In this document: positions 1 to 64,000 of the stretch, piece by piece
How positions within the stretch are numbered: the first letter of the stretch is position 1
Layout: the number at the start of each line of letters is the position of its first letter
From: an uncultured virus (IMG/VR IMGVR_UViG_3300006120_000020)
Lineage: Duplodnaviria; Heunggongvirae; Uroviricota; Caudoviricetes
IMG/VR virus record: IMGVR_UViG_3300006120_000020
Direction: 5' to 3' (one strand)
DNA: 64,000 bases
The notes under the pieces: model-generated
Databases searched by the model: none
What the model saw: only the letters and a program-made list of their open reading frames with translations
What the model was told of the DNA's origin: nothing
Translations under genes and position numbers: made by a program

Positions 1-1
1 T

Positions 2-211
2 GCTGAAAAGGTACTGAAGGCCAACACAAAACAATTGGCCGCAGATGGTTGGCCTATTAATTACAGCCAATTCGTCATTATTAATGAAAATGAAGACAAG
101 TACTACTCTGGTATACAACAATTTGTAGACAGCCAATCAGAATTGTATGACATTGAGCACTGGCTCATCGAGTTAGAAATTGTCGAACTGGCCATGGCCA
201 TCATAGAATGA
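2..211 (+). CDS. partial hypothetical protein (5' truncated by window edge)
   Basis: open frame from the window start to TGA at 209-211. Confidence 0.4.
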   Translation, partial: AEKVLKANTKQLAADGWPINYSQFVIINENEDKYYSGIQQFVDSQSELYDIEHWLIELEIVELAMAIIE

Positions 212-236
212 CCCAGTAGAATGGTATAGTATTGCT

Positions 237-264
237 TGCCATTCTTGGCCAATCTTGTTATACT
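237..264 (+). promoter_or_regulatory. sigma70-like early promoter
   Basis: TTGCCA...TG.TATACT upstream of AGGAG and ATG 290. Confidence 0.55.
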
Positions 265-289
265 TGCTCCAACAAATCAGGAGAACACC

Positions 290-484
290 ATGAAAACTGT
301 AACCATACAATATTTTGGCAAGGCCTATTCTTACCCTTTATTGACGGCAGAGGACATTGGTGTAGATAGAATTGTTCGGACTTTCAATTTTGAATTCAGT
401 GAGCAAGGCTATGAGCAATGTTATAATGAGTCCAAGCGCTTTCACTTCGTCACAACCAAGGAAGAACTGGCAAATATATCTTGA
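290..484 (+). CDS. hypothetical protein
   Basis: ORF with AGGAG RBS before ATG 290. Confidence 0.6.
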   Translation: MKTVTIQYFGKAYSYPLLTAEDIGVDRIVRTFNFEFSEQGYEQCYNESKRFHFVTTKEELANIS

Positions 485-573
485 CCGGATTGGTTGTAAT
501 AAAAAAGTTTACAGTTGCCAAAACCAGCAAAATCCATTACAATTCATCCATGAAATTTGAAAAGGAAACCAAA

Positions 574-918
574 ATGAAAGCAGAATTCGCTCTTCTCCCC
601 ATCCGTCTCCAATCCGCCATGCTCAAGGAGCTCCGTGCGATCCATGCTCAATCCCGTGCTGACTTGAAAGCTGGCAAGGAATTGCTAAAGGCTGACCGTG
701 CAGCTGCCAAGGCTGCTAAGGTTGCCGCTCAGGTTGAGAAAGCACAAGCACGCCTCCAGAAGTTGCTGGAAAAACAAGCTGCACCGGTTGGTGCCAAGGC
801 ACTGAAGGCAAACCGCAAACCATCCAAGGTAACCACCTTCGGTGCAGAGGACAATGCCATTGCTGCTGCCATCATTGCTCGCAAGACCGCCAACATTGCT
901 GCCATCCGTCAGGCTTAA
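574..918 (+). CDS. Ala/Lys-rich hypothetical protein
   Basis: AAGGA RBS; TTGCCA-17-TACAAT promoter upstream; biased codon usage. Confidence 0.7.
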   Translation: MKAEFALLPIRLQSAMLKELRAIHAQSRADLKAGKELLKADRAAAKAAKVAAQVEKAQARLQKLLEKQAAPVGAKALKANRKPSKVTTFGAEDNAIAAAIIARKTANIAAIRQA

Positions 919-1021
919 GGAAAAGCAACCGCATAATGATCCACCGGAGTGGTCAACTATTGGTTGCCATTCCTTCTGGTTGTGGTATAATTGATCCAAC
1001 AAAACAAACCAAGGAAGCAAA

Positions 1022-1663
1022 ATGAATAAAGTATCCAAAACAAGCAAGCTCGGTACCAAAAGCTGGTCCCTCCAAGCTATTGAAACCTGCCCCGGTTCGG
1101 TTGGTGCTGATGGTCAATTAGTCCCTGCTTGCTCTGGATGCTATGCCACAACCGGTTGCTATAATTTCCCAGATACCAAGGCGGTCCGTGCCGATAATAA
1201 AGCCGCATGGCAGGAGACCGACTGGGTAGAGCTCATGAAAAAAGAGCTCAAAAAGCAGACCCACTTCCGCTGGTTTGATTCCGGTGACATGTACTCCATT
1301 GGCTTGGCAGAGAAAATGTACCAAGTCATGCTGGAGACCCCTGCTACCAAGCACTGGTTGCCTACCCGTATGGCAAAATTCCCTAAATTCCAGAGCATCC
1401 TTGCCAAAATGCAAGCTCTTCCTAATGTAATGGTTCGCTTCTCCTCCGACAATGTAGACGGAACCTATACCAAAGGTTTACATGGCTCGACCATCCTGCC
1501 TGATGCTTCCATGGCAGATAGTAATACCTTTGTATGCAGCGCACCTTCTCAAGGCGGCAAGTGCTTGGATTGCCGTGCTTGCTATGACAAATCCGTTCCG
1601 GTTGTTGGCTATATCGCTCACGGTAAGAAAATGGCCAAGGTTATTCGCATTGCTTCAGTATAA
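1022..1663 (+). CDS. GP88-family (radical-SAM-like, Cys-rich) phage protein
   Basis: TCPG..CSGCYA, FRWFDSGD and C-terminal CxxCRACY motifs; TTGCCA..TATAAT promoter upstream. Confidence 0.75.
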   Translation: MNKVSKTSKLGTKSWSLQAIETCPGSVGADGQLVPACSGCYATTGCYNFPDTKAVRADNKAAWQETDWVELMKKELKKQTHFRWFDSGDMYSIGLAEKMYQVMLETPATKHWLPTRMAKFPKFQSILAKMQALPNVMVRFSSDNVDGTYTKGLHGSTILPDASMADSNTFVCSAPSQGGKCLDCRACYDKSVPVVGYIAHGKKMAKVIRIASV

Positions 1664-1674
1664 AGGAAAACAAA

Positions 1675-1776
1675 ATGATTGATTTTTTGAATCGCTATGA
1701 GACTTTGGTTCTCAAATTTATTATCGTGGCTTGCGTGGTTGTAGTGCTCTTGGACTTGGTGTACTGGCGGCCGTAG
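1675..1776 (+). CDS. small membrane protein (33 aa, ends LDLVYWRP)
   Basis: AAGGA RBS, one TM helix; not in ORF track. Confidence 0.55.
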   Translation: MIDFLNRYETLVLKFIIVACVVVVLLDLVYWRP

Positions 1777-1965
1777 GGCTTTGGGTATGCTCAGCGGCAG
1801 CGGTAGCGGCTTGCCATGGCGCTTGTGGTAAGGCCATGGGTAAGCGTTATGGCTAAAAAAAGCTCTCCCCAGGTCAAACTAATTATTTCAAATTTTTATT
1901 TTCTCGGCCGGAATCAGAAGGTTTCAAAATTTTCCCAGGAGCCCCAGATACCCCCAGAGCTCGCT

Positions 1966-2196
1966 TCAGAAAATTTTTTTCTCGGAACAAAGTTCCCTCA
2001 GGAGGTCCTCACAGATTCCAGAGCGTTTCAGTATTTCTTCAACTTGAGCCTGCGTATACATTCCCACATGGCTCCAGACTTCCTTTTCCGGACCCTTAGG
2101 CCAGACAGCCAAAACGTCATATGTTCCCGTAAGATAACCTGACAGGTTCGTGTCTTTGGTCCATCCGATGGGTTTCACATAATCAGTTATTTTCAT
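1966..2196 (-). CDS. hypothetical protein
   Basis: last ORF of the minus-strand small-gene run. Confidence 0.5.
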   Translation of the reverse strand: MKITDYVKPIGWTKDTNLSGYLTGTYDVLAVWPKGPEKEVWSHVGMYTQAQVEEILKRSGICEDLLRELCSEKKIF

Positions 2197-2202
2197 CTTG
2201 TG

Positions 2203-2391
2203 TCATTTTTCTTCATTCTTCAAAATTGAAACCATAGCATCAGTTTTATCTTTAGGTCCCAGCATTTTCTCTATTGTATCACATTGGTCTTTTCTAATGG
2301 CAAATGCAAACCTACGGATCGCCGGTGTAACTTCTTTGATACCAGATTCTCTGGCCAATCGGTCAATTCTATCAAATAATCGTTCGTTCAT
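2203..2391 (-). CDS. hypothetical protein (MNER-type paralog)
   Basis: ATGA overlap with the upstream gene; MNER start. Confidence 0.65.
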   Translation of the reverse strand: MNERLFDRIDRLARESGIKEVTPAIRRFAFAIRKDQCDTIEKMLGPKDKTDAMVSILKNEEK

Positions 2392-2606
2392 TCTTCAACT
2401 CCGAAATGTTTCTTTAATTCAAGTGAATACATCTGTAGCATACGGTCGATATAAAATCGTGTACCGTCACCTGTATAATAATGACCGTCACCTGCAAAAT
2501 CAGCTGGAGCTATTAAACCTACTTTTTCAGCAAGTTCTTTGAACTCTTTGTCCAGGTAAGGTTTGTCCTGTTCAGCAAGTTGTCGAAATTTGTTAACATC
2601 GTTCAT
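2388..2606 (-). CDS. hypothetical protein, KHFGVEE paralog family
   Basis: C-terminus KKHFGVEE. Confidence 0.7.
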   Translation of the reverse strand: MNDVNKFRQLAEQDKPYLDKEFKELAEKVGLIAPADFAGDGHYYTGDGTRFYIDRMLQMYSLELKKHFGVEE

Positions 2607-2869
2607 TCTTCAACTCCGAAATGTTTCTTGGCCACTGCTACACCTTCATCAACATCAGTATAGTGTAACACAATATTGGTACATTCTCGCACAATCAACT
2701 CGGCGAACTTTTCACTAAAGCCATGCGGAATGATACCAATTCCTGCTTGTTTTGCTTTTTGAGCAAGTTCATTACGCTTTGCGGTTGACAATGTATCTGT
2801 TACAGGTTCCATTTCCGACAGGTATTCATTGGAAGCCTGTACAGCAAGTTCTTTAATTCGTTCATTCAT
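2603..2869 (-). CDS. hypothetical protein, MNERIKELA..KHFGVEE paralog family
   Basis: EKFAELIVREC and KHFGVEE motifs. Confidence 0.75.
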   Translation of the reverse strand: MNERIKELAVQASNEYLSEMEPVTDTLSTAKRNELAQKAKQAGIGIIPHGFSEKFAELIVRECTNIVLHYTDVDEGVAVAKKHFGVEE

Positions 2870-3078
2870 TTTAACAGTCTTTCAAAGATTGGTAACACTC
2901 TACGCACGACTTTTTTAAAACGAATTTTTCGTGTGATGTAGTCGGGCCAAATCCCTCGCATATTGTAACGCTGATGATTATGTCGGTCTGCGTATGCGTT
3001 GGCTGCGTGAATAGGTGTGCGGTAAGTCTTGCCATTGAGCAAAACCGCTTTGACTAAAGCTACCTCAGTTGCTTTCAT
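2866..3078 (-). CDS. hypothetical protein
   Basis: ORF with overlapping start/stop on both sides. Confidence 0.6.
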   Translation of the reverse strand: MKATEVALVKAVLLNGKTYRTPIHAANAYADRHNHQRYNMRGIWPDYITRKIRFKKVVRRVLPIFERLLK

Positions 3079-3281
3079 TCTTCAACTCCGAAATGTTTTT
3101 TAACATCATCGCTGATTCGGATAACATCGTCATCACCGACACCGTTGGGCTGATTGATTACATTTAGACAGTCTCGCACAAGCAATTCGGCGAAATTTTC
3201 TACAAATTCATCAGGAATTTCATATTCACAAGTAATTGGTAGTGCTGCCTGTCGAGCAAGCTCTTTAATTAGTCCGTTCAT
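3075..3281 (-). CDS. hypothetical protein, KHFGVEE paralog family
   Basis: ENFAELLVRDC, KHFGVEE. Confidence 0.75.
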   Translation of the reverse strand: MNGLIKELARQAALPITCEYEIPDEFVENFAELLVRDCLNVINQPNGVGDDDVIRISDDVKKHFGVEE

Positions 3282-3511
3282 TATTCAACTCCAAAATGTT
3301 GCCTGATTGCTTTTTCAAACTGTTCAGATGGTTTGTAGGGCAACACAATAGGATCATATGTTGACTGTGCTTTACATACTTCGGCACATTCCCGAATAAG
3401 CAACTCGGCGAACTTTTCAATGCACTCTCGGGCATAATCATCCAGTTCATCCCAGCACCCTTGTGCAGTCAAGCCCGATTGGTACAAGCAATGTTCAATT
3501 TGTTCGTTCAT
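3281..3511 (-). CDS. hypothetical protein, KHFGVEE paralog family
   Basis: EKFAELLIREC, QHFGVE. Confidence 0.75.
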   Translation of the reverse strand: MNEQIEHCLYQSGLTAQGCWDELDDYARECIEKFAELLIRECAEVCKAQSTYDPIVLPYKPSEQFEKAIRQHFGVE

Positions 3512-3530
3512 CGATTATCCTGTTGTCTGT

Positions 3531-3719
3531 TTATTTGATTTTGATAGTTTCTTTTTTGCGTTGTTTTGTTTTGGGATCAAAACAATCCAAAGTAAGCCCT
3601 TGTTTCAGTAGATTTTCAAATTGTCTACCTACATTAGAACAGTGTGAGCATAAAGGAATTCCAATCGAAACTTTTTTCATTTCACACCCACAATTGATAC
3701 AATTAACTTGTTCGTTCAT
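3531..3719 (-). CDS. Zn-ribbon hypothetical protein
   Basis: CxxC...CxxC. Confidence 0.6.
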   Translation of the reverse strand: MNEQVNCINCGCEMKKVSIGIPLCSHCSNVGRQFENLLKQGLTLDCFDPKTKQRKKETIKIK

Positions 3720-3780
3720 TTTAGAAAATCATTTTATTTTAGGGGCGCTTCCCTTCCGGAGGGGCGGGGAAACGCAAAGG

Positions 3781-3915
3781 TTATTTGGAATGGAAATAGA
3801 GGTAGAGATTTACGTAGTATTGAAACTCACGAGGACTATGGTCTGGATCAGGAAGCTTGTCTCCATAAATCTCTACCATTCTTTGGTAGTGGTGTAAAAT
3901 GTCTTGGTCTGTCAT
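3781..3915 (-). CDS. small hypothetical protein (44 aa, MTDQDILHHYQRMVEIYGDKLPDP..)
   Basis: GAGG RBS, open frame; not in ORF track. Confidence 0.55.
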   Translation of the reverse strand: MTDQDILHHYQRMVEIYGDKLPDPDHSPREFQYYVNLYLYFHSK

Positions 3916-4004
3916 GTAAGTGCCTCTTAACTAGATTATAAACGACCTAAGACGGATATATATTAGTACAAACACTAATATCGTAAATACTCAAAAGGTC
4001 AATC

Positions 4005-4166
4005 ATGCTAAAATTCTTTTCTTCAATTACAAAATTTTTGAAAGCAGTTAGAATGGCGGAATTGGATGCATACATCACAGCACGTAACCCACAATCAGAA
4101 GCTGACGTGGAACGTTTCATCCGTGAATATGATCGTAAACAACGCCACCTAAGCAGAATGTTTTAA
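4005..4166 (+). CDS. small DUF3563-like protein (53 aa)
   Basis: ELDAYITARNPQSEADVERFIREYD; TAAATA late-type motif and AAGG upstream. Confidence 0.55.
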   Translation: MLKFFSSITKFLKAVRMAELDAYITARNPQSEADVERFIREYDRKQRHLSRMF

Positions 4167-4603
4167 TAATTCAAAGTCTCGTGGATTACCACGGCATTTG
4201 GTTTAGTTAAAGCACTTGCACGGCGCATTTTATATTCCTCATTGTCAACATCAAGCAACTTCACATTCTTCATGGTGGGTTGCGTTTTGGTGTCGGTAGG
4301 ACCTTGGTTCCATAAACTACGGCACTGGTCACGAGAATATTCTGCTACCTCAATACAGTCCTTCATAAAGGCTTGTTGTTCGTCAAAGACTTCTTCCTGT
4401 TTGGTAGAATCTTTGGCTTGTTCGGCATTTGTCGCATTTGGGGGTTCATAGAACAACAATGCAGCTGCCACAATGATGGCACCTGGAATGATGTACTGAG
4501 CAAACATGCCGATAATACCAACTAGAATACAAACGGATACACCAAGAATCAAAACTTCGTGGGTAATGCCAATTGAAGATAGAGCTGTCATTCCTGCGGA
4601 CAT
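4163..4603 (-). CDS. membrane hypothetical protein
   Basis: two N-terminal TM segments. Confidence 0.7.
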   Translation of the reverse strand: MSAGMTALSSIGITHEVLILGVSVCILVGIIGMFAQYIIPGAIIVAAALLFYEPPNATNAEQAKDSTKQEEVFDEQQAFMKDCIEVAEYSRDQCRSLWNQGPTDTKTQPTMKNVKLLDVDNEEYKMRRASALTKPNAVVIHETLNY

Positions 4604-4612
4604 AATATCACC

Positions 4613-4882
4613 TTATTGATTAGCTAAAGTAGGACCGTAAACTTCACAGTTAACGGCTACGGGAATCAAAATAGTACCGTGGTCAGTTTTTTGTGGTACT
4701 GATTGGATATAAGGTTTCATGTGTGAATTGATACACTCACGAGCAGCCTGAATAACCTCAGTACGATCCATTTCCTTGACTTCAAGGTTAGGATTGATTT
4801 TAGAAGGCTGAGCAGTTTGTGGTGGTGCAACTGAAGAACAGGCAGCCAGAGCGATAACGGGAATCAAGATCAAAAGTTTCAT
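4613..4882 (-). CDS. putative lipoprotein
   Basis: MKLLILIPVIALAAC lipobox, GGAG RBS, own promoter. Confidence 0.7.
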   Translation of the reverse strand: MKLLILIPVIALAACSSVAPPQTAQPSKINPNLEVKEMDRTEVIQAARECINSHMKPYIQSVPQKTDHGTILIPVAVNCEVYGPTLANQ

Positions 4883-4907
4883 AATAAACTCCAAAGAAGA
4901 TAACTCT

Positions 4908-4958
4908 ATTATATCACTCGGATGGACTTTGGCAATCATTTTGTTGTTTCTGGACAAC
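4908..4958 (-). promoter_or_regulatory. early promoter with upstream GTTGT-N6-ACAAC palindrome
   Basis: TTGCCA..TATAAT plus palindrome 4943-4958. Confidence 0.7.
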
Positions 4959-5231
4959 ATTAGACCAAAGTTTTAGTTTTTCACGTTTCTTAATTCTGGC
5001 ACCGTTGATATTGGAATCCGACAGGACACAATTCTCTATTAGAATGTCAATCATACAAAGAAGGTCACCAATTTCTTCTTCCAGTCTTTCACGGTTTGTT
5101 TTGTCGTTGTATGCCGTATTCAAACCAAACCGAAAGACCTTGGACGTAGCTTGAACAACTTCCGCACACTCCTCTTGGAGGATACGGAGTGCCTCATCAT
5201 TACCATTTAAATCTTGTAACATATTAACCAT
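4914..5231 (-). CDS. MazG-like nucleotide pyrophosphohydrolase
   Basis: EECAEV...LEEEIGDL motif. Confidence 0.75.
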   Translation of the reverse strand: MVNMLQDLNGNDEALRILQEECAEVVQATSKVFRFGLNTAYNDKTNRERLEEEIGDLLCMIDILIENCVLSDSNINGARIKKREKLKLWSNVVQKQQNDCQSPSE

Positions 5232-5415
5232 TCAATAATTGTTTACTGGTGGTTCCATGTGAATCAGCAAAAAGTATGGCTTCTTGTTCAGACAGGAACG
5301 GAATCGACCTTGTAAGAACACCGTTTTGACGGCATTCTACATGAAACATGTTGTTCACTTTTACCACTGTGTAGTGGTTTTCATGGTGAACATAGTTGGC
5401 AATGGTTTCTTTCAT
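5224..5415 (-). CDS. hypothetical protein
   Basis: AGGAG RBS. Confidence 0.65.
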   Translation of the reverse strand: MKETIANYVHHENHYTVVKVNNMFHVECRQNGVLTRSIPFLSEQEAILFADSHGTTSKQLLNG

Positions 5416-5424
5416 TTTTTCTCC

Positions 5425-7575
5425 TTATGCAATTAAGTTAATAAAGCGATTCAACACCACACGAGATTCGAGACGGTTTTTGTTGAACTTCTTGAATGAC
5501 GAAACAATGCTTCGAGCTGTGTTGTTTTTTACTTCAACATCTTCAAAGTCAATAGAATCGGCAGTAATAGAATCGTCACGTAGTAGGTAGTACTCATCAA
5601 AGCCATGAGTTTCTAACACAACGTGTTTTTCGTTACGGAACTGGTTTTTCGTTTCTTCATAGTTTTTAGAACCGACTGAACCGTTACCGTAGAATCTGTA
5701 AGCTCGATCAATGTGTCGTGGAGAAACAAGGTAGAAACCAATGACGTTACAATTTGTTTTCCGTTTCAACATACAAATCAAAGTTTGTGTTTTTGCAATA
5801 CCACGATTGTAGTTGGCTTTTTGCAGTTCAACCTTTTCTTCAATTCGAGATTTTGGATCACGGAACACAATATCTGATCCACCAAATGGACGAGGATATA
5901 GACGGTCTGTGTTCTTTTCATAAATGCTGTCATTAGAATTACTTTCACCGTCAGTCAAAATAACGGTGTTAACAATTTGAAGTTTGTACTTTTGTTGGAA
6001 TTCAGGAACAATCTTCATCGCAGCAATGATTGCTTCATTCAAAGGAGTACCAGACATGTCCATGACACGACCAACAATATAGTATGGATTTTTGTGTGAG
6101 AAACAAGAAGCCATAAATTTGAATTGTGCGGCATTCATGCGGCTTGAAAAGATGTTGTAAAGAGTAAATTGACCAATTTCTAGGTCACCTTCTTTAGGTA
6201 CAGCTGTTATTGGCAAATAACTATGTTCGATATTGCCATCACCAAAAGCATATACTTCGTAAGGAATGTTTACCTTCTTACAGAAAAGAACCAGTGCAAG
6301 TAATTGCTTACAAGTATTTTCAATATTGTTTCGCATAGAACCTGACCAGTCAAGGAACAATACCAAGCCGTGTGATTTACCATCAGGCATCACCGTGATT
6401 TTCTTGAAAATGTCTTCGCTGAATTTGTATGAGTAAATTTTAGACATGTTCAATTCTCCAGTTTTGGAGGTTTGAGCACGTTTCATCTGGTCAGCGTTCT
6501 TACGCAATTCAAATTCTTTGACAAGATAAGAAACCATGCGGTTCAAATCTTTGCGGTATTCCATGTAACTCGTTGCACCAATCTTGAAGAAAGCCTTTGC
6601 CGAATCATTTGAATTTATACTCTCTTGAAGTTTACTGTGCAAATCATCAAACGGCATGATGGTTTTTGACAAGACAACTTCTGGAATGTTTACATACTTA
6701 ATTTCACGGTAATTGCTTTCTTCAAACAATTGCTTTTCGTTGAACTTGTAAGCTTCGTCAGTCTTGGATTGGATGTGGTCCAAGATTTCTTCTTCTGTAG
6801 GTTCTTTTTCTTCTTCAACTTGAGCACCAGAATCTGGAGTGGTAGATTTTTCTTCGGTGTTTTCACCATCTTCTTCTGAAGCTTGAGTTTTTTCCTGAGT
6901 TTGATTATCTTCAGGTTCATCTTCTTCTGGATTAGGAGAACCTTGAGGTTGTTCTGATTCTTCCAATTCATCGTCAACGGAAGGTGGAACTACAACTTTG
7001 ATGGTACGCAATTCTTCTTTGGCTGATGCTTTCATAAAGCCAACGATTTTGTTGGTGACTTCTACCACATCTTCAAATGTTTCGGCAGATTCCATCATCT
7101 CCAAATAAACTTCTTCTTCATCGGTAAATTCGATGCCTTGGTCAGGACCACCCTTGAAGTACAAGTTAGCACGGTCAATGAAATTGAATTCGTTGATATC
7201 TTTTTCTTTTGTGCCAAAGAAGTCACGTTCAATCAAATCTTTGTATGACTTGATAAATGAGTTTTTGAGACCAGGGTACTTGTATTTGATTTTGCGTTCG
7301 ATACGTACATCTTCAACGCAATTTAGAATAGAAGCTACAGTCTTTTTGGCGGCTTCTCGATATTTTTCAACGGGTGTATAACGTGCATGACCGACTTCGT
7401 GGCCAATAAAGTGGTCGTAGTTGTACGATTCGAGGTCGGATTTTAAGATTGGAAGACACAGCACACGGTTCTTCAAATCAAAGTATGCGGTTGAAACTTT
7501 ACGTTGTTCAACCATAATGTCCTCAGTAGCCATGAGCTTTGCCAACAGGGACTTGGAATCTAACAGTTTTGACAT
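5425..7575 (-). CDS. CobT-like metallopeptidase / vWA domain protein
   Basis: HEVGH, EDVRIE, acidic linker, DWSGS and TDGE MIDAS motifs. Confidence 0.85.
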   Translation of the reverse strand: MSKLLDSKSLLAKLMATEDIMVEQRKVSTAYFDLKNRVLCLPILKSDLESYNYDHFIGHEVGHARYTPVEKYREAAKKTVASILNCVEDVRIERKIKYKYPGLKNSFIKSYKDLIERDFFGTKEKDINEFNFIDRANLYFKGGPDQGIEFTDEEEVYLEMMESAETFEDVVEVTNKIVGFMKASAKEELRTIKVVVPPSVDDELEESEQPQGSPNPEEDEPEDNQTQEKTQASEEDGENTEEKSTTPDSGAQVEEEKEPTEEEILDHIQSKTDEAYKFNEKQLFEESNYREIKYVNIPEVVLSKTIMPFDDLHSKLQESINSNDSAKAFFKIGATSYMEYRKDLNRMVSYLVKEFELRKNADQMKRAQTSKTGELNMSKIYSYKFSEDIFKKITVMPDGKSHGLVLFLDWSGSMRNNIENTCKQLLALVLFCKKVNIPYEVYAFGDGNIEHSYLPITAVPKEGDLEIGQFTLYNIFSSRMNAAQFKFMASCFSHKNPYYIVGRVMDMSGTPLNEAIIAAMKIVPEFQQKYKLQIVNTVILTDGESNSNDSIYEKNTDRLYPRPFGGSDIVFRDPKSRIEEKVELQKANYNRGIAKTQTLICMLKRKTNCNVIGFYLVSPRHIDRAYRFYGNGSVGSKNYEETKNQFRNEKHVVLETHGFDEYYLLRDDSITADSIDFEDVEVKNNTARSIVSSFKKFNKNRLESRVVLNRFINLIA

Positions 7576-7598
7576 TCTATCTCCTAAACAATGTTGTT

Positions 7599-7650
7599 AT
7601 TGTATCACAGTAGATTTGATGTGTCAATTTACTTGTTGTATTTACGCAAC
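7599..7650 (-). promoter_or_regulatory. early promoter with palindromic upstream site
   Basis: TTGACA-17-TACAAT; GTTGTATTTACGCAAC at 7635-7650. Confidence 0.75.
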
Positions 7651-8285
7651 AATTTACGGAAACGCTTAATCAAAGGCTCTAATTTAGCATATTCTACGTA
7701 AAATGTGTCATTAAATTCTCTTTTATTAGTTGCGGCCATCCATGCCACGGTTTCGTCATCGATTACGTCATCAGCATAACCCAATTCCTTCAGGTCATGT
7801 ACAAATTGTTTGTATTCATCGGGATAAGTTGTCTCAAAAATATGCAACAAATTATTGGCTTCTGCAATGTATTCAGGATTTAGATAATAATATGCATGTG
7901 ACATTTCATGTTCTAATGTTCCTTTGTCACCTTTCATCGCACCAATGACATAATACGGTGTCTTGCGATCCAAATCAAGTAAAGAATCTATCAAAGCATT
8001 TTCTTGCTTTGTAAAACCACCTAAAGATTGTTCGGAAATCCATCTATTGAAAAGTTCATCAGGTACATTGAAGCCATCCCAATCAGAAAAGTATTCAATA
8101 ACGCCGTCATCAGTCATCATTGCTTCTAAAAATTCCATAACACTGAAACTTTTACGGAATAATTCTGGTTTTTGTGATTCGTAGTATTCTTGGACTCGAA
8201 AAAAAGTCAATGTGAGCTCCTTTTTTGTGTCGGCAAACAAACGGACAATATTTCCGTGTTCTGTTGCAAGTACTTCCGTTCTCAT
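7629..8285 (-). CDS. hypothetical protein with HExxH motif
   Basis: LEHEMSHA...DETVAW. Confidence 0.7.
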   Translation of the reverse strand: MRTEVLATEHGNIVRLFADTKKELTLTFFRVQEYYESQKPELFRKSFSVMEFLEAMMTDDGVIEYFSDWDGFNVPDELFNRWISEQSLGGFTKQENALIDSLLDLDRKTPYYVIGAMKGDKGTLEHEMSHAYYYLNPEYIAEANNLLHIFETTYPDEYKQFVHDLKELGYADDVIDDETVAWMAATNKREFNDTFYVEYAKLEPLIKRFRKLLRKYNK

Positions 8286-8545
8286 TTCACTTCCCTCACG
8301 TAAATTTTGCCGTCTTTGGCTTCCATATCAAGCTTTGTGCCTTCTTTCCAGCCATTCAACATCATGAGCTCATCAGGAAAATTCAAAATTGCATCGCCGG
8401 TGCCATCATTTGTTTCTTCAACATCAAGAATCCACGAGTTATTCTTCAAATTTTCGTATTTTTCTTGATCGTGCTCGAATCTGGACATGACAATGCACTT
8501 TCGCATCGCTGCATTGAGCTCGGAAAAGTCATATTTTTCACTCAT
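8282..8545 (-). CDS. AbrB/MazE-like DNA-binding domain protein
   Basis: ILNFPDELMMLNGWKEGTKLDMEAKDGKIYV pattern. Confidence 0.6.
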   Translation of the reverse strand: MSEKYDFSELNAAMRKCIVMSRFEHDQEKYENLKNNSWILDVEETNDGTGDAILNFPDELMMLNGWKEGTKLDMEAKDGKIYVREVK

Positions 8546-8678
8546 AATGAGTTCCTTTGTGTGGATGCTTCGCTCTACGAGCATATTTTGTTGAAATTTT
8601 GTGTTTTTCCACCGGTTTTATCGGTGTACGACAAACCGGTTTTGGAATTTTCACGGTGAATGACATTTTTTTAGCCAT
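8538..8678 (-). CDS. small basic protein (46 aa)
   Basis: MAKKMSF..KYARRAKHPHK; not in ORF track. Confidence 0.5.
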   Translation of the reverse strand: MAKKMSFTVKIPKPVCRTPIKPVEKHKISTKYARRAKHPHKGTHYE

Positions 8679-8680
8679 TT

Positions 8681-8812
8681 TTATCTCACTACGAATGTTT
8701 TTTTACCTTTGAATGACTTTTTGAGCAATTTTATGTAAAGTCTTTTTTCTTTTTCGAGTTTTCCTTCACGAACTGCTCTGTAAAGTCTTTTTACCAGTTT
8801 TCTTACTTTCAT
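8681..8812 (-). CDS. small basic protein (43 aa)
   Basis: MKVRKLVKRLY..; fills the gap in the gene run. Confidence 0.5.
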   Translation of the reverse strand: MKVRKLVKRLYRAVREGKLEKEKRLYIKLLKKSFKGKKTFVVR

Positions 8813-8813
8813 T

Positions 8814-9158
8814 TTAACGCCTCATGCTTGAAATTTCTACAGCTTCTTCACTGTTAAACACAGGTACAGCGTTTGATTTGTGCATTGTTGCAATGCCCAT
8901 GACTTTTGTGCCAGTGTAAACTTTTGATTCTGCTTTGGTCGCTACTGCGGGTACAGTAACACGGGAAGGATAACGCACGGTTTCACGACCGGGTGGTGCT
9001 GAACCGGGTCCGAGACTATATGTAGGCTTGAACTTGGTAATTTTCTTAGGCTTGGGTGCAATGGCTTCGATTGATTTTAACCAAAGCTCATTTCGCAACT
9101 GGTCAGCTTTGCTGACTTTGCGTTTTTTAGACTTACCGAGGTTGCCGTGTATAATCAT
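8814..9158 (-). CDS. conserved T4-like phage hypothetical protein
   Basis: YTGTKVMGIATMHKSNAVPVF motif; AAGGAG RBS. Confidence 0.75.
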   Translation of the reverse strand: MIIHGNLGKSKKRKVSKADQLRNELWLKSIEAIAPKPKKITKFKPTYSLGPGSAPPGRETVRYPSRVTVPAVATKAESKVYTGTKVMGIATMHKSNAVPVFNSEEAVEISSMRR

Positions 9159-9182
9159 GTGTTCTCCTTACAAACAGACTAG

Positions 9183-9234
9183 ATTATACACGGTTTGAGT
9201 ATAATGTCAATAGGTGTTGTTGTATCTACGCAAC
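9183..9234 (-). promoter_or_regulatory. early promoter with palindromic upstream site
   Basis: TTGACA..TATAAT; GTTGTATCTACGCAAC at 9219-9234. Confidence 0.75.
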
Positions 9235-9386
9235 GGTTTTTCTCTACGTGGTGGTGAAAAGTCCATTTCATCGTAATATCGATTTTTGCCACGTTTTACT
9301 TTTTTAGTTTTCTCACGGTGTAATTTTTCACCGTAGTCGAATTCGTCATAATCGTTAGACTTGCGACTGTCAAATTTTTTTGACAC
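9207..9386 (-). CDS. small charged hypothetical protein
   Basis: GTG start after AGGAG, open 59 codons. Confidence 0.45.
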   Translation of the reverse strand: MSKKFDSRKSNDYDEFDYGEKLHREKTKKVKRGKNRYYDEMDFSPPRREKPLRRYNNTY

Positions 9387-9770
9387 TTAATCTTCTCCTA
9401 ATTTTATTACCTCAAAATTTATGCCTCTGATATGACTCTCGGGCATAGATGCTATATCCTCTTCCGTTATAAATGTAATATGGGAATTTGGATACACAAT
9501 TTTTACAATCTTTAATAGTTGACAAGCTGAACCGTCATAGTCGTTAAATCTGAAAACTTCATCTACATACTTTATACTCTGAACAATATCAATTCTCGTG
9601 TCATGGTTTTGCATAAAACCATTATTGTTGTTGGTCATCCACAAATCTGAATAAACACCGACAACTAACCAATCACCCTTATCTTTGGCTTTACGTAGAA
9701 ATTGCAATTCATCACGATTTAAAGTATCAAATTTTCCACAAACAACTATTATTCGTTCTTTTTTGGTCAT
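9387..9770 (-). CDS. cytidylyltransferase-like protein lacking HxGH
   Basis: GKFD..KAKDKGDWLVVGVYSD..YVDEV fold signature. Confidence 0.7.
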   Translation of the reverse strand: MTKKERIIVVCGKFDTLNRDELQFLRKAKDKGDWLVVGVYSDLWMTNNNNGFMQNHDTRIDIVQSIKYVDEVFRFNDYDGSACQLLKIVKIVYPNSHITFITEEDIASMPESHIRGINFEVIKLGED

Positions 9771-10195
9771 TAGGGTAACATGTTAGGAAATGCTTCTTTA
9801 ACAAATTTATATGTTAGACCAGGTACATGTTGGTCTTTTTGAAAGATACCCATAACAACTTCAGCTTCTCTTGGTTCAAGAGATTCCAGCAATTGAATCA
9901 ATAATTCATTTCTCTTTCTATCACTCAACGCTTCAGCTGTACCATCTCCTTTACGGAACATGTACAGCTTACGCAATTCTGTAGATAACTGACAACGAGA
10001 GAAACCATTTGTATTTTCCCACTTAGGTGAATAGTTCTCTGGCATTTCAGTTACCAAAAATTGATAATCCGGATGGAATGTCAATAGTAATACGTCATGC
10101 AAGGCTTTTGACAAATTGTTTTGAATCACGGTCATACGTTCTTTTTTCGTATCGCAATTCTCAAATTCGTCCCAAATTTCATATATGTTTTTCAT
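9770..10195 (-). CDS. conserved T4-like hypothetical protein (DUF6433-like)
   Basis: KRNELLIQLLESLEPREAEV..VKEAFP; typical position downstream of rnh. Confidence 0.7.
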   Translation of the reverse strand: MKNIYEIWDEFENCDTKKERMTVIQNNLSKALHDVLLLTFHPDYQFLVTEMPENYSPKWENTNGFSRCQLSTELRKLYMFRKGDGTAEALSDRKRNELLIQLLESLEPREAEVVMGIFQKDQHVPGLTYKFVKEAFPNMLP

Positions 10196-11055
10196 CAGAA
10201 TTCCTCAATAACATCCATTAAGTTTTTTAGTTTTTTATCAATGAAATAATTAAGCATCTTAGTTCTAGATGCCGGCTTCATTTCCTCATAATTATTTATG
10301 ATTTTGTCTTTGATATCACCAGGAATGTGACTTAGATCAATCAGCACTTGGTTTCGTGTGAATCCAGCTTTTGCTGTTTCATCTTCCCAGTCACCGTAGT
10401 GTTTTTCCATGAGTTTATCCAATACACCTTTGGTGATTGCTTTTTGTCTCAAGTCACGAACAAAACAATCAGCTGGTGAAAACACGTTTGGAATACCATC
10501 GCCTTTATCACCACGAATGATTTTCTCTTTTAGTTCTTCCAGTGGTTTTTCCGAATGAATGTACTTCTTCATAGACGGATTGTATTGTTTCACATGGTAC
10601 TTAGAACGACCATTGTATTGTTGTAGTTGTAGGAAGTCACCATCACTTGATAGGATCAAAATATTCTCGTGCATGATATGACGAGGCACTAAAGTACCGA
10701 TAATGTCATCGGCCTCAGCTCCTTCAACGTCCACAACTTTGTATGGGAAATTTTCTTTTAGTTCTTGTTTGAATTTGGCAAGAAAGTCAAAGATCAAGTG
10801 CCAATCCAAATCGGATTTTTCACGTGCTTTGCGGCGACCAGCTTTGTAGAAAGGAAAGAATTCTTTACGCCAGTACTTACGGTTATCCGCACATAGGATA
10901 ACTTCACCGTATTCTTCTTTGAATTGTTTGATGTTGTAACGCAGCGTGTTGAGAATCATGTGACGTAGGAGGTCTTCCTCAATCTTCACGTGCTTTTTGT
11001 TGATTTGTGCCATTAGACCACCTAAGAGCACTTGGTTTAGATCAATAAGGATCAT
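10195..11055 (-). CDS. rnh: RNase H / 5'-3' exonuclease
   Basis: YWRK..YKAGR, EADD, SSDGDF, GDKGDGIPN. Confidence 0.95.
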   Translation of the reverse strand: MILIDLNQVLLGGLMAQINKKHVKIEEDLLRHMILNTLRYNIKQFKEEYGEVILCADNRKYWRKEFFPFYKAGRRKAREKSDLDWHLIFDFLAKFKQELKENFPYKVVDVEGAEADDIIGTLVPRHIMHENILILSSDGDFLQLQQYNGRSKYHVKQYNPSMKKYIHSEKPLEELKEKIIRGDKGDGIPNVFSPADCFVRDLRQKAITKGVLDKLMEKHYGDWEDETAKAGFTRNQVLIDLSHIPGDIKDKIINNYEEMKPASRTKMLNYFIDKKLKNLMDVIEEF

Positions 11056-11084
11056 GATAAACTTTCAAGTTTCAAAACTACATT

Positions 11085-11426
11085 CTACAATAATTCTTGT
11101 ATTTCGGCAACAGCTATGTCAACGTATTTGCCGGATTTTTCGGATTTTCTGATGACAACTCCATACCAACCCCAGCTCATTAGTTGTTTGATGTAGGTGA
11201 TAGGATGTGCAAGTATTGCCTCAAAGATATCTAAATCGGCAAATTTTTCCTCGTCTTCATCGTGGTCTCTTACGAGGACAATTTGGTACTTATGACCAAG
11301 TTCGCTACCTTCTTCATCGGCAAATTTACCCATCGTTTCATCGTCAAACTCCATGCATTTGAGTCTGCTTTTCGTTTCATCTTCTTCTGTTTGCCAAAAG
11401 CTATAGAAGTTGTAATTTTCCGACAT
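11085..11426 (-). CDS. acidic hypothetical protein
   Basis: ORF, AAGGA RBS. Confidence 0.65.
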   Translation of the reverse strand: MSENYNFYSFWQTEEDETKSRLKCMEFDDETMGKFADEEGSELGHKYQIVLVRDHDEDEEKFADLDIFEAILAHPITYIKQLMSWGWYGVVIRKSEKSGKYVDIAVAEIQELL

Positions 11427-11847
11427 GTAATCCTTTTATGTGTGTATCTCTTACTCTGCACATAATCCATGTGTTATAGTAATCATCACTCTCCAGAACA
11501 CCTCTTGCGAATTGTTCTTTAGCTTCAAGATAACCACATTCACCTTTAGACTTGCACAAATGTAGGATTTCCCTAACAAAATTGTCTTGTCCTAACATTG
11601 TAACATCTTTTTTCAAGGTGTCACTACTTCCATAATAAGTTTGCCAGTCTGACATGGCTTTAAAACGTTTCTTCTTACCTTTGACTTGTTTGGTTTTGGT
11701 GAAGTAAAATAATTTCTTCCCTATGTATTTCCTACCATTCGTCAGATTAGTTATCTGATACACGAACCCGTAATTATCACCAACCATGTCATCAGTAAAA
11801 TCTTCGAGATTATATTTCCAATTTGAACTCATCATTAATACTCCCAT
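11401..11847 (-). CDS. denA: GIY-YIG endonuclease (DenA/endonuclease II-like)
   Basis: GFVY..KYIGKK..YYGSS..YYN. Confidence 0.7.
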   Translation of the reverse strand: MGVLMMSSNWKYNLEDFTDDMVGDNYGFVYQITNLTNGRKYIGKKLFYFTKTKQVKGKKKRFKAMSDWQTYYGSSDTLKKDVTMLGQDNFVREILHLCKSKGECGYLEAKEQFARGVLESDDYYNTWIMCRVRDTHIKGLHVGKLQLL

Positions 11848-11872
11848 TCATGGAAGTATTTAGATAATTGAA

Positions 11873-12061
11873 TTACCAATCAGTTGAATCTAGATTCTCA
11901 TCGTCTTCGTCATCGATTTGATGTTCTTCAAATTCTTCAATGGTCTCACCACAGAATGGACAACATTCAGGGAATTCTTGTGAAACAAATTCTTCTACGT
12001 AAGCAACCGTAAAACTTGAATCACAAGCTGCACACTCTGCCGTTATTTGTTTTTCGTTCAT
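11873..12061 (-). CDS. Zn-ribbon protein
   Basis: CAAC..CPFCG with acidic tail. Confidence 0.7.
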   Translation of the reverse strand: MNEKQITAECAACDSSFTVAYVEEFVSQEFPECCPFCGETIEEFEEHQIDDEDDENLDSTDW

Positions 12062-12082
12062 GATAGTTCTTTCTTATTGTTA

Positions 12083-13069
12083 TTAGTGAGCCCAAACGTC
12101 ACTCCAATCTCCCGTCACAGCACCCTTTGCATAGTCTGTTGCACGATTTTCAAAGAAGTTGGTATGCGTTGGTGCATTAATCATTTCTTCGACCCATGGT
12201 AGTGGATTACGTTTAACTTTGAAGATACCTTTCATGCCAAGACCAATCAATCTACGGTCAGCAATGTAACGAATATACTTCTTAACATCTTCTTTGGTTA
12301 GACCTTCCATTTGATTCACATCAAAAGCCAAGTTGATAAATTTGTCTTCAAGTGCAACCATCTTTTCAGCGATTGTGTAGATACTTGATTTCAGTTCATC
12401 GTTCCAAATCTCGGTGTTTTCGTTTATATATGTTTTGAACAATTTCATCATATTCTCAGCGTGCATCGTTTCATCAACGATAGACCAAGTAACGATTTGA
12501 CCCATACCTTTCATTTTACCGTGGCGTGGGAAGTTCAACAACATAATAAATGATGAGAACAACTGCATACCTTCAGTAAATGCGGAGAACACAGCAATGT
12601 GACGAGCTGTATTTTCTTTTGTGTTATTTTGACTTGCAATATCCAACACATAGTCGTGTTTGTCTTTCATTTCTTGATATTCCAAGAATTCACTATATGT
12701 GGTTTCTGGTAGACCAAGAGTTTCAATCAAGTGTGAGTATGCAGCAATGTGTAGAGCTTCACGTGCAGCAAAACCCATCAACATCATACGAATTTCTGGT
12801 TGTGGGAAATATGGTAGATAGTTGTTTACATAACCACCCGCAACGTCAATGTCACCTTGAGTAAAAAAACGGAAGATATGTGTAAGGAAAGTCTTTTCGT
12901 CTTTTGTAAGTTTCTTTTTCCAGTCTTTCACATCTTCAAGCATTGGCACTTCAGTATGAAGCCAATGTGATTGTTCATGTTTCAACCATGCATCATATGC
13001 CCACGGATAGTTGAAAGGTTTAAAGTTACTACGTTGATCCGTAATTTTGAAATTTGTCTTTTTAATCAT
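12083..13069 (-). CDS. nrdB: ribonucleotide reductase class Ia beta subunit
   Basis: REALH, EGMQLFSSF, DETMH, NFFE. Confidence 0.97.
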   Translation of the reverse strand: MIKKTNFKITDQRSNFKPFNYPWAYDAWLKHEQSHWLHTEVPMLEDVKDWKKKLTKDEKTFLTHIFRFFTQGDIDVAGGYVNNYLPYFPQPEIRMMLMGFAAREALHIAAYSHLIETLGLPETTYSEFLEYQEMKDKHDYVLDIASQNNTKENTARHIAVFSAFTEGMQLFSSFIMLLNFPRHGKMKGMGQIVTWSIVDETMHAENMMKLFKTYINENTEIWNDELKSSIYTIAEKMVALEDKFINLAFDVNQMEGLTKEDVKKYIRYIADRRLIGLGMKGIFKVKRNPLPWVEEMINAPTHTNFFENRATDYAKGAVTGDWSDVWAH

Positions 13070-13307
13070 TTAACCAGTCCTCTAGTTTTTTTAATGGCTG
13101 CATACCAACGAGTCTTTTTACTTCAACGTTTTCATCCAGCATTACAAGAGTTGGTACACTACGAATACCGAATTCGGCTGCGATATCAATCTCATCATCA
13201 ATATCAATAACCTCAATCGGCAGGTTTGTTTTTACACTCTCTAAATTTTTTGATAACATTGCACATGGTCCACACCATGATGCAGTAAATCTTAATACTT
13301 TTCTCAT
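13062..13307 (-). CDS. trxA: thioredoxin
   Basis: WCGPC, IRSVPT. Confidence 0.9.
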   Translation of the reverse strand: MRKVLRFTASWCGPCAMLSKNLESVKTNLPIEVIDIDDEIDIAAEFGIRSVPTLVMLDENVEVKRLVGMQPLKKLEDWLND

Positions 13308-13420
13308 TTTTCTTCCTTTATTTCTATTGGTGGAGGAAAGTAAGGCTCAATCACATAATGATTTGCACCCCACCATCCTAATGCACTAAAAAATCCTATT
13401 AATGTCCACTCTATAATCAT
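13304..13420 (-). CDS. small membrane protein (38 aa)
   Basis: MIIEWTLIGFFSALGWW..; overlaps neighbours by ATGA. Confidence 0.5.
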   Translation of the reverse strand: MIIEWTLIGFFSALGWWGANHYVIEPYFPPPIEIKEEK

Positions 13421-14049
13421 TTCATAATCTCGTCAACAAATTCTAACAACAAATTGTGTTTGCTTTCATATTTACCTTTTAACCAAGTATATTCATCATA
13501 CCAATACTCAGTCGCTTCAGGGTGACAACCTATTATACCAATGTTGTTTTGTATAATAGCCATTGGATCACCGTTCATGTATCTTGCGTATGTTTCAAAA
13601 TTTCTTTCATTTCCTGTAACTGCAAATCCATCGTAAAAGAACATTCTTTCCCGTTTACCGTTCCAGTCAACTTCCAAGTTTTTGGCATGGGGTCTTCTTG
13701 TATCTGTTTCCGGCCTTTTGATATATTGACACACATCCACACCAGAAAGAATGTCGAAATAATCAGAGGCTGCCCAATACCCACCCATGCAGATTCCGAT
13801 ATACACCCCACCTCGTTGCACGAAGGTTCGGACAGAATCAACATTATTCCTAAGAAGAAAGTCCCAGCTGTCAGAACTGCCGAAACCGCCACCGAAGCAT
13901 ACAGCATCCACTTTTTCAAAGAATCCATCTTCTACCTCATGTTTTGAAAATAATCTAAAATTATACTTTGGTGATAAAGCTTGAATTATACCATTGCACG
14001 ATTGTGTAGAAACGTAAGGAGGTCCTACAAATAGAGCAATGGTTTTCAT
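13417..14049 (-). CDS. biotin-protein-ligase N-terminal (class I glutamine amidotransferase-like) domain protein
   Basis: FGGG, YIGICMGGY, GCHPE triad. Confidence 0.75.
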   Translation of the reverse strand: MKTIALFVGPPYVSTQSCNGIIQALSPKYNFRLFSKHEVEDGFFEKVDAVCFGGGFGSSDSWDFLLRNNVDSVRTFVQRGGVYIGICMGGYWAASDYFDILSGVDVCQYIKRPETDTRRPHAKNLEVDWNGKRERMFFYDGFAVTGNERNFETYARYMNGDPMAIIQNNIGIIGCHPEATEYWYDEYTWLKGKYESKHNLLLEFVDEIMK

Positions 14050-15839
14050 TATCCCTCACATGCAATACAGTCGTTACCTTGTGCAATTTGGGTCATATCT
14101 AGTTCTTTGATTACTTCACGTTCAATACGTTTAGATACTTTATCTGCCTTAGCAAGTTTCTCACTACGGCAATAGTACATCGTCTTCAATCCTTTTTTCC
14201 ATGCCATAAAATGAATCGCATGAATGTATTTGATATTTGCATCCGGACGGAAGAATACGTTTAGTGATTGTGCTTGGTCGATGTGTTGTTGACGATCAGC
14301 TGCCAAGTCAATTACCCAACGTTGGTCAATCTCCATAGATGTTTTGAATACTGACTTTTGTTCTTCATTCAAAATATCCAAGTGTTGGCATGAACCATCA
14401 TTAGCAATGATAGAAGACCAAACATCATTATACTGTTCTTCTGTTTGCGTCAAACCTTTGATGATTTTATCCAAATACTTGTTCTTGTTCAAAAATGAGC
14501 CAGATAAAGTGTCCTGACGGTATGCGTTAGCACGCCAAGGCTCAATACTAGGGCTAGTATTTCCCAAGATGATAGACGAAGAAGCATTTGGAGCAATAGC
14601 CATAATATGACTGAAACGGAAACCAGTACCCTTAGCATCGGGTGCTTCACCACGTTCTTTACCAAGTTGAAGATTTGCATCATCTAATCCTTTTCTAATA
14701 GTTTTGAAGATGTTATTATTGATCGACTTTGCAACTACAGATTCGAAGGCCACATTTTTTCGCTGAAGATAAGCATGGAAACCCAAAGCACCAACGCCAA
14801 TAGAACGTTCACGGCTAGCAGAATACTTGGCACGAGCAATAGAGTCAGGTGCATTATCAATAAAATATTGCAACACGTTATCAAGCATTTCTGCCACGTC
14901 CCGTAGAAAAAGTTTATTATTTTTCCACTCATCATAAGTCTCCAAGTTTAATGAAGAAAGGCAGCAAACAGCTGTACGTCTTTCATCTGTAGGCAAAATA
15001 ATTTCTGAACAAAGATTTGATTGGTGTACTTTCAAGCCTTTGTCTTTTAGGAATTTTGGTAGATGACGATTGCTTGTATCGATAAAGTGCAAGTATGGTT
15101 CACCTGTATGCATACGCAACTCTAGAATCTGTTGCCACAAACTTCTAGCAGAGACCACTTCTCTTACTTCTCCTGACTTTGGATCAACCAATGGCCAATC
15201 GTCATTTGCATCCTTGTCTAACATGGATGTTTCGATGATACGCATGAAGTCATCAGTAATGTTAATACCGTGATGTAGATTTAAACAACGGACATTAGGA
15301 TCACCCGTTGGTTTACGCATTTCTAGGAATGGAATAATATCAGGATGGCTAATGTCAAGATAAGCAGCATAACTGCCCCTACGAGTACGGCCTTGGCGAT
15401 AAGCCAAGCTAGATGCATCGTAAATCTTGAGGTGCGGCATAACGCCAGTAGATTTGTCGTCCGCTGAACGTATACCAAACCCAATCCCAACACCGCCACC
15501 AAACATACTAAGCCAATTAGTTTCTGAAAGATTATCAACTAGACCCTCCGCAGTATCTTCAATGTAATTAAGGAAACAAGAAATTGGCATACCTCTCTTA
15601 CTACGACCGAAAGAAAGTATAGGAGTAGAATAAGAAAGCCAATGTTTACTTGCGTAGTCGTATAGTCGCTGTGCATGTTCTGTATTTGTACCAAACGCTT
15701 TCGATACGTAAGCGAATCTGTGTTGTGGTGATTCTTCATCTTCACGCATGTAGGACTCTTTGAGTCTTTTAATTCCGAGTTCATCAAATAATCCATCTCT
15801 TTCTAAATCTATTCTTATACCGAGATATTCCATATACAT
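14049..15839 (-). CDS. nrdA: ribonucleotide reductase class Ia alpha subunit
   Basis: ISCF, QSNLCSEI, APNASSS, YYCR, C-terminal CIAC. Confidence 0.97.
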   Translation of the reverse strand: MYMEYLGIRIDLERDGLFDELGIKRLKESYMREDEESPQHRFAYVSKAFGTNTEHAQRLYDYASKHWLSYSTPILSFGRSKRGMPISCFLNYIEDTAEGLVDNLSETNWLSMFGGGVGIGFGIRSADDKSTGVMPHLKIYDASSLAYRQGRTRRGSYAAYLDISHPDIIPFLEMRKPTGDPNVRCLNLHHGINITDDFMRIIETSMLDKDANDDWPLVDPKSGEVREVVSARSLWQQILELRMHTGEPYLHFIDTSNRHLPKFLKDKGLKVHQSNLCSEIILPTDERRTAVCCLSSLNLETYDEWKNNKLFLRDVAEMLDNVLQYFIDNAPDSIARAKYSASRERSIGVGALGFHAYLQRKNVAFESVVAKSINNNIFKTIRKGLDDANLQLGKERGEAPDAKGTGFRFSHIMAIAPNASSSIILGNTSPSIEPWRANAYRQDTLSGSFLNKNKYLDKIIKGLTQTEEQYNDVWSSIIANDGSCQHLDILNEEQKSVFKTSMEIDQRWVIDLAADRQQHIDQAQSLNVFFRPDANIKYIHAIHFMAWKKGLKTMYYCRSEKLAKADKVSKRIEREVIKELDMTQIAQGNDCIACEG

Positions 15840-15847
15840 CCTTATTA

Positions 15848-16195
15848 TTATTTTACAAATGGTGTCAGGTTAGGTGGTGTCCACCCTTCTGGCTTCATCA
15901 CCTTACCATCTTCTCTTTTAATTACTTTACCCGTTTCAGGATTAATCTTTGCTAAGTTAGAACGTGCAACTTCATTCCATGCACCACTAACATCGTAACC
16001 CTTCATATAACAGAAACCAAGAATAACCCAGATCATGTCCATACATGCATCTAGTTGTTCTACTTCATCTTTTTTGTTGAGTGCAACAATAAACTCGTTA
16101 AATTCTTCTGCAATTAAATTGCGATAGAGTGAAGCGTTAGGTACAGATTTCTCTTGGTCACAGGCTTCAATAAATTTTACTACATCATTATACAT
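15848..16195 (-). CDS. NTP pyrophosphohydrolase (MazG/PRA-PH-like)
   Basis: EEFNE..LDACMD..SNLAK..REDGKVMKP. Confidence 0.85.
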   Translation of the reverse strand: MYNDVVKFIEACDQEKSVPNASLYRNLIAEEFNEFIVALNKKDEVEQLDACMDMIWVILGFCYMKGYDVSGAWNEVARSNLAKINPETGKVIKREDGKVMKPEGWTPPNLTPFVK

Positions 16196-16835
16196 TCACG
16201 AATTCCTTAATCATTGGAAAAATAGGTTCAATTGCATCAGCACAAGCCAATGCTATTTCTTGATGTTCTTTTTGAGTTCCGTTTGCTGATCGGAGTTGTA
16301 TGTAGTGTACCCAAGAACGTAGTGTTCCGTTCATGTACATTCTACTTTTTGTCATGCCTTCTGGTAGAACCGCACGTGCTTGTTCTTTAGCAATACCGTT
16401 ATCAAGTGCCCATTGATAAGCTTCTCTTGTTGCTTTGATAATACGTTGTTGATGGTTTTCCCAGTAACCACTCAATTCGGGATTATCAGTTTCAATACTG
16501 TTTTGACGGTTTTTCAAATCTTGCAAACGAGCTTCCCGTGTTTCAAAACCAAGTTGTGATGCATCAGCATAACGTTGACTGAATTCTTGGAAGGAGAAGG
16601 AACGGTGACGTAGAATCTGTCTTGCGATATCTCTAGTCGTATTGATTTCTAAACACACGGAAACCATCTCCAATGGACTCCAGTGTTGGTGATTGATAAG
16701 ATAACGAACCAACTTTTCAGAGGTCGCATCGTTATTTTGGTTTGCGGGGTTAGATACACGAGCTGCATATGCAACTTGATCCAGCAAATTCTTTCCATCT
16801 ACTCCTTGTGAGTAGGACACTAATTTCACTTCCAT
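16188..16835 (-). CDS. thyX: FAD-dependent thymidylate synthase
   Basis: RHRSFSFQEFSQRY. Confidence 0.97.
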   Translation of the reverse strand: MEVKLVSYSQGVDGKNLLDQVAYAARVSNPANQNNDATSEKLVRYLINHQHWSPLEMVSVCLEINTTRDIARQILRHRSFSFQEFSQRYADASQLGFETREARLQDLKNRQNSIETDNPELSGYWENHQQRIIKATREAYQWALDNGIAKEQARAVLPEGMTKSRMYMNGTLRSWVHYIQLRSANGTQKEHQEIALACADAIEPIFPMIKEFVNV

Positions 16836-16836
16836 T

Positions 16837-17859
16837 TTATACTTTCTTCCAATTAATAAATTCCATTTTCGCTCTAAGATTTACATGTGTATGTTTATCT
16901 ATGATGAAGCGAATTTCTTCAGGTGAAAAGCCATCTAGTATCATATCATTAATATCTTTTTTGTCAATCATATCCGGCCAAATTACCACACGGTAATGAT
17001 CGTCAATTGCTTTTTCAATGATTTTACAGATATCTTTGTTGCGAGGTTCATTATCGAACACGAGTACCACATTCGACTTATCCAGTAATCTGGTAATACT
17101 GGTAAGATTCGAATCGGCAGTTGCCACACAGTTTGGTAGAAACAGGCTGTCAATAGGACCTTCCACAACATAAATCGTTTCGTCCATGTTGATCCTATCA
17201 AGACCGAACACTTTGGCATTATCATCATCAAGTTTTACGGTGATGTAACGAATCTTTGAATCAGTTAATGACCGACCTTGAATAGCCACAAGATTCTTAT
17301 CAAAATCATAAAATGGAATGACCAGTCTTTTGTCATCGTCAATCAAACCATCTTTTTCGACATTCAAACTTTCCACAAACTTCTTAAAGTCTGGTGCATA
17401 ATACAAATCATTCCAGTGTTCTTTGGGAATCTCCCGTGACTTGATATACTCTTTTGCAAAGTGTGTATTTGGTAACTCCGCAATCGTTGTCAACTCAATT
17501 TTAGTTTTGAATTTTGGTTTTTCTGTTTTGAATTCGTCAAAGTCTGGTGTCTTAGTATTAGATGTGCCACGGCCATTCACAGAACCGACTTTATATCGTT
17601 CTAGTGCATATTCTTTGATGAGGAGAGGGTCTACTTTGTTGAGAAAGTTGTAGAACGACATTGATGCACCACAATTATGGCACATATAAAAATAGTCATT
17701 CTTTTTCTTGTAGATATACCCACGGGACTTCAGTTTATGTTTTTGTGAGTCACCGCAAAGAGGACACCTGAAGTTATACAGGTCCTCTTTCTTTTGGGTA
17801 AAGAGTTTTAGCTTCGGAGATACCCGAAGTAAAAAAGATCGATCAATAAAAACACTCAT
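16837..17859 (-). CDS. gp61: DNA primase (gp61)
   Basis: FRCPLCGDS..CHNC zinc finger, VEGPIDS, FDNE. Confidence 0.95.
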   Translation of the reverse strand: MSVFIDRSFLLRVSPKLKLFTQKKEDLYNFRCPLCGDSQKHKLKSRGYIYKKKNDYFYMCHNCGASMSFYNFLNKVDPLLIKEYALERYKVGSVNGRGTSNTKTPDFDEFKTEKPKFKTKIELTTIAELPNTHFAKEYIKSREIPKEHWNDLYYAPDFKKFVESLNVEKDGLIDDDKRLVIPFYDFDKNLVAIQGRSLTDSKIRYITVKLDDDNAKVFGLDRINMDETIYVVEGPIDSLFLPNCVATADSNLTSITRLLDKSNVVLVFDNEPRNKDICKIIEKAIDDHYRVVIWPDMIDKKDINDMILDGFSPEEIRFIIDKHTHVNLRAKMEFINWKKV

Positions 17860-17874
17860 AACGAAAAAAGAAAA

Positions 17875-18306
17875 TTAGTTCAACATTTTCTCTATTATAC
17901 TAAAATGTATGTGTGAAAGCAACCATGTAATTACAATTATGCCACCGGCAGCCATCCACTTCCATTGTAGGATTTTTGCCAACTCGGAATCTTCTTTCTC
18001 GTTGTGCTTGGCAATATCGTTACGCAACAACTTTATCTCGTCCATCAGCTTCTTTTCGGTTGCTTCCAGTTTATCTGATAGGTTTCTATCAACTGTGGTG
18101 ATACGAGAATGTAGTTCTTTTATGTCAGTTGTGGTATCTTGTTTTCTGCGGTCCATATCGTCATATATTTGATTGACCATACGGTCGTGGTTATCCACAA
18201 GTTTATCGATTACTTTGTCCATTTTGTCGCAAAGTGTAGTAATATTGGCAACCTGTGTTTGTAGTTTACCAACATCAACTTTAACATCGATACATTCGTC
18301 TGACAT
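17875..18306 (-). CDS. coiled-coil protein with C-terminal TM
   Basis: heptad pattern followed by WKWMAAGGIIVITW. Confidence 0.7.
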   Translation of the reverse strand: MSDECIDVKVDVGKLQTQVANITTLCDKMDKVIDKLVDNHDRMVNQIYDDMDRRKQDTTTDIKELHSRITTVDRNLSDKLEATEKKLMDEIKLLRNDIAKHNEKEDSELAKILQWKWMAAGGIIVITWLLSHIHFSIIEKMLN

Positions 18307-18494
18307 TACTTTTTGTCTTCTACTTCTAGTTTTTTGTGTACTTTGATAGTCTTGCATGTTTGTTGTGGTTTGCCGTCTTTGCCGACAAGTGCCTTACCGT
18401 CTTTACCGGTCTTATCGACACAAACTTGTTTTTCTTCAGCTGCAAAAACGGTTGTTACAGCTAGCAATGCTATCAATGCGATAATCTTTTTCAT
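18306..18494 (-). CDS. small secreted protein
   Basis: signal peptide MKKIIALIALLAVTTVFAA. Confidence 0.7.
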   Translation of the reverse strand: MKKIIALIALLAVTTVFAAEEKQVCVDKTGKDGKALVGKDGKPQQTCKTIKVHKKLEVEDKK

Positions 18495-18560
18495 TTTGGG
18501 TCCTTTAGTCAGTTGACAGCACCGGAATCCATGCAAGATTCGTACCCGATGCTAGTCTTA

Positions 18561-18568
18561 TATTTATA
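18561..18568 (-). promoter_or_regulatory. T4-type late promoter TATAAATA
   Basis: exact TATAAATA on minus strand upstream of the 18494 gene. Confidence 0.6.
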
Positions 18569-19019
18569 AAACTGGAAATGGTGGTTGAACTGGTGCTGGT
18601 TTGCCACCAATTGTTGTTACTGATGGTGTGAACATCGGTGCTGACGGTGCAGGTGGTGCAGTCGTAGACATGGTACTTGTCATACCACCAACAGACATGG
18701 TTGTTGTCGTTGTTTGTGGTACTCTTTCCCATCCTTTGTTTGCAGCTTGCAATGCAGCTCTTTGTGCATCTTTATCGTTGCCTGCCAACATGATACCAGA
18801 CAATGTACCTGTCAAGAATGTTGCAATAGGAATAATCAACTCAAAAAACTTTTGGTCAATCGGAGAAATTGCGTTCAACGGTTGAGTTACAAAGATAAGT
18901 GAGAATAATACTACAAATACGATTCCTGTCAAGGTCAAAGCAAGACAAATACCGATAAAAAATTTCAGACGAGCCATCAACTGCTCTTCTGTGTACATGA
19001 AAGGTGTGTTATTTTCCAT
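18564..19019 (-). CDS. two-TM membrane protein (holin candidate)
   Basis: two TMs; located downstream of the endolysin. Confidence 0.65.
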   Translation of the reverse strand: MENNTPFMYTEEQLMARLKFFIGICLALTLTGIVFVVLFSLIFVTQPLNAISPIDQKFFELIIPIATFLTGTLSGIMLAGNDKDAQRAALQAANKGWERVPQTTTTTMSVGGMTSTMSTTAPPAPSAPMFTPSVTTIGGKPAPVQPPFPVL

Positions 19020-19284
19020 TACAGTTGGCTCCTTGTGCAGTAGGCGTTGGAGTAATACTTTGAGTTGTTCCATTTGGCGGTCCTAATCTTGGGTCACGTT
19101 GTCCTTTGAAGATGTGTTCAGGACATGTTCTAGTCACATCACATGTGGGTGCTTTACACATATCTTTGTCCCAGTTAGCTGGGTCTTGACATGGATATCT
19201 GAATCTGTCACCACTACACATTGCCAAAATTACAGGCAATATCAATAGTAACAAGAAAAACTTTACTAACTTGTGGTCGTCCAT
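19009..19284 (-). CDS. membrane-anchored Cys-rich protein
   Basis: N-terminal TM, DRFRYPCQDPANW..C..C..C. Confidence 0.65.
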   Translation of the reverse strand: MDDHKLVKFFLLLLILPVILAMCSGDRFRYPCQDPANWDKDMCKAPTCDVTRTCPEHIFKGQRDPRLGPPNGTTQSITPTPTAQGANCNGK

Positions 19285-19285
19285 T

Positions 19286-19903
19286 TTAGACTCCAAAAAC
19301 TTTTAAGAATCTTTCGTAACGAGCAGTACGGTCTTCAATACCAATAGTACCACCGTTAATCTTCTTTGTCATTGTAACAAAGTCGCCAATGTCAGCAAAG
19401 TGATTAAGATTATTGTTTTCCCAGAACCAGCAAGCAGATTGTGCAGCACCTTCAAAAGTTTGCATATAACCTGAAGCTTCTTCTGGTGAGATACCAATAG
19501 ATGCAGCAAACCAAGTATAGTTCTCTTTGCCAGTAACTTGAATTAGACCACGGCCGCAATATCTGTAACCGTCACCAGTTTCTTCTGGTCCGTTACCCAT
19601 GCGTTTTTCGTAGATGCGGTTAGCAATCTTCTCTGGCTTGTGTTCATATTGTTTTGCTTCGTCAAGACCACCTGGAAAATGACTACCAAACAGTTTTATT
19701 AATGATTCTGCTTTGTAGTTCAGGTTTTCTTGCAACCACAAGAAGTCACCAGACTCGTGTGTGGCTTGAGCAAAGAAAGCCGCCATGCGTTGTGGCGTAT
19801 TAATCTCGTAATCCGGAAATAGTTGACTTAGGTCTTTAAACCAGTGTTCAACGTATGGATTTTTTGGAAGTATTTGTTTGAGTTGTTGTAATGTCAATTC
19901 CAT
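19286..19903 (-). CDS. endolysin, glycoside hydrolase family 19
   Basis: AQATHES, GRGLIQVTG, SACWFW, INGG. Confidence 0.92.
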   Translation of the reverse strand: MELTLQQLKQILPKNPYVEHWFKDLSQLFPDYEINTPQRMAAFFAQATHESGDFLWLQENLNYKAESLIKLFGSHFPGGLDEAKQYEHKPEKIANRIYEKRMGNGPEETGDGYRYCGRGLIQVTGKENYTWFAASIGISPEEASGYMQTFEGAAQSACWFWENNNLNHFADIGDFVTMTKKINGGTIGIEDRTARYERFLKVFGV

Positions 19904-20157
19904 TATTTTACACTTTCGAATATACGTTTCTGAACTTGATACCATTCATTCCAAGCATCATTTTTCACAGCACATTCGTAATATGTAGAATAATTAACAT
20001 TAACAGTAGTGGCCACATCACTCAGTTTGGCATCTTCTTTTAGTTTTTCCAATTGTGGGCACCTATCTGTATATTTAGGTGGTTCAGGAAATTTAGCTGT
20101 CACCGGAACAGTAGTTGAACATCCTGCAAGCATTAATACCAGAATAAAATATTTCAT
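19903..20157 (-). CDS. outer-membrane spanin (Rz1-like lipoprotein)
   Basis: lipobox LAGC, Pro-rich, next to endolysin. Confidence 0.75.
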   Translation of the reverse strand: MKYFILVLMLAGCSTTVPVTAKFPEPPKYTDRCPQLEKLKEDAKLSDVATTVNVNYSTYYECAVKNDAWNEWYQVQKRIFESVK

Positions 20158-20591
20158 TTTGGTGGCTCCGCTGCTTGATTGTGTGCATCCACAAATTCTT
20201 TTGGAATTACACAAGTACTATCGTATTTGGTGATTTCACGGTCAATGTATTGTTTGACGATGATCTCTTTTTGTTTGTTGCTGTCCAATCTCTGCTTGGA
20301 CTTATCATTTATCTTGTCGTTGGCTTGTTTTGATTCTTGTTCAGCCTTGGCGACTTTGGCTTGCATCTCTTTGACACGGTCTTCCCATGCGTTATTGTCA
20401 TGTATTGCACCTGACATGTATAGACCAATCACGATTGCAACACATGATGCAATTCTAATAGGAAGTCTATAAACTGAAATTAGGGGAATAAAAGAGAGAT
20501 ATTTGAGAATGTAGGTTGCAACTAAGCCAGCGATGCCACATAATAGTATCACATAAAACAACCAATCAGGTAAGAACTTTAGAATCCACAT
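20154..20591 (-). CDS. inner-membrane spanin (Rz-like)
   Basis: N-terminal TMs, coiled coil, C-terminal Cys. Confidence 0.7.
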   Translation of the reverse strand: MWILKFLPDWLFYVILLCGIAGLVATYILKYLSFIPLISVYRLPIRIASCVAIVIGLYMSGAIHDNNAWEDRVKEMQAKVAKAEQESKQANDKINDKSKQRLDSNKQKEIIVKQYIDREITKYDSTCVIPKEFVDAHNQAAEPPK

Positions 20592-20802
20592 TCTCTATTT
20601 TTATCCAATCATTGTTGAAGAATTTATACCCTTCAACTTTTCTTGTAATTATATTAACATCGTATTTTTCGTTGATATATCTAGCCAAACTAACATCATC
20701 CAATCCAGACACTTTCATAAACATTACATTTGCAGCTTTTTCAGTTTGAACTCTGATGCCAAACTGATCTTCAACATAATTTACAATATCATCAAAAATC
20801 AC
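20566..20802 (-). CDS. hypothetical protein
   Basis: ORF in operon. Confidence 0.6.
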   Translation of the reverse strand: MIFDDIVNYVEDQFGIRVQTEKAANVMFMKVSGLDDVSLARYINEKYDVNIITRKVEGYKFFNNDWIKIENVDSKVLT

Positions 20803-20996
20803 TTCTGCGCCTTTCTTTTACCCATACTCATCATGATGGGATTATAATTGCGTTTTCGTTTTTTCATATCAACACCAGGTTCTCCGCCTTTGCCACCAGA
20901 ACCAGCGATTGCGCCTGAACTAACAGCGTTTGTGGGTCCTGCAGCAGCTGCAGCACCTGCACCCATTTCTGTTATGTAGTCTTTAAATTTTTTCAT
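20799..20996 (-). CDS. small protein with capsid-targeting-like N-terminus
   Basis: MKKFKDYITE. Confidence 0.65.
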   Translation of the reverse strand: MKKFKDYITEMGAGAAAAAGPTNAVSSGAIAGSGGKGGEPGVDMKKRKRNYNPIMMSMGKRKAQK

Positions 20997-21502
20997 CTGC
21001 ATTTCCACTTGCGTAAAGCTAGTGCTTTTCTGGTTGGCTCACCATTTGGTTTCTTCATAGAGCCTTTCATTCCAGACATACGAGCACAGAATGATTTTCT
21101 ACGTTTAGCAGCTTTAGAACCAGGTTTTACTTTGCCTGTAACAGCCTTCTTCAATTTAGAACCTGGATTTTGTCTACGATATGATGCAATACCTTTGGCG
21201 TTTAGTCCACCAGTTGCACTCTTACCTTCTTTACGTTGCCATGCAGCTGTTTCAATTAGGTCTACAAGTGTTTCTGCATCTTCATCAGATTCAGCAACAA
21301 TGAACAAGTCCAGTTCTTCACCTTCTTCATTCACCATTTCCAAAACGTGAGTGAATTCTTCTTCATCGTCAGCTTCATACATTTCGATATCATAATTGAT
21401 ATCTTCTTTTTTGCATGAACCTTTAGAGTATGGCTTTTTGCCAGGTACTGGTTTGTAACCTGTCCAGCATCTTTCGTTTACGTATTGTTTGAATGTTCTC
21501 AT
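20993..21502 (-). CDS. DUF6321-like virion protein
   Basis: CWTGY; AAWQRKEGK..GGLN..RRKSFCARM..LRKWKC. Confidence 0.75.
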   Translation of the reverse strand: MRTFKQYVNERCWTGYKPVPGKKPYSKGSCKKEDINYDIEMYEADDEEEFTHVLEMVNEEGEELDLFIVAESDEDAETLVDLIETAAWQRKEGKSATGGLNAKGIASYRRQNPGSKLKKAVTGKVKPGSKAAKRRKSFCARMSGMKGSMKKPNGEPTRKALALRKWKCR

Positions 21503-21885
21503 ATTTTTATTAGTATTTCTGCAACTTGGCCGTTCATTGGTATCTCGTAAGAAGACAAGTCCTTACCGTTAATACCCAAAATCGTTTCTGGCATAATATT
21601 TAGATAACACAAAAAAGTTTTCAATACATCATAATCACGTTCTTCTATCTTATAGAATAATATTCTAGCCGTGGCTTCAGGACCAAAAACATTATTCAAT
21701 AAAATAATGTGGTTTAGTATCAGGCGTTCCTTCAACGAACCACCATTCTTATATCTGCGAAAAAGTCTTTTTAGGTACTTTGTTCGTTTCATATCTCCGT
21801 CAAATTCAGACATTATGTAATGAGGTGAGTTATAGCACTTCATCGCATACATCATGAAATTGTCATCATTAAGATTTTCAAACAT
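21499..21885 (-). CDS. conserved T4-like hypothetical protein
   Basis: NFMMYAMKCY..ERLILNHII.L.NVFG. Confidence 0.8.
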   Translation of the reverse strand: MFENLNDDNFMMYAMKCYNSPHYIMSEFDGDMKRTKYLKRLFRRYKNGGSLKERLILNHIILLNNVFGPEATARILFYKIEERDYDVLKTFLCYLNIMPETILGINGKDLSSYEIPMNGQVAEILIKI

Positions 21886-21889
21886 ATTA

Positions 21890-21913
21890 AAATGGGGTGC
21901 CGAAGCACCCCTT
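21890..21913 (-). terminator. intrinsic terminator (UUCG hairpin)
   Basis: GGGGTGC-TTCG-GCACCCC followed by ATTTT. Confidence 0.65.
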
Positions 21914-21917
21914 ATCA

Positions 21918-22538
21918 TTAAACGCCAGCGTAGTAAGTCGAACTATTAGATGTGTTACCAGACAATGTGTTAGCTGCTGTTGGACTTGCCAATGCAACCA
22001 AAACTTCTGTTTGAACACGACCTGCACGACCACCAGTACCTGTTGTTACTTTTACCCAACCGGCATGTGATGTTGCGTTATTAGCAAATGATGCGTTAGC
22101 CATACGAGTTGGTGTTACCAATACTACGTCTTGGTTAAAGTTCTTTTCATATACTTTGTTTGAGTTATATGGAAGTGTCTTATCAAATTCGATTGTTGCG
22201 CCTGGTGATGTGTTAGCAAACACGTTAGCAGCCAATGTTACTGTGTTGCCGCTGATAGACAATACAGTGTTGTTGGATGAAAACATACTTGGATAACCGT
22301 TACCAGCAGCACCACCAGCATTATTCGCACCGTTAGGATAGAAATATACGAACTGACCTGTAGCAACACCGATGTTTGCAACGTTGTTGCCTGCACCGTC
22401 ATTATAAACTAACGTAAGGTTAGCTTGTCCTGTGTTTGCCCAAGAGCCTAGTGATATCTGAATTACTTCTCTTACGTTTCTTGTGTTTGGTGACTTTGGC
22501 TTTTTATTAGCGTTGTCAGTATTACCCCACATTGGCAT
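21918..22538 (-). CDS. virion structural protein
   Basis: MPMWG..HAGWV..GRVQTEVLVA, Asn/Ala/Thr-rich. Confidence 0.7.
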   Translation of the reverse strand: MPMWGNTDNANKKPKSPNTRNVREVIQISLGSWANTGQANLTLVYNDGAGNNVANIGVATGQFVYFYPNGANNAGGAAGNGYPSMFSSNNTVLSISGNTVTLAANVFANTSPGATIEFDKTLPYNSNKVYEKNFNQDVVLVTPTRMANASFANNATSHAGWVKVTTGTGGRAGRVQTEVLVALASPTAANTLSGNTSNSSTYYAGV

Positions 22539-22565
22539 GGTTTTTCTCCTTTGAAAACTTATGGC

Positions 22566-23807
22566 TTATTTATCTTTTTTCTTATCGTCTTTTTTGTCAT
22601 CCTTCTCACCTTCCTTCTTCTTAGTAGGATCAGGTTGACCAGGACGTGCTCTCATCATCGGATCAATTTCAATAGTATCACGTTTTTGACCTGTTAGTGT
22701 TGTACCACCAGTTAGAACTGCGGCAGCTTGTGGTTTATTCTCACCTTTACTGTCTTTTGGGTCTGCTGAGTCCATCTTTGGTTTTTTACCGTATGTGGCA
22801 ACAGACTTATCTTCTTTCTCATGGTCGTACATATCTTCTTTCATCATATCTTTTTTAAAGATAGATTTAAGCATTCGAGCCGATTTTGATAGTTGTTTTT
22901 TAACTTCTGACACCGGTTCTAGTTGTGCGTTAGGTAGACCATCTGCATTAACAGCAGCCTTTGCATCACCAACATCTTCCTGTGTCATTTTAGGTGTTTG
23001 TGAAAGTGGATCGTGGTCTTGTTTTTGTGGTGTTGTTGGTTTTTTAATCAACTCTGCACCTAAACGGCGTTCACGTTCACTTCTTTCTTGTTCACGACCC
23101 AAAGCACGTTGAAGTTTCATTGCAGCTGTCATACGAGCTTCTTGAACAAAACCGTGACTACAAGAACATGGATCCTCATTACACAAAGGACATAAACCAG
23201 TTTCTTCTTTGAAATGTGCGATAGCAACAGCTTTCTTACCTTTTGATGTAAGTGTCTCTACAGCCTTGTGTGCTTGGTGACCGTTAGGGAATCTTTTCCA
23301 AGATTTACCATCAACATGAACTGTATGTGGACGGTCCATCAATGATTTTGCTTTGAATTTAGTTCTTGGATGACCTTCATCATCTTCACGTGATTTCTTC
23401 GCAAAACCGGTACGGTTATCATCATAACCTTCGTTGTGAGTACCTGGTCCACGAGGTGTTTTGATTTCTTTATAAGAATCTTTTGCTTTTTTAATTTCAC
23501 CTGCACGGTCAGAAGTTTTACCACCTTCACCTTTGGTTGCCATATGACCCATATCTTCCACTTGAATTTCTTCGGTGTTCATATGGTCACGAGCCCACTT
23601 CTTAAACTCATTAGACTTTGAGTGTGCAACCTTTATATCTTTACTTGCAAATTTTGGTTGAATACCTCTAGACAACAAGTAACGGTCCAGCAAAGCTGAC
23701 TCAGCAATGCCAGCTTTTGCGGACCATGGGTCTCTTGGATCGGTGCCAAAGGTAGACTTTGGTGCAACCGTTTTCTTAATGATATCTTTTACTTTTTTAG
23801 CATCCAT
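22566..23807 (-). CDS. low-complexity probable internal head protein
   Basis: K/E-rich with repeated hydrophobic-x-E prohead-protease-like sites. Confidence 0.7.
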   Translation of the reverse strand: MDAKKVKDIIKKTVAPKSTFGTDPRDPWSAKAGIAESALLDRYLLSRGIQPKFASKDIKVAHSKSNEFKKWARDHMNTEEIQVEDMGHMATKGEGGKTSDRAGEIKKAKDSYKEIKTPRGPGTHNEGYDDNRTGFAKKSREDDEGHPRTKFKAKSLMDRPHTVHVDGKSWKRFPNGHQAHKAVETLTSKGKKAVAIAHFKEETGLCPLCNEDPCSCSHGFVQEARMTAAMKLQRALGREQERSERERRLGAELIKKPTTPQKQDHDPLSQTPKMTQEDVGDAKAAVNADGLPNAQLEPVSEVKKQLSKSARMLKSIFKKDMMKEDMYDHEKEDKSVATYGKKPKMDSADPKDSKGENKPQAAAVLTGGTTLTGQKRDTIEIDPMMRARPGQPDPTKKKEGEKDDKKDDKKKDK

Positions 23808-23808
23808 T

Positions 23809-25338
23809 TTATTGGTTTCCTGATGCTTTACCCAACATTTCATTCTTAACACGGCCCATTGCTGATTTTGTGATTTCTTTAACACGTTTCATCACTGGAC
23901 TAGATGTTGTATTAGCAGGAGTTGCAAAGTTTGGTGCAGAACCGGCACCAGAATCCATTTCAGGGTCTTTGCCTTCTTTCATTGGTTTGTCGTCATGTTC
24001 TGGTTTGTCTTTTTGTTTAGAACCACCGTAACGAGAACCTTGTTTCTTACCTGCGCCGCCGTTTGGTTGTGGAGCACTTTTGGATTTAACATCCTTCATC
24101 ATGTCATCCCAACCTTCTTCAACGTTTTCAACTTCTTCTTTCATTTTCATCTTCATTTTAATTGGCTCGTGTTTTTCAACAGCAGACAATTTATAATGAC
24201 GATATGCATGTGTTCTCAACAAGTCTTTAGCTTGTTCCATGGCTTCTGCATCGTTTTTAGCAGTCAACAAAGCCATACTTGCCCATTTACCTGTTTTTGG
24301 ATCATCAAAGTGAGCTGCGTGTGTGATGTTTGCTTCGTCAAGATATTCTACTTCTTCAGCGAAACCTTGTTTAGTGAATTCAACATTACCGTGGCCATCA
24401 ACACCAATTTTTGGTTGTTCGATTGGGTTTACACCGCCACCGTGAGCTTTGATAGATTCTTTTGCTTTTGAGTCTGGTGCTTTTTCAACTTCAGGTTCTC
24501 TTGCAGTCTTTTGGCTGCCTTCAATTTTCACTTTGAAGTTTCTAAAGCTATTTGTTTTTCCTTCGCCTTGTTCACGACCACTCAACATATCTGTTGCAAC
24601 ATCTTTTGTTTCGGCTTCAGTTACTTGTTCAAGTTCTTCACCCATGGCTTTCTTGGTAGCAGTAGCGTACATTACATTTTTCCAATTTGCGCCATATTTC
24701 TTTTTGAAGTATGATGGGTCTTTTTCCATAGCACCAGAGATTTCATGTCTCTTAGCTTTTTCTTTCTTGGTCATTTCACGTTCTAACAAACGTTCTTTGA
24801 AGTTCAAAGGTGCAACTTCAGTTTCTTCTTTGTGTGATGCCATTGGTGATTCTGGTTTCTTACCTGTTTGTGGCATACCCATTTTCTTTTGCAAGTCTTT
24901 ACGCATAGCTTCATCGTCACCATGACCTAGTTTAGACAATACTTTTTTGCCTGCTGATTTCAAAGTGTCTTTTAGACCTTCATCTACAGTTTCTTCTTTG
25001 TGCATTTTCTTAACGTGTTGAGCTACTTCACCGTTCTTACCATGCATACCTTTTTCATGTTTGCCAACTTCTTTTTTAGCAATATCTTTTGCTTTCATAG
25101 GTGTAACACAGTTACCTTCTTTGGCCAATTCATATTCTTCTTTGTGAGACTTGGCTGTAACTGGATATTTTTTACCCATGAATTCAAAATGCTTCTGATT
25201 TGCTTTCTTAGCAGCATGAGCAGCTTTATGAAAACCAGTTTCATCTAAATCATCATCAGTAAGCATTCTTTTTTTATCTTCTGTGATGGTAGATACTGCA
25301 TCAAGCAATGACTTAGATACTTTGTTAGTTGTGAACAT
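23809..25338 (-). CDS. low-complexity probable internal head protein
   Basis: repeated KEE/VDE/LDE sites; VMYATATKKA motif. Confidence 0.75.
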   Translation of the reverse strand: MFTTNKVSKSLLDAVSTITEDKKRMLTDDDLDETGFHKAAHAAKKANQKHFEFMGKKYPVTAKSHKEEYELAKEGNCVTPMKAKDIAKKEVGKHEKGMHGKNGEVAQHVKKMHKEETVDEGLKDTLKSAGKKVLSKLGHGDDEAMRKDLQKKMGMPQTGKKPESPMASHKEETEVAPLNFKERLLEREMTKKEKAKRHEISGAMEKDPSYFKKKYGANWKNVMYATATKKAMGEELEQVTEAETKDVATDMLSGREQGEGKTNSFRNFKVKIEGSQKTAREPEVEKAPDSKAKESIKAHGGGVNPIEQPKIGVDGHGNVEFTKQGFAEEVEYLDEANITHAAHFDDPKTGKWASMALLTAKNDAEAMEQAKDLLRTHAYRHYKLSAVEKHEPIKMKMKMKEEVENVEEGWDDMMKDVKSKSAPQPNGGAGKKQGSRYGGSKQKDKPEHDDKPMKEGKDPEMDSGAGSAPNFATPANTTSSPVMKRVKEITKSAMGRVKNEMLGKASGNQ

Positions 25339-27239
25339 TATTTTGCCCCTTTTTTCTTCTTTTTAATTTTCAGACCGTAATCGTTTTGTACATTACGCAT
25401 GGTATCCTTGTAGGTATCCATACCTTCTTTGTTACTTGCACCACCAAGAGTTCCGCCAACACCCATGTCTGTTGAACCTGGATCATCAATGGCTTCTTTC
25501 TTAAATTTCTTTCTAAATTTGTCAAATTCTTTAGATTGATATCTTGAATCCAAAGGATTTACGGATACACCAGTCATACCTGCATAATTGCTTACATCTG
25601 CATTACTTGTTGTAGGACCAGCATAATCTTCACTGTACGTTTGGTCACCTAAGCCGGCGCCTGCTGCGGCACCCTGACCACCAGCTCTCGTATCATATTC
25701 TGGTCCAACGCCAGAAGGTTTACCAACACGAGCAGCACTTAAACTTGTATCTCCTCTTTTCAACTTCTTCAATTTATCTTTATCAAGTCTAAATTTTGGT
25801 TCTTTTGGAGGAGCACTAATCTTTAACATAGGTTTTGCTTCTTCGGTACTATATGCACCAGACCAAGCACCACCTGAATGACCATTACCATTAGGATTTT
25901 TTCTAGGGAAAGTATCACCCTTGATTTGATCCGATGAACTTCTCTTTCTATCGTTGTCTGGAATTGCATCTGACGGTCCAGCTGCCTGATAGAAAGGGTT
26001 GTATTTTTTAACGGTAGAAGTCTGAATAGATTTCGAACTTTTCTCTAGTATATTTAGCTTTCCTTGACTTTCTAGCCAGCTCTCAGAAATGTCATTGAAA
26101 CTCTTTTTATCAAAGAATTTTTCAGAAATTTGGTAGATATCGTTGATATTTTCTTCAATAATCGAATCGGAGTTATCAAATTCAATCATGTGTTCAAACA
26201 TTTCAAAGTACATATCTTTACTTTTTTGTGAACGAATCCATTTGTCATGTCTTACGGATTCTACCATCATACGTGACAATCTGGTGTTGCGCTCTTGTGA
26301 TACTTCATCGGAAGTGTGTACAAAAATCATCAAAGTGTTATATCCTAGTTCTTCTAGCTCTTCTTTGATGTATGAAATACGTTGAATGTCATCGGCTGGA
26401 CCATTGATAATCAAAGGACCACGGGTACGCAATGCTTCTCTGCGGTAGTCACTAGACTGTTCCGACAACTTCATTTTGTCTGCAAGGTAATCGTAAGCTT
26501 GAACCACATTCAATTCTACTGCATGTGCTTCTGGAATGGCTTCACGAATAACAACATCTTTACCAGAACCTGGACCACCAGTCACAAAAACTGCCTTAAA
26601 GATACCATGGTCAAAAGATTCGTTGATACCCATACCTTTACGGACATCTTTCATCAATTCTCTTGCATGGTTATCTGAAACGTGATGTGGCACACCCTGA
26701 CGGAATGAACTGAAGTCATTATTCTTGGCGTGATCTCTCATCTTAGTAGCGGACATACCTTCTGCACCTTCAGCGTCAGGATCACGGTGTCCTGCTGAAA
26801 CCACTTCAATCTTTTTAAAGTTGAAAGGTACATGGCCAGACTTATCTGGTTTTCCATTGTAACGGTGCAATAAATCGTGGTATTCTTTTACACGGTCTGA
26901 ACCACCAACAACCACCAAGTGGTCATGACCTGCTGCATGTAAACGTGCTGCATGGTGCATAATTGTTGGGTGTTCTTTTGAAGATGCTTCAAAGTGAGTA
27001 CCTGGAGAATAACGCTTTAGGTGTTTAACCTTTTGAGCACCAGAAAGTGGGTTCTTTTTGGTGTCTTGTGAATGAGAAACAATAATTGTATGTGCAGCTT
27101 TACGTTTCTCTGCTTCTGAACGTACCTTATCGATCAGTTTTAAGTGACCGGTTGTAGGCGGATTCATACGACCAAAAGCCATTACGACTGGCTTTTTGGT
27201 TTTTTCTTTTTCCTCGACTAACTGTAGGAATGATTTCAT
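25338..27239 (-). CDS. cytidylyltransferase-like + P-loop kinase fusion
   Basis: FGRMNPPTTGH, GSDR, SATKMR; GGPGSGKD. Confidence 0.85.
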   Translation of the reverse strand: MKSFLQLVEEKEKTKKPVVMAFGRMNPPTTGHLKLIDKVRSEAEKRKAAHTIIVSHSQDTKKNPLSGAQKVKHLKRYSPGTHFEASSKEHPTIMHHAARLHAAGHDHLVVVGGSDRVKEYHDLLHRYNGKPDKSGHVPFNFKKIEVVSAGHRDPDAEGAEGMSATKMRDHAKNNDFSSFRQGVPHHVSDNHARELMKDVRKGMGINESFDHGIFKAVFVTGGPGSGKDVVIREAIPEAHAVELNVVQAYDYLADKMKLSEQSSDYRREALRTRGPLIINGPADDIQRISYIKEELEELGYNTLMIFVHTSDEVSQERNTRLSRMMVESVRHDKWIRSQKSKDMYFEMFEHMIEFDNSDSIIEENINDIYQISEKFFDKKSFNDISESWLESQGKLNILEKSSKSIQTSTVKKYNPFYQAAGPSDAIPDNDRKRSSSDQIKGDTFPRKNPNGNGHSGGAWSGAYSTEEAKPMLKISAPPKEPKFRLDKDKLKKLKRGDTSLSAARVGKPSGVGPEYDTRAGGQGAAAGAGLGDQTYSEDYAGPTTSNADVSNYAGMTGVSVNPLDSRYQSKEFDKFRKKFKKEAIDDPGSTDMGVGGTLGGASNKEGMDTYKDTMRNVQNDYGLKIKKKKKGAK

Positions 27240-28231
27240 TCTTCTGATTTCTTGAAGTTAAGTGGTTTATGACCCAATGTTTTTGCCATGGCTGCCAAGT
27301 GGTCATCATTATCTAGGTCAACGTGACTCTTATCTGCATTTTTAACCATGAATTGTACTGTACGTTTTAGTGGATCGGCAGTCTTTTGGCGGACTCTCCA
27401 TTGACCTTTACCTGTCAAACTAGGAAGACCGTGGCCTGTTTTATCTTTCTTACCGACCTTGTATGTTCCATGTTTACCAACTTGAACAACGTCTACATGA
27501 TGGTCACCCAAATATGCATTTGCTGGTTCTAAATTATCATGTTCAAACATAACGTTCTTTGCAAGTGGACCACCAGCAACCAGACCTTGTTTTTCTGGTT
27601 TGTGGTGTTTGTTCATATGTTCAACAATACCCTTGTCTTCAATGTGTTTTGCATAACCAGGTCGTTTTTGACGAGCATCATCTGGAATATGCCAACCACC
27701 TTTTTTCTTATCGTATGCAATTGTTAGTTGACCAAATGCGGCTGTCTTGCCTGCTTTTGTTTCACCTTGTAAAGCACTTTCGTTGTGTACTTCACCTTTG
27801 TGTTTGGTCTTGTTCTTTTTGTTAACTAGATTGAAGTCATTACCTGATGTGAAACCAGCAGCTTCACCTTCCATCAAACCATGTTTCTTCAAACGGTCAA
27901 CGAATTGTTGTTCATATGCAAAACCTTTGTTGGCTTTTACTTCACCTGGTTTATGAATCTTTGAAACTGGAATAACATGTTTTGTACGAGTTTGGTCGTC
28001 AGTAGCATGTACATGCAATTTACCATCAAGCACTTCTGTTTTGTGGAACATTAACTTTGCGCCAGCCGGTACATCATCATGTGCTTTACCTAGAGTGTGA
28101 GTATAATCTGTTGCACCAAGATGTGGTGTGATGTATTGTCTTTCGTGGCGTGCAGCTTCTGCACCAGTTCCTTTGATGAAACCACGTGACATTTCTAATG
28201 CTTCAAACAATAAGTAATTCAGTGTTTTCAT
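27236..28231 (-). CDS. hypothetical protein (possible PD-(D/E)xK fold)
   Basis: GFAYEQQF..ND..GETK. Confidence 0.7.
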   Translation of the reverse strand: MKTLNYLLFEALEMSRGFIKGTGAEAARHERQYITPHLGATDYTHTLGKAHDDVPAGAKLMFHKTEVLDGKLHVHATDDQTRTKHVIPVSKIHKPGEVKANKGFAYEQQFVDRLKKHGLMEGEAAGFTSGNDFNLVNKKNKTKHKGEVHNESALQGETKAGKTAAFGQLTIAYDKKKGGWHIPDDARQKRPGYAKHIEDKGIVEHMNKHHKPEKQGLVAGGPLAKNVMFEHDNLEPANAYLGDHHVDVVQVGKHGTYKVGKKDKTGHGLPSLTGKGQWRVRQKTADPLKRTVQFMVKNADKSHVDLDNDDHLAAMAKTLGHKPLNFKKSEE

Positions 28232-29406
28232 TTTCTAACCTTCAATAAATTGGCACGAGCAAACTCTTTACGGTTAACCAATTTAGTTGGTTCGCCACCA
28301 TGATTGACAACGAAACCTTCTGGCTTACTTCTCTTGTTGTCAATATGATGTTCAAGTCCACCCTCATGTTGTTCTAAGTTTTTAATTAGAACATTTTTAG
28401 CAGCTTGTAGATGTGAGTGCATTTTTAACATGTTATCATATTGTTCTTTATTTGCATCAATATGTAACATATGCGATTTTGCTTCTTGTGATCGTTTTGC
28501 CTTGCCAGCAGGAGTTTTTAGTTTAGCTGCTGACTTGTCATACTTATCTTGAATGTGTTTTTTCAAACCTTCAGAAGTAGGTTCTTCATCGGTTCTTACT
28601 GTATGGTTAATGTAAGTTTCTAGATGACTACCTTCACCACGATGTGGTTCTGTGGCTTTGTACATTGTACCTCTATTTGCTGAATGAATCTTATCAGCTT
28701 CGGCCATATGTTTTTTAAATTCTTTTTGGTCTTCTTCAGAATAGTGAATGTGTTTTGTGTCGTGGTTTGCAGACTGGTGCCATACGTCTTTGTGTTGTGC
28801 AAAGTTGTGTAGGTCTGGATGTGGATCCGCAGCCATCGTATGGATATCGTTACCGTGATATTGTGTATGCACGATAATACCCATCTTAGAATTTTTGATC
28901 TTATCTGCCTTGTCACCGGAGGCTGTGTATCTGATGGTATTTGGTTCAAACGATACTTTTCCACCATCTTTGTGTTTCAAATCACCTTCTGAATACATCA
29001 GGTCACCTTGATACACACCAGATTTTGGTGCAATTTTTGGTAGATGATTCAGTGCGGAATGTAGTTTGTCCATCAAACCTGGTGCGTGGCCATGGTTCTT
29101 TTGAATATCTTTGTGGTTGAAATTCAGTTTAGGGTTCTTGTTGAAGGCTGATTTTGATGCAACAAAAAACTTACCTGTCTCTGGATGGTGACCGAAAACA
29201 ACTGACGGAGAACCATCATATTTCATAGTTAGAGCCGAACTATTTGCACCTGATTTGATATGGTCATGCACATGATGTAAAGCATTATATGCATGTTGAA
29301 ACCCTTTTGCTCCATGCTGCAAAGGACGATCCTCAGCATGAGTAATATGCTTAAGTTTCGTACCTTCTTCGGTTTCTTCTGTTAAAAACGACTTGAATGT
29401 ATACAT
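28228..29406 (-). CDS. DUF6267-like protein with ATP-dependent ligase motifs
   Basis: KYDGSP (motif I), EGFVV (IV), KLV (V). Confidence 0.75.
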   Translation of the reverse strand: MYTFKSFLTEETEEGTKLKHITHAEDRPLQHGAKGFQHAYNALHHVHDHIKSGANSSALTMKYDGSPSVVFGHHPETGKFFVASKSAFNKNPKLNFNHKDIQKNHGHAPGLMDKLHSALNHLPKIAPKSGVYQGDLMYSEGDLKHKDGGKVSFEPNTIRYTASGDKADKIKNSKMGIIVHTQYHGNDIHTMAADPHPDLHNFAQHKDVWHQSANHDTKHIHYSEEDQKEFKKHMAEADKIHSANRGTMYKATEPHRGEGSHLETYINHTVRTDEEPTSEGLKKHIQDKYDKSAAKLKTPAGKAKRSQEAKSHMLHIDANKEQYDNMLKMHSHLQAAKNVLIKNLEQHEGGLEHHIDNKRSKPEGFVVNHGGEPTKLVNRKEFARANLLKVRK

Positions 29407-29453
29407 GAATACCTTTAGAAATGCAACACACTATGGTTGTACCTAAGGACTAT

Positions 29454-29912
29454 TTAGTTATATTCGGCTAGTAGTCCGACATGTTTTGAACAAATACCTA
29501 TGCATTTAGGTTTAAAGTTCGTAGGGTCAAAATTGCTGTCCCATTCCGGTTGTACGCAAATACCCATTGAAGGTACTTTCTTACCTGGATAAGCCCAAAT
29601 ATAACCATAGCTAGTAATGGTGTAGTCGTCTTTGTCGTGCCAGAAGTAGTTTAGACCTTGACCAGTGGACAGATACTCTAATGCATCAATATCTTTTGCA
29701 TGTATCCACAACTTCTGACGGTTAGCCAGTAAGAAGTCTATCGAGACTCTATATTGTGGTTCATCGTGACCTAAGATTAACTCATCGTTGTATCTCCATA
29801 GGTCAATCTCAGCCGAAAAACCCTTATTCAAAACTTCTTGAATCCATTCAGGGTTATTTTCTTTGTCTTTGTCTGGACCTGCAATCAGGCCTCTATGTGC
29901 AATATAAATCAT
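29454..29912 (-). CDS. glycerophosphodiester-phosphodiesterase-like protein
   Basis: IAHRG..EN..EID..LGHD..WIHAK. Confidence 0.75.
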   Translation of the reverse strand: MIYIAHRGLIAGPDKDKENNPEWIQEVLNKGFSAEIDLWRYNDELILGHDEPQYRVSIDFLLANRQKLWIHAKDIDALEYLSTGQGLNYFWHDKDDYTITSYGYIWAYPGKKVPSMGICVQPEWDSNFDPTNFKPKCIGICSKHVGLLAEYN

Positions 29913-30628
29913 TGAAATCCGTATACTTGTTTTGGTTTATACTCACCGGCTGGAGTGTGCATCAACATACGTTCGATTGGAAATTCTTCCCAAGGAAAGT
30001 TCATCTTTTTAAAGAAGTGTTCTGATACAATATGTGGACACAAAATGCCAGTTTCTTTATAGATGTGCGGTAGAACGGTAAGTATGTTTGTATAAATGGT
30101 CATCAACCATGGGTTACTGACTTGGAACATATCACCTGTACCTTGGCCAACATGGTTTCTATGCAAGATAGTATAGAATTTATTAGGATCAAAGTTGGGT
30201 AGATGATTCTTAAACACCAAATCAGGACGCATACGAATAACCATATCGTAGTGTTTGCCTGTTCTAGCTGTATAATCATTTACCAATTCCATACCCTTGT
30301 GCATCTTATAGAACATGGAAATGATATTACGTTTTACATGATAGTGTTTTTCATATAATTCGGCGTGTTGGTCAAAGCCTGCACGATAGTTTTCAAAGTC
30401 TTCAGTTACAAAAGAAACAGGTTTATATGCTTCACGAACACCTTTGATATCAATTTCAGGTGAATTTGCAACAAAACCTTCTTTACTATGTGGGTCCCAC
30501 CAAGCTTGTTCGTCCCAAGAATGGATGAATACGTCTGGGTTCCAACGATCAAGGATTGTTTCTTTGGTGTTTGGAAACACTTGTTCCCAACAACGCAAGT
30601 GTCCTGTTAAAACTAATGCTACGTTCAT
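29909..30628 (-). CDS. glycosyltransferase-like hypothetical protein
   Basis: ALVLTGHLR..DVFIHSW..YDMVIRMRPD. Confidence 0.7.
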   Translation of the reverse strand: MNVALVLTGHLRCWEQVFPNTKETILDRWNPDVFIHSWDEQAWWDPHSKEGFVANSPEIDIKGVREAYKPVSFVTEDFENYRAGFDQHAELYEKHYHVKRNIISMFYKMHKGMELVNDYTARTGKHYDMVIRMRPDLVFKNHLPNFDPNKFYTILHRNHVGQGTGDMFQVSNPWLMTIYTNILTVLPHIYKETGILCPHIVSEHFFKKMNFPWEEFPIERMLMHTPAGEYKPKQVYGFQ

Positions 30629-31998
30629 GATTTGTGGTGTTCCAAATAATGTTGTAAATCTTCTGGAGTACCTAGACCCCACATTTTATTAATGTTCTTC
30701 ACACGGAATTTCTTGCCATCTGCAATAGCTTCATTGAATACTGGACAAACATAGTATTCGTTATTGACACGAATATTTTTTGCAATCATCTGTTCTGCAT
30801 ACTTCACGTAGTCAGAACCATGGCTCCAATAGTAAATACCGACAGTAGCAATGTCACTAATAGGATTCTTCTCAGCGACTTCTGTAACAAATCCGTCTTC
30901 TCCGATTTTGGCAAAAGACCACTTAGGATGAGTTGACTTAAAAGTGACAATGCCACCATCAATTGAGTCGGCAGTAAAAGCATATAAACATTCATTGGAG
31001 TTCCATTCTACGAATTGGTCTGAGTTAGCCATCAACAATGGTTCATCATTATTAATGAAGTCTTTAGCTAATAGTGTAGTACATGCAGCACCTTCTGTCA
31101 AGCCATCAACTTGTACAATATCACATCCAGGTGCAATCAAATTCAAAACTGATTGTAGATTGTACTTCTCGTAGTGTTCTTTTTGAACCAAGAAAATGAA
31201 GTGTGCTTCAACGTTTAGGTTATCAACCACAACCTGAATCATTGGTTTACCATTCACATCAATCAATGGTTTAGGGAATGTATAACCAGCTTGTGCAAAT
31301 CTAGAACCTGCACCAGCCATAGGAATAAGTACGTTCATCTTTTTATTTCTCCATGGTATATTTTTACTTGTTTGTGATTTCTCAAAGCTTTCGAGATATT
31401 GCATAAACACTATACCATTTAATTCGTAAGCATCTTTCACTGGATATAATGTTGCGCCAGAATTGATTGCACCTTCACGACCAATGTGACTATCTTCAAC
31501 GATGATTGTATCTTTTGGTAAAGCACCTAATGCGGTCATGCATTTCCAATACATTTCTGGATATGGTTTTGTTCTAAACACATCTTCATTACTCACATAG
31601 TAATCAATGTGTTCCAATACACCCATAGAAGCTAATGCAAGCTTTACTGTGTGTCGTATTGAGTTTGATGCAACAGCAACTTTCCAACCATGCAACTTTA
31701 ATTGGCCTACAATATATCTTATTGAAGGATTTTTTGGTGCATTTGGAATTAAGTCAAAGGTTGCTTGTTGTTTATCTTGCCAAACTTGGTCGTACAATTC
31801 TGTTGGCAAACCTTTGTTTTGTGATAACAACTGGAGTTTTTTGGTGGTGTTTAACCCATCGTAGGTCGATAGGTGTTCTTCTCTGGTGATTATGAATTGT
31901 TCACCGATTTTACGAAGTGCTTCATTCAAAGCTTCATAATGTAATTCACGTGAATCAAGTAACACACCATCAAGGTCAAAGATAACTAATTTGGTCAT
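30625..31998 (-). CDS. HAD phosphatase + sugar nucleotidyltransferase fusion
   Basis: DLDGV..KP..EDS; IPMAGAGSRF..PKPL, EKNPISD, LGTPED. Confidence 0.9.
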   Translation of the reverse strand: MTKLVIFDLDGVLLDSRELHYEALNEALRKIGEQFIITREEHLSTYDGLNTTKKLQLLSQNKGLPTELYDQVWQDKQQATFDLIPNAPKNPSIRYIVGQLKLHGWKVAVASNSIRHTVKLALASMGVLEHIDYYVSNEDVFRTKPYPEMYWKCMTALGALPKDTIIVEDSHIGREGAINSGATLYPVKDAYELNGIVFMQYLESFEKSQTSKNIPWRNKKMNVLIPMAGAGSRFAQAGYTFPKPLIDVNGKPMIQVVVDNLNVEAHFIFLVQKEHYEKYNLQSVLNLIAPGCDIVQVDGLTEGAACTTLLAKDFINNDEPLLMANSDQFVEWNSNECLYAFTADSIDGGIVTFKSTHPKWSFAKIGEDGFVTEVAEKNPISDIATVGIYYWSHGSDYVKYAEQMIAKNIRVNNEYYVCPVFNEAIADGKKFRVKNINKMWGLGTPEDLQHYLEHHKS

Positions 31999-32984
31999 AG
32001 TACGTTCAATATTCCATCAACTGTATTTTTAATTTGATGGTTCTTCCATACAAAATGATAACCTTCCGAAATTTGATTTAGATCAGGTTTAAAATCTTTC
32101 AAATATTCAATCAACTGTTCATCATTATCATATGTGAAACCATAGTCTTTCAATACTCTAGCACCAGCAATGTTTCTTGCAGCCCAAGGAGTCGTGTTGA
32201 CCATCGACTCCAATAGAACTAGACCAAAACCTTCACTGTGTGAGTGCATAATATATAGGTCTGATTCCGCAATAGCTTCATACACTTCTTTGTGATTGTC
32301 TAACATCAATGTTCTGATGTTTTCCTCATCTGGTGGCATGATACCGTGACGATTATCATAACCAGTCAACACTAATGTTGTATCTGATGGGTTTGCTTTC
32401 TTAAAACAATCGATAAGTTCATGGAATGCTTTGTTTGGCCAGAAACCACCACAAGACAAGAACATGTTTTTAGTTTTGATATCGTATCTTTTACGGAAAG
32501 TATCATCTGTAAGATCAGGTAAAGATTCGTATTTCTTTCTATTAGCCAAACAGTTATCACCGACAACGCCATGTGATACTTGTACTGACTTATGTTCATA
32601 ACCTTTGGCTCTAACAAATTCCCAATCTTCTTCGGTTGAACAAGCAATGTAACTACAGTCTCTCATTGCAACAGTATAGGTATATGATTGTGAAGGACGA
32701 ATCAACATAAACATAACCGGCGAAGGGATTTTATTGATGTTTGTAAGAACAAAATCTTGTAATGGTACATCACCACCATGAACAACAATCAAGTCCCATT
32801 TTTCACCAAAGATTTGTACATCTGAAGTTACTCTAACTCCGTTCACATCACCTTTGTGTTCGCCTGCAAATACGGCAACTTGATGACCACGTGATAAGGT
32901 TTCTTCAGCCATATCACGCACATAATTTTCAGAACCACCAGGGTATGGTGCATAACGATGCACTACGTATAAGATTTTTTTCAT
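31995..32984 (-). CDS. glycosyltransferase family 4
   Basis: GGSE, EGFGLVLLES. Confidence 0.85.
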   Translation of the reverse strand: MKKILYVVHRYAPYPGGSENYVRDMAEETLSRGHQVAVFAGEHKGDVNGVRVTSDVQIFGEKWDLIVVHGGDVPLQDFVLTNINKIPSPVMFMLIRPSQSYTYTVAMRDCSYIACSTEEDWEFVRAKGYEHKSVQVSHGVVGDNCLANRKKYESLPDLTDDTFRKRYDIKTKNMFLSCGGFWPNKAFHELIDCFKKANPSDTTLVLTGYDNRHGIMPPDEENIRTLMLDNHKEVYEAIAESDLYIMHSHSEGFGLVLLESMVNTTPWAARNIAGARVLKDYGFTYDNDEQLIEYLKDFKPDLNQISEGYHFVWKNHQIKNTVDGILNVL

Positions 32985-33847
32985 GCTTTATATGTAAAAT
33001 ATTGAGATTGATCTTCTTGTCCGTATTTTTCAGCCACGAACTTCTTCCATTCTGGCACACGGTCATATTGGTGTACGATGGCAAATTCTGTGCCTTTAGA
33101 GTTGACTACTTTACCATCAACAAATTTTGGTTCTGGTTCCAAAAGATTTGGTCTGAAACCATCAATCTTAGATGGGTCTGCAACTGTACCTGCTTGAACT
33201 GCCCAACCATGATCCATCCAAGTTTTGAACACAATATTTTTGTATGGTTGTGTGTTGATTAGTACGTTGAACACGGCTTGGTCAACAATAGCAATTGGAC
33301 GATTGGTTGCATTAGAGAAGATGTTAAACACCAAGTCTCTCATGTATTCAGCAGAACCACCTAGAACACCAACGTTGAAGATAATATTATCTTTGAACAG
33401 ATTGTGGATGTATGGACCATAGGCTTGCAATAAGTTCTCGTTACCCCAAGATTCATCTTTGTATTTCAGTGCTTCGGAGGCACAAACCAATTGGTGCATA
33501 TCTCTGACACCAACATTATGGTAGTCTAAGAATTTAAATGCGTCTTTTTGGAAGTACACATCTTTCACATCAGTGGTGATAACATATTCAAACTGTTCCC
33601 AATTCTGACGTAGGTATTCATAGATAGACAAGAAGCGCAACACATGAACTGGAATGTTGGCTTGTGGCATAGGAAAAATTTCAAAGCCTTGTTCAACCAA
33701 CCAATCTCTGGTTTCTTGTGTCGCATTACCAACACACATTACTTTTTTCACATTAGGCATTGTCTCATTGATAGACAACACCCATGGTTTTAGTTCATTG
33801 ATACCGTAATTGGTGCAACCACCAATAATTAGATTTTGTTTCGCCAT
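32981..33847 (-). CDS. GT-A glycosyltransferase-like protein
   Basis: TDVKDV.FQ, N.G, DQA, VHQYDR. Confidence 0.75.
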   Translation of the reverse strand: MAKQNLIIGGCTNYGINELKPWVLSINETMPNVKKVMCVGNATQETRDWLVEQGFEIFPMPQANIPVHVLRFLSIYEYLRQNWEQFEYVITTDVKDVYFQKDAFKFLDYHNVGVRDMHQLVCASEALKYKDESWGNENLLQAYGPYIHNLFKDNIIFNVGVLGGSAEYMRDLVFNIFSNATNRPIAIVDQAVFNVLINTQPYKNIVFKTWMDHGWAVQAGTVADPSKIDGFRPNLLEPEPKFVDGKVVNSKGTEFAIVHQYDRVPEWKKFVAEKYGQEDQSQYFTYKA

Positions 33848-34536
33848 GGGAAAACTCCATTATATTTCTGTTTCATCACTTCATTACCATGCAAGAAGAA
33901 TTCTGGTTTTACTGAGCCAGCATTTCCTGCAACTCTATAATTGACGGTGTATTCACCCGTACAATCAAATTTTGGAAAGTATTGCGACAAGGCTTGTAAC
34001 CAAACTCTATCTTGTCCCCAACCACCGTGCCAAATCTGTGCCAATTTTATCGCAACTTCAGTTTTTATGCAATAGCAATTAGTGTCTATATGGTTATAAT
34101 TACCACTAAAAACTGGCCATTTACCAAGAGATTCACAATCATCGGTAGTCAAGAATTTACCATCTTTATCCATGATGTTCCGGAGTGAATAGGACCAGTC
34201 TAGGTTGTTTTCTTCTATGTGTTTGATGCAAGACTCTACGTGAGTTGGTTCAAACCAACAATCTTGATCCAAGTAAAGAACATACTTGGTATTTACCAAA
34301 TGTGTAAAAGCGGCATACACACGATGGCCATAATAACCATTTGCACCAACGTTGATTGGTAAATTACAAATGTATAGATTTTCATGGTAACCAACATTCA
34401 GTCTTGTCGATGAATGTGCCTTTGGTCCATCCGCAACAACATATGCGGTTGTTGGGTAAGTTTGATTTAATACCGAAGTCAAAGCATCTTTCAACTCAGG
34501 CGAACCTGTAGTTGGCATAATAACAGTAGCAGTCAT
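33829..34536 (-). CDS. glycosyltransferase family 2
   Basis: SVLNQTY..DG, LDQD, GQD. Confidence 0.85.
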   Translation of the reverse strand: MTATVIMPTTGSPELKDALTSVLNQTYPTTAYVVADGPKAHSSTRLNVGYHENLYICNLPINVGANGYYGHRVYAAFTHLVNTKYVLYLDQDCWFEPTHVESCIKHIEENNLDWSYSLRNIMDKDGKFLTTDDCESLGKWPVFSGNYNHIDTNCYCIKTEVAIKLAQIWHGGWGQDRVWLQALSQYFPKFDCTGEYTVNYRVAGNAGSVKPEFFLHGNEVMKQKYNGVFPWRNKI

Positions 34537-34537
34537 A

Positions 34538-34840
34538 TCATTCTCTAGTCAGTTTCAAAATTTCTTCAATTTGTTTTTCAATAACAGGTTTACGATTAGG
34601 CCAATAGATATATTCTTTATCGCCTGTACTATGTAGTTTGTGTAGGAAAGGAACAATCATTGCTTCAAGTTTCTTCAACTTTTCTTTATATTGTTCAGCT
34701 GTCAATTCTGATGCATCATTTTGTGCATCTTCAAGAGTTTTTTTGTATTCATCTTCCGATATAGCAGAAAAATTGAATGTATCACTAACGTTAACGCTAG
34801 CATATTCTTTTGCGAGTTTGTCAAAATCTACGAGTGCCAT
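34538..34840 (-). CDS. hypothetical protein
   Basis: EYIYWPNR motif. Confidence 0.7.
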   Translation of the reverse strand: MALVDFDKLAKEYASVNVSDTFNFSAISEDEYKKTLEDAQNDASELTAEQYKEKLKKLEAMIVPFLHKLHSTGDKEYIYWPNRKPVIEKQIEEILKLTRE

Positions 34841-34841
34841 T

Positions 34842-35591
34842 TTATACGAAACAGTTTAAGTTGATATCCTTTTCGATGATCTTTACAGTTTTACCATCGA
34901 CAGGTGCTATGTTGTAAGGTGACTTTTTTGCAGCGGGTATGGAGAACTGCATTTCAAAAGTGAATTGATAATTGTCACTTCCTTTATATTGTACTCTTGC
35001 ACGATATGTTGCCTTAGCTGATGAACCAAAAGTTGGTACATCTTTTAACTTTAATGGGTTACTTCTACCCATCAAATAAAATCCGTGTGTTCCTACGTTT
35101 ACATAGTAGGTCTTCTTCTTGTTATAATACTGTTCAATTTTTGTTGCAGGAATTTCACCTCGAATGTCCTTGAAGGTGTCTCTATCTCTTTCATAGATTT
35201 GCTTCTTGGTTAGTTTACCTGCTGTGGCTTCCCACAATTCATCTTTTTCTCTTTTGAATGGAATCTCTTTCCATTGTTTTCTAATTGTATCAAACAATCC
35301 AATCTCATCAGCCAAGTCTTTGATGAACATCTTTTCTGTATCGTTTTTGTCAATGTCACCAAATTTCCACGGATTCTTTTTATCTTTTGTATCGTATTTC
35401 AAAACAAGAGAACCTGCTGATGCAGCTGTAATCTTCAATTCACATCCAGACTTTTTCTTGTTGTGTTCCAACATCAAGTCTGGTTGGTCATGGCTTGCAC
35501 CAGCAGGTGTAAAGTTTTTAGGAACAATACCCATCTTTTTCAAAACCTTTGCTGCATTTTCTTCATATTGAAAACCCTGTTGAGCTGCCAT
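34842..35591 (-). CDS. putative PD-(D/E)xK nuclease
   Basis: GFQYE..PD..CELK. Confidence 0.6.
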   Translation of the reverse strand: MAAQQGFQYEENAAKVLKKMGIVPKNFTPAGASHDQPDLMLEHNKKKSGCELKITAASAGSLVLKYDTKDKKNPWKFGDIDKNDTEKMFIKDLADEIGLFDTIRKQWKEIPFKREKDELWEATAGKLTKKQIYERDRDTFKDIRGEIPATKIEQYYNKKKTYYVNVGTHGFYLMGRSNPLKLKDVPTFGSSAKATYRARVQYKGSDNYQFTFEMQFSIPAAKKSPYNIAPVDGKTVKIIEKDINLNCFV

Positions 35592-35612
35592 TTGAACCTC
35601 AAATGGAAGTAT

Positions 35613-36722
35613 TTATCTGATAATCTGAATGTCCTTACCAGAAGTCCAGACTTCCAATTCTGTTCTCAAACGACCTTCATTATGTAGTGTTGCATAACGA
35701 TTGATTGCTTTACTTCTCCACCATTCAACAATGTTGGCCATTTTATGTTTTGCATAGTTCTCACCAGGAATCAACACATCAGTTTTGCAGTTCACATAGT
35801 CAACCATATTCTTGAAACCATAGTCACTGATATAGTAACGTTTCTGTTCGGTCAAGTCTTTGGCTTTTGTTATTGTATCATTAAATGCACTTAAAGCGTC
35901 TTTATCACTCTTTAATGATGCTTTAACCATGGCAATAATCTTCATTGTGGTTTTCAACTTCTTACTTGAAGCATCTTCATCTACAATATCACCAACTTTA
36001 TCTTTTACAAATGCAACTAGGTCATCATACTCTTGGCCGTGCATCATAGGAATAAAATCAGAGTCGGTCAAACCTTTGTAACGAATGAAGGGTTTCATGC
36101 CATCATATTGAGACACGGTCTTAGATGAACCATACAGACTTGTGGTTTCAAATAGGCACAGGTTCATGCCATACTTCTTGTTGACAATTTCACGCACTTC
36201 ATGGCTAGTACAGATACCTGCAAGTAACTTTCCACCAAGATAATTGTAACCGAAAGGTTGTGCTGGCACAATAACAAAACCCATCATAGCAGAGTTATTG
36301 AAACGAGTACCCCATTCTTTTTGTTGTGTGAAGACCTGACCTAGCATTTCATTACGAGGCTTCATGTTGATAACTGGAGAACCAAGTCTCAAGAAGCCAA
36401 CAATCTTACCTGTATTGGTTTCTCTAACAGCAAGCCTAACCTGACGACCAACAGGAGAAATGTTGATGTGTGAACTGGTAATGTTCAACAAGTTTTCCCA
36501 CGATTCAGTTTGCATTTCGATGATTTCAAAATTCATATCTTTTGGATGCATCGTAAAATCGGAGAACAAGTCATCTTCCAATGGAAACAAAGGATCACCC
36601 AAACCACTAAGTGACTTGAGTTTTTGATCCTTCATATATTCATCGATGCGATTGAAGTTACCAAAATAATTTTCAAATACCTTTGCACAATGCAAGGCTT
36701 CATCAAACTTTAAATCCATCAA
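35613..36722 (-). CDS. DUF4338/DruA-like protein
   Basis: QPFGYNYLGGKLLA, TTSLYG, SQYDG. Confidence 0.75.
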   Translation of the reverse strand: MMDLKFDEALHCAKVFENYFGNFNRIDEYMKDQKLKSLSGLGDPLFPLEDDLFSDFTMHPKDMNFEIIEMQTESWENLLNITSSHINISPVGRQVRLAVRETNTGKIVGFLRLGSPVINMKPRNEMLGQVFTQQKEWGTRFNNSAMMGFVIVPAQPFGYNYLGGKLLAGICTSHEVREIVNKKYGMNLCLFETTSLYGSSKTVSQYDGMKPFIRYKGLTDSDFIPMMHGQEYDDLVAFVKDKVGDIVDEDASSKKLKTTMKIIAMVKASLKSDKDALSAFNDTITKAKDLTEQKRYYISDYGFKNMVDYVNCKTDVLIPGENYAKHKMANIVEWWRSKAINRYATLHNEGRLRTELEVWTSGKDIQIIR

Positions 36723-38100
36723 ATGCCTTCTTGGTAGGTTTTTCTCTATTGCCGAATGTGTTTATAGGTTTGTCACTATGACCAGCATCAGCCAAGCCTT
36801 GCTGTGCTGATTGTTCAACGTCATACAATCTCATTTTAGAACGGTCGATGCCAAGTGTGAATCGTTTCAGATATGTTGGATCATTGTAACGATTCTTCAA
36901 TTGCTTGACCATAATCTGTCCCATTTCTTCTAGTTCTTCGGATGAAATAAGAGCAAACATCAAGTCTGCGGTTGCTGGCAGACCAAAAGACTCGCTTGTA
37001 TCTTCCAACCCTGGGTCAGATGAACTAAATCCGCTTCTTGTAGTTTGCGTAGCAGAAACAATTGGTAGTCCGAATTCAACGGCAAGACCTCGCAATTCTT
37101 CTGCGATAGCTTTGACATAAGTGTAACTGTTGACGTTGGCTCCGGCTTTGAGTCTTGAACTACAACAGATATTAAGATAATCCACGAAAATAATGTCAGG
37201 CTTAAAAGACCTTTTGAGATTGAGCTCATTGAGTAGTGTCCTAAAGTGTGTAACAGAAGCCGATGCGGTTGGATATTCTTTGATGATTAATTTACCAACA
37301 GTCTTCTCACGTAGTTTGTTGATTCGTTTATCAAACATATCTTTAGGCATAGACACTAAATCATCAACGGTCACATTCAAAAGATTTGCATCAATACGTT
37401 CCGCAATTCTTTCTTCAGCCATTTCCATTGTTATGTAAAGTACATTTTTACCCAGTACCATGCAACTAGAAGCCACATGGCACATAAAAAGAGACTTACC
37501 AACGCCAGTTCCTGCCAATGCGATGTTGAGCGTTTTGGCTGGAAGACCGCCTTTTGTAATCTTGTTAAAGAATTCCAAATCGAATGGGATTCTTTCTTCG
37601 TGTCTGTGGTAGAATTGATATCGTTCATCCGAGTTTTCCAAATAATCATGACCTACGGAACTATCAAAGCTTACAGCCAAGGCATCCGATAATATCTTGG
37701 GAATCGCACCTTTCTCGGAAGTTTTGTCCTTCCCGTCAAGTATAGAAATTGCCCCCAATACTGCGTTGTAGACTGCTTTCTCTTGACAGAACTTTTCGGT
37801 CCTATCAACAAGCCATTGAAGTTCTGATCCTTCAAGTGTAGATGATGCAATCTCTTGTAAACTCTCTTTGCATCTTTCCATTTCATCATTCGTGAGATTT
37901 CTCCGGTCTTCGATGGCCAATGTAAGTGCTTCAACCGTTGGCGCACCATTGTAATCTTGTACGAATTGGTGTAACTCGTTGAACAATGTGCGGTCGGAAT
38001 TCTCAGAGAAATATTCGGGTTTAAGAAACGGGAGAACTTTCCGCAAATATTCATCATTATAAATTAGATTCTTGAGAATCGTCTGTTCCAGTTTCATCAA
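36703..38100 (-). CDS. gp41: replicative DNA helicase (gp41)
   Basis: GTGVGKS, TMEM, DYLNI, SATQ, KNRY. Confidence 0.97.
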   Translation of the reverse strand: MMKLEQTILKNLIYNDEYLRKVLPFLKPEYFSENSDRTLFNELHQFVQDYNGAPTVEALTLAIEDRRNLTNDEMERCKESLQEIASSTLEGSELQWLVDRTEKFCQEKAVYNAVLGAISILDGKDKTSEKGAIPKILSDALAVSFDSSVGHDYLENSDERYQFYHRHEERIPFDLEFFNKITKGGLPAKTLNIALAGTGVGKSLFMCHVASSCMVLGKNVLYITMEMAEERIAERIDANLLNVTVDDLVSMPKDMFDKRINKLREKTVGKLIIKEYPTASASVTHFRTLLNELNLKRSFKPDIIFVDYLNICCSSRLKAGANVNSYTYVKAIAEELRGLAVEFGLPIVSATQTTRSGFSSSDPGLEDTSESFGLPATADLMFALISSEELEEMGQIMVKQLKNRYNDPTYLKRFTLGIDRSKMRLYDVEQSAQQGLADAGHSDKPINTFGNREKPTKKAFDGFKV

Positions 38101-38377
38101 TAATATCCTGTTCTAGGTTTCCACTCATAATGCTTACTAATAAATCACCAATATAATTTTTGAAAGCATCATCTTTCTCCAACTTACTTGGCTTATTTAC
38201 AGGAGATTCTAACACATCATACGCAAAAAGTAAATAGACCTGGTCGTTTTCTTCCTTAAACTTTACCTTACCGTATTTGAATACGGTATCTTTGTAAGGT
38301 CCTTCTAAAAATTTAATGTGTACTGTTTGAGCATCTTCTTTAGGGTAGATGAAACAATAATCTAGGCCTTCAACCAT
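38057..38377 (-). CDS. hypothetical protein (T4 gp40 position)
   Basis: lies between uvsX and gp41. Confidence 0.65.
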   Translation of the reverse strand: MVEGLDYCFIYPKEDAQTVHIKFLEGPYKDTVFKYGKVKFKEENDQVYLLFAYDVLESPVNKPSKLEKDDAFKNYIGDLLVSIMSGNLEQDIIDETGTDDSQESNL

Positions 38378-38618
38378 CCCAGCCCTCCGTTTGTTCAAAC
38401 TTACGTTCTTGCATAGTCTTTTCTCCAAATATTTTACGAGGATTTGAACACAACATACAATTAGGATTGCCACAATTCATTGCATGTTGTTTTTCAAATT
38501 TATGAGGTTCTTTTACCGTCATACCATTTTCTTTGGCAATCTTGGCTTGCTTCTTAACAGCGTTTTCGTTTTTAAGTAGACGTTTGCTGTGTTTGAACTT
38601 GTCTTCTTCGGTGCTCAT
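38370..38618 (-). CDS. hypothetical protein
   Basis: CGNPNCMLCSNPR motif. Confidence 0.65.
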   Translation of the reverse strand: MSTEEDKFKHSKRLLKNENAVKKQAKIAKENGMTVKEPHKFEKQHAMNCGNPNCMLCSNPRKIFGEKTMQERKFEQTEGWDG

Positions 38619-38619
38619 A

Positions 38620-39690
38620 TCATTCTCCGTTTGTTGTTTGTACCTCATCAAAGGTTTCTTCTACTTCTTCTTGCATAATATTGCCGGATGCAATACGATA
38701 CTTATCTTCAACGAATTGTTGGAAAGATTTTTGCTTCAGAATAGGCAACCAGAAAGCACCAGTGTTGGTGTCTTTCTCACGGTAATTCTTTTCTTCAATT
38801 TCACCATCTTCTGTAACACGTTGATACCAACCAGCTTTTGGTTTTATAACGTGCTTGCTTTCGAGTGCGATATCAAGTAGACCAGACCACTTGTTAATAC
38901 CACCATCATGCAATACAGTAACAGGTATTTTAGATTTTTCTTTAACGTAACGGGATTTTTCGACATTGATAATAAAGTTATAACCAGTGACTTCAGAACC
39001 ATCTTTTTCTTGCTGGCGACCAAGAATGAAAATGTTATCAGCTGAGTAATATGAACCAGTACCACCGCCTACGATATCTTTAGGGAACATGCCAATTTCT
39101 TTATATGTGTGGTTCACAACAATCATTGGAATATCTTTCATAGTCAAGTGTGGTGTTACCATACGGAACAAAGACTTGACTTGTTTTGCACGGCTCATAT
39201 CAGCAACTGATTTTTCTGCCAATGCATCTTCAACTTCTTTCTTAGATGCCAAGTTACCAATCGAATCAATAATAATAATCAACTTATCACCACGTTCTAG
39301 ATTGGTCAACTGAGCCATAATGTCAAACTTCAACTGTTCAATGTCAGTAAGAGGAGTATGAAGGACACGATTAGTATCAATGCCGAAGGAATCGAAATAA
39401 GATTGAGGAGTGCCAAACTCAGAATCATAAAAAAGAAGTGCAGCATCATCATATTTGTCTAGATAAGATTTGGCCATCAACAAAGAAAATGCAGTCTTAA
39501 AATGTTTGGATGGACCTGCCCACATAGTAAGACCTGGTGTTAAACCACCATCCAATTTACCAGACAATGCAATGTTGATTGCTGGAATTGCGGTCGGAAT
39601 CATATCTTTATCACTAAAGAACTTTGATTTGGATAGAATTGCAGACTCTTTGATGCTGCTGTTCTTTTTAATTTTGTCAAGTATGCTCAT
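38620..39690 (-). CDS. uvsX: RecA-like recombinase
   Basis: GPSKHFKT, YDSEFG, DSIGNL. Confidence 0.97.
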   Translation of the reverse strand: MSILDKIKKNSSIKESAILSKSKFFSDKDMIPTAIPAINIALSGKLDGGLTPGLTMWAGPSKHFKTAFSLLMAKSYLDKYDDAALLFYDSEFGTPQSYFDSFGIDTNRVLHTPLTDIEQLKFDIMAQLTNLERGDKLIIIIDSIGNLASKKEVEDALAEKSVADMSRAKQVKSLFRMVTPHLTMKDIPMIVVNHTYKEIGMFPKDIVGGGTGSYYSADNIFILGRQQEKDGSEVTGYNFIINVEKSRYVKEKSKIPVTVLHDGGINKWSGLLDIALESKHVIKPKAGWYQRVTEDGEIEEKNYREKDTNTGAFWLPILKQKSFQQFVEDKYRIASGNIMQEEVEETFDEVQTTNGE

Positions 39691-40523
39691 TGTTTTTCCT
39701 TTTTACGAAACGAGAATGATGAATCATAATCATAGTTGGTTGTTGGTGCGGGCTTCACTTCAGCAATATTAGATTTGTCAATCGCAACAGTATTGTTTTG
39801 AGTAAACACTGGAATATCCAATTCTTCAACTGGTGTTCTGATTGTTTTCTTTTGCTCTGCGACAATTCTATTCTTCAACGAAATATTACCTGCTATCAAT
39901 AATAACACAGCTAGCGGGTCAAATACAAGTATGATTGCAAAGATTACCAAACGAACTGCACGGTCTAGAGCATTATCACCTTCAAAGAACATTTGTGCCA
40001 CGTAGGCGATAGGTCCGACCTCTGCGGTCAATTTATTACTTTCTTTGAGTAAAGGTGCCTTTCTCTGATTGATATCGGATAATTCTTTTTGTGTCTCTTG
40101 GATTTGTTTATCCAATTTGTTTGATGCGGTTGATGGATCCTTTGCTCTTGCAAGCAAGTATTCCAATCTTTCTCTGGTACCTTTTTCTTGTTGTTCAATT
40201 GTTTTCAATTCAACAATATTATCACCAGATGCCAATGTAGAGTCAATATGTGCCTTTGACAAATAACCAAAGATACCCATACTGGTAATCATCATTAAAA
40301 TCACCACAGCTGAAGTCAAATAGTATTTCAATGCTCTTGGTGCGGTATCCCAATTACGATACACCCAAGATGTTGCAATGATCTTGGCAAAACCAAGAGT
40401 GGCACCCATTGCAACCACTGGCCAAAAAACGCCAGGGAAAATGGATGCCAAACCAATGATTGAATAATACTCTGCAATACCAGATAATAATAGTGCTGAT
40501 AGAAAGGTTAAAAATATCATCAT
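39687..40523 (-). CDS. membrane protein with coiled coil
   Basis: TMs, ITSMGIFGYLSKAH, VFDPLAV. Confidence 0.75.
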   Translation of the reverse strand: MMIFLTFLSALLLSGIAEYYSIIGLASIFPGVFWPVVAMGATLGFAKIIATSWVYRNWDTAPRALKYYLTSAVVILMMITSMGIFGYLSKAHIDSTLASGDNIVELKTIEQQEKGTRERLEYLLARAKDPSTASNKLDKQIQETQKELSDINQRKAPLLKESNKLTAEVGPIAYVAQMFFEGDNALDRAVRLVIFAIILVFDPLAVLLLIAGNISLKNRIVAEQKKTIRTPVEELDIPVFTQNNTVAIDKSNIAEVKPAPTTNYDYDSSFSFRKKEKQ

Positions 40524-43093
40524 GAAAAGAAGTCCTCAATAGAATCAACGTGCTCTACTTTCCATCCAACTTGTTCAACAATCACACGAATCGGCTCAAG
40601 GAAAGTTTTACTGAATTGCATATCATAATCGATAAACTTGTGAATGTCAAATTCCTGCGGAAGTCTACCGGGAAAAGATATGACGTTATCTTTAAATGTG
40701 TTTGGCATTTTAAGATATGCAAACTTAACTTTCTCACCTTCTTGAATGAAAGGATACTTCTTAACCAAGCCTCTTTCTTTTAGATAGTGGTTGTACAAGA
40801 TTGCACCACGAACATGAATTGGTGTGCCTTTCTTGTACAAGGTCAGTTTATCGGTATAGTTACCAATGCCATTACAACCACGAGGGAAAGAAATATCTTC
40901 TGGTGCCAGCTTGTAGAATTCTTCACGGAAAGAAGCAACAAAATTTTGCACATCTTTTTCACCACCTGAAATCATGACCTTGACCAGTTCTCTCATCTTG
41001 GTACGAACAGCCGATGGTGTTGAAGATTTAATCATTTCAAGACCCATGACTTTCAAATCAGGTTCATTGTAACGAACACCTTCATTGTCGTATACGTTTA
41101 GAATGTAACGTTTCTTGGCTGTCCAGATTCCACGATCAGATAGACCCTCACGTTTCATACGCATTTTTTGTTTATACGCATGAACATACTCGGCCAATTC
41201 TTGGTACGATTTGTCGATGTAAGGACGAATACGATCTTCACAAACACGATCCATGAAGTCAATCACTTTGATCTTAGGCATTGCAACTGATTTGTCAACG
41301 CCATAGACCTTCAGAACCAATTCATTCAGTCGTAGGTAAATCGAATCTGTGTCTGATGCAATAACATAATCTTGGTCTGTTGTACCCAAGATTTTGTTCA
41401 TGTATGCATTTATTTTATTTTCAATCCATCTAATAGATAACTTGCCGGCTGATGTAACACCCAGAGCCATACGGAGATCGTAAAAACGGAAATACTGAGA
41501 ACCAAGAGCGCCGTACGCACTATTGAGACCAACTTTTTTAGCAAGCTGGATGTTGTTGTACTGTGCAATTCGTTTTTCGATTTCTCGGTGTTTTGATGTG
41601 TCTGGTTCATTTTCCAACTCCTGTTTGGCTGCCAACATCATCTTCTTAAATCGTTTACGGTCTTCATACATTTCTTCCAACATCTTAGGCAAGAAACCTT
41701 GTTTATCTGTACGGAAGAATTGACCGTTTGGTGTCAGGGTAACACCATTAAGGTTATCTGTGTTGACTTCCTTATTTAACATCTTATCAACCGTGACACC
41801 TTGAGAAATAACATCACGCATTTCTTGTGTGTAATCTTCTGGCTCAATCAGTGTTTCAGGACTGATATTGTATTGCATCATCAAGTGAGGATACAAACTG
41901 TCCAAGTCAAACGATGCAACCCAATCGTGAGCACCAGTTTGTGGTTCTTTCACGTATGCACCTTCAAACATACCGTCTTTTTCTTTGACGATACGTGGTG
42001 GTACGATGATGTTTTGGTCACGTAGATAACAATAAGTCAGAGCATCCCACATACGAGTTTGTGCAAACACATCTTCCATGTTTGATTTGGTGTCGTATGT
42101 CAAAGTGATGGCCAGTTCAATCAGCTTCAGTTTGTCATCAATACGTTCAACAAGCACAACGTCTTTGATGTTATACTCAATAAACTTTTGGTGATCTAAT
42201 CGATATAGTGCATGTAGGTTATCAAATTCTTCATAAGACAACTTATTTTCACCGATTTCTGATGAAGCGATTGCGTCCAAACGATAAGATTCTTGTGACT
42301 TGCCGTTAGGAGAATACCATTTGTAGAGTTCAATATAATCTAAGTGTGCAATACCAGTCAAGGTGTAACTGGTTAACATCTTACCGTTGACGTTGACTTT
42401 ACGTTCACCAATGAAATTCCATGGCGACAACTTCTTAGTGTCATCTTCACCAAGAATTTTACGGAAACGGTTTACAAGATACGGAATATCAAAGAACTCG
42501 GTGTTCCAGCCAGTCATAATGTCTGGATAATGTTGTTGCCAATATGTGATGAATTGTTTACATAAAGACCATTCATCTTTACACTTGATATATGTTACAA
42601 CGATATCAGGATTACTTTTATCTTTTTCACGGTCATAATCACCGCAACCCCAAACGACCATACTACGGCCATGTCTTTTCAGACCAATGGCAGTAATAGG
42701 TTCGTTTGCTTCGTATGGATCAGGGAAACCGTTTTCAGAACCAACTTCAATATCAAGAAAGTCAACATCGATCAATGACGGATCAAAGTCAATCATGCCT
42801 TTGTGTTGGTCACCAATAAATGCATACTCAAATCGTGTTTGACCATAGATCAGGGGCGCACCAGGAATGTCTTGGTAACGTTTAACAAAGTCTCTCGCTT
42901 CACGTATCGAATCAAACTTTTTGCGTTCTAGGGGAATGCCTTCAAGAGATTTGAAAGGTGTCTCTACTTTTTTGGTTGAAGGTAGAAACAAAGATGGTTC
43001 ATAATCAATCTTTAGCTTGACTCTTTTACCGTCTCGTATGCCACGGTAAAGAATACTGCCACCGAATGATTGAACATTAGTATAAAAATTCAT
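40520..43093 (-). CDS. gp43: family B DNA polymerase (gp43)
   Basis: DIE exonuclease, DLDSLYP, K..LNSAYG, DTDS. Confidence 0.98.
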   Translation of the reverse strand: MNFYTNVQSFGGSILYRGIRDGKRVKLKIDYEPSLFLPSTKKVETPFKSLEGIPLERKKFDSIREARDFVKRYQDIPGAPLIYGQTRFEYAFIGDQHKGMIDFDPSLIDVDFLDIEVGSENGFPDPYEANEPITAIGLKRHGRSMVVWGCGDYDREKDKSNPDIVVTYIKCKDEWSLCKQFITYWQQHYPDIMTGWNTEFFDIPYLVNRFRKILGEDDTKKLSPWNFIGERKVNVNGKMLTSYTLTGIAHLDYIELYKWYSPNGKSQESYRLDAIASSEIGENKLSYEEFDNLHALYRLDHQKFIEYNIKDVVLVERIDDKLKLIELAITLTYDTKSNMEDVFAQTRMWDALTYCYLRDQNIIVPPRIVKEKDGMFEGAYVKEPQTGAHDWVASFDLDSLYPHLMMQYNISPETLIEPEDYTQEMRDVISQGVTVDKMLNKEVNTDNLNGVTLTPNGQFFRTDKQGFLPKMLEEMYEDRKRFKKMMLAAKQELENEPDTSKHREIEKRIAQYNNIQLAKKVGLNSAYGALGSQYFRFYDLRMALGVTSAGKLSIRWIENKINAYMNKILGTTDQDYVIASDTDSIYLRLNELVLKVYGVDKSVAMPKIKVIDFMDRVCEDRIRPYIDKSYQELAEYVHAYKQKMRMKREGLSDRGIWTAKKRYILNVYDNEGVRYNEPDLKVMGLEMIKSSTPSAVRTKMRELVKVMISGGEKDVQNFVASFREEFYKLAPEDISFPRGCNGIGNYTDKLTLYKKGTPIHVRGAILYNHYLKERGLVKKYPFIQEGEKVKFAYLKMPNTFKDNVISFPGRLPQEFDIHKFIDYDMQFSKTFLEPIRVIVEQVGWKVEHVDSIEDFFS

Positions 43094-43401
43094 TAGCCTG
43101 TAATCAGTTGTTTATTTGGAAGCACAATACCTGAACCAAAGATTTGGTTGTAGTTGTCAATGAAGTCTTGTGCAGGTTCATATGAGTATACTACACTTGT
43201 TGGTGGTAAGTCAATAGTTGAATTCTTTGACTGTGGTGCATGTAGTGGGAATGGTGTAAAACCTACTCCTGGTTGGCCACTTGGTTGACGAACAATAGAA
43301 ACACCAACTGGATTTTTAATTCTGTAAGGATGTTCTGTTTCATTCTCAATTTCACCTAGAACTTCTTCACCTGTAATCAATTTCAAAATTTTAATTGCCA
43401 C
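43093..43401 (-). CDS. conserved hypothetical protein (Sm-like)
   Basis: KLITGEEV..YNQIFGSGIV. Confidence 0.75.
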   Translation of the reverse strand: MAIKILKLITGEEVLGEIENETEHPYRIKNPVGVSIVRQPSGQPGVGFTPFPLHAPQSKNSTIDLPPTSVVYSYEPAQDFIDNYNQIFGSGIVLPNKQLITG

Positions 43402-43511
43402 TTTACATACTCCTTTTAGATAAATAATAAAGAATTATATATGATTTTGTCTGGACTTGCAATAGGTCCGTGTTATGTTTGCCTCTGACAACATCATTTC
43501 CCTGAATAAAA

Positions 43512-44288
43512 ATGGATCCGTTAACATTATTTGCTTTAGCCAATGGTGCGGTTGCAGCCGTCAAAAAAGGTTGCCAACTGTACAAGGATATAAAAAGTGC
43601 TGCTGGGGACGTTAAATCCGTACTCAAGGACCTTGACGACCAGTTTCACGCAAAACATCCACCAGATAAACCTGCAACCGTTGAACAACGTAACCAATAC
43701 ATTCAAGAAAAGAATCGTATTGTCGAGCTTAATAAACGTGATGGTGAAACCGCAAGCATTTATACCGAACTTGGCGAACATCTAGGCACATACTATGAAA
43801 ACTTCTATAAGTGCATGGCTGTGTTTGAGGAAGAAGAAAAACGTGCCAAGACTGAAGTTTATACTGGTGATACAAGTTTAGGCAAACGTGCTTTGCAAAG
43901 AGTTTTGATGCGTAAACAACTAGAACAAATGTCGGTTGATTTACGTGAGTTGATGGTATATCAATCACCACCAGAACTTGGTGCGTTGTATACTGAAGTT
44001 GAAGCTATGATGCAACAAATGGGTTCAGAACAAAAGGTTCTGATTTCCAAGAAAATGCAAAATGACCATATAGCTGCAAAAAGAAGAGCAAAAAGATTAC
44101 AACAACTTAGAATAGAAATTGCTTGGGGACTTGCTGCGTTAATAATTTCTTGTTCCGTTGGATTTATGATGGCGATGGTTGTTGCGGATAGAATTCAAAA
44201 ATATCCACATTTAGGTGACGGGTGGATACCAATGACAGCACAAGAAAGATCAGAGGCCGCCAAGCCAAAGATTTACACAGGACGATAA
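43512..44288 (+). CDS. hypothetical coiled-coil membrane protein
   Basis: MDPLTLFA.., C-terminal TM; ATAAATA late-type motif at ~43420. Confidence 0.75.
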   Translation: MDPLTLFALANGAVAAVKKGCQLYKDIKSAAGDVKSVLKDLDDQFHAKHPPDKPATVEQRNQYIQEKNRIVELNKRDGETASIYTELGEHLGTYYENFYKCMAVFEEEEKRAKTEVYTGDTSLGKRALQRVLMRKQLEQMSVDLRELMVYQSPPELGALYTEVEAMMQQMGSEQKVLISKKMQNDHIAAKRRAKRLQQLRIEIAWGLAALIISCSVGFMMAMVVADRIQKYPHLGDGWIPMTAQERSEAAKPKIYTGR

Positions 44289-44399
44289 TGTTTAAAACCA
44301 CTTTAAGATGGTTGCACGATAAAGGAATCTTGATTGGAACATTAATAGTAATATTAGCATCGGCATTTGTATCAATTACCGGAATATTACTTGTTGAAA

Positions 44400-44600
44400 T
44401 TACTGTTGATTGGTGTCGTACACACCTTTGATTTTAGCAAAAGCCTCATCTTCGGCTTGCTGGTCTTCAATTACGATTGGAGGGGGTATGTATGGCTCTT
44501 TTGGTTTCTTTTTACCAAAAATAGATTCGAATGAATTTGCAAATTCATCTTGTGAAACACTAAACGGTCTTGGTGCAGACCCTTTGCCGCCATCACTCAT
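44400..44600 (-). CDS. hypothetical protein
   Basis: MSDGGKGSAPRP..IFGKK. Confidence 0.65.
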   Translation of the reverse strand: MSDGGKGSAPRPFSVSQDEFANSFESIFGKKKPKEPYIPPPIVIEDQQAEDEAFAKIKGVYDTNQQ

Positions 44601-44841
44601 TGTAGTCCTCATATACAAAAGCAACATCATCTTCGGTGACGATATAGAAGTCTCCTGATTTGACTGCACGGCTCCAGTCAACTAAAATAACATCACCAAC
44701 GGAAACATTTTCTACTTCTGGACCAATAGCAATGATTCTTGCAAAATCTGGTCCTTCACTTCTTTGAAGAATAATACCACCTGCGGTTTTATTATCTGAT
44801 TCTACTTTTTCAACAATAACTTTATTACGCAATGGCTTCAT
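44593..44841 (-). CDS. groES: co-chaperonin GroES
   Basis: KPLRNKV..TAGGIIL..AIGP..VGD. Confidence 0.9.
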   Translation of the reverse strand: MKPLRNKVIVEKVESDNKTAGGIILQRSEGPDFARIIAIGPEVENVSVGDVILVDWSRAVKSGDFYIVTEDDVAFVYEDYNE

Positions 44842-44855
44842 ATTATCCTCAATAA

Positions 44856-44931
44856 TGGATGCAGCGGCTGGATTTGCACCAACGACCTCCGAGGGTATGA
44901 ACCTGGTGAGATGCTACTTCTCTACGCTGCT
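44856..44931 (-). tRNA. tRNA-Met(CAT), initiator-like, atypical T loop
   Basis: cloverleaf, 1:72 mismatch, T loop TGCAAAT, encoded CCA. Confidence 0.75.
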
Positions 44932-44937
44932 ATAAAA

Positions 44938-45007
44938 TGGAGCGGCAAGACTGATTCTCACAGCCGTCATACGGAGGGCATCCACATGATGTTATTACGT
45001 TTGCCGC
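44938..45007 (-). tRNA. D-arm-deficient tRNA-Gly(GCC)-like RNA
   Basis: GCGGCAA/TTGCCGC-T-CCA acceptor, long anticodon stem. Confidence 0.6.
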
Positions 45008-45014
45008 ATAAACT

Positions 45015-45088
45015 TGGAGCGGGATAAGAGAATCGAACTCTTAACTCTAACTTGGAAGGATAGCGTTTTGCCACTAAACTAATCCCGC
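45015..45088 (-). tRNA. tRNA-Gly(TCC)
   Basis: cloverleaf, CCA. Confidence 0.92.
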
Positions 45089-45157
45089 ATAATCATTTTG
45101 AAATACACTAAACAGTATACTTCAAAATGACGCCTACATTATATAGGCGCCATGCCG

Positions 45158-46597
45158 TTACAGGACTTTGTAACGGTCGTCCATGATGGTTTTAAGCATC
45201 ACGGATTCTGGAGTGAATGTTTCAATGTCACCCGCAAGCATTGGCTTAACCACTGCTGGAGAGAAACCAGAAACCATTGCAACACCAGACTTGTTGAATT
45301 GGACTGGAGCGTTACCATAAGCAGCGTTCAAGTTCCAGAATACCACTCGTGGCAATTCGTAACCTGCTTCTTCATACTTACGGGCAATCATTTCGATTGC
45401 GCTTTCGTCATACTTAACACCTTGGTCAAATTGCATGTCGGACAAAATCAACAATACTTTTGGCATGTCTTTTTGTGCAACATTACCCTTACGAGCAACT
45501 TCCAAAATCTTGTCAAATGCCTTGTGCAAGTTGGTGTTAGCAACTTCACCAGTGTTCATTTGGTCAATCTTTTGATTGATGTTACCCTTTAGGTTTACCA
45601 ATTGTGGACTTGCACTGAAGGTCAAGAAAGTATCCTTGAACGCACCAGTGTTCTTGTCAGCCAAATACAATCCCAGAGAGATTGCAATGTCCAAACAAGT
45701 CAATCCAGACTTTGAACCATATCCGCCAGCAGCGCAGGTCATAGAACCAGAGGAGTCAACCAATGGTAGAATGTCTGCATCACCAACGTAGTTTGGCAAA
45801 GCGTCCCATTGTGCTTGAATCAACTCCAATTCGGTCTTGTCAAATTTGCTACGGCCATATGACGAGATACGACCTTTCAACACATCGTAAGGGAAAACAG
45901 CCGAAGCGTTAACCTTTACTTCAACTGAACGTTCAGCCACTGGCTTCACCAATTCAGCAACGTATTGTGCATACAATGGAGTGTTACGGTTGAAAGCCTT
46001 CTTGTAACGTGAAGACGCTACAGATGGCACATGCGAGAAGTTAATGGAATCCCAATCCTTCGCACACATTTGAGTTTCAACAACGTTAGTCAATTCAACC
46101 AAAGACTTACGGTAGAACTTTGGTGACATTCCATAGAATGTACGGATTTCTGCCGCAATCTTACCTTTACGTGGAGTCCACTTTGCAGCAAGACCATTAC
46201 GAGCACGTAGTGCATCGCCTAGCATGGTATATGCAACGGACTTCATTACGTCAGTTTGGAAAACAAAAATGTCATCCCAACGACCCAATTCAGGAACTTT
46301 TGCCAACAGAGCCTTACAGGCTTCAACGTCAGTCTTTTCCAAGTAACGCAAGATAGAACGGAAAGTTTCACGTTCACCAGAACCACCACGAATGTCACGA
46401 ACCCATGCAGCAACACGCAATGCTAGATCACGGTTTTCTACAAAGGCTGCTACGAAAGCAGGAGTGATATCTTTACCACGTGATGCACCAATGTTATAGA
46501 ACAAGTCTACAACGGCATTAGCGGTGGACTTACGAGCCTTCATACCGTTTGTGGTACGGGCTTCTTGGTTTACAACGGCATTCACAAAAGTGTTCAT
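45158..46597 (-). CDS. DUF2828-family helical + vWA protein (Ro60/TROVE-like architecture)
   Basis: RDIRGGSGER, GRWDD, AKWTPR, VDSSGSM (MIDAS), SDMQFD, FWNL, SGFS; GAAGGAG RBS. Confidence 0.85.
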   Translation of the reverse strand: MNTFVNAVVNQEARTTNGMKARKSTANAVVDLFYNIGASRGKDITPAFVAAFVENRDLALRVAAWVRDIRGGSGERETFRSILRYLEKTDVEACKALLAKVPELGRWDDIFVFQTDVMKSVAYTMLGDALRARNGLAAKWTPRKGKIAAEIRTFYGMSPKFYRKSLVELTNVVETQMCAKDWDSINFSHVPSVASSRYKKAFNRNTPLYAQYVAELVKPVAERSVEVKVNASAVFPYDVLKGRISSYGRSKFDKTELELIQAQWDALPNYVGDADILPLVDSSGSMTCAAGGYGSKSGLTCLDIAISLGLYLADKNTGAFKDTFLTFSASPQLVNLKGNINQKIDQMNTGEVANTNLHKAFDKILEVARKGNVAQKDMPKVLLILSDMQFDQGVKYDESAIEMIARKYEEAGYELPRVVFWNLNAAYGNAPVQFNKSGVAMVSGFSPAVVKPMLAGDIETFTPESVMLKTIMDDRYKVL

Positions 46598-46615
46598 TAT
46601 TAACTCCTTCAAAAT

Positions 46616-46786
46616 AACTGGATGACCGAAAGCTGTAATTTATTTTCTGGTTGCCATGTGTATACTTTCACAACCCTATTCAATACTCGCTATTGAAATC
46701 GATTCCATATTCTATGGACACTATCACCTTTCGGTGCGAGGCGTGAGCATAAGCTCAAGTTATTTTTGTTTTGCTGAATTCATCCA
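46616..46786 (-). ncRNA. stem-CAGCAA RNA 1 (Y-RNA-like candidate), multi-hairpin insert
   Basis: TGGATGA-ATT-CAGCAA...TCATCCA-GTT. Confidence 0.7.
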
Positions 46787-46793
46787 AAAAAAC

Positions 46794-46890
46794 AACAGGT
46801 AAGTTTTCTACTTTTTGATTAAAGTGAGAAATCGAAACTCACAGACGGGCTCGGATATGATCCGAAAATTTTTGTTGCTGAACCTTACCT
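46794..46890 (-). ncRNA. stem-CAGCAA RNA 2 (Y-RNA-like candidate), T-arm-like insert
   Basis: AGGTAAG-GTT-CAGCAA...CTTACCT-GTT. Confidence 0.7.
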
Positions 46891-46924
46891 AAAAACTTTC
46901 TTCAATGTTTCATAACAAGATGTT

Positions 46925-46976
46925 ATTGTATCACAAAAAATTTGTAGAGTCAAGCGACATGTTGTAAATATGCCAC
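46925..46976 (-). promoter_or_regulatory. promoter for the ncRNA2-ncRNA1-DUF2828 unit
   Basis: TTGACT-17-TACAAT with TG; degenerate palindrome 46961-46976. Confidence 0.7.
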
Positions 46977-46980
46977 AGTT

Positions 46981-47054
46981 TGGTGCCCCCAAGAAGAATC
47001 GAACTCCTGTAAGCGGGTTACAAATCCGCGGTAATACCACTATACGATAAGGGC
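46981..47054 (-). tRNA. tRNA-Thr(TGT)
   Basis: cloverleaf, CCA. Confidence 0.92.
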
Positions 47055-47058
47055 TATT

Positions 47059-47132
47059 TGGAGCGGGATAAGAGAATCGAACTCTTAACTAAACCTTGGC
47101 AAGGTTTCGTTTGACCATTAAACTAATCCCGC
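47059..47132 (-). tRNA. tRNA-Gly(GCC)
   Basis: cloverleaf, CCA. Confidence 0.92.
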
Positions 47133-47143
47133 AATTTGTGTCT

Positions 47144-47172
47144 ATTATATATCATTTTCAAACCTTTGGCAA
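47144..47172 (-). promoter_or_regulatory. sigma70-like promoter inside tRNA array
   Basis: TTGCCA-17-TATAAT. Confidence 0.6.
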
Positions 47173-47173
47173 G

Positions 47174-47250
47174 TGGTGCGGGTAGACGGATTCGAACCGA
47201 CACTACACAGGGTTTAAGTCTGTTGACTCTACCAATTGGCCTATACCCGC
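47174..47250 (-). tRNA. tRNA-Leu(TAA), short variable loop
   Basis: cloverleaf, CCA. Confidence 0.88.
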
Positions 47251-47252
47251 AC

Positions 47253-47870
47253 TTACATTGTTGGTCCGTTTCCGTTTTGAAAACCAACTTGACCACCTTC
47301 TTCTTTGATTCGTTTGATAACATCCTCAAAAAGGATAGGTCTAAAGTCTGTTTGTTCAACGCAAACACAATGATACCTAGTGTCAATTTCCGGTTCTTCA
47401 ACCGTAAATGGACGTGGATCATATTTACTAACCTTTTCACGTTTTACCGTTTTCATCACACGACCTGTGTGGAGATGTCCATGAATGTTAGTACCAAAGC
47501 GACCAAGACTATCCGGATGAATAGGAATATGTGAAAGAATCATTCCGTTCATTACATGATAAGCACGAAGCTCACGGAAGTATTGTCTATATTCTTCATC
47601 ACGGAAAATATCGTGGTTACCACGGATAAGAACCTTGTCACCGTTAAGTCTACTCATAATTGAAAGTGCTTTACGGTTAATCACTACATCACCAAGGTGA
47701 TATACTTTGTCATTTGGTCGAACTGTTTCGTTCCAACGCTTTACCATTTCCTCATCCATTTCAGCAGGATCAGTCCATGGTCGAATTTTTTCACCTGTGT
47801 TTGAATCGGTGAAACGACATACACCGGCATGGCCAAAGTGTGTATCACTTACAAGAAATACTGCTGGCAT
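47253..47870 (-). CDS. calcineurin-like metallophosphoesterase
   Basis: SDTHFGH, LGD, GNHD, HGHLH. Confidence 0.92.
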   Translation of the reverse strand: MPAVFLVSDTHFGHAGVCRFTDSNTGEKIRPWTDPAEMDEEMVKRWNETVRPNDKVYHLGDVVINRKALSIMSRLNGDKVLIRGNHDIFRDEEYRQYFRELRAYHVMNGMILSHIPIHPDSLGRFGTNIHGHLHTGRVMKTVKREKVSKYDPRPFTVEEPEIDTRYHCVCVEQTDFRPILFEDVIKRIKEEGGQVGFQNGNGPTM

Positions 47871-47925
47871 AATGTTTCCTATTCTTTACAAAACCATCAT
47901 TTTGTACATAATGGTTTACACTTTT

Positions 47926-48000
47926 TGGTCCGGCGTGAGAGAATCGAACTCCCATCAGAAGGGTAGAAGCCTACTGTATTATCCATTATACTAACGCCAG
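47926..48000 (-). tRNA. tRNA-Arg(TCT)
   Basis: cloverleaf, CCA. Confidence 0.9.
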
Positions 48001-48006
48001 AATGTT

Positions 48007-48083
48007 TGGTGCCCCAGAGGAGACTCGAACTCCTAAAATTTGGTTTCTAAGACCAACACGTATACCAATTCCGTCACCGGGGC
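48007..48083 (-). tRNA. tRNA-Leu(TAG), short variable loop
   Basis: cloverleaf, CCA. Confidence 0.9.
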
Positions 48084-48254
48084 AAAAATAAATACTTTGT
48101 ATCATGACACTTAAATCCGCAGAACCACATCTTTGGGAATTTGCCAAAGCACCACCATACAAAGAATCTAAATTCTCTACAACAGTAAGAGAGTTTACAC
48201 CATCTTACGCTAAAAGGCAAGCCGCTGAATTTGTGCCTACCGAATTAAAACAAT

Positions 48255-48328
48255 TGGTGCTCCCACCAAGAATCAAACTTGGGTAACATCCGTACCAAGG
48301 ATGTGTAATGTCACTATACGATAAGAGC
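48255..48328 (-). tRNA. tRNA-Thr(GGT)
   Basis: cloverleaf, CCA, A19:U56 variant. Confidence 0.88.
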
Positions 48329-48335
48329 ATTATAG

Positions 48336-48484
48336 GTTTTTGAGCGACTGACTATCTTTCTCAAGGACTCATCAGGTTGTCTCGTATAGGAGAGTTTAAC
48401 GACCTTGTGTTGCTACTGGTGTGTCAGTCTCAAGATTAGGGACCTAGCGCACATGGGACTCAATCCAAACGTCTAGCTCAAAAA
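48336..48484 (-). ncRNA. stem-closed inter-tRNA RNA cassette F
   Basis: TTTTTGAGC...GCTCAAAAA closing stem plus internal GACTGAC/GTCAGTC. Confidence 0.45.
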
Positions 48485-48485
48485 T

Positions 48486-48560
48486 TGGTGGGTCATCAGA
48501 GAATCAAACTCTGTTCTACCGGTTAAGAGCCGGTTGCTTCATCACTTAAGCTTATAACCC
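48486..48560 (-). tRNA. tRNA-Lys(CTT)
   Basis: cloverleaf, CCA, A19:U56 variant. Confidence 0.88.
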
Positions 48561-48656
48561 ATATAGAAACATTCTTAATCTCCAGCATACTTGTGGTAGC
48601 TAACCCACTTTCAACCTTCTCCGATCCTGCGTCCAGTTTAGAATGTTTGTATATGG
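48559..48656 (-). ncRNA. stem-closed inter-tRNA RNA cassette A
   Basis: CCATATACAAACATTCT...AGAATGTTTCTATATGG. Confidence 0.5.
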
Positions 48657-48730
48657 TGCCCACCCTGAGATTCGAACTCAGACTACACAGTGTTTGAAAC
48701 TGCTTCCTCTACCAATTGGGATAGGAGGGC
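48654..48730 (-). tRNA. tRNA-Leu(CAA), short variable loop
   Basis: cloverleaf, CCA. Confidence 0.88.
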
Positions 48731-48734
48731 ATAT

Positions 48735-48835
48735 AACAGGATCGTTTTTTTGTAGAGGGAATTGAACCCCCAAGGTTTGATTATAAGTCAAATTGGTCAC
48801 CATGACCGTACGTTTTGGTTTGCTGAACCGATCCT
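48735..48835 (-). ncRNA. stem-CAGCAA RNA 3 with tRNA-like D/anticodon(TAT)/T arms (YrlA-like architecture)
   Basis: AGGATCG-GTT-CAGCAA..GGTCATGGTGACC..TTTGA-CTTATAA-TCAAA..GGGGG-TTCAATT-CCCTC..CGATCCT-GTT. Confidence 0.75.
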
Positions 48836-48841
48836 TAAACT

Positions 48842-48917
48842 TGGTGCAACCCACAGGAATCGAACCTGTTTCAACGGCTCTTCAGACCGCCGCTATGACC
48901 ACATCAGCTAGAGTTGC
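48842..48917 (-). tRNA. tRNA-Phe(GAA)
   Basis: cloverleaf, CCA. Confidence 0.92.
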
Positions 48918-48925
48918 ATATTGAA

Positions 48926-49102
48926 TTTGTAAGCATGGGACCTCCTTCATTTCCCAACATTTTACCAGTATTTTCTTTAAAGCGGCCGACTGGTTAGAGG
49001 TACGTAGTAACAGTTGATACTTGGAGCGGGCACCATATCCCGTGTGGACTTCTCCTCACATGGTTTTCGAGGCCATGCTTTCTCAACATCTACACTTACA
49101 AA
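48926..49102 (-). ncRNA. stem-closed inter-tRNA RNA cassette G
   Basis: TTTGTAAG...CTTACAAA closing stem, several internal hairpins. Confidence 0.45.
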
Positions 49103-49105
49103 ACT

Positions 49106-49180
49106 TGGTACCTCGTGACAGGATCGAACTGCCGACCTTCTCCGTGTAAAAGAGTTACTCTACCGCTGAGTTAACGAGGC
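49106..49180 (-). tRNA. tRNA-Val(TAC)
   Basis: cloverleaf, CCA. Confidence 0.92.
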
Positions 49181-49193
49181 ATAAAATTTACTT

Positions 49194-49268
49194 TGGGGAG
49201 TCATACGAGAATCGAACTCGTGATAACGGAATCACAACCCGTGGTTTTGCCACTAAACTAATGACTCC
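49194..49268 (-). tRNA. tRNA-His(GTG)
   Basis: cloverleaf, G-1:C73, CCA. Confidence 0.92.
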
Positions 49269-49298
49269 CCAAAGCAAACTTAATTGCTTTGAATTTTT

Positions 49299-49790
49299 TT
49301 ATACTGCTTCTTGTTCTGCTAGAATTCGCTTAAGACGGTCAGCACAGAATGATGCAGCAGGTGCGTTTGGCTTAACCATAGGTGTCATGTTACATGTACC
49401 TTTGATATAACCAATCGCTTGTTGAACAACACAAGAAGAACCATGGTTTTCATCCTTGTTCAAGTCCAAGTGAACTTCTACATGACGGTCTTCCAACACG
49501 TCCTGCATTTCTTGGAACAATTCTGATACCTTGTATACTTCGGTCATCAAACGCATTGCAGGTTTGCTTTTCTTATGGTCGTAGTCGATTTCACGATCCA
49601 CGAAACCAAAGATTTTACAACCATGACGGCCATCAATATGAACTACAACCGCTAGAGCGTAGTCAGCGTACCAAACGCCGTTAATTCTAACACGTTCGGA
49701 GTCTGCACCAAGATAAATCTTAGTGTCTTGACCTTGAGCCAAAATGAAGTCTTTTACTTCTTGTATGTTAAAATCTTTCATATCAATCAC
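49299..49790 (-). CDS. RNase H-like YkuK-family protein
   Basis: IYLGADS..RLMTEV..EVHLDLN..AASFCAD. Confidence 0.8.
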   Translation of the reverse strand: MIDMKDFNIQEVKDFILAQGQDTKIYLGADSERVRINGVWYADYALAVVVHIDGRHGCKIFGFVDREIDYDHKKSKPAMRLMTEVYKVSELFQEMQDVLEDRHVEVHLDLNKDENHGSSCVVQQAIGYIKGTCNMTPMVKPNAPAASFCADRLKRILAEQEAV

Positions 49791-49802
49791 CTTTCTTTTT
49801 TA

Positions 49803-49876
49803 TGGTATCCCGTGAGAGAATCGAACTCCCGCCAAGAGATTTGGAGTTTCTTGTGCTACCATTACACCAACGAGAT
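49803..49876 (-). tRNA. tRNA-Trp(CCA)
   Basis: cloverleaf, CCA. Confidence 0.9.
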
Positions 49877-49882
49877 ATAAAC

Positions 49883-49947
49883 AACAGGATAGAATTTTTA
49901 CGGTTTAGATTAAAAGTCTAATGTATAATTTTTGCTGTTACTATCCT
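49883..49947 (-). ncRNA. stem-CAGCAA RNA 4 with Lys(TTT)-type anticodon stem-loop
   Basis: AGGATAG-TAA-CAGCAA..TTAGA-CTTTTAA-TCTAA..CTATCCT-GTT. Confidence 0.7.
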
Positions 49948-49952
49948 AAATC

Positions 49953-50026
49953 TGGTACCCTGACCAAGAATCGAACTTGGGTCACACGATTATCAGTCGT
50001 GGGCTCTGCCATTGAGCTATCGGGGT
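49953..50026 (-). tRNA. tRNA-Ile(GAT)
   Basis: cloverleaf, CCA. Confidence 0.92.
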
Positions 50027-50031
50027 ATATA

Positions 50032-50108
50032 TGGTGCGCTCGGAGGGATTCGAACCCCCACCTCACGACTTCGTAGGACGGAACACTCTCCAGTTGTGCT
50101 ACGAGCGC
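50032..50108 (-). tRNA. tRNA-Arg(ACG)
   Basis: cloverleaf with weak anticodon stem, CCA. Confidence 0.88.
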
Positions 50109-50114
50109 ATTATT

Positions 50115-50190
50115 TGGTGGTTCAGGTGAGACTCAAACTCACGATAGGCACCGTATGAAGATGCTGCATTAGTCGCTTTGCTACTGAACC
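50115..50190 (-). tRNA. tRNA-Met(CAT), elongator-like
   Basis: cloverleaf, CCA, A19:U56 variant. Confidence 0.85.
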
Positions 50191-50317
50191 ATATAGAAAC
50201 ACTCTGCCGAGTCCTTGAATCTCATGGTGACCCTACTTCACGGCAGGTTCTTGCATTGGTCGACATTTGCAAGTTTACTGTTTATCCGCTGTAGTCACTC
50301 AGAATGTTTTTATATGG
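50189..50317 (-). ncRNA. stem-closed inter-tRNA RNA cassette B
   Basis: CCATATAAAAACATTCTG...CAGAGTGTTTCTATATGG. Confidence 0.5.
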
Positions 50318-50389
50318 TGGAGGCCGAGGAAATCGAATCCTTCTAGACATTCTCCTTGCAAGGGAGAACCGCAGCCCACTGCTGCCCCC
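50315..50389 (-). tRNA. tRNA-Ala(TGC), shortened D arm
   Basis: G3:U70, TGC anticodon, T arm, CCA. Confidence 0.8.
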
Positions 50390-50441
50390 ATATAACTGAT
50401 TACTTATCTCATTGTACGCCATCAGTCAAGGCGAAATCATT

Positions 50442-50518
<77 letters not shown>

Positions 50519-50526
50519 ATAAAATC

Positions 50527-50583
50527 AACAGGATACCTTTTCTTTTTTCCAATAAAAAGTTTTTTGCTTGCTGCAAGTATCCT
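50527..50583 (-). ncRNA. stem-CAGCAA RNA 5 (minimal)
   Basis: AGGATAC-TTG-CAGCAA...GTATCCT-GTT. Confidence 0.65.
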
Positions 50584-50588
50584 AAAAA

Positions 50589-50663
50589 TGGCTCCACAGG
50601 CAGGGATCGAACCTACGACCAAGTGATTAACAGTCACCTGCACTACCGCTGTGCTACTGTGGA
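50589..50663 (-). tRNA. tRNA-Asn(GTT)
   Basis: cloverleaf, CCA. Confidence 0.93.
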
Positions 50664-50670
50664 ATAAAAC

Positions 50671-50745
50671 TGGCGCCCCGTAGGAGAGTCGAACTCCTGT
50701 TCTCCGCTGGACAGGCGGGCATAATAGCCGTTATATTAACGGGGC
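50671..50745 (-). tRNA. tRNA-Asp(GTC)
   Basis: cloverleaf, CCA; C37. Confidence 0.88.
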
Positions 50746-50750
50746 GAATT

Positions 50751-50836
50751 TGGTGGAGACAGATGGATTCGAACCACCGTGCTTTTTAGGGGCCAGATTT
50801 ACAGTCTGGTGCAATCAACCGCTCTGCCATGTCTCC
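50751..50836 (-). tRNA. tRNA-Tyr(GTA)
   Basis: cloverleaf with long variable region, CCA. Confidence 0.92.
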
Positions 50837-50845
50837 ATAACTTTT

Positions 50846-50920
50846 TGGTAGGGGCACAGAGAATCGAACTCTGATTTGCTGGTTAAAAGCCAGCTACTTT
50901 AGCCGTTAAGTTATACCCCC
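50846..50920 (-). tRNA. tRNA-Lys(TTT)
   Basis: cloverleaf, CCA. Confidence 0.92.
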
Positions 50921-50921
50921 A

Positions 50922-51048
50922 TATCATTTGTTTTGCTGACGCACTATTTGCTACGCTCAACGGAATTGGTGGCCACACTACCGTTTATGTACGCAGTTAC
51001 TCGGGGTTGACGTTTCCCCCGTGGCTTACATCAGCAAAACAAATGATA
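50922..51048 (-). ncRNA. stem-closed RNA cassette E
   Basis: perfect 18-bp inverted repeat 50922-50939 / 51031-51048. Confidence 0.55.
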
Positions 51049-51257
51049 CCATACTAAAACACATTAGGGTGTCAATGCCTTTACCACCAGGGTCTTCTCA
51101 CGGTGCCGTCCACCGATAAGGCAATGTCCACATTACACTTCAACTTTATCCAGCACCATCGGAAGGCTTCATGTGATTATGGCCAGAGTCAGCACGGCTG
51201 CTGAAATTCTCTGCCAGTCACCTACTGGAGTTGGTAACCCAATGTGTTTTAGTATGG
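51049..51257 (-). ncRNA. stem-closed RNA cassette D
   Basis: perfect 17-bp inverted repeat 51049-51065 / 51241-51257. Confidence 0.55.
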
Positions 51258-51329
51258 TACACGATACGAGAATCGAACTCGTCTTTCCGCCTTGAAAGGG
51301 CAGCGTCCTAACCGATAGACGAATCGTGC
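51255..51329 (-). tRNA. tRNA-Glu(TTC)
   Basis: cloverleaf, CCA. Confidence 0.92.
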
Positions 51330-51331
51330 AT

Positions 51332-51415
51332 TTGACTCTACAAATTTTTAAAGAACAAGTAAGTATTGTATCAGAACATCACTTACTTGGCAACCAGTTG
51401 TTGTATGATTACAAC
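51332..51415 (-). promoter_or_regulatory. promoter + palindrome + boxA-like leader
   Basis: TTGCCA-17-TACAAT, GTTGTATGATTACAAC, TGTTCTTTAAAAA. Confidence 0.75.
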
Positions 51416-51452
51416 ATCTGTTTTTTGTTTCGATTTCTCAAAACATGAATGT

Positions 51453-51503
51453 ATTGTATCACAACCAGATAGTTTGTCAACCGTCTTGTTGTTTTTTTAC
51501 AAC
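51453..51503 (-). promoter_or_regulatory. tandem promoter with palindrome
   Basis: TTGACA-16-TACAAT, GTTGTTTTTTTACAAC. Confidence 0.7.
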
Positions 51504-51504
51504 T

Positions 51505-51580
51505 TGGAGTAGGCAACAGGAGTCGAACCTGCATATACTGAGTTTGCAATCCAGTCCCTAGCCATTCGGGTCATGCCTAC
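51505..51580 (-). tRNA. tRNA-Cys(GCA)
   Basis: cloverleaf, U73, CCA. Confidence 0.9.
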
Positions 51581-51813
51581 ACTAACTTTTTCCTTGAACT
51601 ACGGTGTGTTTCATCACGCCTCATAGTCCAATCGTATGTTCCACCATCCGGTAGAACTTTGTTTTCTACTGCATCAACACCAAACTTACCCACAATTTCC
51701 GTGGTTCCATCGGTGATGGTTACAAATTCGTTTGTTTCATTGGTTGCAAACTTCATTGCTTCATCCAATGTTTTGAAAAAACAATCACGATCACTCAAAT
51801 AAACTTTCCACAT
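51577..51813 (-). CDS. hypothetical protein
   Basis: EIVGKFGVDAV..LPDG.Y.W motif. Confidence 0.7.
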   Translation of the reverse strand: MWKVYLSDRDCFFKTLDEAMKFATNETNEFVTITDGTTEIVGKFGVDAVENKVLPDGGTYDWTMRRDETHRSSRKKLV

Positions 51814-51828
51814 AATCTCACTTTCATT

Positions 51829-51920
51829 TGGTACCTCGGGAAGGAATCGAACCTTCTCAAGAACGCTAATCTGGCGCTAAAAGTCTTATAAGGACTCTCT
51901 GACTACCAAGCCACCGAGGC
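51829..51920 (-). tRNA. atypical tRNA with TAT anticodon (Ile?), long variable arm
   Basis: 7-bp acceptor, 4-nt D loop, 7-bp anticodon stem, V arm, T arm, CCA. Confidence 0.75.
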
Positions 51921-51923
51921 ATT

Positions 51924-52015
51924 TGGTGGTGAGTGTGGGATTTGAACCCACGGTGCATATTTCTACACACAACAACTTAGCAGGTTGCCGATTTAAACCG
52001 CTCATCCAACTCACC
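51924..52015 (-). tRNA. tRNA-Ser(GCT)
   Basis: cloverleaf, long V arm, CCA. Confidence 0.92.
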
Positions 52016-52021
52016 GTTGTT

Positions 52022-52113
52022 TGGTGGAAGCGGTGAGATTCGAACTCACGGACCCATTCCTGAGCCGGCAGTTTTCAAGACTGCTGCCATAAACCAGACT
52101 CGACCACGCTTCC
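52022..52113 (-). tRNA. tRNA-Ser(TGA)
   Basis: cloverleaf, long V arm, CCA. Confidence 0.92.
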
Positions 52114-52192
52114 ATATAGAAACACACTAACGGACCGTAATAGACAATCCTCTCCACCGTAAAAGACAGCAGAGTAATGTGTTTTTATATGG
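52112..52192 (-). ncRNA. stem-closed inter-tRNA RNA cassette C
   Basis: CCATATAAAAACACATTA...TAGTGTGTTTCTATATGG. Confidence 0.5.
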
Positions 52193-52265
52193 CACCCCGT
52201 ATTGGATTCGAACCAATGATACCGATTTCAAAGACCGGTGCCTTAGACCACTAGGCGAACAGGGA
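52190..52265 (-). tRNA. tRNA-Gln(TTG)
   Basis: cloverleaf, CCA. Confidence 0.92.
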
Positions 52266-52273
52266 ACAATTTT

Positions 52274-52357
52274 TTGACTCTACAAATTTTTAAAGAACAT
52301 GTGTGTATTGTATCAGAACCGAGATTCTTGTCAATACACTTGTTGTTTCAAAACAAC
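52274..52357 (-). promoter_or_regulatory. promoter + palindrome + boxA-like leader at the head of the tRNA array
   Basis: TTGACA-16-TACAAT, GTTGTTTCAAAACAAC, TGTTCTTTAAAAA. Confidence 0.75.
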
Positions 52358-52396
52358 AAACAAAAAACCCTAGTAGATTTCTCTGACTAGGGTTTT
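52358..52396 (-). terminator. intrinsic terminator (attenuator 3:4 hairpin)
   Basis: AAAACCCTAGT/ACTAGGGTTTT followed by TTGTTT. Confidence 0.8.
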
Positions 52397-52423
52397 GCGT
52401 TTGGTATCTTTTTTAGAACTTTG

Positions 52424-52549
52424 TTATTCGTCCCATCCCTCTACACAAAACCCACCTTTTTGAATCGCCCATGAGCTATCACCACAATTATTTGTAACTG
52501 TGCGATACTCTGGTTGCAACGAAAAGGGTTTATGGGATATGAGAGACAC
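52424..52549 (-). CDS. putative attenuator leader peptide (41 aa, all 20 amino acids)
   Basis: GTG start; MSLISHKPFSLQPEYRTVTNNCGDSSWAIQKGGFCVEGWDE; lies between a promoter and a terminator. Confidence 0.65.
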   Translation of the reverse strand: MSLISHKPFSLQPEYRTVTNNCGDSSWAIQKGGFCVEGWDE

Positions 52550-52582
52550 GAATTTTCTTTCTAAAAATTTTTCAATGTTTGT

Positions 52583-52611
52583 ATTATATAGGAACTTTTG
52601 AGCCTTGGCAA
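52583..52611 (-). promoter_or_regulatory. promoter of the leader-peptide transcript
   Basis: TTGCCA-17-TATAAT; ATAAATA late-type motif just upstream (~52626). Confidence 0.65.
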
Positions 52612-52636
52612 CAACTATTTTGGTATATTTATTAAA

Positions 52637-53398
52637 TTATTTTCTTTCGATATCTTCTTCATCACATTCAAGACCATATTGTATCTCTACAATCTTGCAA
52701 GGATGATCGAATGGATTAGTTAGTTGGTGCCATGAACCTACAGGCACTTTGTATTCATCGTGTTTGTTTAACAACAGAGGAGGTAATGCATAACCACCAT
52801 TCATCATACTATTCACAACACAACAACCTTCACTAACGATCCAATACTCAGCACGATGTGAATGTCTTTGCATACTCAAAGATTTGCCAGGTTCTACAGT
52901 CAACTCTTTGACTTTCATTCCAGGTACTTCATGTAGAACACGATAGTAACCCCAAGCTCTGTCAGTCTTTGGTGCTTTCCATTCTTTTAGAATCCATGAA
53001 GAAGAATTTTTCTTATTCTCACCACCTACACCAAAAACAAATTCAAGGTTGTCATCTACAACATCCATTTCTGGAATATTTGATTGTGTTCTATCACCAC
53101 CGTTTGCAAAAATAATTCTTGCATCTGGCCAGATTTCTCTTACTTTTAAAATTGCAGCTCTGCTTGAATTGTCATCATCGTTATATGTGATAACTGCATC
53201 AAGGATTGAAAGGTGTTCTATGATTGTTTTGCGTTCATTCAAAGGCATAAACGCACGACCTTTTTTGCGTTCTAACCATGCATCACTATTCAAACCAACA
53301 ATCAATAAGTCGCCGAGTTTTGCGGCTTCTTTAAAATATTGAATGTGACCTGAATGTAGAGGATCAAATCCTCCTGTCACTAACACAATCTTCTGCAT
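52637..53398 (-). CDS. cytidylyltransferase + cupin (mannose-6-phosphate-isomerase-like) fusion
   Basis: GGFDPLHSGH, ANGGDR, SLSMQRH..EYW. Confidence 0.9.
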   Translation of the reverse strand: MQKIVLVTGGFDPLHSGHIQYFKEAAKLGDLLIVGLNSDAWLERKKGRAFMPLNERKTIIEHLSILDAVITYNDDDNSSRAAILKVREIWPDARIIFANGGDRTQSNIPEMDVVDDNLEFVFGVGGENKKNSSSWILKEWKAPKTDRAWGYYRVLHEVPGMKVKELTVEPGKSLSMQRHSHRAEYWIVSEGCCVVNSMMNGGYALPPLLLNKHDEYKVPVGSWHQLTNPFDHPCKIVEIQYGLECDEEDIERK

Positions 53399-53900
53399 AA
53401 CGTTTCCATCCTAAAGGTATCTTTTCAATTGGAGAGTCTGGATTGGCAATACCTTCAAAGACTTCCCACAATTTTTCTTTCACCACAAATTTGTTAAGTA
53501 GGCCTACTGCCATACCATAAGCTTCAATTTCCCACGGTTGACTGTAGTAATCTACATCATCAGATATATATTCACCTTTCCATCTGGTTAGGCGTTCGTT
53601 GGTTTCACTGTAAGCATACTGTTTGACATGCACCATTTCATGTGCAATGGTTTCCAAGATTTCTCTTGCACCGATATTTGGATTTACTTCTACCAAAAAT
53701 TCTCTGGCTTTACCAGAGTATGTGTATTCCTCAACAGATGCGTATCCACAAACCTCAAGTGATTTATCAAACTTGATGGTTAAGTGTATGTTTTCCAACA
53801 TATTTTTAGTCATTAGTTCTTCTGCAAAGAAGTGTGTTGCACGCTTCACAAAAGGACGAAATCTTTCTTTATCGGGACATTTTATGATACTTAGTTGCAT
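53364..53900 (-). CDS. putative metallopeptidase
   Basis: AHEMVHVKQ..PWEIEA. Confidence 0.8.
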   Translation of the reverse strand: MQLSIIKCPDKERFRPFVKRATHFFAEELMTKNMLENIHLTIKFDKSLEVCGYASVEEYTYSGKAREFLVEVNPNIGAREILETIAHEMVHVKQYAYSETNERLTRWKGEYISDDVDYYSQPWEIEAYGMAVGLLNKFVVKEKLWEVFEGIANPDSPIEKIPLGWKRYAEDCVSDRRI

Positions 53901-53931
53901 CAGTTTCTCCAAGGAGTTGTCCTCGACCTAT

Positions 53932-54366
53932 TTATCGAATCTGCTCTACCTTAACTCCGGCTTTTTCAAGGAATAAAATTCCACTATCATTCCGGTAAGC
54001 ATCACGATAGAACACGTTACTGATGCCACTCTGATATACCAACTTGGCACAGTCCAAACAAGGAGCGTGGGTAACGAACATAGTAGCGCCATCACCAGAT
54101 TCGGTCGATTTAGCCAACTTTGCAATCGCATTTGTTTCAGCATGTAAAACCTCAGCTTTAGTTACCAGTTCTGTTATTTTTGTTTGTTCATTAGTGAATT
54201 CAAACTCGCAATTATTGTTCCAACCGGATGGCATTCCGTTATAACCAATACTTATGATACGGTCATCTTTGACAATAATGGCACCAACATGAAGTCGTCT
54301 GGCAGAAGACAATCCTGCGAAAGTCTCTGCCACCCTCATATACGCATTACGAAACTTTTCTTTCAT
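53932..54366 (-). CDS. cd: dCMP deaminase
   Basis: HAE, PCLDC, GYNG. Confidence 0.93.
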   Translation of the reverse strand: MKEKFRNAYMRVAETFAGLSSARRLHVGAIIVKDDRIISIGYNGMPSGWNNNCEFEFTNEQTKITELVTKAEVLHAETNAIAKLAKSTESGDGATMFVTHAPCLDCAKLVYQSGISNVFYRDAYRNDSGILFLEKAGVKVEQIR

Positions 54367-54494
54367 TCCATCAACACATAATCATTTTTAGAAACACCAC
54401 ATTCTGGACAGTTGACTTCATCAGGAAGACTCAACCAGTCTGCTTCAGACAATTGGTGGCCACAAACTACACAAACGTAAATTCTTTCGCTCAT
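54363..54494 (-). CDS. rubredoxin (43 aa)
   Basis: YVCVVCGH..LPDEVNCPECG; not in ORF track. Confidence 0.85.
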   Translation of the reverse strand: MSERIYVCVVCGHQLSEADWLSLPDEVNCPECGVSKNDYVLME

Positions 54495-54940
54495 TTCATT
54501 TCTCCTAGTTTAACTTGATATGCTTCTGCATGACGTTTTTCAACTTTAGCCAATGCAGCAAAACGTTTCTCAGCCATCTCTAGAACTTTCTTGAATTGTT
54601 CCGCATGTTGTTGAGACTCGTCAACCTGTTCTTGGAATTCTGTTACTGCACGATGACCTTCTTGTTGTGCATCGGTAACAAAACCAGGATACATGGTTGT
54701 GAATTCATGTGTCTCACCTTCAATGGCAAGTTCTAAGCATTTCTTAGTTGTTGGTTTACCAATTAGTAACTCTAAATGACCCCATGCATGGAGAATTTCT
54801 TGGTCAGCAGTGTGTTCGAAGTGTTTTGCAACTTCTTCAAAGCCTTCTGCACGAGCCAACTTAGCAAAATAACGGTACTTGATGTGAGCCATTGATTCGC
54901 CTGCCAATGCACTCTCAAGATTTTTCATTGTAACTGACAT
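54491..54940 (-). CDS. rubrerythrin
   Basis: AGES.A..Y, EILHA, GETHE..MYP, EQQH, EKRH. Confidence 0.9.
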   Translation of the reverse strand: MSVTMKNLESALAGESMAHIKYRYFAKLARAEGFEEVAKHFEHTADQEILHAWGHLELLIGKPTTKKCLELAIEGETHEFTTMYPGFVTDAQQEGHRAVTEFQEQVDESQQHAEQFKKVLEMAEKRFAALAKVEKRHAEAYQVKLGEMK

Positions 54941-55010
54941 ATTTTTCCTTTATAAAGTTTAGCAATCAAATAATTACTTATGATAGTATATCACTATTTT
55001 CATCAAAAGT

Positions 55011-55232
55011 CTAATTGTTATTTTTAATCGTGGTGATAGTGTCGTTACTTTGGGTAATTTTTGATTCTTCCGGTACCGATGGTGGGTACTCTAAGAACTT
55101 AAACATCTGAATTGGCTTCCAGTATCGGTGTATGATGTTGTTAATTACTACAACAGTAGATACAAAAATAATAAGAGATAACCCAGTCAAAATACTACCT
55201 GCAAGCACTTCTGCTGCTACATCCATATCCAT
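55011..55232 (-). CDS. membrane hypothetical protein
   Basis: GAAGGAG RBS, one TM. Confidence 0.6.
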   Translation of the reverse strand: MDMDVAAEVLAGSILTGLSLIIFVSTVVVINNIIHRYWKPIQMFKFLEYPPSVPEESKITQSNDTITTIKNNN

Positions 55233-55250
55233 AATATACTCCTTCAAAAA

Positions 55251-55317
<67 letters not shown>

Positions 55318-55327
<10 letters not shown>

Positions 55328-55905
55328 AATAATGATTTAAAAATTTGTTGTTGTAAAGATACCGCCTTATCAACAAACGCAAGATTATCAAAGTACTTAT
55401 CATCAAAGTAGGATTGAATTTTACCTTTTGTTGCCTGAATAGTGGCTTCTTTTTCACCTTGTGCAATCGTTACAACAGTCATGCCATTTTTCTTGGCGAT
55501 GTGTTGCATTACCTTATTATCTGATAGGCATTGAGTGAATAGAGTCTTTGCGCCTTTAGACATTGCCCATGTTGCACCACGAATGAATAACTCTTGGCCT
55601 AGACCTTGGCCACGAAATTCTGGTGAAACGGTGAATCCCATTTCAGCAGAATAATCACCATCTTTGCTTAGTGGATAAAAAGTAACATGAACAGAGCCAA
55701 CAACCCCAGCGTTTTCGTGTTCAACAATAAACCACATGTTCTTGAAACCAAATTCATCAAAGGCCTTATCTAAGTAGTCAATTATATTAGCATCGGATGC
55801 AGCATAACCAAACCTCAGATAACGGTCATGACCAACAATATCTTCTAGAAAATGGTCGTATAACCGGTTCGCATCTTCTTCGGTTGCAATTTTACGTGGA
55901 ATCAT
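55318..55905 (-). CDS. GNAT acetyltransferase
   Basis: RYLRFG, VSPEFRGQGLG, N..MQHIA. Confidence 0.85.
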
Positions 55906-56090
55906 TTCACTCTTTCCAAAGAATCTTTACGCATCCAATGTGATACTTGTGTCAGTTCTTGTGAAGGTTCACGTTTACAGACAGACAAAAACTCCACACC
56001 ATCAATTTCTTGGGTTGGCCAGTGTTTGAATGTGTACACAATTTCTCTTGAAGAAACCACTCGCATTTTAATAAAGTCTAATTTTTTCAT
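55902..56090 (-). CDS. hypothetical protein
   Basis: EIDGVEF..MRKDSLE. Confidence 0.65.
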   Translation of the reverse strand: MKKLDFIKMRVVSSREIVYTFKHWPTQEIDGVEFLSVCKREPSQELTQVSHWMRKDSLERVK

Positions 56091-56109
56091 AATATCACCA
56101 TTATACATG

Positions 56110-56137
56110 AAAAAAAAGGGTCTGTCAAGACCCTTTT
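56110..56137 (-). terminator. intrinsic terminator after hsp20
   Basis: AAAAGGGTCT/AGACCCTTTT followed by T tract. Confidence 0.7.
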
Positions 56138-56141
56138 CTTA

Positions 56142-56567
56142 TTACTCTTTAGAGAATAGGGGAATCTTTTTGATGGCGTCTTGCATCTTTACCATATTAG
56201 ACAAACCTATCTTCAACATACCGTTTACCAATTCGGCATTTTCAATTTCTACCTTATCGGCAATAGTGAATTCATGTGTGAAGTTTCGGTTAGCAATTCC
56301 TTTGTAGATGAAAGTATCTGGTTCATCCTCTTTAGCGTTGCCTTTAACGACAAGCTTGTTACCTTCTAGAGTAACTTCAATATCTTGTTTACCAAAACCA
56401 GCAACAGCCATTTCAATGACGTATTCGTTTTCGGACAACTGTTTGATATTGTATGGAGGGAATGCCGCTTTCTGTAGTTTTTTTGAAGCCTTTTCAAGTT
56501 CTTCAAAAACATCGGTGAAACCGATTGTGAAAGGGTCGAAGCGATGGAAGTTGAACATGTCGTTCAT
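56142..56567 (-). CDS. small heat shock protein Hsp20 (IbpA-like)
   Basis: FPPYNI, AVAGF, KGIANRNF, NGML. Confidence 0.93.
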   Translation of the reverse strand: MNDMFNFHRFDPFTIGFTDVFEELEKASKKLQKAAFPPYNIKQLSENEYVIEMAVAGFGKQDIEVTLEGNKLVVKGNAKEDEPDTFIYKGIANRNFTHEFTIADKVEIENAELVNGMLKIGLSNMVKMQDAIKKIPLFSKE

Positions 56568-56569
56568 AG

Positions 56570-56720
56570 TTTTCTCCTTAAATAAGCAAGTTAAATTTTT
56601 GATACCCCGAAGGCATATCGTTGGTGCTGGTTACGTTTTCCAGCGGTGATGACGTACACCCGTTTTAATACGCTCCTAAGGTAGGTGGAGCACCTTTTTC
56701 CCATCCCGATGGGACTGAGA
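56570..56720 (-). ncRNA. structured 5' leader of hsp20
   Basis: five hairpins including a TACGT/ACGTA loop-loop complement. Confidence 0.45.
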
Positions 56721-56729
56721 TACAATTAT

Positions 56730-57137
56730 TTATACAGCTTTCGTCTTATTTCCGATGTTATATTTCGGTACTAATTGCCATTCACCTTTCTCTTTATGAG
56801 ACAAGATTTTCACCTGTGACAAGAAAATTGGTTCTGGTGTTTTGGTTGAATCTTTATTTACCAAAGCAATCAAGCCCCAGTCTTGCAACAAGTTTGCAAT
56901 AGCGTTTCTACGAGACAAATCATTATCTGTAATGTCTGTTGGTTTTCCGTCAAGTGCAAACAACTCTTTGAAATGCACGATGTAGTACTTACCTTGCTTG
57001 TGTAGAATGTGGCAAGATTGGTACAAGGTTTTATCTTTTTTGGAAGCTACACCAATTCGAGTTAGTGTCTCTCTTACTTTTAGGAAATCATCTTTCTCAT
57101 TCAGTGTAACTTCAATTAAACTGGAAATATCTTTCAT
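56730..57137 (-). CDS. regA: translational repressor RegA
   Basis: FLKVRETLTRIG..QSCHILHK..HFKELF. Confidence 0.97.
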   Translation of the reverse strand: MKDISSLIEVTLNEKDDFLKVRETLTRIGVASKKDKTLYQSCHILHKQGKYYIVHFKELFALDGKPTDITDNDLSRRNAIANLLQDWGLIALVNKDSTKTPEPIFLSQVKILSHKEKGEWQLVPKYNIGNKTKAV

Positions 57138-57523
57138 TTCACTCCGCCTTTATCTGTTTTTATTCTTATTTCAGCGATTTGTTCTTTAGTCAGAATAGCC
57201 AAGGCTTCTTTGGCTCTTTGGTTATTGTAACCAAAGTATTCTTTGACGCAATCAATATCTTTATCTGCCGATGGTTTCTGCCATGGTTGGAACTTACGTT
57301 TCATCGGCCTAATACTATTTAGAAGATAATGATATTGCATATCCTTATCCATGGATGGATGTTGGTTCAAATCATTGACATACAACACACAGTCCATATG
57401 ATAAGACAAAGCACGATTCACCACAAAAGGAACGTAGTCTTTGTAATCTGAATCTTCAGGAAAGACTGACTTACCTTTTGTAAGAATTGACGGAATGATT
57501 TCTTTGAATAGGTCTAACATCAC
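57134..57523 (-). CDS. gp62: clamp loader small subunit (gp62)
   Basis: Y.PFVVNRALS, between gp44 and regA. Confidence 0.92.
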   Translation of the reverse strand: MMLDLFKEIIPSILTKGKSVFPEDSDYKDYVPFVVNRALSYHMDCVLYVNDLNQHPSMDKDMQYHYLLNSIRPMKRKFQPWQKPSADKDIDCVKEYFGYNNQRAKEALAILTKEQIAEIRIKTDKGGVK

Positions 57524-58452
57524 TTGAACTCACATTCAACCATAATTTCGGTCAAACATGCGATCAAGTTGATTTCGTGGTCAGCCACAAATGCAGCTTG
57601 ATACTGATATTTGGCGAGGATTAGAACCAGTTGTGGTACAGAATTAGGTGACAACTTCTCATACAAACCGTCATACAGAGTACGGAAGATTCGTGATGGA
57701 TCATTGTCTAGGTTGTTTGTAACCCATTTACGAGCAGATGCAAAGTCTTTACTAGAAAGAGCTTTAACAAGGTCTGCTACCTGCACATCGGCAACTGATG
57801 CAAGAATACCTTTGTCAATTGTGCCGCCAATACTATACCGCTGAAGCTCGTTAAGAATACGGCGATTATCAGGAAAATATTTCGTGATAACTGCTGCAAC
57901 GACATCCTTCTCATATGTCACTCCTTCTGACGTAAGAATACTTTCAACTCGTTTGAAAAACTGTGTGGCCATCTTGGCTTTAGAACCGTTAGGTTTAAAG
58001 TCAATCACGGCACAACGAGAATGTAATGCATCAAGAATACGGTTCTTGAAGTTACAAGTAAAGATAAAGGAACAATTGTCAGAGACGTTTTCGATAATAC
58101 CACGCAAAGCTTTTTGTGCATCTGGTGTTAGATTATCTGCCTCATCGATGATGACAACTTTACGACCACCGGACAAACTCATTGAGGTCGCATAGTTCTT
58201 GACTTGGTTCTGCATGGTTGCGATACCACGGTCATCTGAACCGTTAATAACTAGATAGTCACAACCTACTTCTTCACACAATGCTTTTGCAATGGTGGTT
58301 TTACCAACACCTGCGGTGCCAGCCAACAATAGGTTAGGAATTTGTTTGTGATTTACGTATTCTTGAAATGTATCTTTGATACGGTCAGGAAGAATACAAT
58401 CTTCAACTTTATGTGGACGATACTTCTCTACCCACAACATGTGTTCGCTCAT
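57520..58452 (-). CDS. gp44: clamp loader large subunit (gp44)
   Basis: WVEKYRP, GVGKTT, DEAD, SRC. Confidence 0.97.
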   Translation of the reverse strand: MSEHMLWVEKYRPHKVEDCILPDRIKDTFQEYVNHKQIPNLLLAGTAGVGKTTIAKALCEEVGCDYLVINGSDDRGIATMQNQVKNYATSMSLSGGRKVVIIDEADNLTPDAQKALRGIIENVSDNCSFIFTCNFKNRILDALHSRCAVIDFKPNGSKAKMATQFFKRVESILTSEGVTYEKDVVAAVITKYFPDNRRILNELQRYSIGGTIDKGILASVADVQVADLVKALSSKDFASARKWVTNNLDNDPSRIFRTLYDGLYEKLSPNSVPQLVLILAKYQYQAAFVADHEINLIACLTEIMVECEFK

Positions 58453-58484
58453 TCAAATTCTCCATAATATAAAAATGTATTGTA

Positions 58485-58826
58485 TCAGACTTTACGCCAA
58501 ATGTCATTCTCTTTGACGTAAAGTTTACCGTCAGGACCAGGTACAATATTGACCTTCACTTCCTTTTTGGTACCTTCTACATATTCTTCACCGAAACCAA
58601 CAATATTGTATTGACTCCAAGATTGTACAGGTTTTGGTGTACCGTATGTTGCCATCAATTGCAACACAGGTTTACCTTCGAGTTGTTTTTCCAACTCTTT
58701 GGTGGGTAACTCATCTTCTTTGTAGACAATACGTTCTTTTACCTCAGCATAACCTTTGGCGCCAGCGGCCACTAGGCCAATAAGACCTAGTGACTTAGCG
58801 AACTGTCTACGACCCACCAGGCTCAT
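58485..58826 (-). CDS. hypothetical protein with Tat-like signal
   Basis: GRRQF followed by a hydrophobic segment. Confidence 0.65.
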   Translation of the reverse strand: MSLVGRRQFAKSLGLIGLVAAGAKGYAEVKERIVYKEDELPTKELEKQLEGKPVLQLMATYGTPKPVQSWSQYNIVGFGEEYVEGTKKEVKVNIVPGPDGKLYVKENDIWRKV

Positions 58827-59098
58827 TTGACTTCCAACATGGATTCAAACAACGCCTCAAACTCTTTAGATTCAGCAACTTCTGTTTGGAAGTTATTGTT
58901 GAACTGAACCTTTGCCATGCGTTTGATAATCTTTTTAGGGACTTTCAATTCTTCGTTGGCAACATTAACAATATCTTTCACGGCTTCATTGTTAGCTTTA
59001 TTGCGGTTCATATGAACCACCATTTCATCAACGTAACCTTTTAACTCTTTCAATTGTTTCTCATCAAAAGAACCAAATAATGTATTTACTTTAGTCAT
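58823..59098 (-). CDS. dsDNA-binding protein (T4 DsbA-like)
   Basis: helical pattern KKIIKRMAK..E..EFEALFE. Confidence 0.65.
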   Translation of the reverse strand: MTKVNTLFGSFDEKQLKELKGYVDEMVVHMNRNKANNEAVKDIVNVANEELKVPKKIIKRMAKVQFNNNFQTEVAESKEFEALFESMLEVK

Positions 59099-59274
59099 TG
59101 TTCAATCATCCCCACAACTTCAATGTCAGTTTCTTTGACAATAATTTGTCCGTTAATCAAATTAATCGCAGTCTTGCCTTGATTCTCACCATCTGGTGCA
59201 ATGAAGACTGCAACAACATATTCAGGGTTCAAAGCAACTTTGTTGCCAGTTACGATATCGGTTACCCAAATCAT
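59095..59274 (-). CDS. small hypothetical protein (59 aa)
   Basis: VALNPEYVVAV..; abuts neighbours; not in ORF track. Confidence 0.6.
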   Translation of the reverse strand: MIWVTDIVTGNKVALNPEYVVAVFIAPDGENQGKTAINLINGQIIVKETDIEVVGMIEQ

Positions 59275-59969
59275 TATGCGCCTACTTTCTTATCTTCAAA
59301 AGTTGAGTATTTCTTTTCCATGGCCATGAAATATTGAATATCAACTTTGTTGTTTTTAAACGATGCAAGACCTTTTGCAGAGGACTGCAATCTATATTCA
59401 CCTGGAATCATCTTCATGTTATCAACACTAAAGACAAAGGAGAATTCTTTACCTGTAGTGTTCTCACCCAACTCAATAGAGTTAATGTGTGCAGAGTCGT
59501 CAGCAGGATCACATGCGGTCAACAAGACTTTGGTGTTGTCTTTGTTTGTTTCAACAGCGATGTGTGTAGACTTCAATACAGAAGCAGACTTCAAAATAGA
59601 AGCCAAGTCTGTATCCAAAATCAAAATATCAAGTTCAACAGAAGGCAATGTCAATTCTTTCTCTGGTGGAAGAACACAATTAGAACGCTCTGTTTTGCGG
59701 TAATTTGTTTTAGAACGACCTGCTTTGAAGATAATGTCTTTATCTGTCAATTGAATTTCTGTGTCTTTGTTCAAGTTGTAAACAACCAAGAACTGATTCA
59801 AATCAACTACACAAAAATCGGCATCAAACTCATCACCCAAAGTAGCTGTGGCCAAAAGACCTTTACCTGGAGAAATAGTTTTTAGGGTCTTACCCTTTTT
59901 AAATTCGAGATTACTATTGATCGATGCAAAGTTTTGCAACACGGTCAATGTTTCGCTGGACAATTTCAT
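59274..59969 (-). CDS. gp45: sliding clamp (gp45)
   Basis: MKLS.ET..L.NFASIN, DLNQFL, NMKMIPGEY. Confidence 0.95.
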   Translation of the reverse strand: MKLSSETLTVLQNFASINSNLEFKKGKTLKTISPGKGLLATATLGDEFDADFCVVDLNQFLVVYNLNKDTEIQLTDKDIIFKAGRSKTNYRKTERSNCVLPPEKELTLPSVELDILILDTDLASILKSASVLKSTHIAVETNKDNTKVLLTACDPADDSAHINSIELGENTTGKEFSFVFSVDNMKMIPGEYRLQSSAKGLASFKNNKVDIQYFMAMEKKYSTFEDKKVGA

Positions 59970-59979
59970 AATATACTCC

Positions 59980-60630
59980 TTATTTCAATTCACTCATTAT
60001 ACCTGATCCGTATGAAAAAGCAATACGTCTAATCAAGTTATCTTTCAAGTCTTCCATAGTACCTGAGTTTTGGATAGTATAATCAATTTGACCACCAATC
60101 CAACGCCATTCAGATTCATGTATGCCAGATTGTTCTAGCATGTATTGTTCTTCTTTGTGGCCACCATGATTTGCGGTAGCTGCAATAGAATACCAATGAG
60201 GTCTTACACCACGCTCAATTTCAATCGTGATACCATTCATTGAATGAACAAATTCAATTTCATTTTGAAAACGAACATCAGTGATAACATAGTGCGTATC
60301 AGGATTTTGTTCAATATATCTTTTCAACTTGATAACCCAAAAGTCTTCATGAAATACATCACGACCAACTTCTGTACCCATCAACTGTAGTGCAAGTCGA
60401 GGTGTAAATGGCTTACCCAATTCTTTAGACCAGAATTCGTCAGGTACTTCACGCCATTCACGTGACTGTTGAGTGTCACCTTCTAACAAATGACGAGGCC
60501 AACCAAACATTTCAGCGGCCACATCTTTGACACCCTTTGCAAAAGACACAGGAGTAAATCCCATGTCTTTCAAGAGGTCGCCTGCGGTACCTTTACCTGA
60601 ACCAATAAATCCAAGTAAGCCAATAATCAT
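59980..60630 (-). CDS. dNMP kinase (gp1-like)
   Basis: GFIGSGK, PRLALQLMGTE, DVRF.NE, HESE. Confidence 0.9.
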   Translation of the reverse strand: MIIGLLGFIGSGKGTAGDLLKDMGFTPVSFAKGVKDVAAEMFGWPRHLLEGDTQQSREWREVPDEFWSKELGKPFTPRLALQLMGTEVGRDVFHEDFWVIKLKRYIEQNPDTHYVITDVRFQNEIEFVHSMNGITIEIERGVRPHWYSIAATANHGGHKEEQYMLEQSGIHESEWRWIGGQIDYTIQNSGTMEDLKDNLIRRIAFSYGSGIMSELK

Positions 60631-61448
60631 TACATTTCTCCAACGTAATTTGCGATAGATGGCATATCACCTTTGAAGTGATAAGTACCCAAGTGTTCAG
60701 TTCTCATCCATGGACACAACCAAATTTGTCCACCGATCTTACGATACATTTGGCAGAACATATAATCTTCTGACAAGTAACGATCTGAACCACCACCAGT
60801 GATAGAATCTTTGCTATCAATCACGGTGTCGAAGAACGCATGAATATAACGTGAACCATCAAAGTTGGCTTGACCAACGTGATCTGGTTTATAACGAATC
60901 ATTGGGTAAGCTTCTTCCATTTTCTGGAACACTTCACGCTTAACCATCATGAAACCGGTACCAATTTCAAGAACTTCAAGAGGTTCTGAAACATTGAATT
61001 TCTCTGTACCCTTAACTGGGTTGAAAACGAAGTCACCAGTCAATTGACCAAGTGCTTCTAGTGGCAAATCTGGGTTGCGCTTAAGAGCGGCTTGAATAGA
61101 TTTCCATTTGATTGCTTTCTTTGGATATGGTCCGCCGATAACATCTTTATCCAACGCCAACATTGCAATAACGTCTTGTGGTTGGAAGTTAATATCTGAG
61201 TCCAAGAACAACATGTGTGTACAGTCTGAACGATGGATAAATTCATCGACCAAATAGTTACGAGCACGAGTAATCAAAGATTCATTGAATAGGAAAGAAA
61301 ACTTGATACTGATGCCGTATTGCATACAAAGGCCTTGCAAGTCTAAGCAAGCTTTCATATACAAACCGTGGTTCATACCACCATACATTGGTGTAGCCAC
61401 AAATAGGCTTTTCTTTTGTAAGTCTTCTCTTTTAATTGAAATTTCCAT
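60630..61448 (-). CDS. GT-A glycosyltransferase-like protein
   Basis: ATPMYGG, ESLITRARN, FLDSD, GTGFM, LSEDY. Confidence 0.75.
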   Translation of the reverse strand: MEISIKREDLQKKSLFVATPMYGGMNHGLYMKACLDLQGLCMQYGISIKFSFLFNESLITRARNYLVDEFIHRSDCTHMLFLDSDINFQPQDVIAMLALDKDVIGGPYPKKAIKWKSIQAALKRNPDLPLEALGQLTGDFVFNPVKGTEKFNVSEPLEVLEIGTGFMMVKREVFQKMEEAYPMIRYKPDHVGQANFDGSRYIHAFFDTVIDSKDSITGGGSDRYLSEDYMFCQMYRKIGGQIWLCPWMRTEHLGTYHFKGDMPSIANYVGEM

Positions 61449-61467
61449 TTGGACTCCGTAATGGTAA

Positions 61468-61492
61468 AGAAAAAAGGGGGACTTGCCCCCTT
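61468..61492 (-). terminator. intrinsic terminator
   Basis: AAGGGGG/CCCCCTT followed by T tract. Confidence 0.7.
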
Positions 61493-61495
61493 AGA

Positions 61496-61765
61496 TTAAG
61501 CTGCCAAAGAGTAACCAGCTTGCAATGCTGCTTTCACTAGAGCTTTAGTTGGTTTGCCAAGACGATAAACTTGGGCTTTGCTGCCGTCATTCTTAGTAAC
61601 GGTGTTTGTGTAGATCACATGACCTTCTTGACGAAGTTCATCAATACGTGCAGAAACGTTTGTAACGCCGAACAATTTACGACCTTGTGCAACGGAGAAG
61701 GTGTTGTAACCTTCTGTTTTGCTCAAGTAGTTCAACATTTTAGCTTTTGCGGACAATTTAGACAT
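61496..61765 (-). CDS. winged helix-turn-helix protein
   Basis: NVSARIDELRQEG..IY..YRLG.P. Confidence 0.8.
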   Translation of the reverse strand: MSKLSAKAKMLNYLSKTEGYNTFSVAQGRKLFGVTNVSARIDELRQEGHVIYTNTVTKNDGSKAQVYRLGKPTKALVKAALQAGYSLAA

Positions 61766-61871
61766 AATATCTCCTAATAACAAAGTTTAACAAAAAATCT
61801 TGCAGATTGCAAGTATCAGTATCATATCATTATATATGATGTTTGTCAAGAATCCTAATGGCATACTTGAC

Positions 61872-63140
61872 TTATCTGCCAACTTGTGGCAAATACTTTG
61901 ACTTGGTTTCTTCCCAAGACAAATAGATTAGGTCATCATAGAAAAGTGTTTCATATGAAACGTTATTTTTCTTTTGAAGTTGCCTAATACGGCCTTTGGC
62001 ATATTTGGTTTTCCAAATATTTGTCAAAGCCTCAACACTGGTATCAAATGATTTTACCAGTGATTCTTCCGTAATTTCTTTACGGAGGAATTCGGGTGTG
62101 TTATTGTATAGTGGCGAAAAGTAAATGCCACGTTGGTGAGCACACTTCACCAATTCTTTTGGTATCTTCAACTTACTGTATGCAAAGTGTAGTGTACGAT
62201 TTTTATGGTCACGTTTGTATGGTAAGCCATTTGGTTTCTTGGCTTCCCACCATTCAAAGTAATGGCGGGTATGATTCTCTTTTACCCAATCGTATATTGT
62301 GTTGAGTAAATTACGGCTAGGGTCAAAAGCGACTGAGCCCGAACTGAATCCCATTTTAGTCCAATGTTCGAGACCATCATACTGTGATAACCCGCCGGAC
62401 TTTGCCATGCCATATAGAGAAGTAGTTGTAACGCCAACAAGAATGTCACCATATTGTCTTTTCCAATCTTCTTGAACTGTGTCAGATAGACACAAAAGTG
62501 CCAACAATTTACCACCCATATAATTAAAACCGAGTGGTTGCAAAGGAACAATCGTAGAACCGATTGCTGTGTGATTAATCATGTTACCTTGTGTCTTCAC
62601 TTCTTTAGGCCAACCAATAAACTTATCACGTGGAGTTAAGTCTAGGAAGTCAGAAGAAATACAAATGACACCAAGATACTTACCTGTGACTTCATCTGTC
62701 ACGGTGTAGTATAGGTTGCGTCCAATGTTAGAATTATTCTTCATTGTAGACGAGAATGTGCGTAGTGTGTTCCAACGGTCTGCCAACGGACCATTAGAAA
62801 GAACCATTTTAGGTTTTAATTTATCAAAATCATCCGGTGTTTCTGGCATCCAAAGATTTGATTTGATAGACTCAATATCTTTTTTCTGTTTTGGATTTAT
62901 AAGCTGAAACTCATCATCACCAAATAAAACAGAAACTTCTTTGGTAGGAAACTTTTCGTGTACCTCACACCATTTCTGGTACAAGGTATACTCACGAACA
63001 TCCATCTGTGACTTGATTGTTAAGTCTGCAATCAAATCTTCACGAAGTTTTTCGGTATCAATGTGTGTAAAACTAGAAGGATCGTTTTGATCCTTCCAGT
63101 TACTCCACTGTTCTTCAATATCAGGAATGTTTTTTGCCAT
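61872..63140 (-). CDS. DUF4338/DruA-like protein (paralog of 35613-36722)
   Basis: QPLGFNYMGGKLLA, TTSLYG, SQYDG. Confidence 0.75.
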   Translation of the reverse strand: MAKNIPDIEEQWSNWKDQNDPSSFTHIDTEKLREDLIADLTIKSQMDVREYTLYQKWCEVHEKFPTKEVSVLFGDDEFQLINPKQKKDIESIKSNLWMPETPDDFDKLKPKMVLSNGPLADRWNTLRTFSSTMKNNSNIGRNLYYTVTDEVTGKYLGVICISSDFLDLTPRDKFIGWPKEVKTQGNMINHTAIGSTIVPLQPLGFNYMGGKLLALLCLSDTVQEDWKRQYGDILVGVTTTSLYGMAKSGGLSQYDGLEHWTKMGFSSGSVAFDPSRNLLNTIYDWVKENHTRHYFEWWEAKKPNGLPYKRDHKNRTLHFAYSKLKIPKELVKCAHQRGIYFSPLYNNTPEFLRKEITEESLVKSFDTSVEALTNIWKTKYAKGRIRQLQKKNNVSYETLFYDDLIYLSWEETKSKYLPQVGR

Positions 63141-63774
63141 GGGCTTTTGTAATTTTTTCTGCGGCTTTCTCAGCACGTTTAATCAGTGTTTTAATCTTGT
63201 TACGTTTTTTCAAAGCCATTTGCAATGCAAGTGGTTTCGCACGTGAAGTATACACGATTCCGTCCATGTGGTCAAGCTCATGCAAGAAACATCTTGCACT
63301 TAAGCCAACATAGTGTGCCTCTTTTTTGTTACCGTTGAAGTCTTGGTATTCAACCCAAATCTCTTTAGGACGAGTCACCTTGAGTTCCATCATCGGGAAT
63401 GATAGACATGCTTCACCCATGTGAGTTTCACCTTCAGTTTTAACAACCTTAGGATTATAAAATGCCACATATTCTGTACCAGCACCCATTACAAACATGC
63501 GATGACGGAATCCACATTGATTTGCAGACAAGCCGTAACCACGATTTTTGATACAGGTTTCTACCATTGACGATGCAAAGTCGGCTGGATTGATTGTTGC
63601 ATTATCAAAATCAAATTCAGGCAATACTTCTCGCAAGATAGGATCATCTTCTGAAACCAAATCGAATGTCTCGATGTGGTGTTGTACCAGTTGTGATTGT
63701 TTTTCCGTGTCGATAATAATGGTATCATCATCACGCAACACATCCTTCAACTCCAAATTTACTTTTTCAACCAT
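63121..63774 (-). CDS. def: peptide deformylase
   Basis: GLSANQ, EACLS, HELDH. Confidence 0.93.
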   Translation of the reverse strand: MVEKVNLELKDVLRDDDTIIIDTEKQSQLVQHHIETFDLVSEDDPILREVLPEFDFDNATINPADFASSMVETCIKNRGYGLSANQCGFRHRMFVMGAGTEYVAFYNPKVVKTEGETHMGEACLSFPMMELKVTRPKEIWVEYQDFNGNKKEAHYVGLSARCFLHELDHMDGIVYTSRAKPLALQMALKKRNKIKTLIKRAEKAAEKITKAHGKKHS

Positions 63775-63784
63775 AATTTTCTCC

Positions 63785-63997
63785 TTATAGGTCTTCTTCA
63801 CCGATATCAAAATAACTATTCAATGATTGATTTGTTAAGAATGAATCATCGATGTTTTGATCTGTTTTACCGATAACAATTAACTTTTCCATGTTATCGC
63901 ATACTGTTTCGATATTTGATGGAACATAACCATACAGCTTTACACGGTCTTCATTAGATGATTTACCAGAATAGTAAACGCTACCCAACATTTCCAT
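63785..63997 (-). CDS. hypothetical protein (probably 5' truncated by window edge)
   Basis: open frame running to the window end. Confidence 0.5.
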   Translation of the reverse strand: MEMLGSVYYSGKSSNEDRVKLYGYVPSNIETVCDNMEKLIVIGKTDQNIDDSFLTNQSLNSYFDIGEEDL

Positions 63998-64000
63998 GTA

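Follow-up and report, generated by a model that had tools for sequence, protein, structure and literature searches.

A candidate ribosome-mediated attenuator with an all-amino-acid leader peptide ahead of a viral tRNA array

The window, by which we mean the whole 64,000-nucleotide stretch of DNA analysed here, comes from an uncultured virus of the Caudoviricetes (IMG/VR record IMGVR_UViG_3300006120_000020). The virus record is 166.6 kb long and encodes a RegA protein, 4 kb upstream of the unit described here, by which its nearest cultured phages are T4-like cyanophages (about 70% identity). The unit lies on the minus strand and comprises a promoter (P1), a short leader ORF, an intrinsic terminator and a second promoter (P2), followed by a tRNA array in which tRNA-Gln is succeeded by 27 more tRNA calls (about 28 genes), down to position 44856 (Table 1). 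An initial annotation had proposed that a TTGCCA-17-TATAAT promoter, a 41-codon GTG ORF and an intrinsic terminator precede the tRNA genes; all of these were recovered at the positions given in Table 1, with a peptide exactly as it had been quoted. The three downstream promoters that it had named as sources of basal expression, ending at 52307, 51453 and 51365, were likewise all found, the latter two among further promoters that our promoter scan placed inside the tRNA array, and we agree with its caution that the ribosome binding site is weak.

Table 1. Features of the leader unit and the start of the tRNA array in the window.
Feature	Position	Strand	Basis or remark
P1, sigma-70-type promoter TTGCCA-17-TATAAT	52583..52611	-	promoter scan, 11/12 matches
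Weak Shine-Dalgarno-like AGAAAG	52557..52562	-	7 nt before GTG
Leader ORF, 41 codons plus stop, GTG start, all 20 amino acids	52424..52549	-	
Predicted ORF-spanning hairpin, 62 bp, 9 G-U pairs	52410..52567	-	RNAfold
Segment 1, AUAUCCC / CAUAAACCC, 5' arm partner of segment 2	52526..52540	-	
GAGTATCGCAC, codons E-Y-R-T, apical stem	52500..52510	-	
Segment 2, GGGUUUUGUGU, alternative partner of segment 3	52443..52453	-	
Segment 3, ACGCAAAACCC, terminator 5' arm and antiterminator partner of segment 2	52390..52400	-	
Intrinsic terminator, stem-loop	~52357..52403	-	GGG 52370-52368, T-run (T6) 52367-52362
Small inverted repeat GTTGTTT-TGA-AACAAC	52342..52357	-	just upstream of the P2 -35 element
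P2, near-consensus promoter TTGACA-16-(TG)TACAAT	52307..52334	-	between terminator and tRNA
boxA-like TGTTCTTTAAAAATTTG in the P2 leader	52283..52299	-	exact second copy at 51341-51357
tRNA-Gln(UUG), first gene of the tRNA array	52190..52265	-	

About 20 nt of 3' untranslated sequence separate the leader ORF from the terminator, whose stem has a bulge and which was not listed by a simple terminator scan. The small inverted repeat ahead of P2 belongs to a repeated promoter cassette with a second occurrence at about 51400-51420, and the second copy of TGTTCTTTAAAAATTTG (51357-51341) also sits behind another promoter. In the relatives that we inspected, a promoter-like site is present at the P1 position and the inverted repeat upstream of P2 is conserved.

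Cultured phages gave no blastn match to the unit, and tblastn with the peptide returned only two chance matches among them (E 6-7); the working set is drawn from uncultured relatives. With RegA as an anchor, 80 loci were collected, and a combination of nhmmer and inspection placed the unit in 12 of them, always just upstream of the first tRNA of the array. In addition, a pattern made from two conserved blocks was scanned in IMG/VR and yielded more than 119 stretches among the matches listed; the matches listed, the window and four RegA-anchored loci that fit the pattern together gave 124 sequences, corresponding to 90 unique cores. Twelve cores (L105, L125, L144, L147, L148, L149, L150, L166, L167, L201, L207 and L216) were dropped because they were chance matches in unrelated long G+C-rich ORFs or lacked a start codon, which left, among the matches listed, 78 unique DNA versions encoding 63 unique peptides of 31-44 amino acids. 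The scan pattern forces the residues E-Y-R-T, D and W, and this was allowed for in the composition statistics. We also tried the upstream cytidylyltransferase-cupin gene as an anchor and rejected it, since only one of its 22 loci (L001) was syntenic, this locus being 100% identical over the unit and so uninformative, and the other 21 were without tRNAs. A profile search of 1.84 billion representative proteins returned 15 hits at E <= 0.001, none of them inside another protein family; 12 of the 15 correspond to this small ORF, in many cases with an N-terminus annotated too far upstream. Pfam and PHROGs, searched with the peptide, returned no family.

Comparison of these relatives supports the view that the leader ORF behaves as a translated gene. 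The ORF, on whose conservation the initial annotation had made its reading depend, is open in all 78 distinct versions, whereas frame +1 is open in 6 of the 78 and frame +2 in none, and its length varies between 31 and 44 codons through in-frame changes. At the Shine-Dalgarno position, relatives carry GGAG, GGAAG or GAAAG or else appear leaderless: 48 of the 78 versions have Shine-Dalgarno-like starts (GTG in 31, TTG in 9 and ATG in 8), 28 show a -10 box followed by N6 and ATG, and two fit neither mode. A start codon 6 nt after the -10 box would imply a leaderless mRNA. Leaderless initiation depends on a 5' AUG and, if this rule holds, the use of ATG at every leaderless start is to be expected of a translated ORF and not of a non-coding RNA. 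We infer that the ORF is translated. In the window itself, the Shine-Dalgarno-like motif is weak and the start codon is predicted to be buried in a hairpin stem, and both features count against an attenuator.

The second property of the leader is its amino-acid composition. The claim that the window peptide contains all 20 amino acids was confirmed by count, and the codon counts put forward with it also held: the first 18 codons are all different, as are 27 of the first 29, and the figure of 32 distinct codons among 41 corresponds to our recount of 31 among the 40 non-start codons. All 19 non-Met amino acids occur within the first 28 codons. With the phage's own proteome composition, the probability that a 41-mer contains all 20 is 0.9%, and among 277 six-frame ORFs of 31-44 amino acids in the window only the leader ORF does so; this ORF was, however, picked after the fact and the case therefore rests on the relatives. 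All 20 amino acids are present in 48 of the 63 unique peptides and 19 in a further 13; the remaining two have 18 and 17. Under a null in which the seven residues forced by the pattern (M, E, Y, R, T, D, W) are held fixed and the remainder is drawn from the phage proteome, 0.6 of the 63 peptides would be expected to be complete, the probability of completeness being 0.15% at 31 amino acids and 3.9% at 44. Complete members are present in all 6 peptide clusters. When the same DNA is read in frames +1 and +2, none of the 63 sequences has 20, with means of 15.5 and 16.1 distinct residues, and the raised diversity of one reverse-complement frame (mean 17.7 distinct residues, 8 of 63 with 20) is put down to hairpin symmetry. 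Moreover, in a pattern-free set of 13 relatives counted by eye, nine peptides have 20 amino acids and four have 19, and two divergent protein hits that lack the exact motif, P0009 (31 amino acids) and P0013 (39 amino acids), also have 20 by eye.

The two main subfamilies differ in where singleton residues (H, Q, C, F, V) occur, His, for instance, being residue 6 or residue 31 and Gln residue 12 or residue 27, depending on the subfamily. Since the singletons have been relocated between subfamilies, the composition is conserved and not just the sequence, and these comparisons support the all-20 content as a conserved family trait. The codon diversity to which the initial annotation had drawn attention extends to the family as well: codon variety is greater than in synonymous resampling for all 63 peptides (mean z +1.6), and RNA pairing may contribute to this. 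On average, 17.9 of 19.7 amino acids lie ahead of segment 2 (59 peptides), with V, H, G, A and W often on or adjoining it. The full set precedes segment 2 in only 7 of the 59 peptides, which counts against an attenuator.

A pure non-coding RNA, in which a long hairpin is joined to a terminator and the ORF is a by-product of hairpin symmetry, was considered as a first reading and dropped, as the reading frame is conserved together with its start signals and all-20 content. The strong strand-specific structure described below would fit such an RNA, and so would the raised diversity of the reverse-complement frame. It is nevertheless at odds with an ORF that is kept open when the other two frames are not, with ATG at every leaderless start and Shine-Dalgarno-like motifs at the right spacing elsewhere, and with the presence of all 20 amino acids in 48 of 63 peptides as opposed to none in the shifted frames, and we consider it extremely improbable.

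The RNA has conserved features of its own. The transcript of the window folds at -74.1 kcal/mol (z = -6.85), with none of 200 shuffles as good, and the opposite strand reaches only -57.7 kcal/mol, so that the structure belongs to the transcribed strand. A long hairpin is also predicted in 13 of 13 relatives (z -2.2 to -6.5). This ORF-spanning hairpin, in which the start-codon region pairs with the stop-codon region, had been missed in the initial annotation. In the predicted ground state, segment 2 is paired within it, as part of the 3' arm, and the terminator is formed. The mutually exclusive pairings that had been proposed, namely 1:2, 2:3 and 3:4, exist, overlap and co-vary across the relatives; segment 1 as CATAAACCC (52534-52526), segment 2 as GGGTTTTGTGT (52453-52443) and the terminator arm ACGCAAAACCC (52400-52390) lie where they had been placed, and the 11-bp 2:3 helix is real and includes one G-U pair.

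Evidence that segments 2 and 3 co-vary comes from duplex energies calculated sequence by sequence. Cognate 2:3 duplexes have a mean of -18.0 kcal/mol compared with -13.6 kcal/mol for non-cognate ones (15 sequence clusters), none of 5000 permutations reaches the observed cognate energy, and in 14 of the 15 clusters the cognate duplex is better than the median non-cognate one. The signal is weaker for 1:2 (mean -17.8 vs -16.0 kcal/mol; 68 of 5000 permutations), and the 1:3 pairing that served as a control showed no cognate signal in the 15 clusters. The complementarity of segment 3 extends to bases upstream of the terminator stem. Moreover, the GGGUU..GUG core of segment 2 is read in different frames by the subfamilies, as G-F-C-V in one and R-V-S-G in the other, which indicates that it is kept as RNA and not as peptide. 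In a MAFFT alignment (A3), the 2:3 helix is paired in 78.8% of cells against 33-68% when it is slid; column-wise co-variation in the MAFFT alignment is weak, with 4 double-change pairs against 3.2 in shuffles, a shortfall that we attribute to subfamily bulges on opposite strands, which offset the register by one column, and it is on account of this offset that per-sequence duplex energies were used instead. The ground-state structure is paired in 64% of cells against 35-47% when slid and has 238 double-change cells compared with 155 +/- 10 in shuffles, and the terminator helix is paired in 80.6% of cells, with 8 pairs changed on both sides. The terminator is part of the minimum free energy structure of 65 of 70 distinct transcripts, and in 64 of the 70 at least 4 bases of segment 2 are in the ORF hairpin and at least 4 bases of segment 3 in the terminator stem, so that the two structures compete for the bases that form 2:3. 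A leader of this kind, with all-20 content and 2:3 co-variation, is kept upstream of tRNA arrays in related phages, where the initial annotation had suggested looking for one.

The apical part of the hairpin carries a further conserved element. E-Y-R-T and W are invariant in the peptide family, and G33 is nearly so. GAGTATCGCAC is identical, synonymous sites included, in 11 of 13 relatives that were found without use of this motif. The synonymous-site invariance of GAGUAUCGCAC is left unaccounted for by the attenuator model and counts against it. A plain hairpin does not require such invariance, and one may therefore think of a switch operated by a factor, either a protein or an RNA such as a tRNA, that binds the invariant apical motif, with the ORF in a secondary role. 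We regard this as very unlikely, because the motif is predicted to be buried in the stem, because neither a T-box nor any other Rfam family matched inside the unit at E <= 1, and because a factor leaves the conserved ORF, its start signals and the all-20 content without explanation. The Rfam comparison was a cmscan of positions 44000-56000 at E <= 1, which gave no match inside 52356-52620; the families of interest were RF00513, RF00514 and RF00230, which we take to be the Trp leader, the His leader and the T-box, respectively. Sub-threshold Rfam matches in one relative (L026), to a trpB motif, PyrR and sRNAs, were treated as chance.

Folding with ribosome footprints, which the initial annotation had suggested as a check, gave a mixed outcome, in that the alternative helix appears and no clean on/off switch emerges across the family. 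In a truncated transcript of the window, a ribosome footprint on any of codons 1-16 except codon 11 leads segment 3 to pair with ORF nucleotides 97-106, and with the transcript cut before segment 4 and no ribosome present, none of the 16 terminator-arm bases is paired upstream. Across the family, the ribosome-free transcript cut at the same point leaves the terminator arm wholly free in only 12 of 68 cases and partly paired upstream in 56. That the thermodynamic model does not yield a clean switch across the family counts against an attenuator, and equilibrium footprint folding was not used to decide the direction of switching.

The same parts could, in principle, operate with the opposite logic, such that completed translation, with a ribosome at or close to the stop codon that opens the lower stem, favours 2:3, and read-through requires every one of the 20 amino acids to be decodable. 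The unit would then verify that translation works and would not serve as an alarm for shortage. In line with this idea, a ribosome at the last two codons of the window ORF (40-41) also gives 2:3 in the model, as does one at the last 1-3 codons in several relatives, and 52 of 59 peptides reach the all-20 set only when the entire ORF is read. On the other hand, in 27 of 59 peptides a ribosome that has arrived at the stop codon would sit on half or more of segment 2 and so block 2:3, which favours read-through induced by stalling rather than the reverse. Furthermore, the hairpin should re-zip behind a moving ribosome before segment 3 is made, and positive feedback on tRNA supply would be without obvious use. 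We therefore find this arrangement quite unlikely.

The unit is linked to tRNA genes: in 73 of the 78 versions a tRNA follows as the neighbouring gene, tRNA-Gln in 72 of them, and of the other five, three are at contig ends and two have no tRNA call. A P2-like promoter is found between terminator and tRNA in 70 of the 78. P2 and the internal promoters of the window mean that read-through can only add to tRNA transcription there, and P2 with its boxA-like leader, the P2-like site in most versions and the internal promoters count against an attenuator. In L141, L177 and L209, however, 10 nt lie between the terminator and tRNA-Gln, and no promoter intervenes; L136 and L026 are also without P2, and there a class-II tRNA-like gene begins about 17 nt past the terminator and a few bases past it, respectively. 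With no promoter between, the tRNAs in these five can be reached only through the terminator.

These observations also bear on whether the unit is a stand-alone small gene, which encodes a 31-44 amino acid peptide or a dual-function RNA and adjoins the tRNAs through synteny only. The hairpin would then serve mRNA stability or translational control, and the tRNAs would be transcribed from P2 and the internal promoters. P1 and the terminator do frame a complete unit, which P2 follows in most versions, and the invariant E-Y-R-T and W, together with the nearly invariant G33, are what one would expect of a functional peptide; leader peptides are moreover known to act in trans, as described for peTrpL in the available text of two reports (PMC7298713, PMC7968998). 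Peptide function does not, however, predict that all 20 amino acids are kept while singletons move, nor does it account for co-variation between segment 2 and the terminator arm, including bases upstream of the stem. The five lineage representatives with tRNAs straight after the terminator and no promoter also argue against it, as does the lack of a Pfam or PHROG match and of any other protein context among the 15 hits in 1.84 billion proteins. Taken as a whole, we judge a stand-alone gene to be unlikely.

We believe that the unit is probably an attenuator operated by the ribosome, with a leader that samples all the amino acids and controls read-through into the tRNA array. The attenuator reading of the initial annotation stands in so far as the ORF is coding-like, its all-20 content is a family trait, its helices co-vary and it adjoins tRNAs; it is weakened by the basal promoters downstream. 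In the model that we propose, P1 would start a transcript of about 190 nt. With the ribosome absent or finished at the stop codon, the ORF would fold on itself (1:2) and lock segment 2 away, which would allow the terminator (3:4) to form and end transcription before the tRNA genes. When a charged tRNA is in short supply, the lead ribosome would instead be held on the 5' arm or at the apex of the hairpin, and with the 5' arm thus occupied, segment 2 would be free to pair with segment 3 as it emerges. This 2:3 pairing would leave no terminator stem, and polymerase would continue through P2, the boxA-like sequence and tRNA-Gln into the array. Slow elongation at a codon of any kind would in this way yield tRNA transcription in addition to that from the basal promoters. 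We infer the direction of the switch, its effect size and its physiological trigger from the parts and their conservation.

A broader proposal is that the unit represents a general phage 'translation gauge', in which an all-20, codon-rich leader allows any stall to flip the antiterminator and raise transcription of the near-complete tRNA set that the phage itself carries. We advance this only tentatively. One might imagine as triggers, for instance, a host anticodon nuclease that removes one tRNA species, or starvation. With no codon runs and a single codon for each amino acid, a leader would respond chiefly when a tRNA is severely depleted, and this counts against an attenuator.

Classical attenuators provide the closest comparison. 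trpL, hisL and ilvL have a translated leader, 1:2, 2:3 and 3:4 segments and a terminator with a U-run, and their regulatory codons come as runs, which raises sensitivity. Similar to trpL-type attenuators, the unit has a short leader ORF with apparent translation signals, kept in all 78 versions, an intrinsic terminator with a U-run between this ORF and the downstream genes, and a 2:3 pairing that is mutually exclusive with both 1:2 and 3:4; in addition, as in trpL, the terminating ribosome would mask segment 2 in about half of the family. In the available text of PMC1183508, the regulatory codons of classical attenuators are cognate to the operon's own amino acid. Unlike trpL, hisL, pheL, leuL and the multivalent thrL and ilvL, the leader described here has no run of regulatory codons and contains every amino acid instead. 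It further differs from the attenuators of amino-acid operons in that tRNAs and not biosynthetic enzymes lie downstream, in being phage-borne, and in that the ORF of 31-44 codons forms a single predicted hairpin of about 60 bp, and from the trpL type in that a promoter usually follows the terminator (70 of 78 versions), although not in L141, L177, L209, L136 and L026. The unit matched none of the Rfam leader families. On our best reading, it would work like a trpL-type attenuator, and we do not count it as an ordinary member of this class.

Other systems share part of this logic. As in T-box riboswitches, a choice between terminator and antiterminator would be tied to tRNA charging. A T-box is untranslated and makes direct contact with one tRNA, and within the unit we saw no Rfam match to them, no specifier loop and no T-box sequence. 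The leaders of bmrB-bmrCD, vmlR and mef/mel are described, in the available text of the respective reports, as cases of ribosome-mediated attenuation (PMC4191407, PMC9226507, PMC4335068), and like them the present leader would report general translation trouble and not one amino acid. They differ in that drugs are their signal and resistance pumps or ABCF factors their targets, and the text available for them describes none with a complete amino-acid composition.

Large phage tRNA arrays are now regarded as a safeguard of translation against the degradation or cleavage of tRNAs by the host, and to our knowledge little is known of how phages regulate them. In the literature outside subscription journals, we found neither an all-amino-acid leader nor attenuation ahead of phage tRNA genes described. 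If the attenuator is real, it would be the first that is tuned to the whole decoding system instead of a single amino acid, no feedback control of a viral tRNA array would have been described before it, and it would introduce a new sensing principle in which whole decoding capacity, rather than one metabolite, is reported. The only obvious design rule of the leader is to contain every amino acid, and it may be a clear case of a gene whose conserved character is its amino-acid composition and not its sequence. Such a leader could also offer synthetic biology a compact natural part for the read-out of stalling at any codon.

Finally, the region before the array resembles the control region of rrn operons, since two strong tandem promoters precede stable-RNA genes. 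In rrn operons, the stretch from P1 to P2 is not known to carry a translated ORF or an attenuator. The leader sequence TGTTCTTTAAAAATTTG is also close to the boxA stretch of rrnB and, judged on sequence alone, may be a boxA: by our own count, it matches 14 of 17 positions of the rrnB stretch tgctctttaacaatttatca, as printed in a primer in the available text of PMC2176067.

The tRNA transcripts themselves carry a candidate control element. The boxA-like stretch TGTTCTTTAAAAATTTG lies shortly 3' of a strong promoter in each of its two occurrences in the window, at the head of and within the tRNA array, and because it is close in sequence to the boxA stretch of E. coli rrnB, rrn-style antitermination of these transcripts is suggested. 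In addition, both boxA-bearing promoters have an inverted repeat, TGTTG..CAACA, abutting the -35 element, which is kept in the relatives read with altered loop and stem bases. Its role could be that of an operator, of a hairpin that insulates or of a site for processing. The base of the ORF hairpin, the fold that spans the leader ORF, is closed by pairing of GUUCUAAAAA with UUUUUAGAA, the latter located 5' of the SD. We note that GUUCUAAAAA resembles the boxA-like motif minus one U. Further up the same hairpin, GAGTATCGCAC is unchanged, third codon positions included, in 11 of the 13 relatives that were collected without use of this motif. This invariance is seen despite a stem location where co-variation would be possible.

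Features in and around the leader unit and tRNA array
Feature	Position	Strand	Remarks
Cytidylyltransferase-like domain and mannose-6-phosphate-isomerase-type cupin fusion gene	52637-53398	minus	immediately 5' of leader unit
TGTTCTTTAAAAATTTG, continuing GTAGAGTCAAA (boxA-like)	52283-52299 and 51341-51357	minus	two exact copies
TGTTG..CAACA inverted repeat	52342-52357 and about 51400-51420	minus	directly 5' of -35
GUUCUAAAAA (3' untranslated stretch)	52411-52420	minus	3' of leader ORF
GAGTATCGCAC	52500-52510	minus	motif in stem of ORF hairpin
tRNA-like sequence, Ala (UGC)	about 50318-50392	minus	acceptor stem, anticodon loop, encoded CCA
tRNA, Lys(CUU) by anticodon loop	48489-48560	minus	Rfam, 53 bits
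Class-II tRNA-like gene (long variable arm)	L026:11693-11780		directly after attenuator terminator
Class-II tRNA-like gene (long variable arm)	L136		about 17 nt past terminator

The 28-29 tRNAs of the phage cover 19 amino acids, Ala being absent unless we count a tRNA-like sequence called by neither ARAGORN nor Rfam, which has an acceptor stem (G1-C72 to G3-U70), the anticodon loop CTTGCAA and an encoded CCA. Likewise, ARAGORN missed a tRNA matched by Rfam, whose CUCUUAA anticodon loop corresponds to Lys(CUU). In the related loci L026 and L136, the class-II tRNA-like gene, also without an ARAGORN call, scored below threshold against the tRNA-Sec model (35.5 bits; cut-off 47) and has what looks like a 9-nt anticodon loop.

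The region 5' of the leader ORF in the relatives L109, L124, L163, L183, L108 and L037 lacks a TTGACA-type -35 and contains a TATATATAG or TATATAC-like box. The leader promoter P1 may belong to another promoter class in these subfamilies and, therefore, act at another stage of infection. Upstream of the leader unit, the cytidylyltransferase-cupin gene has relatives (52-68% identity) on many viral contigs without tRNAs nearby.
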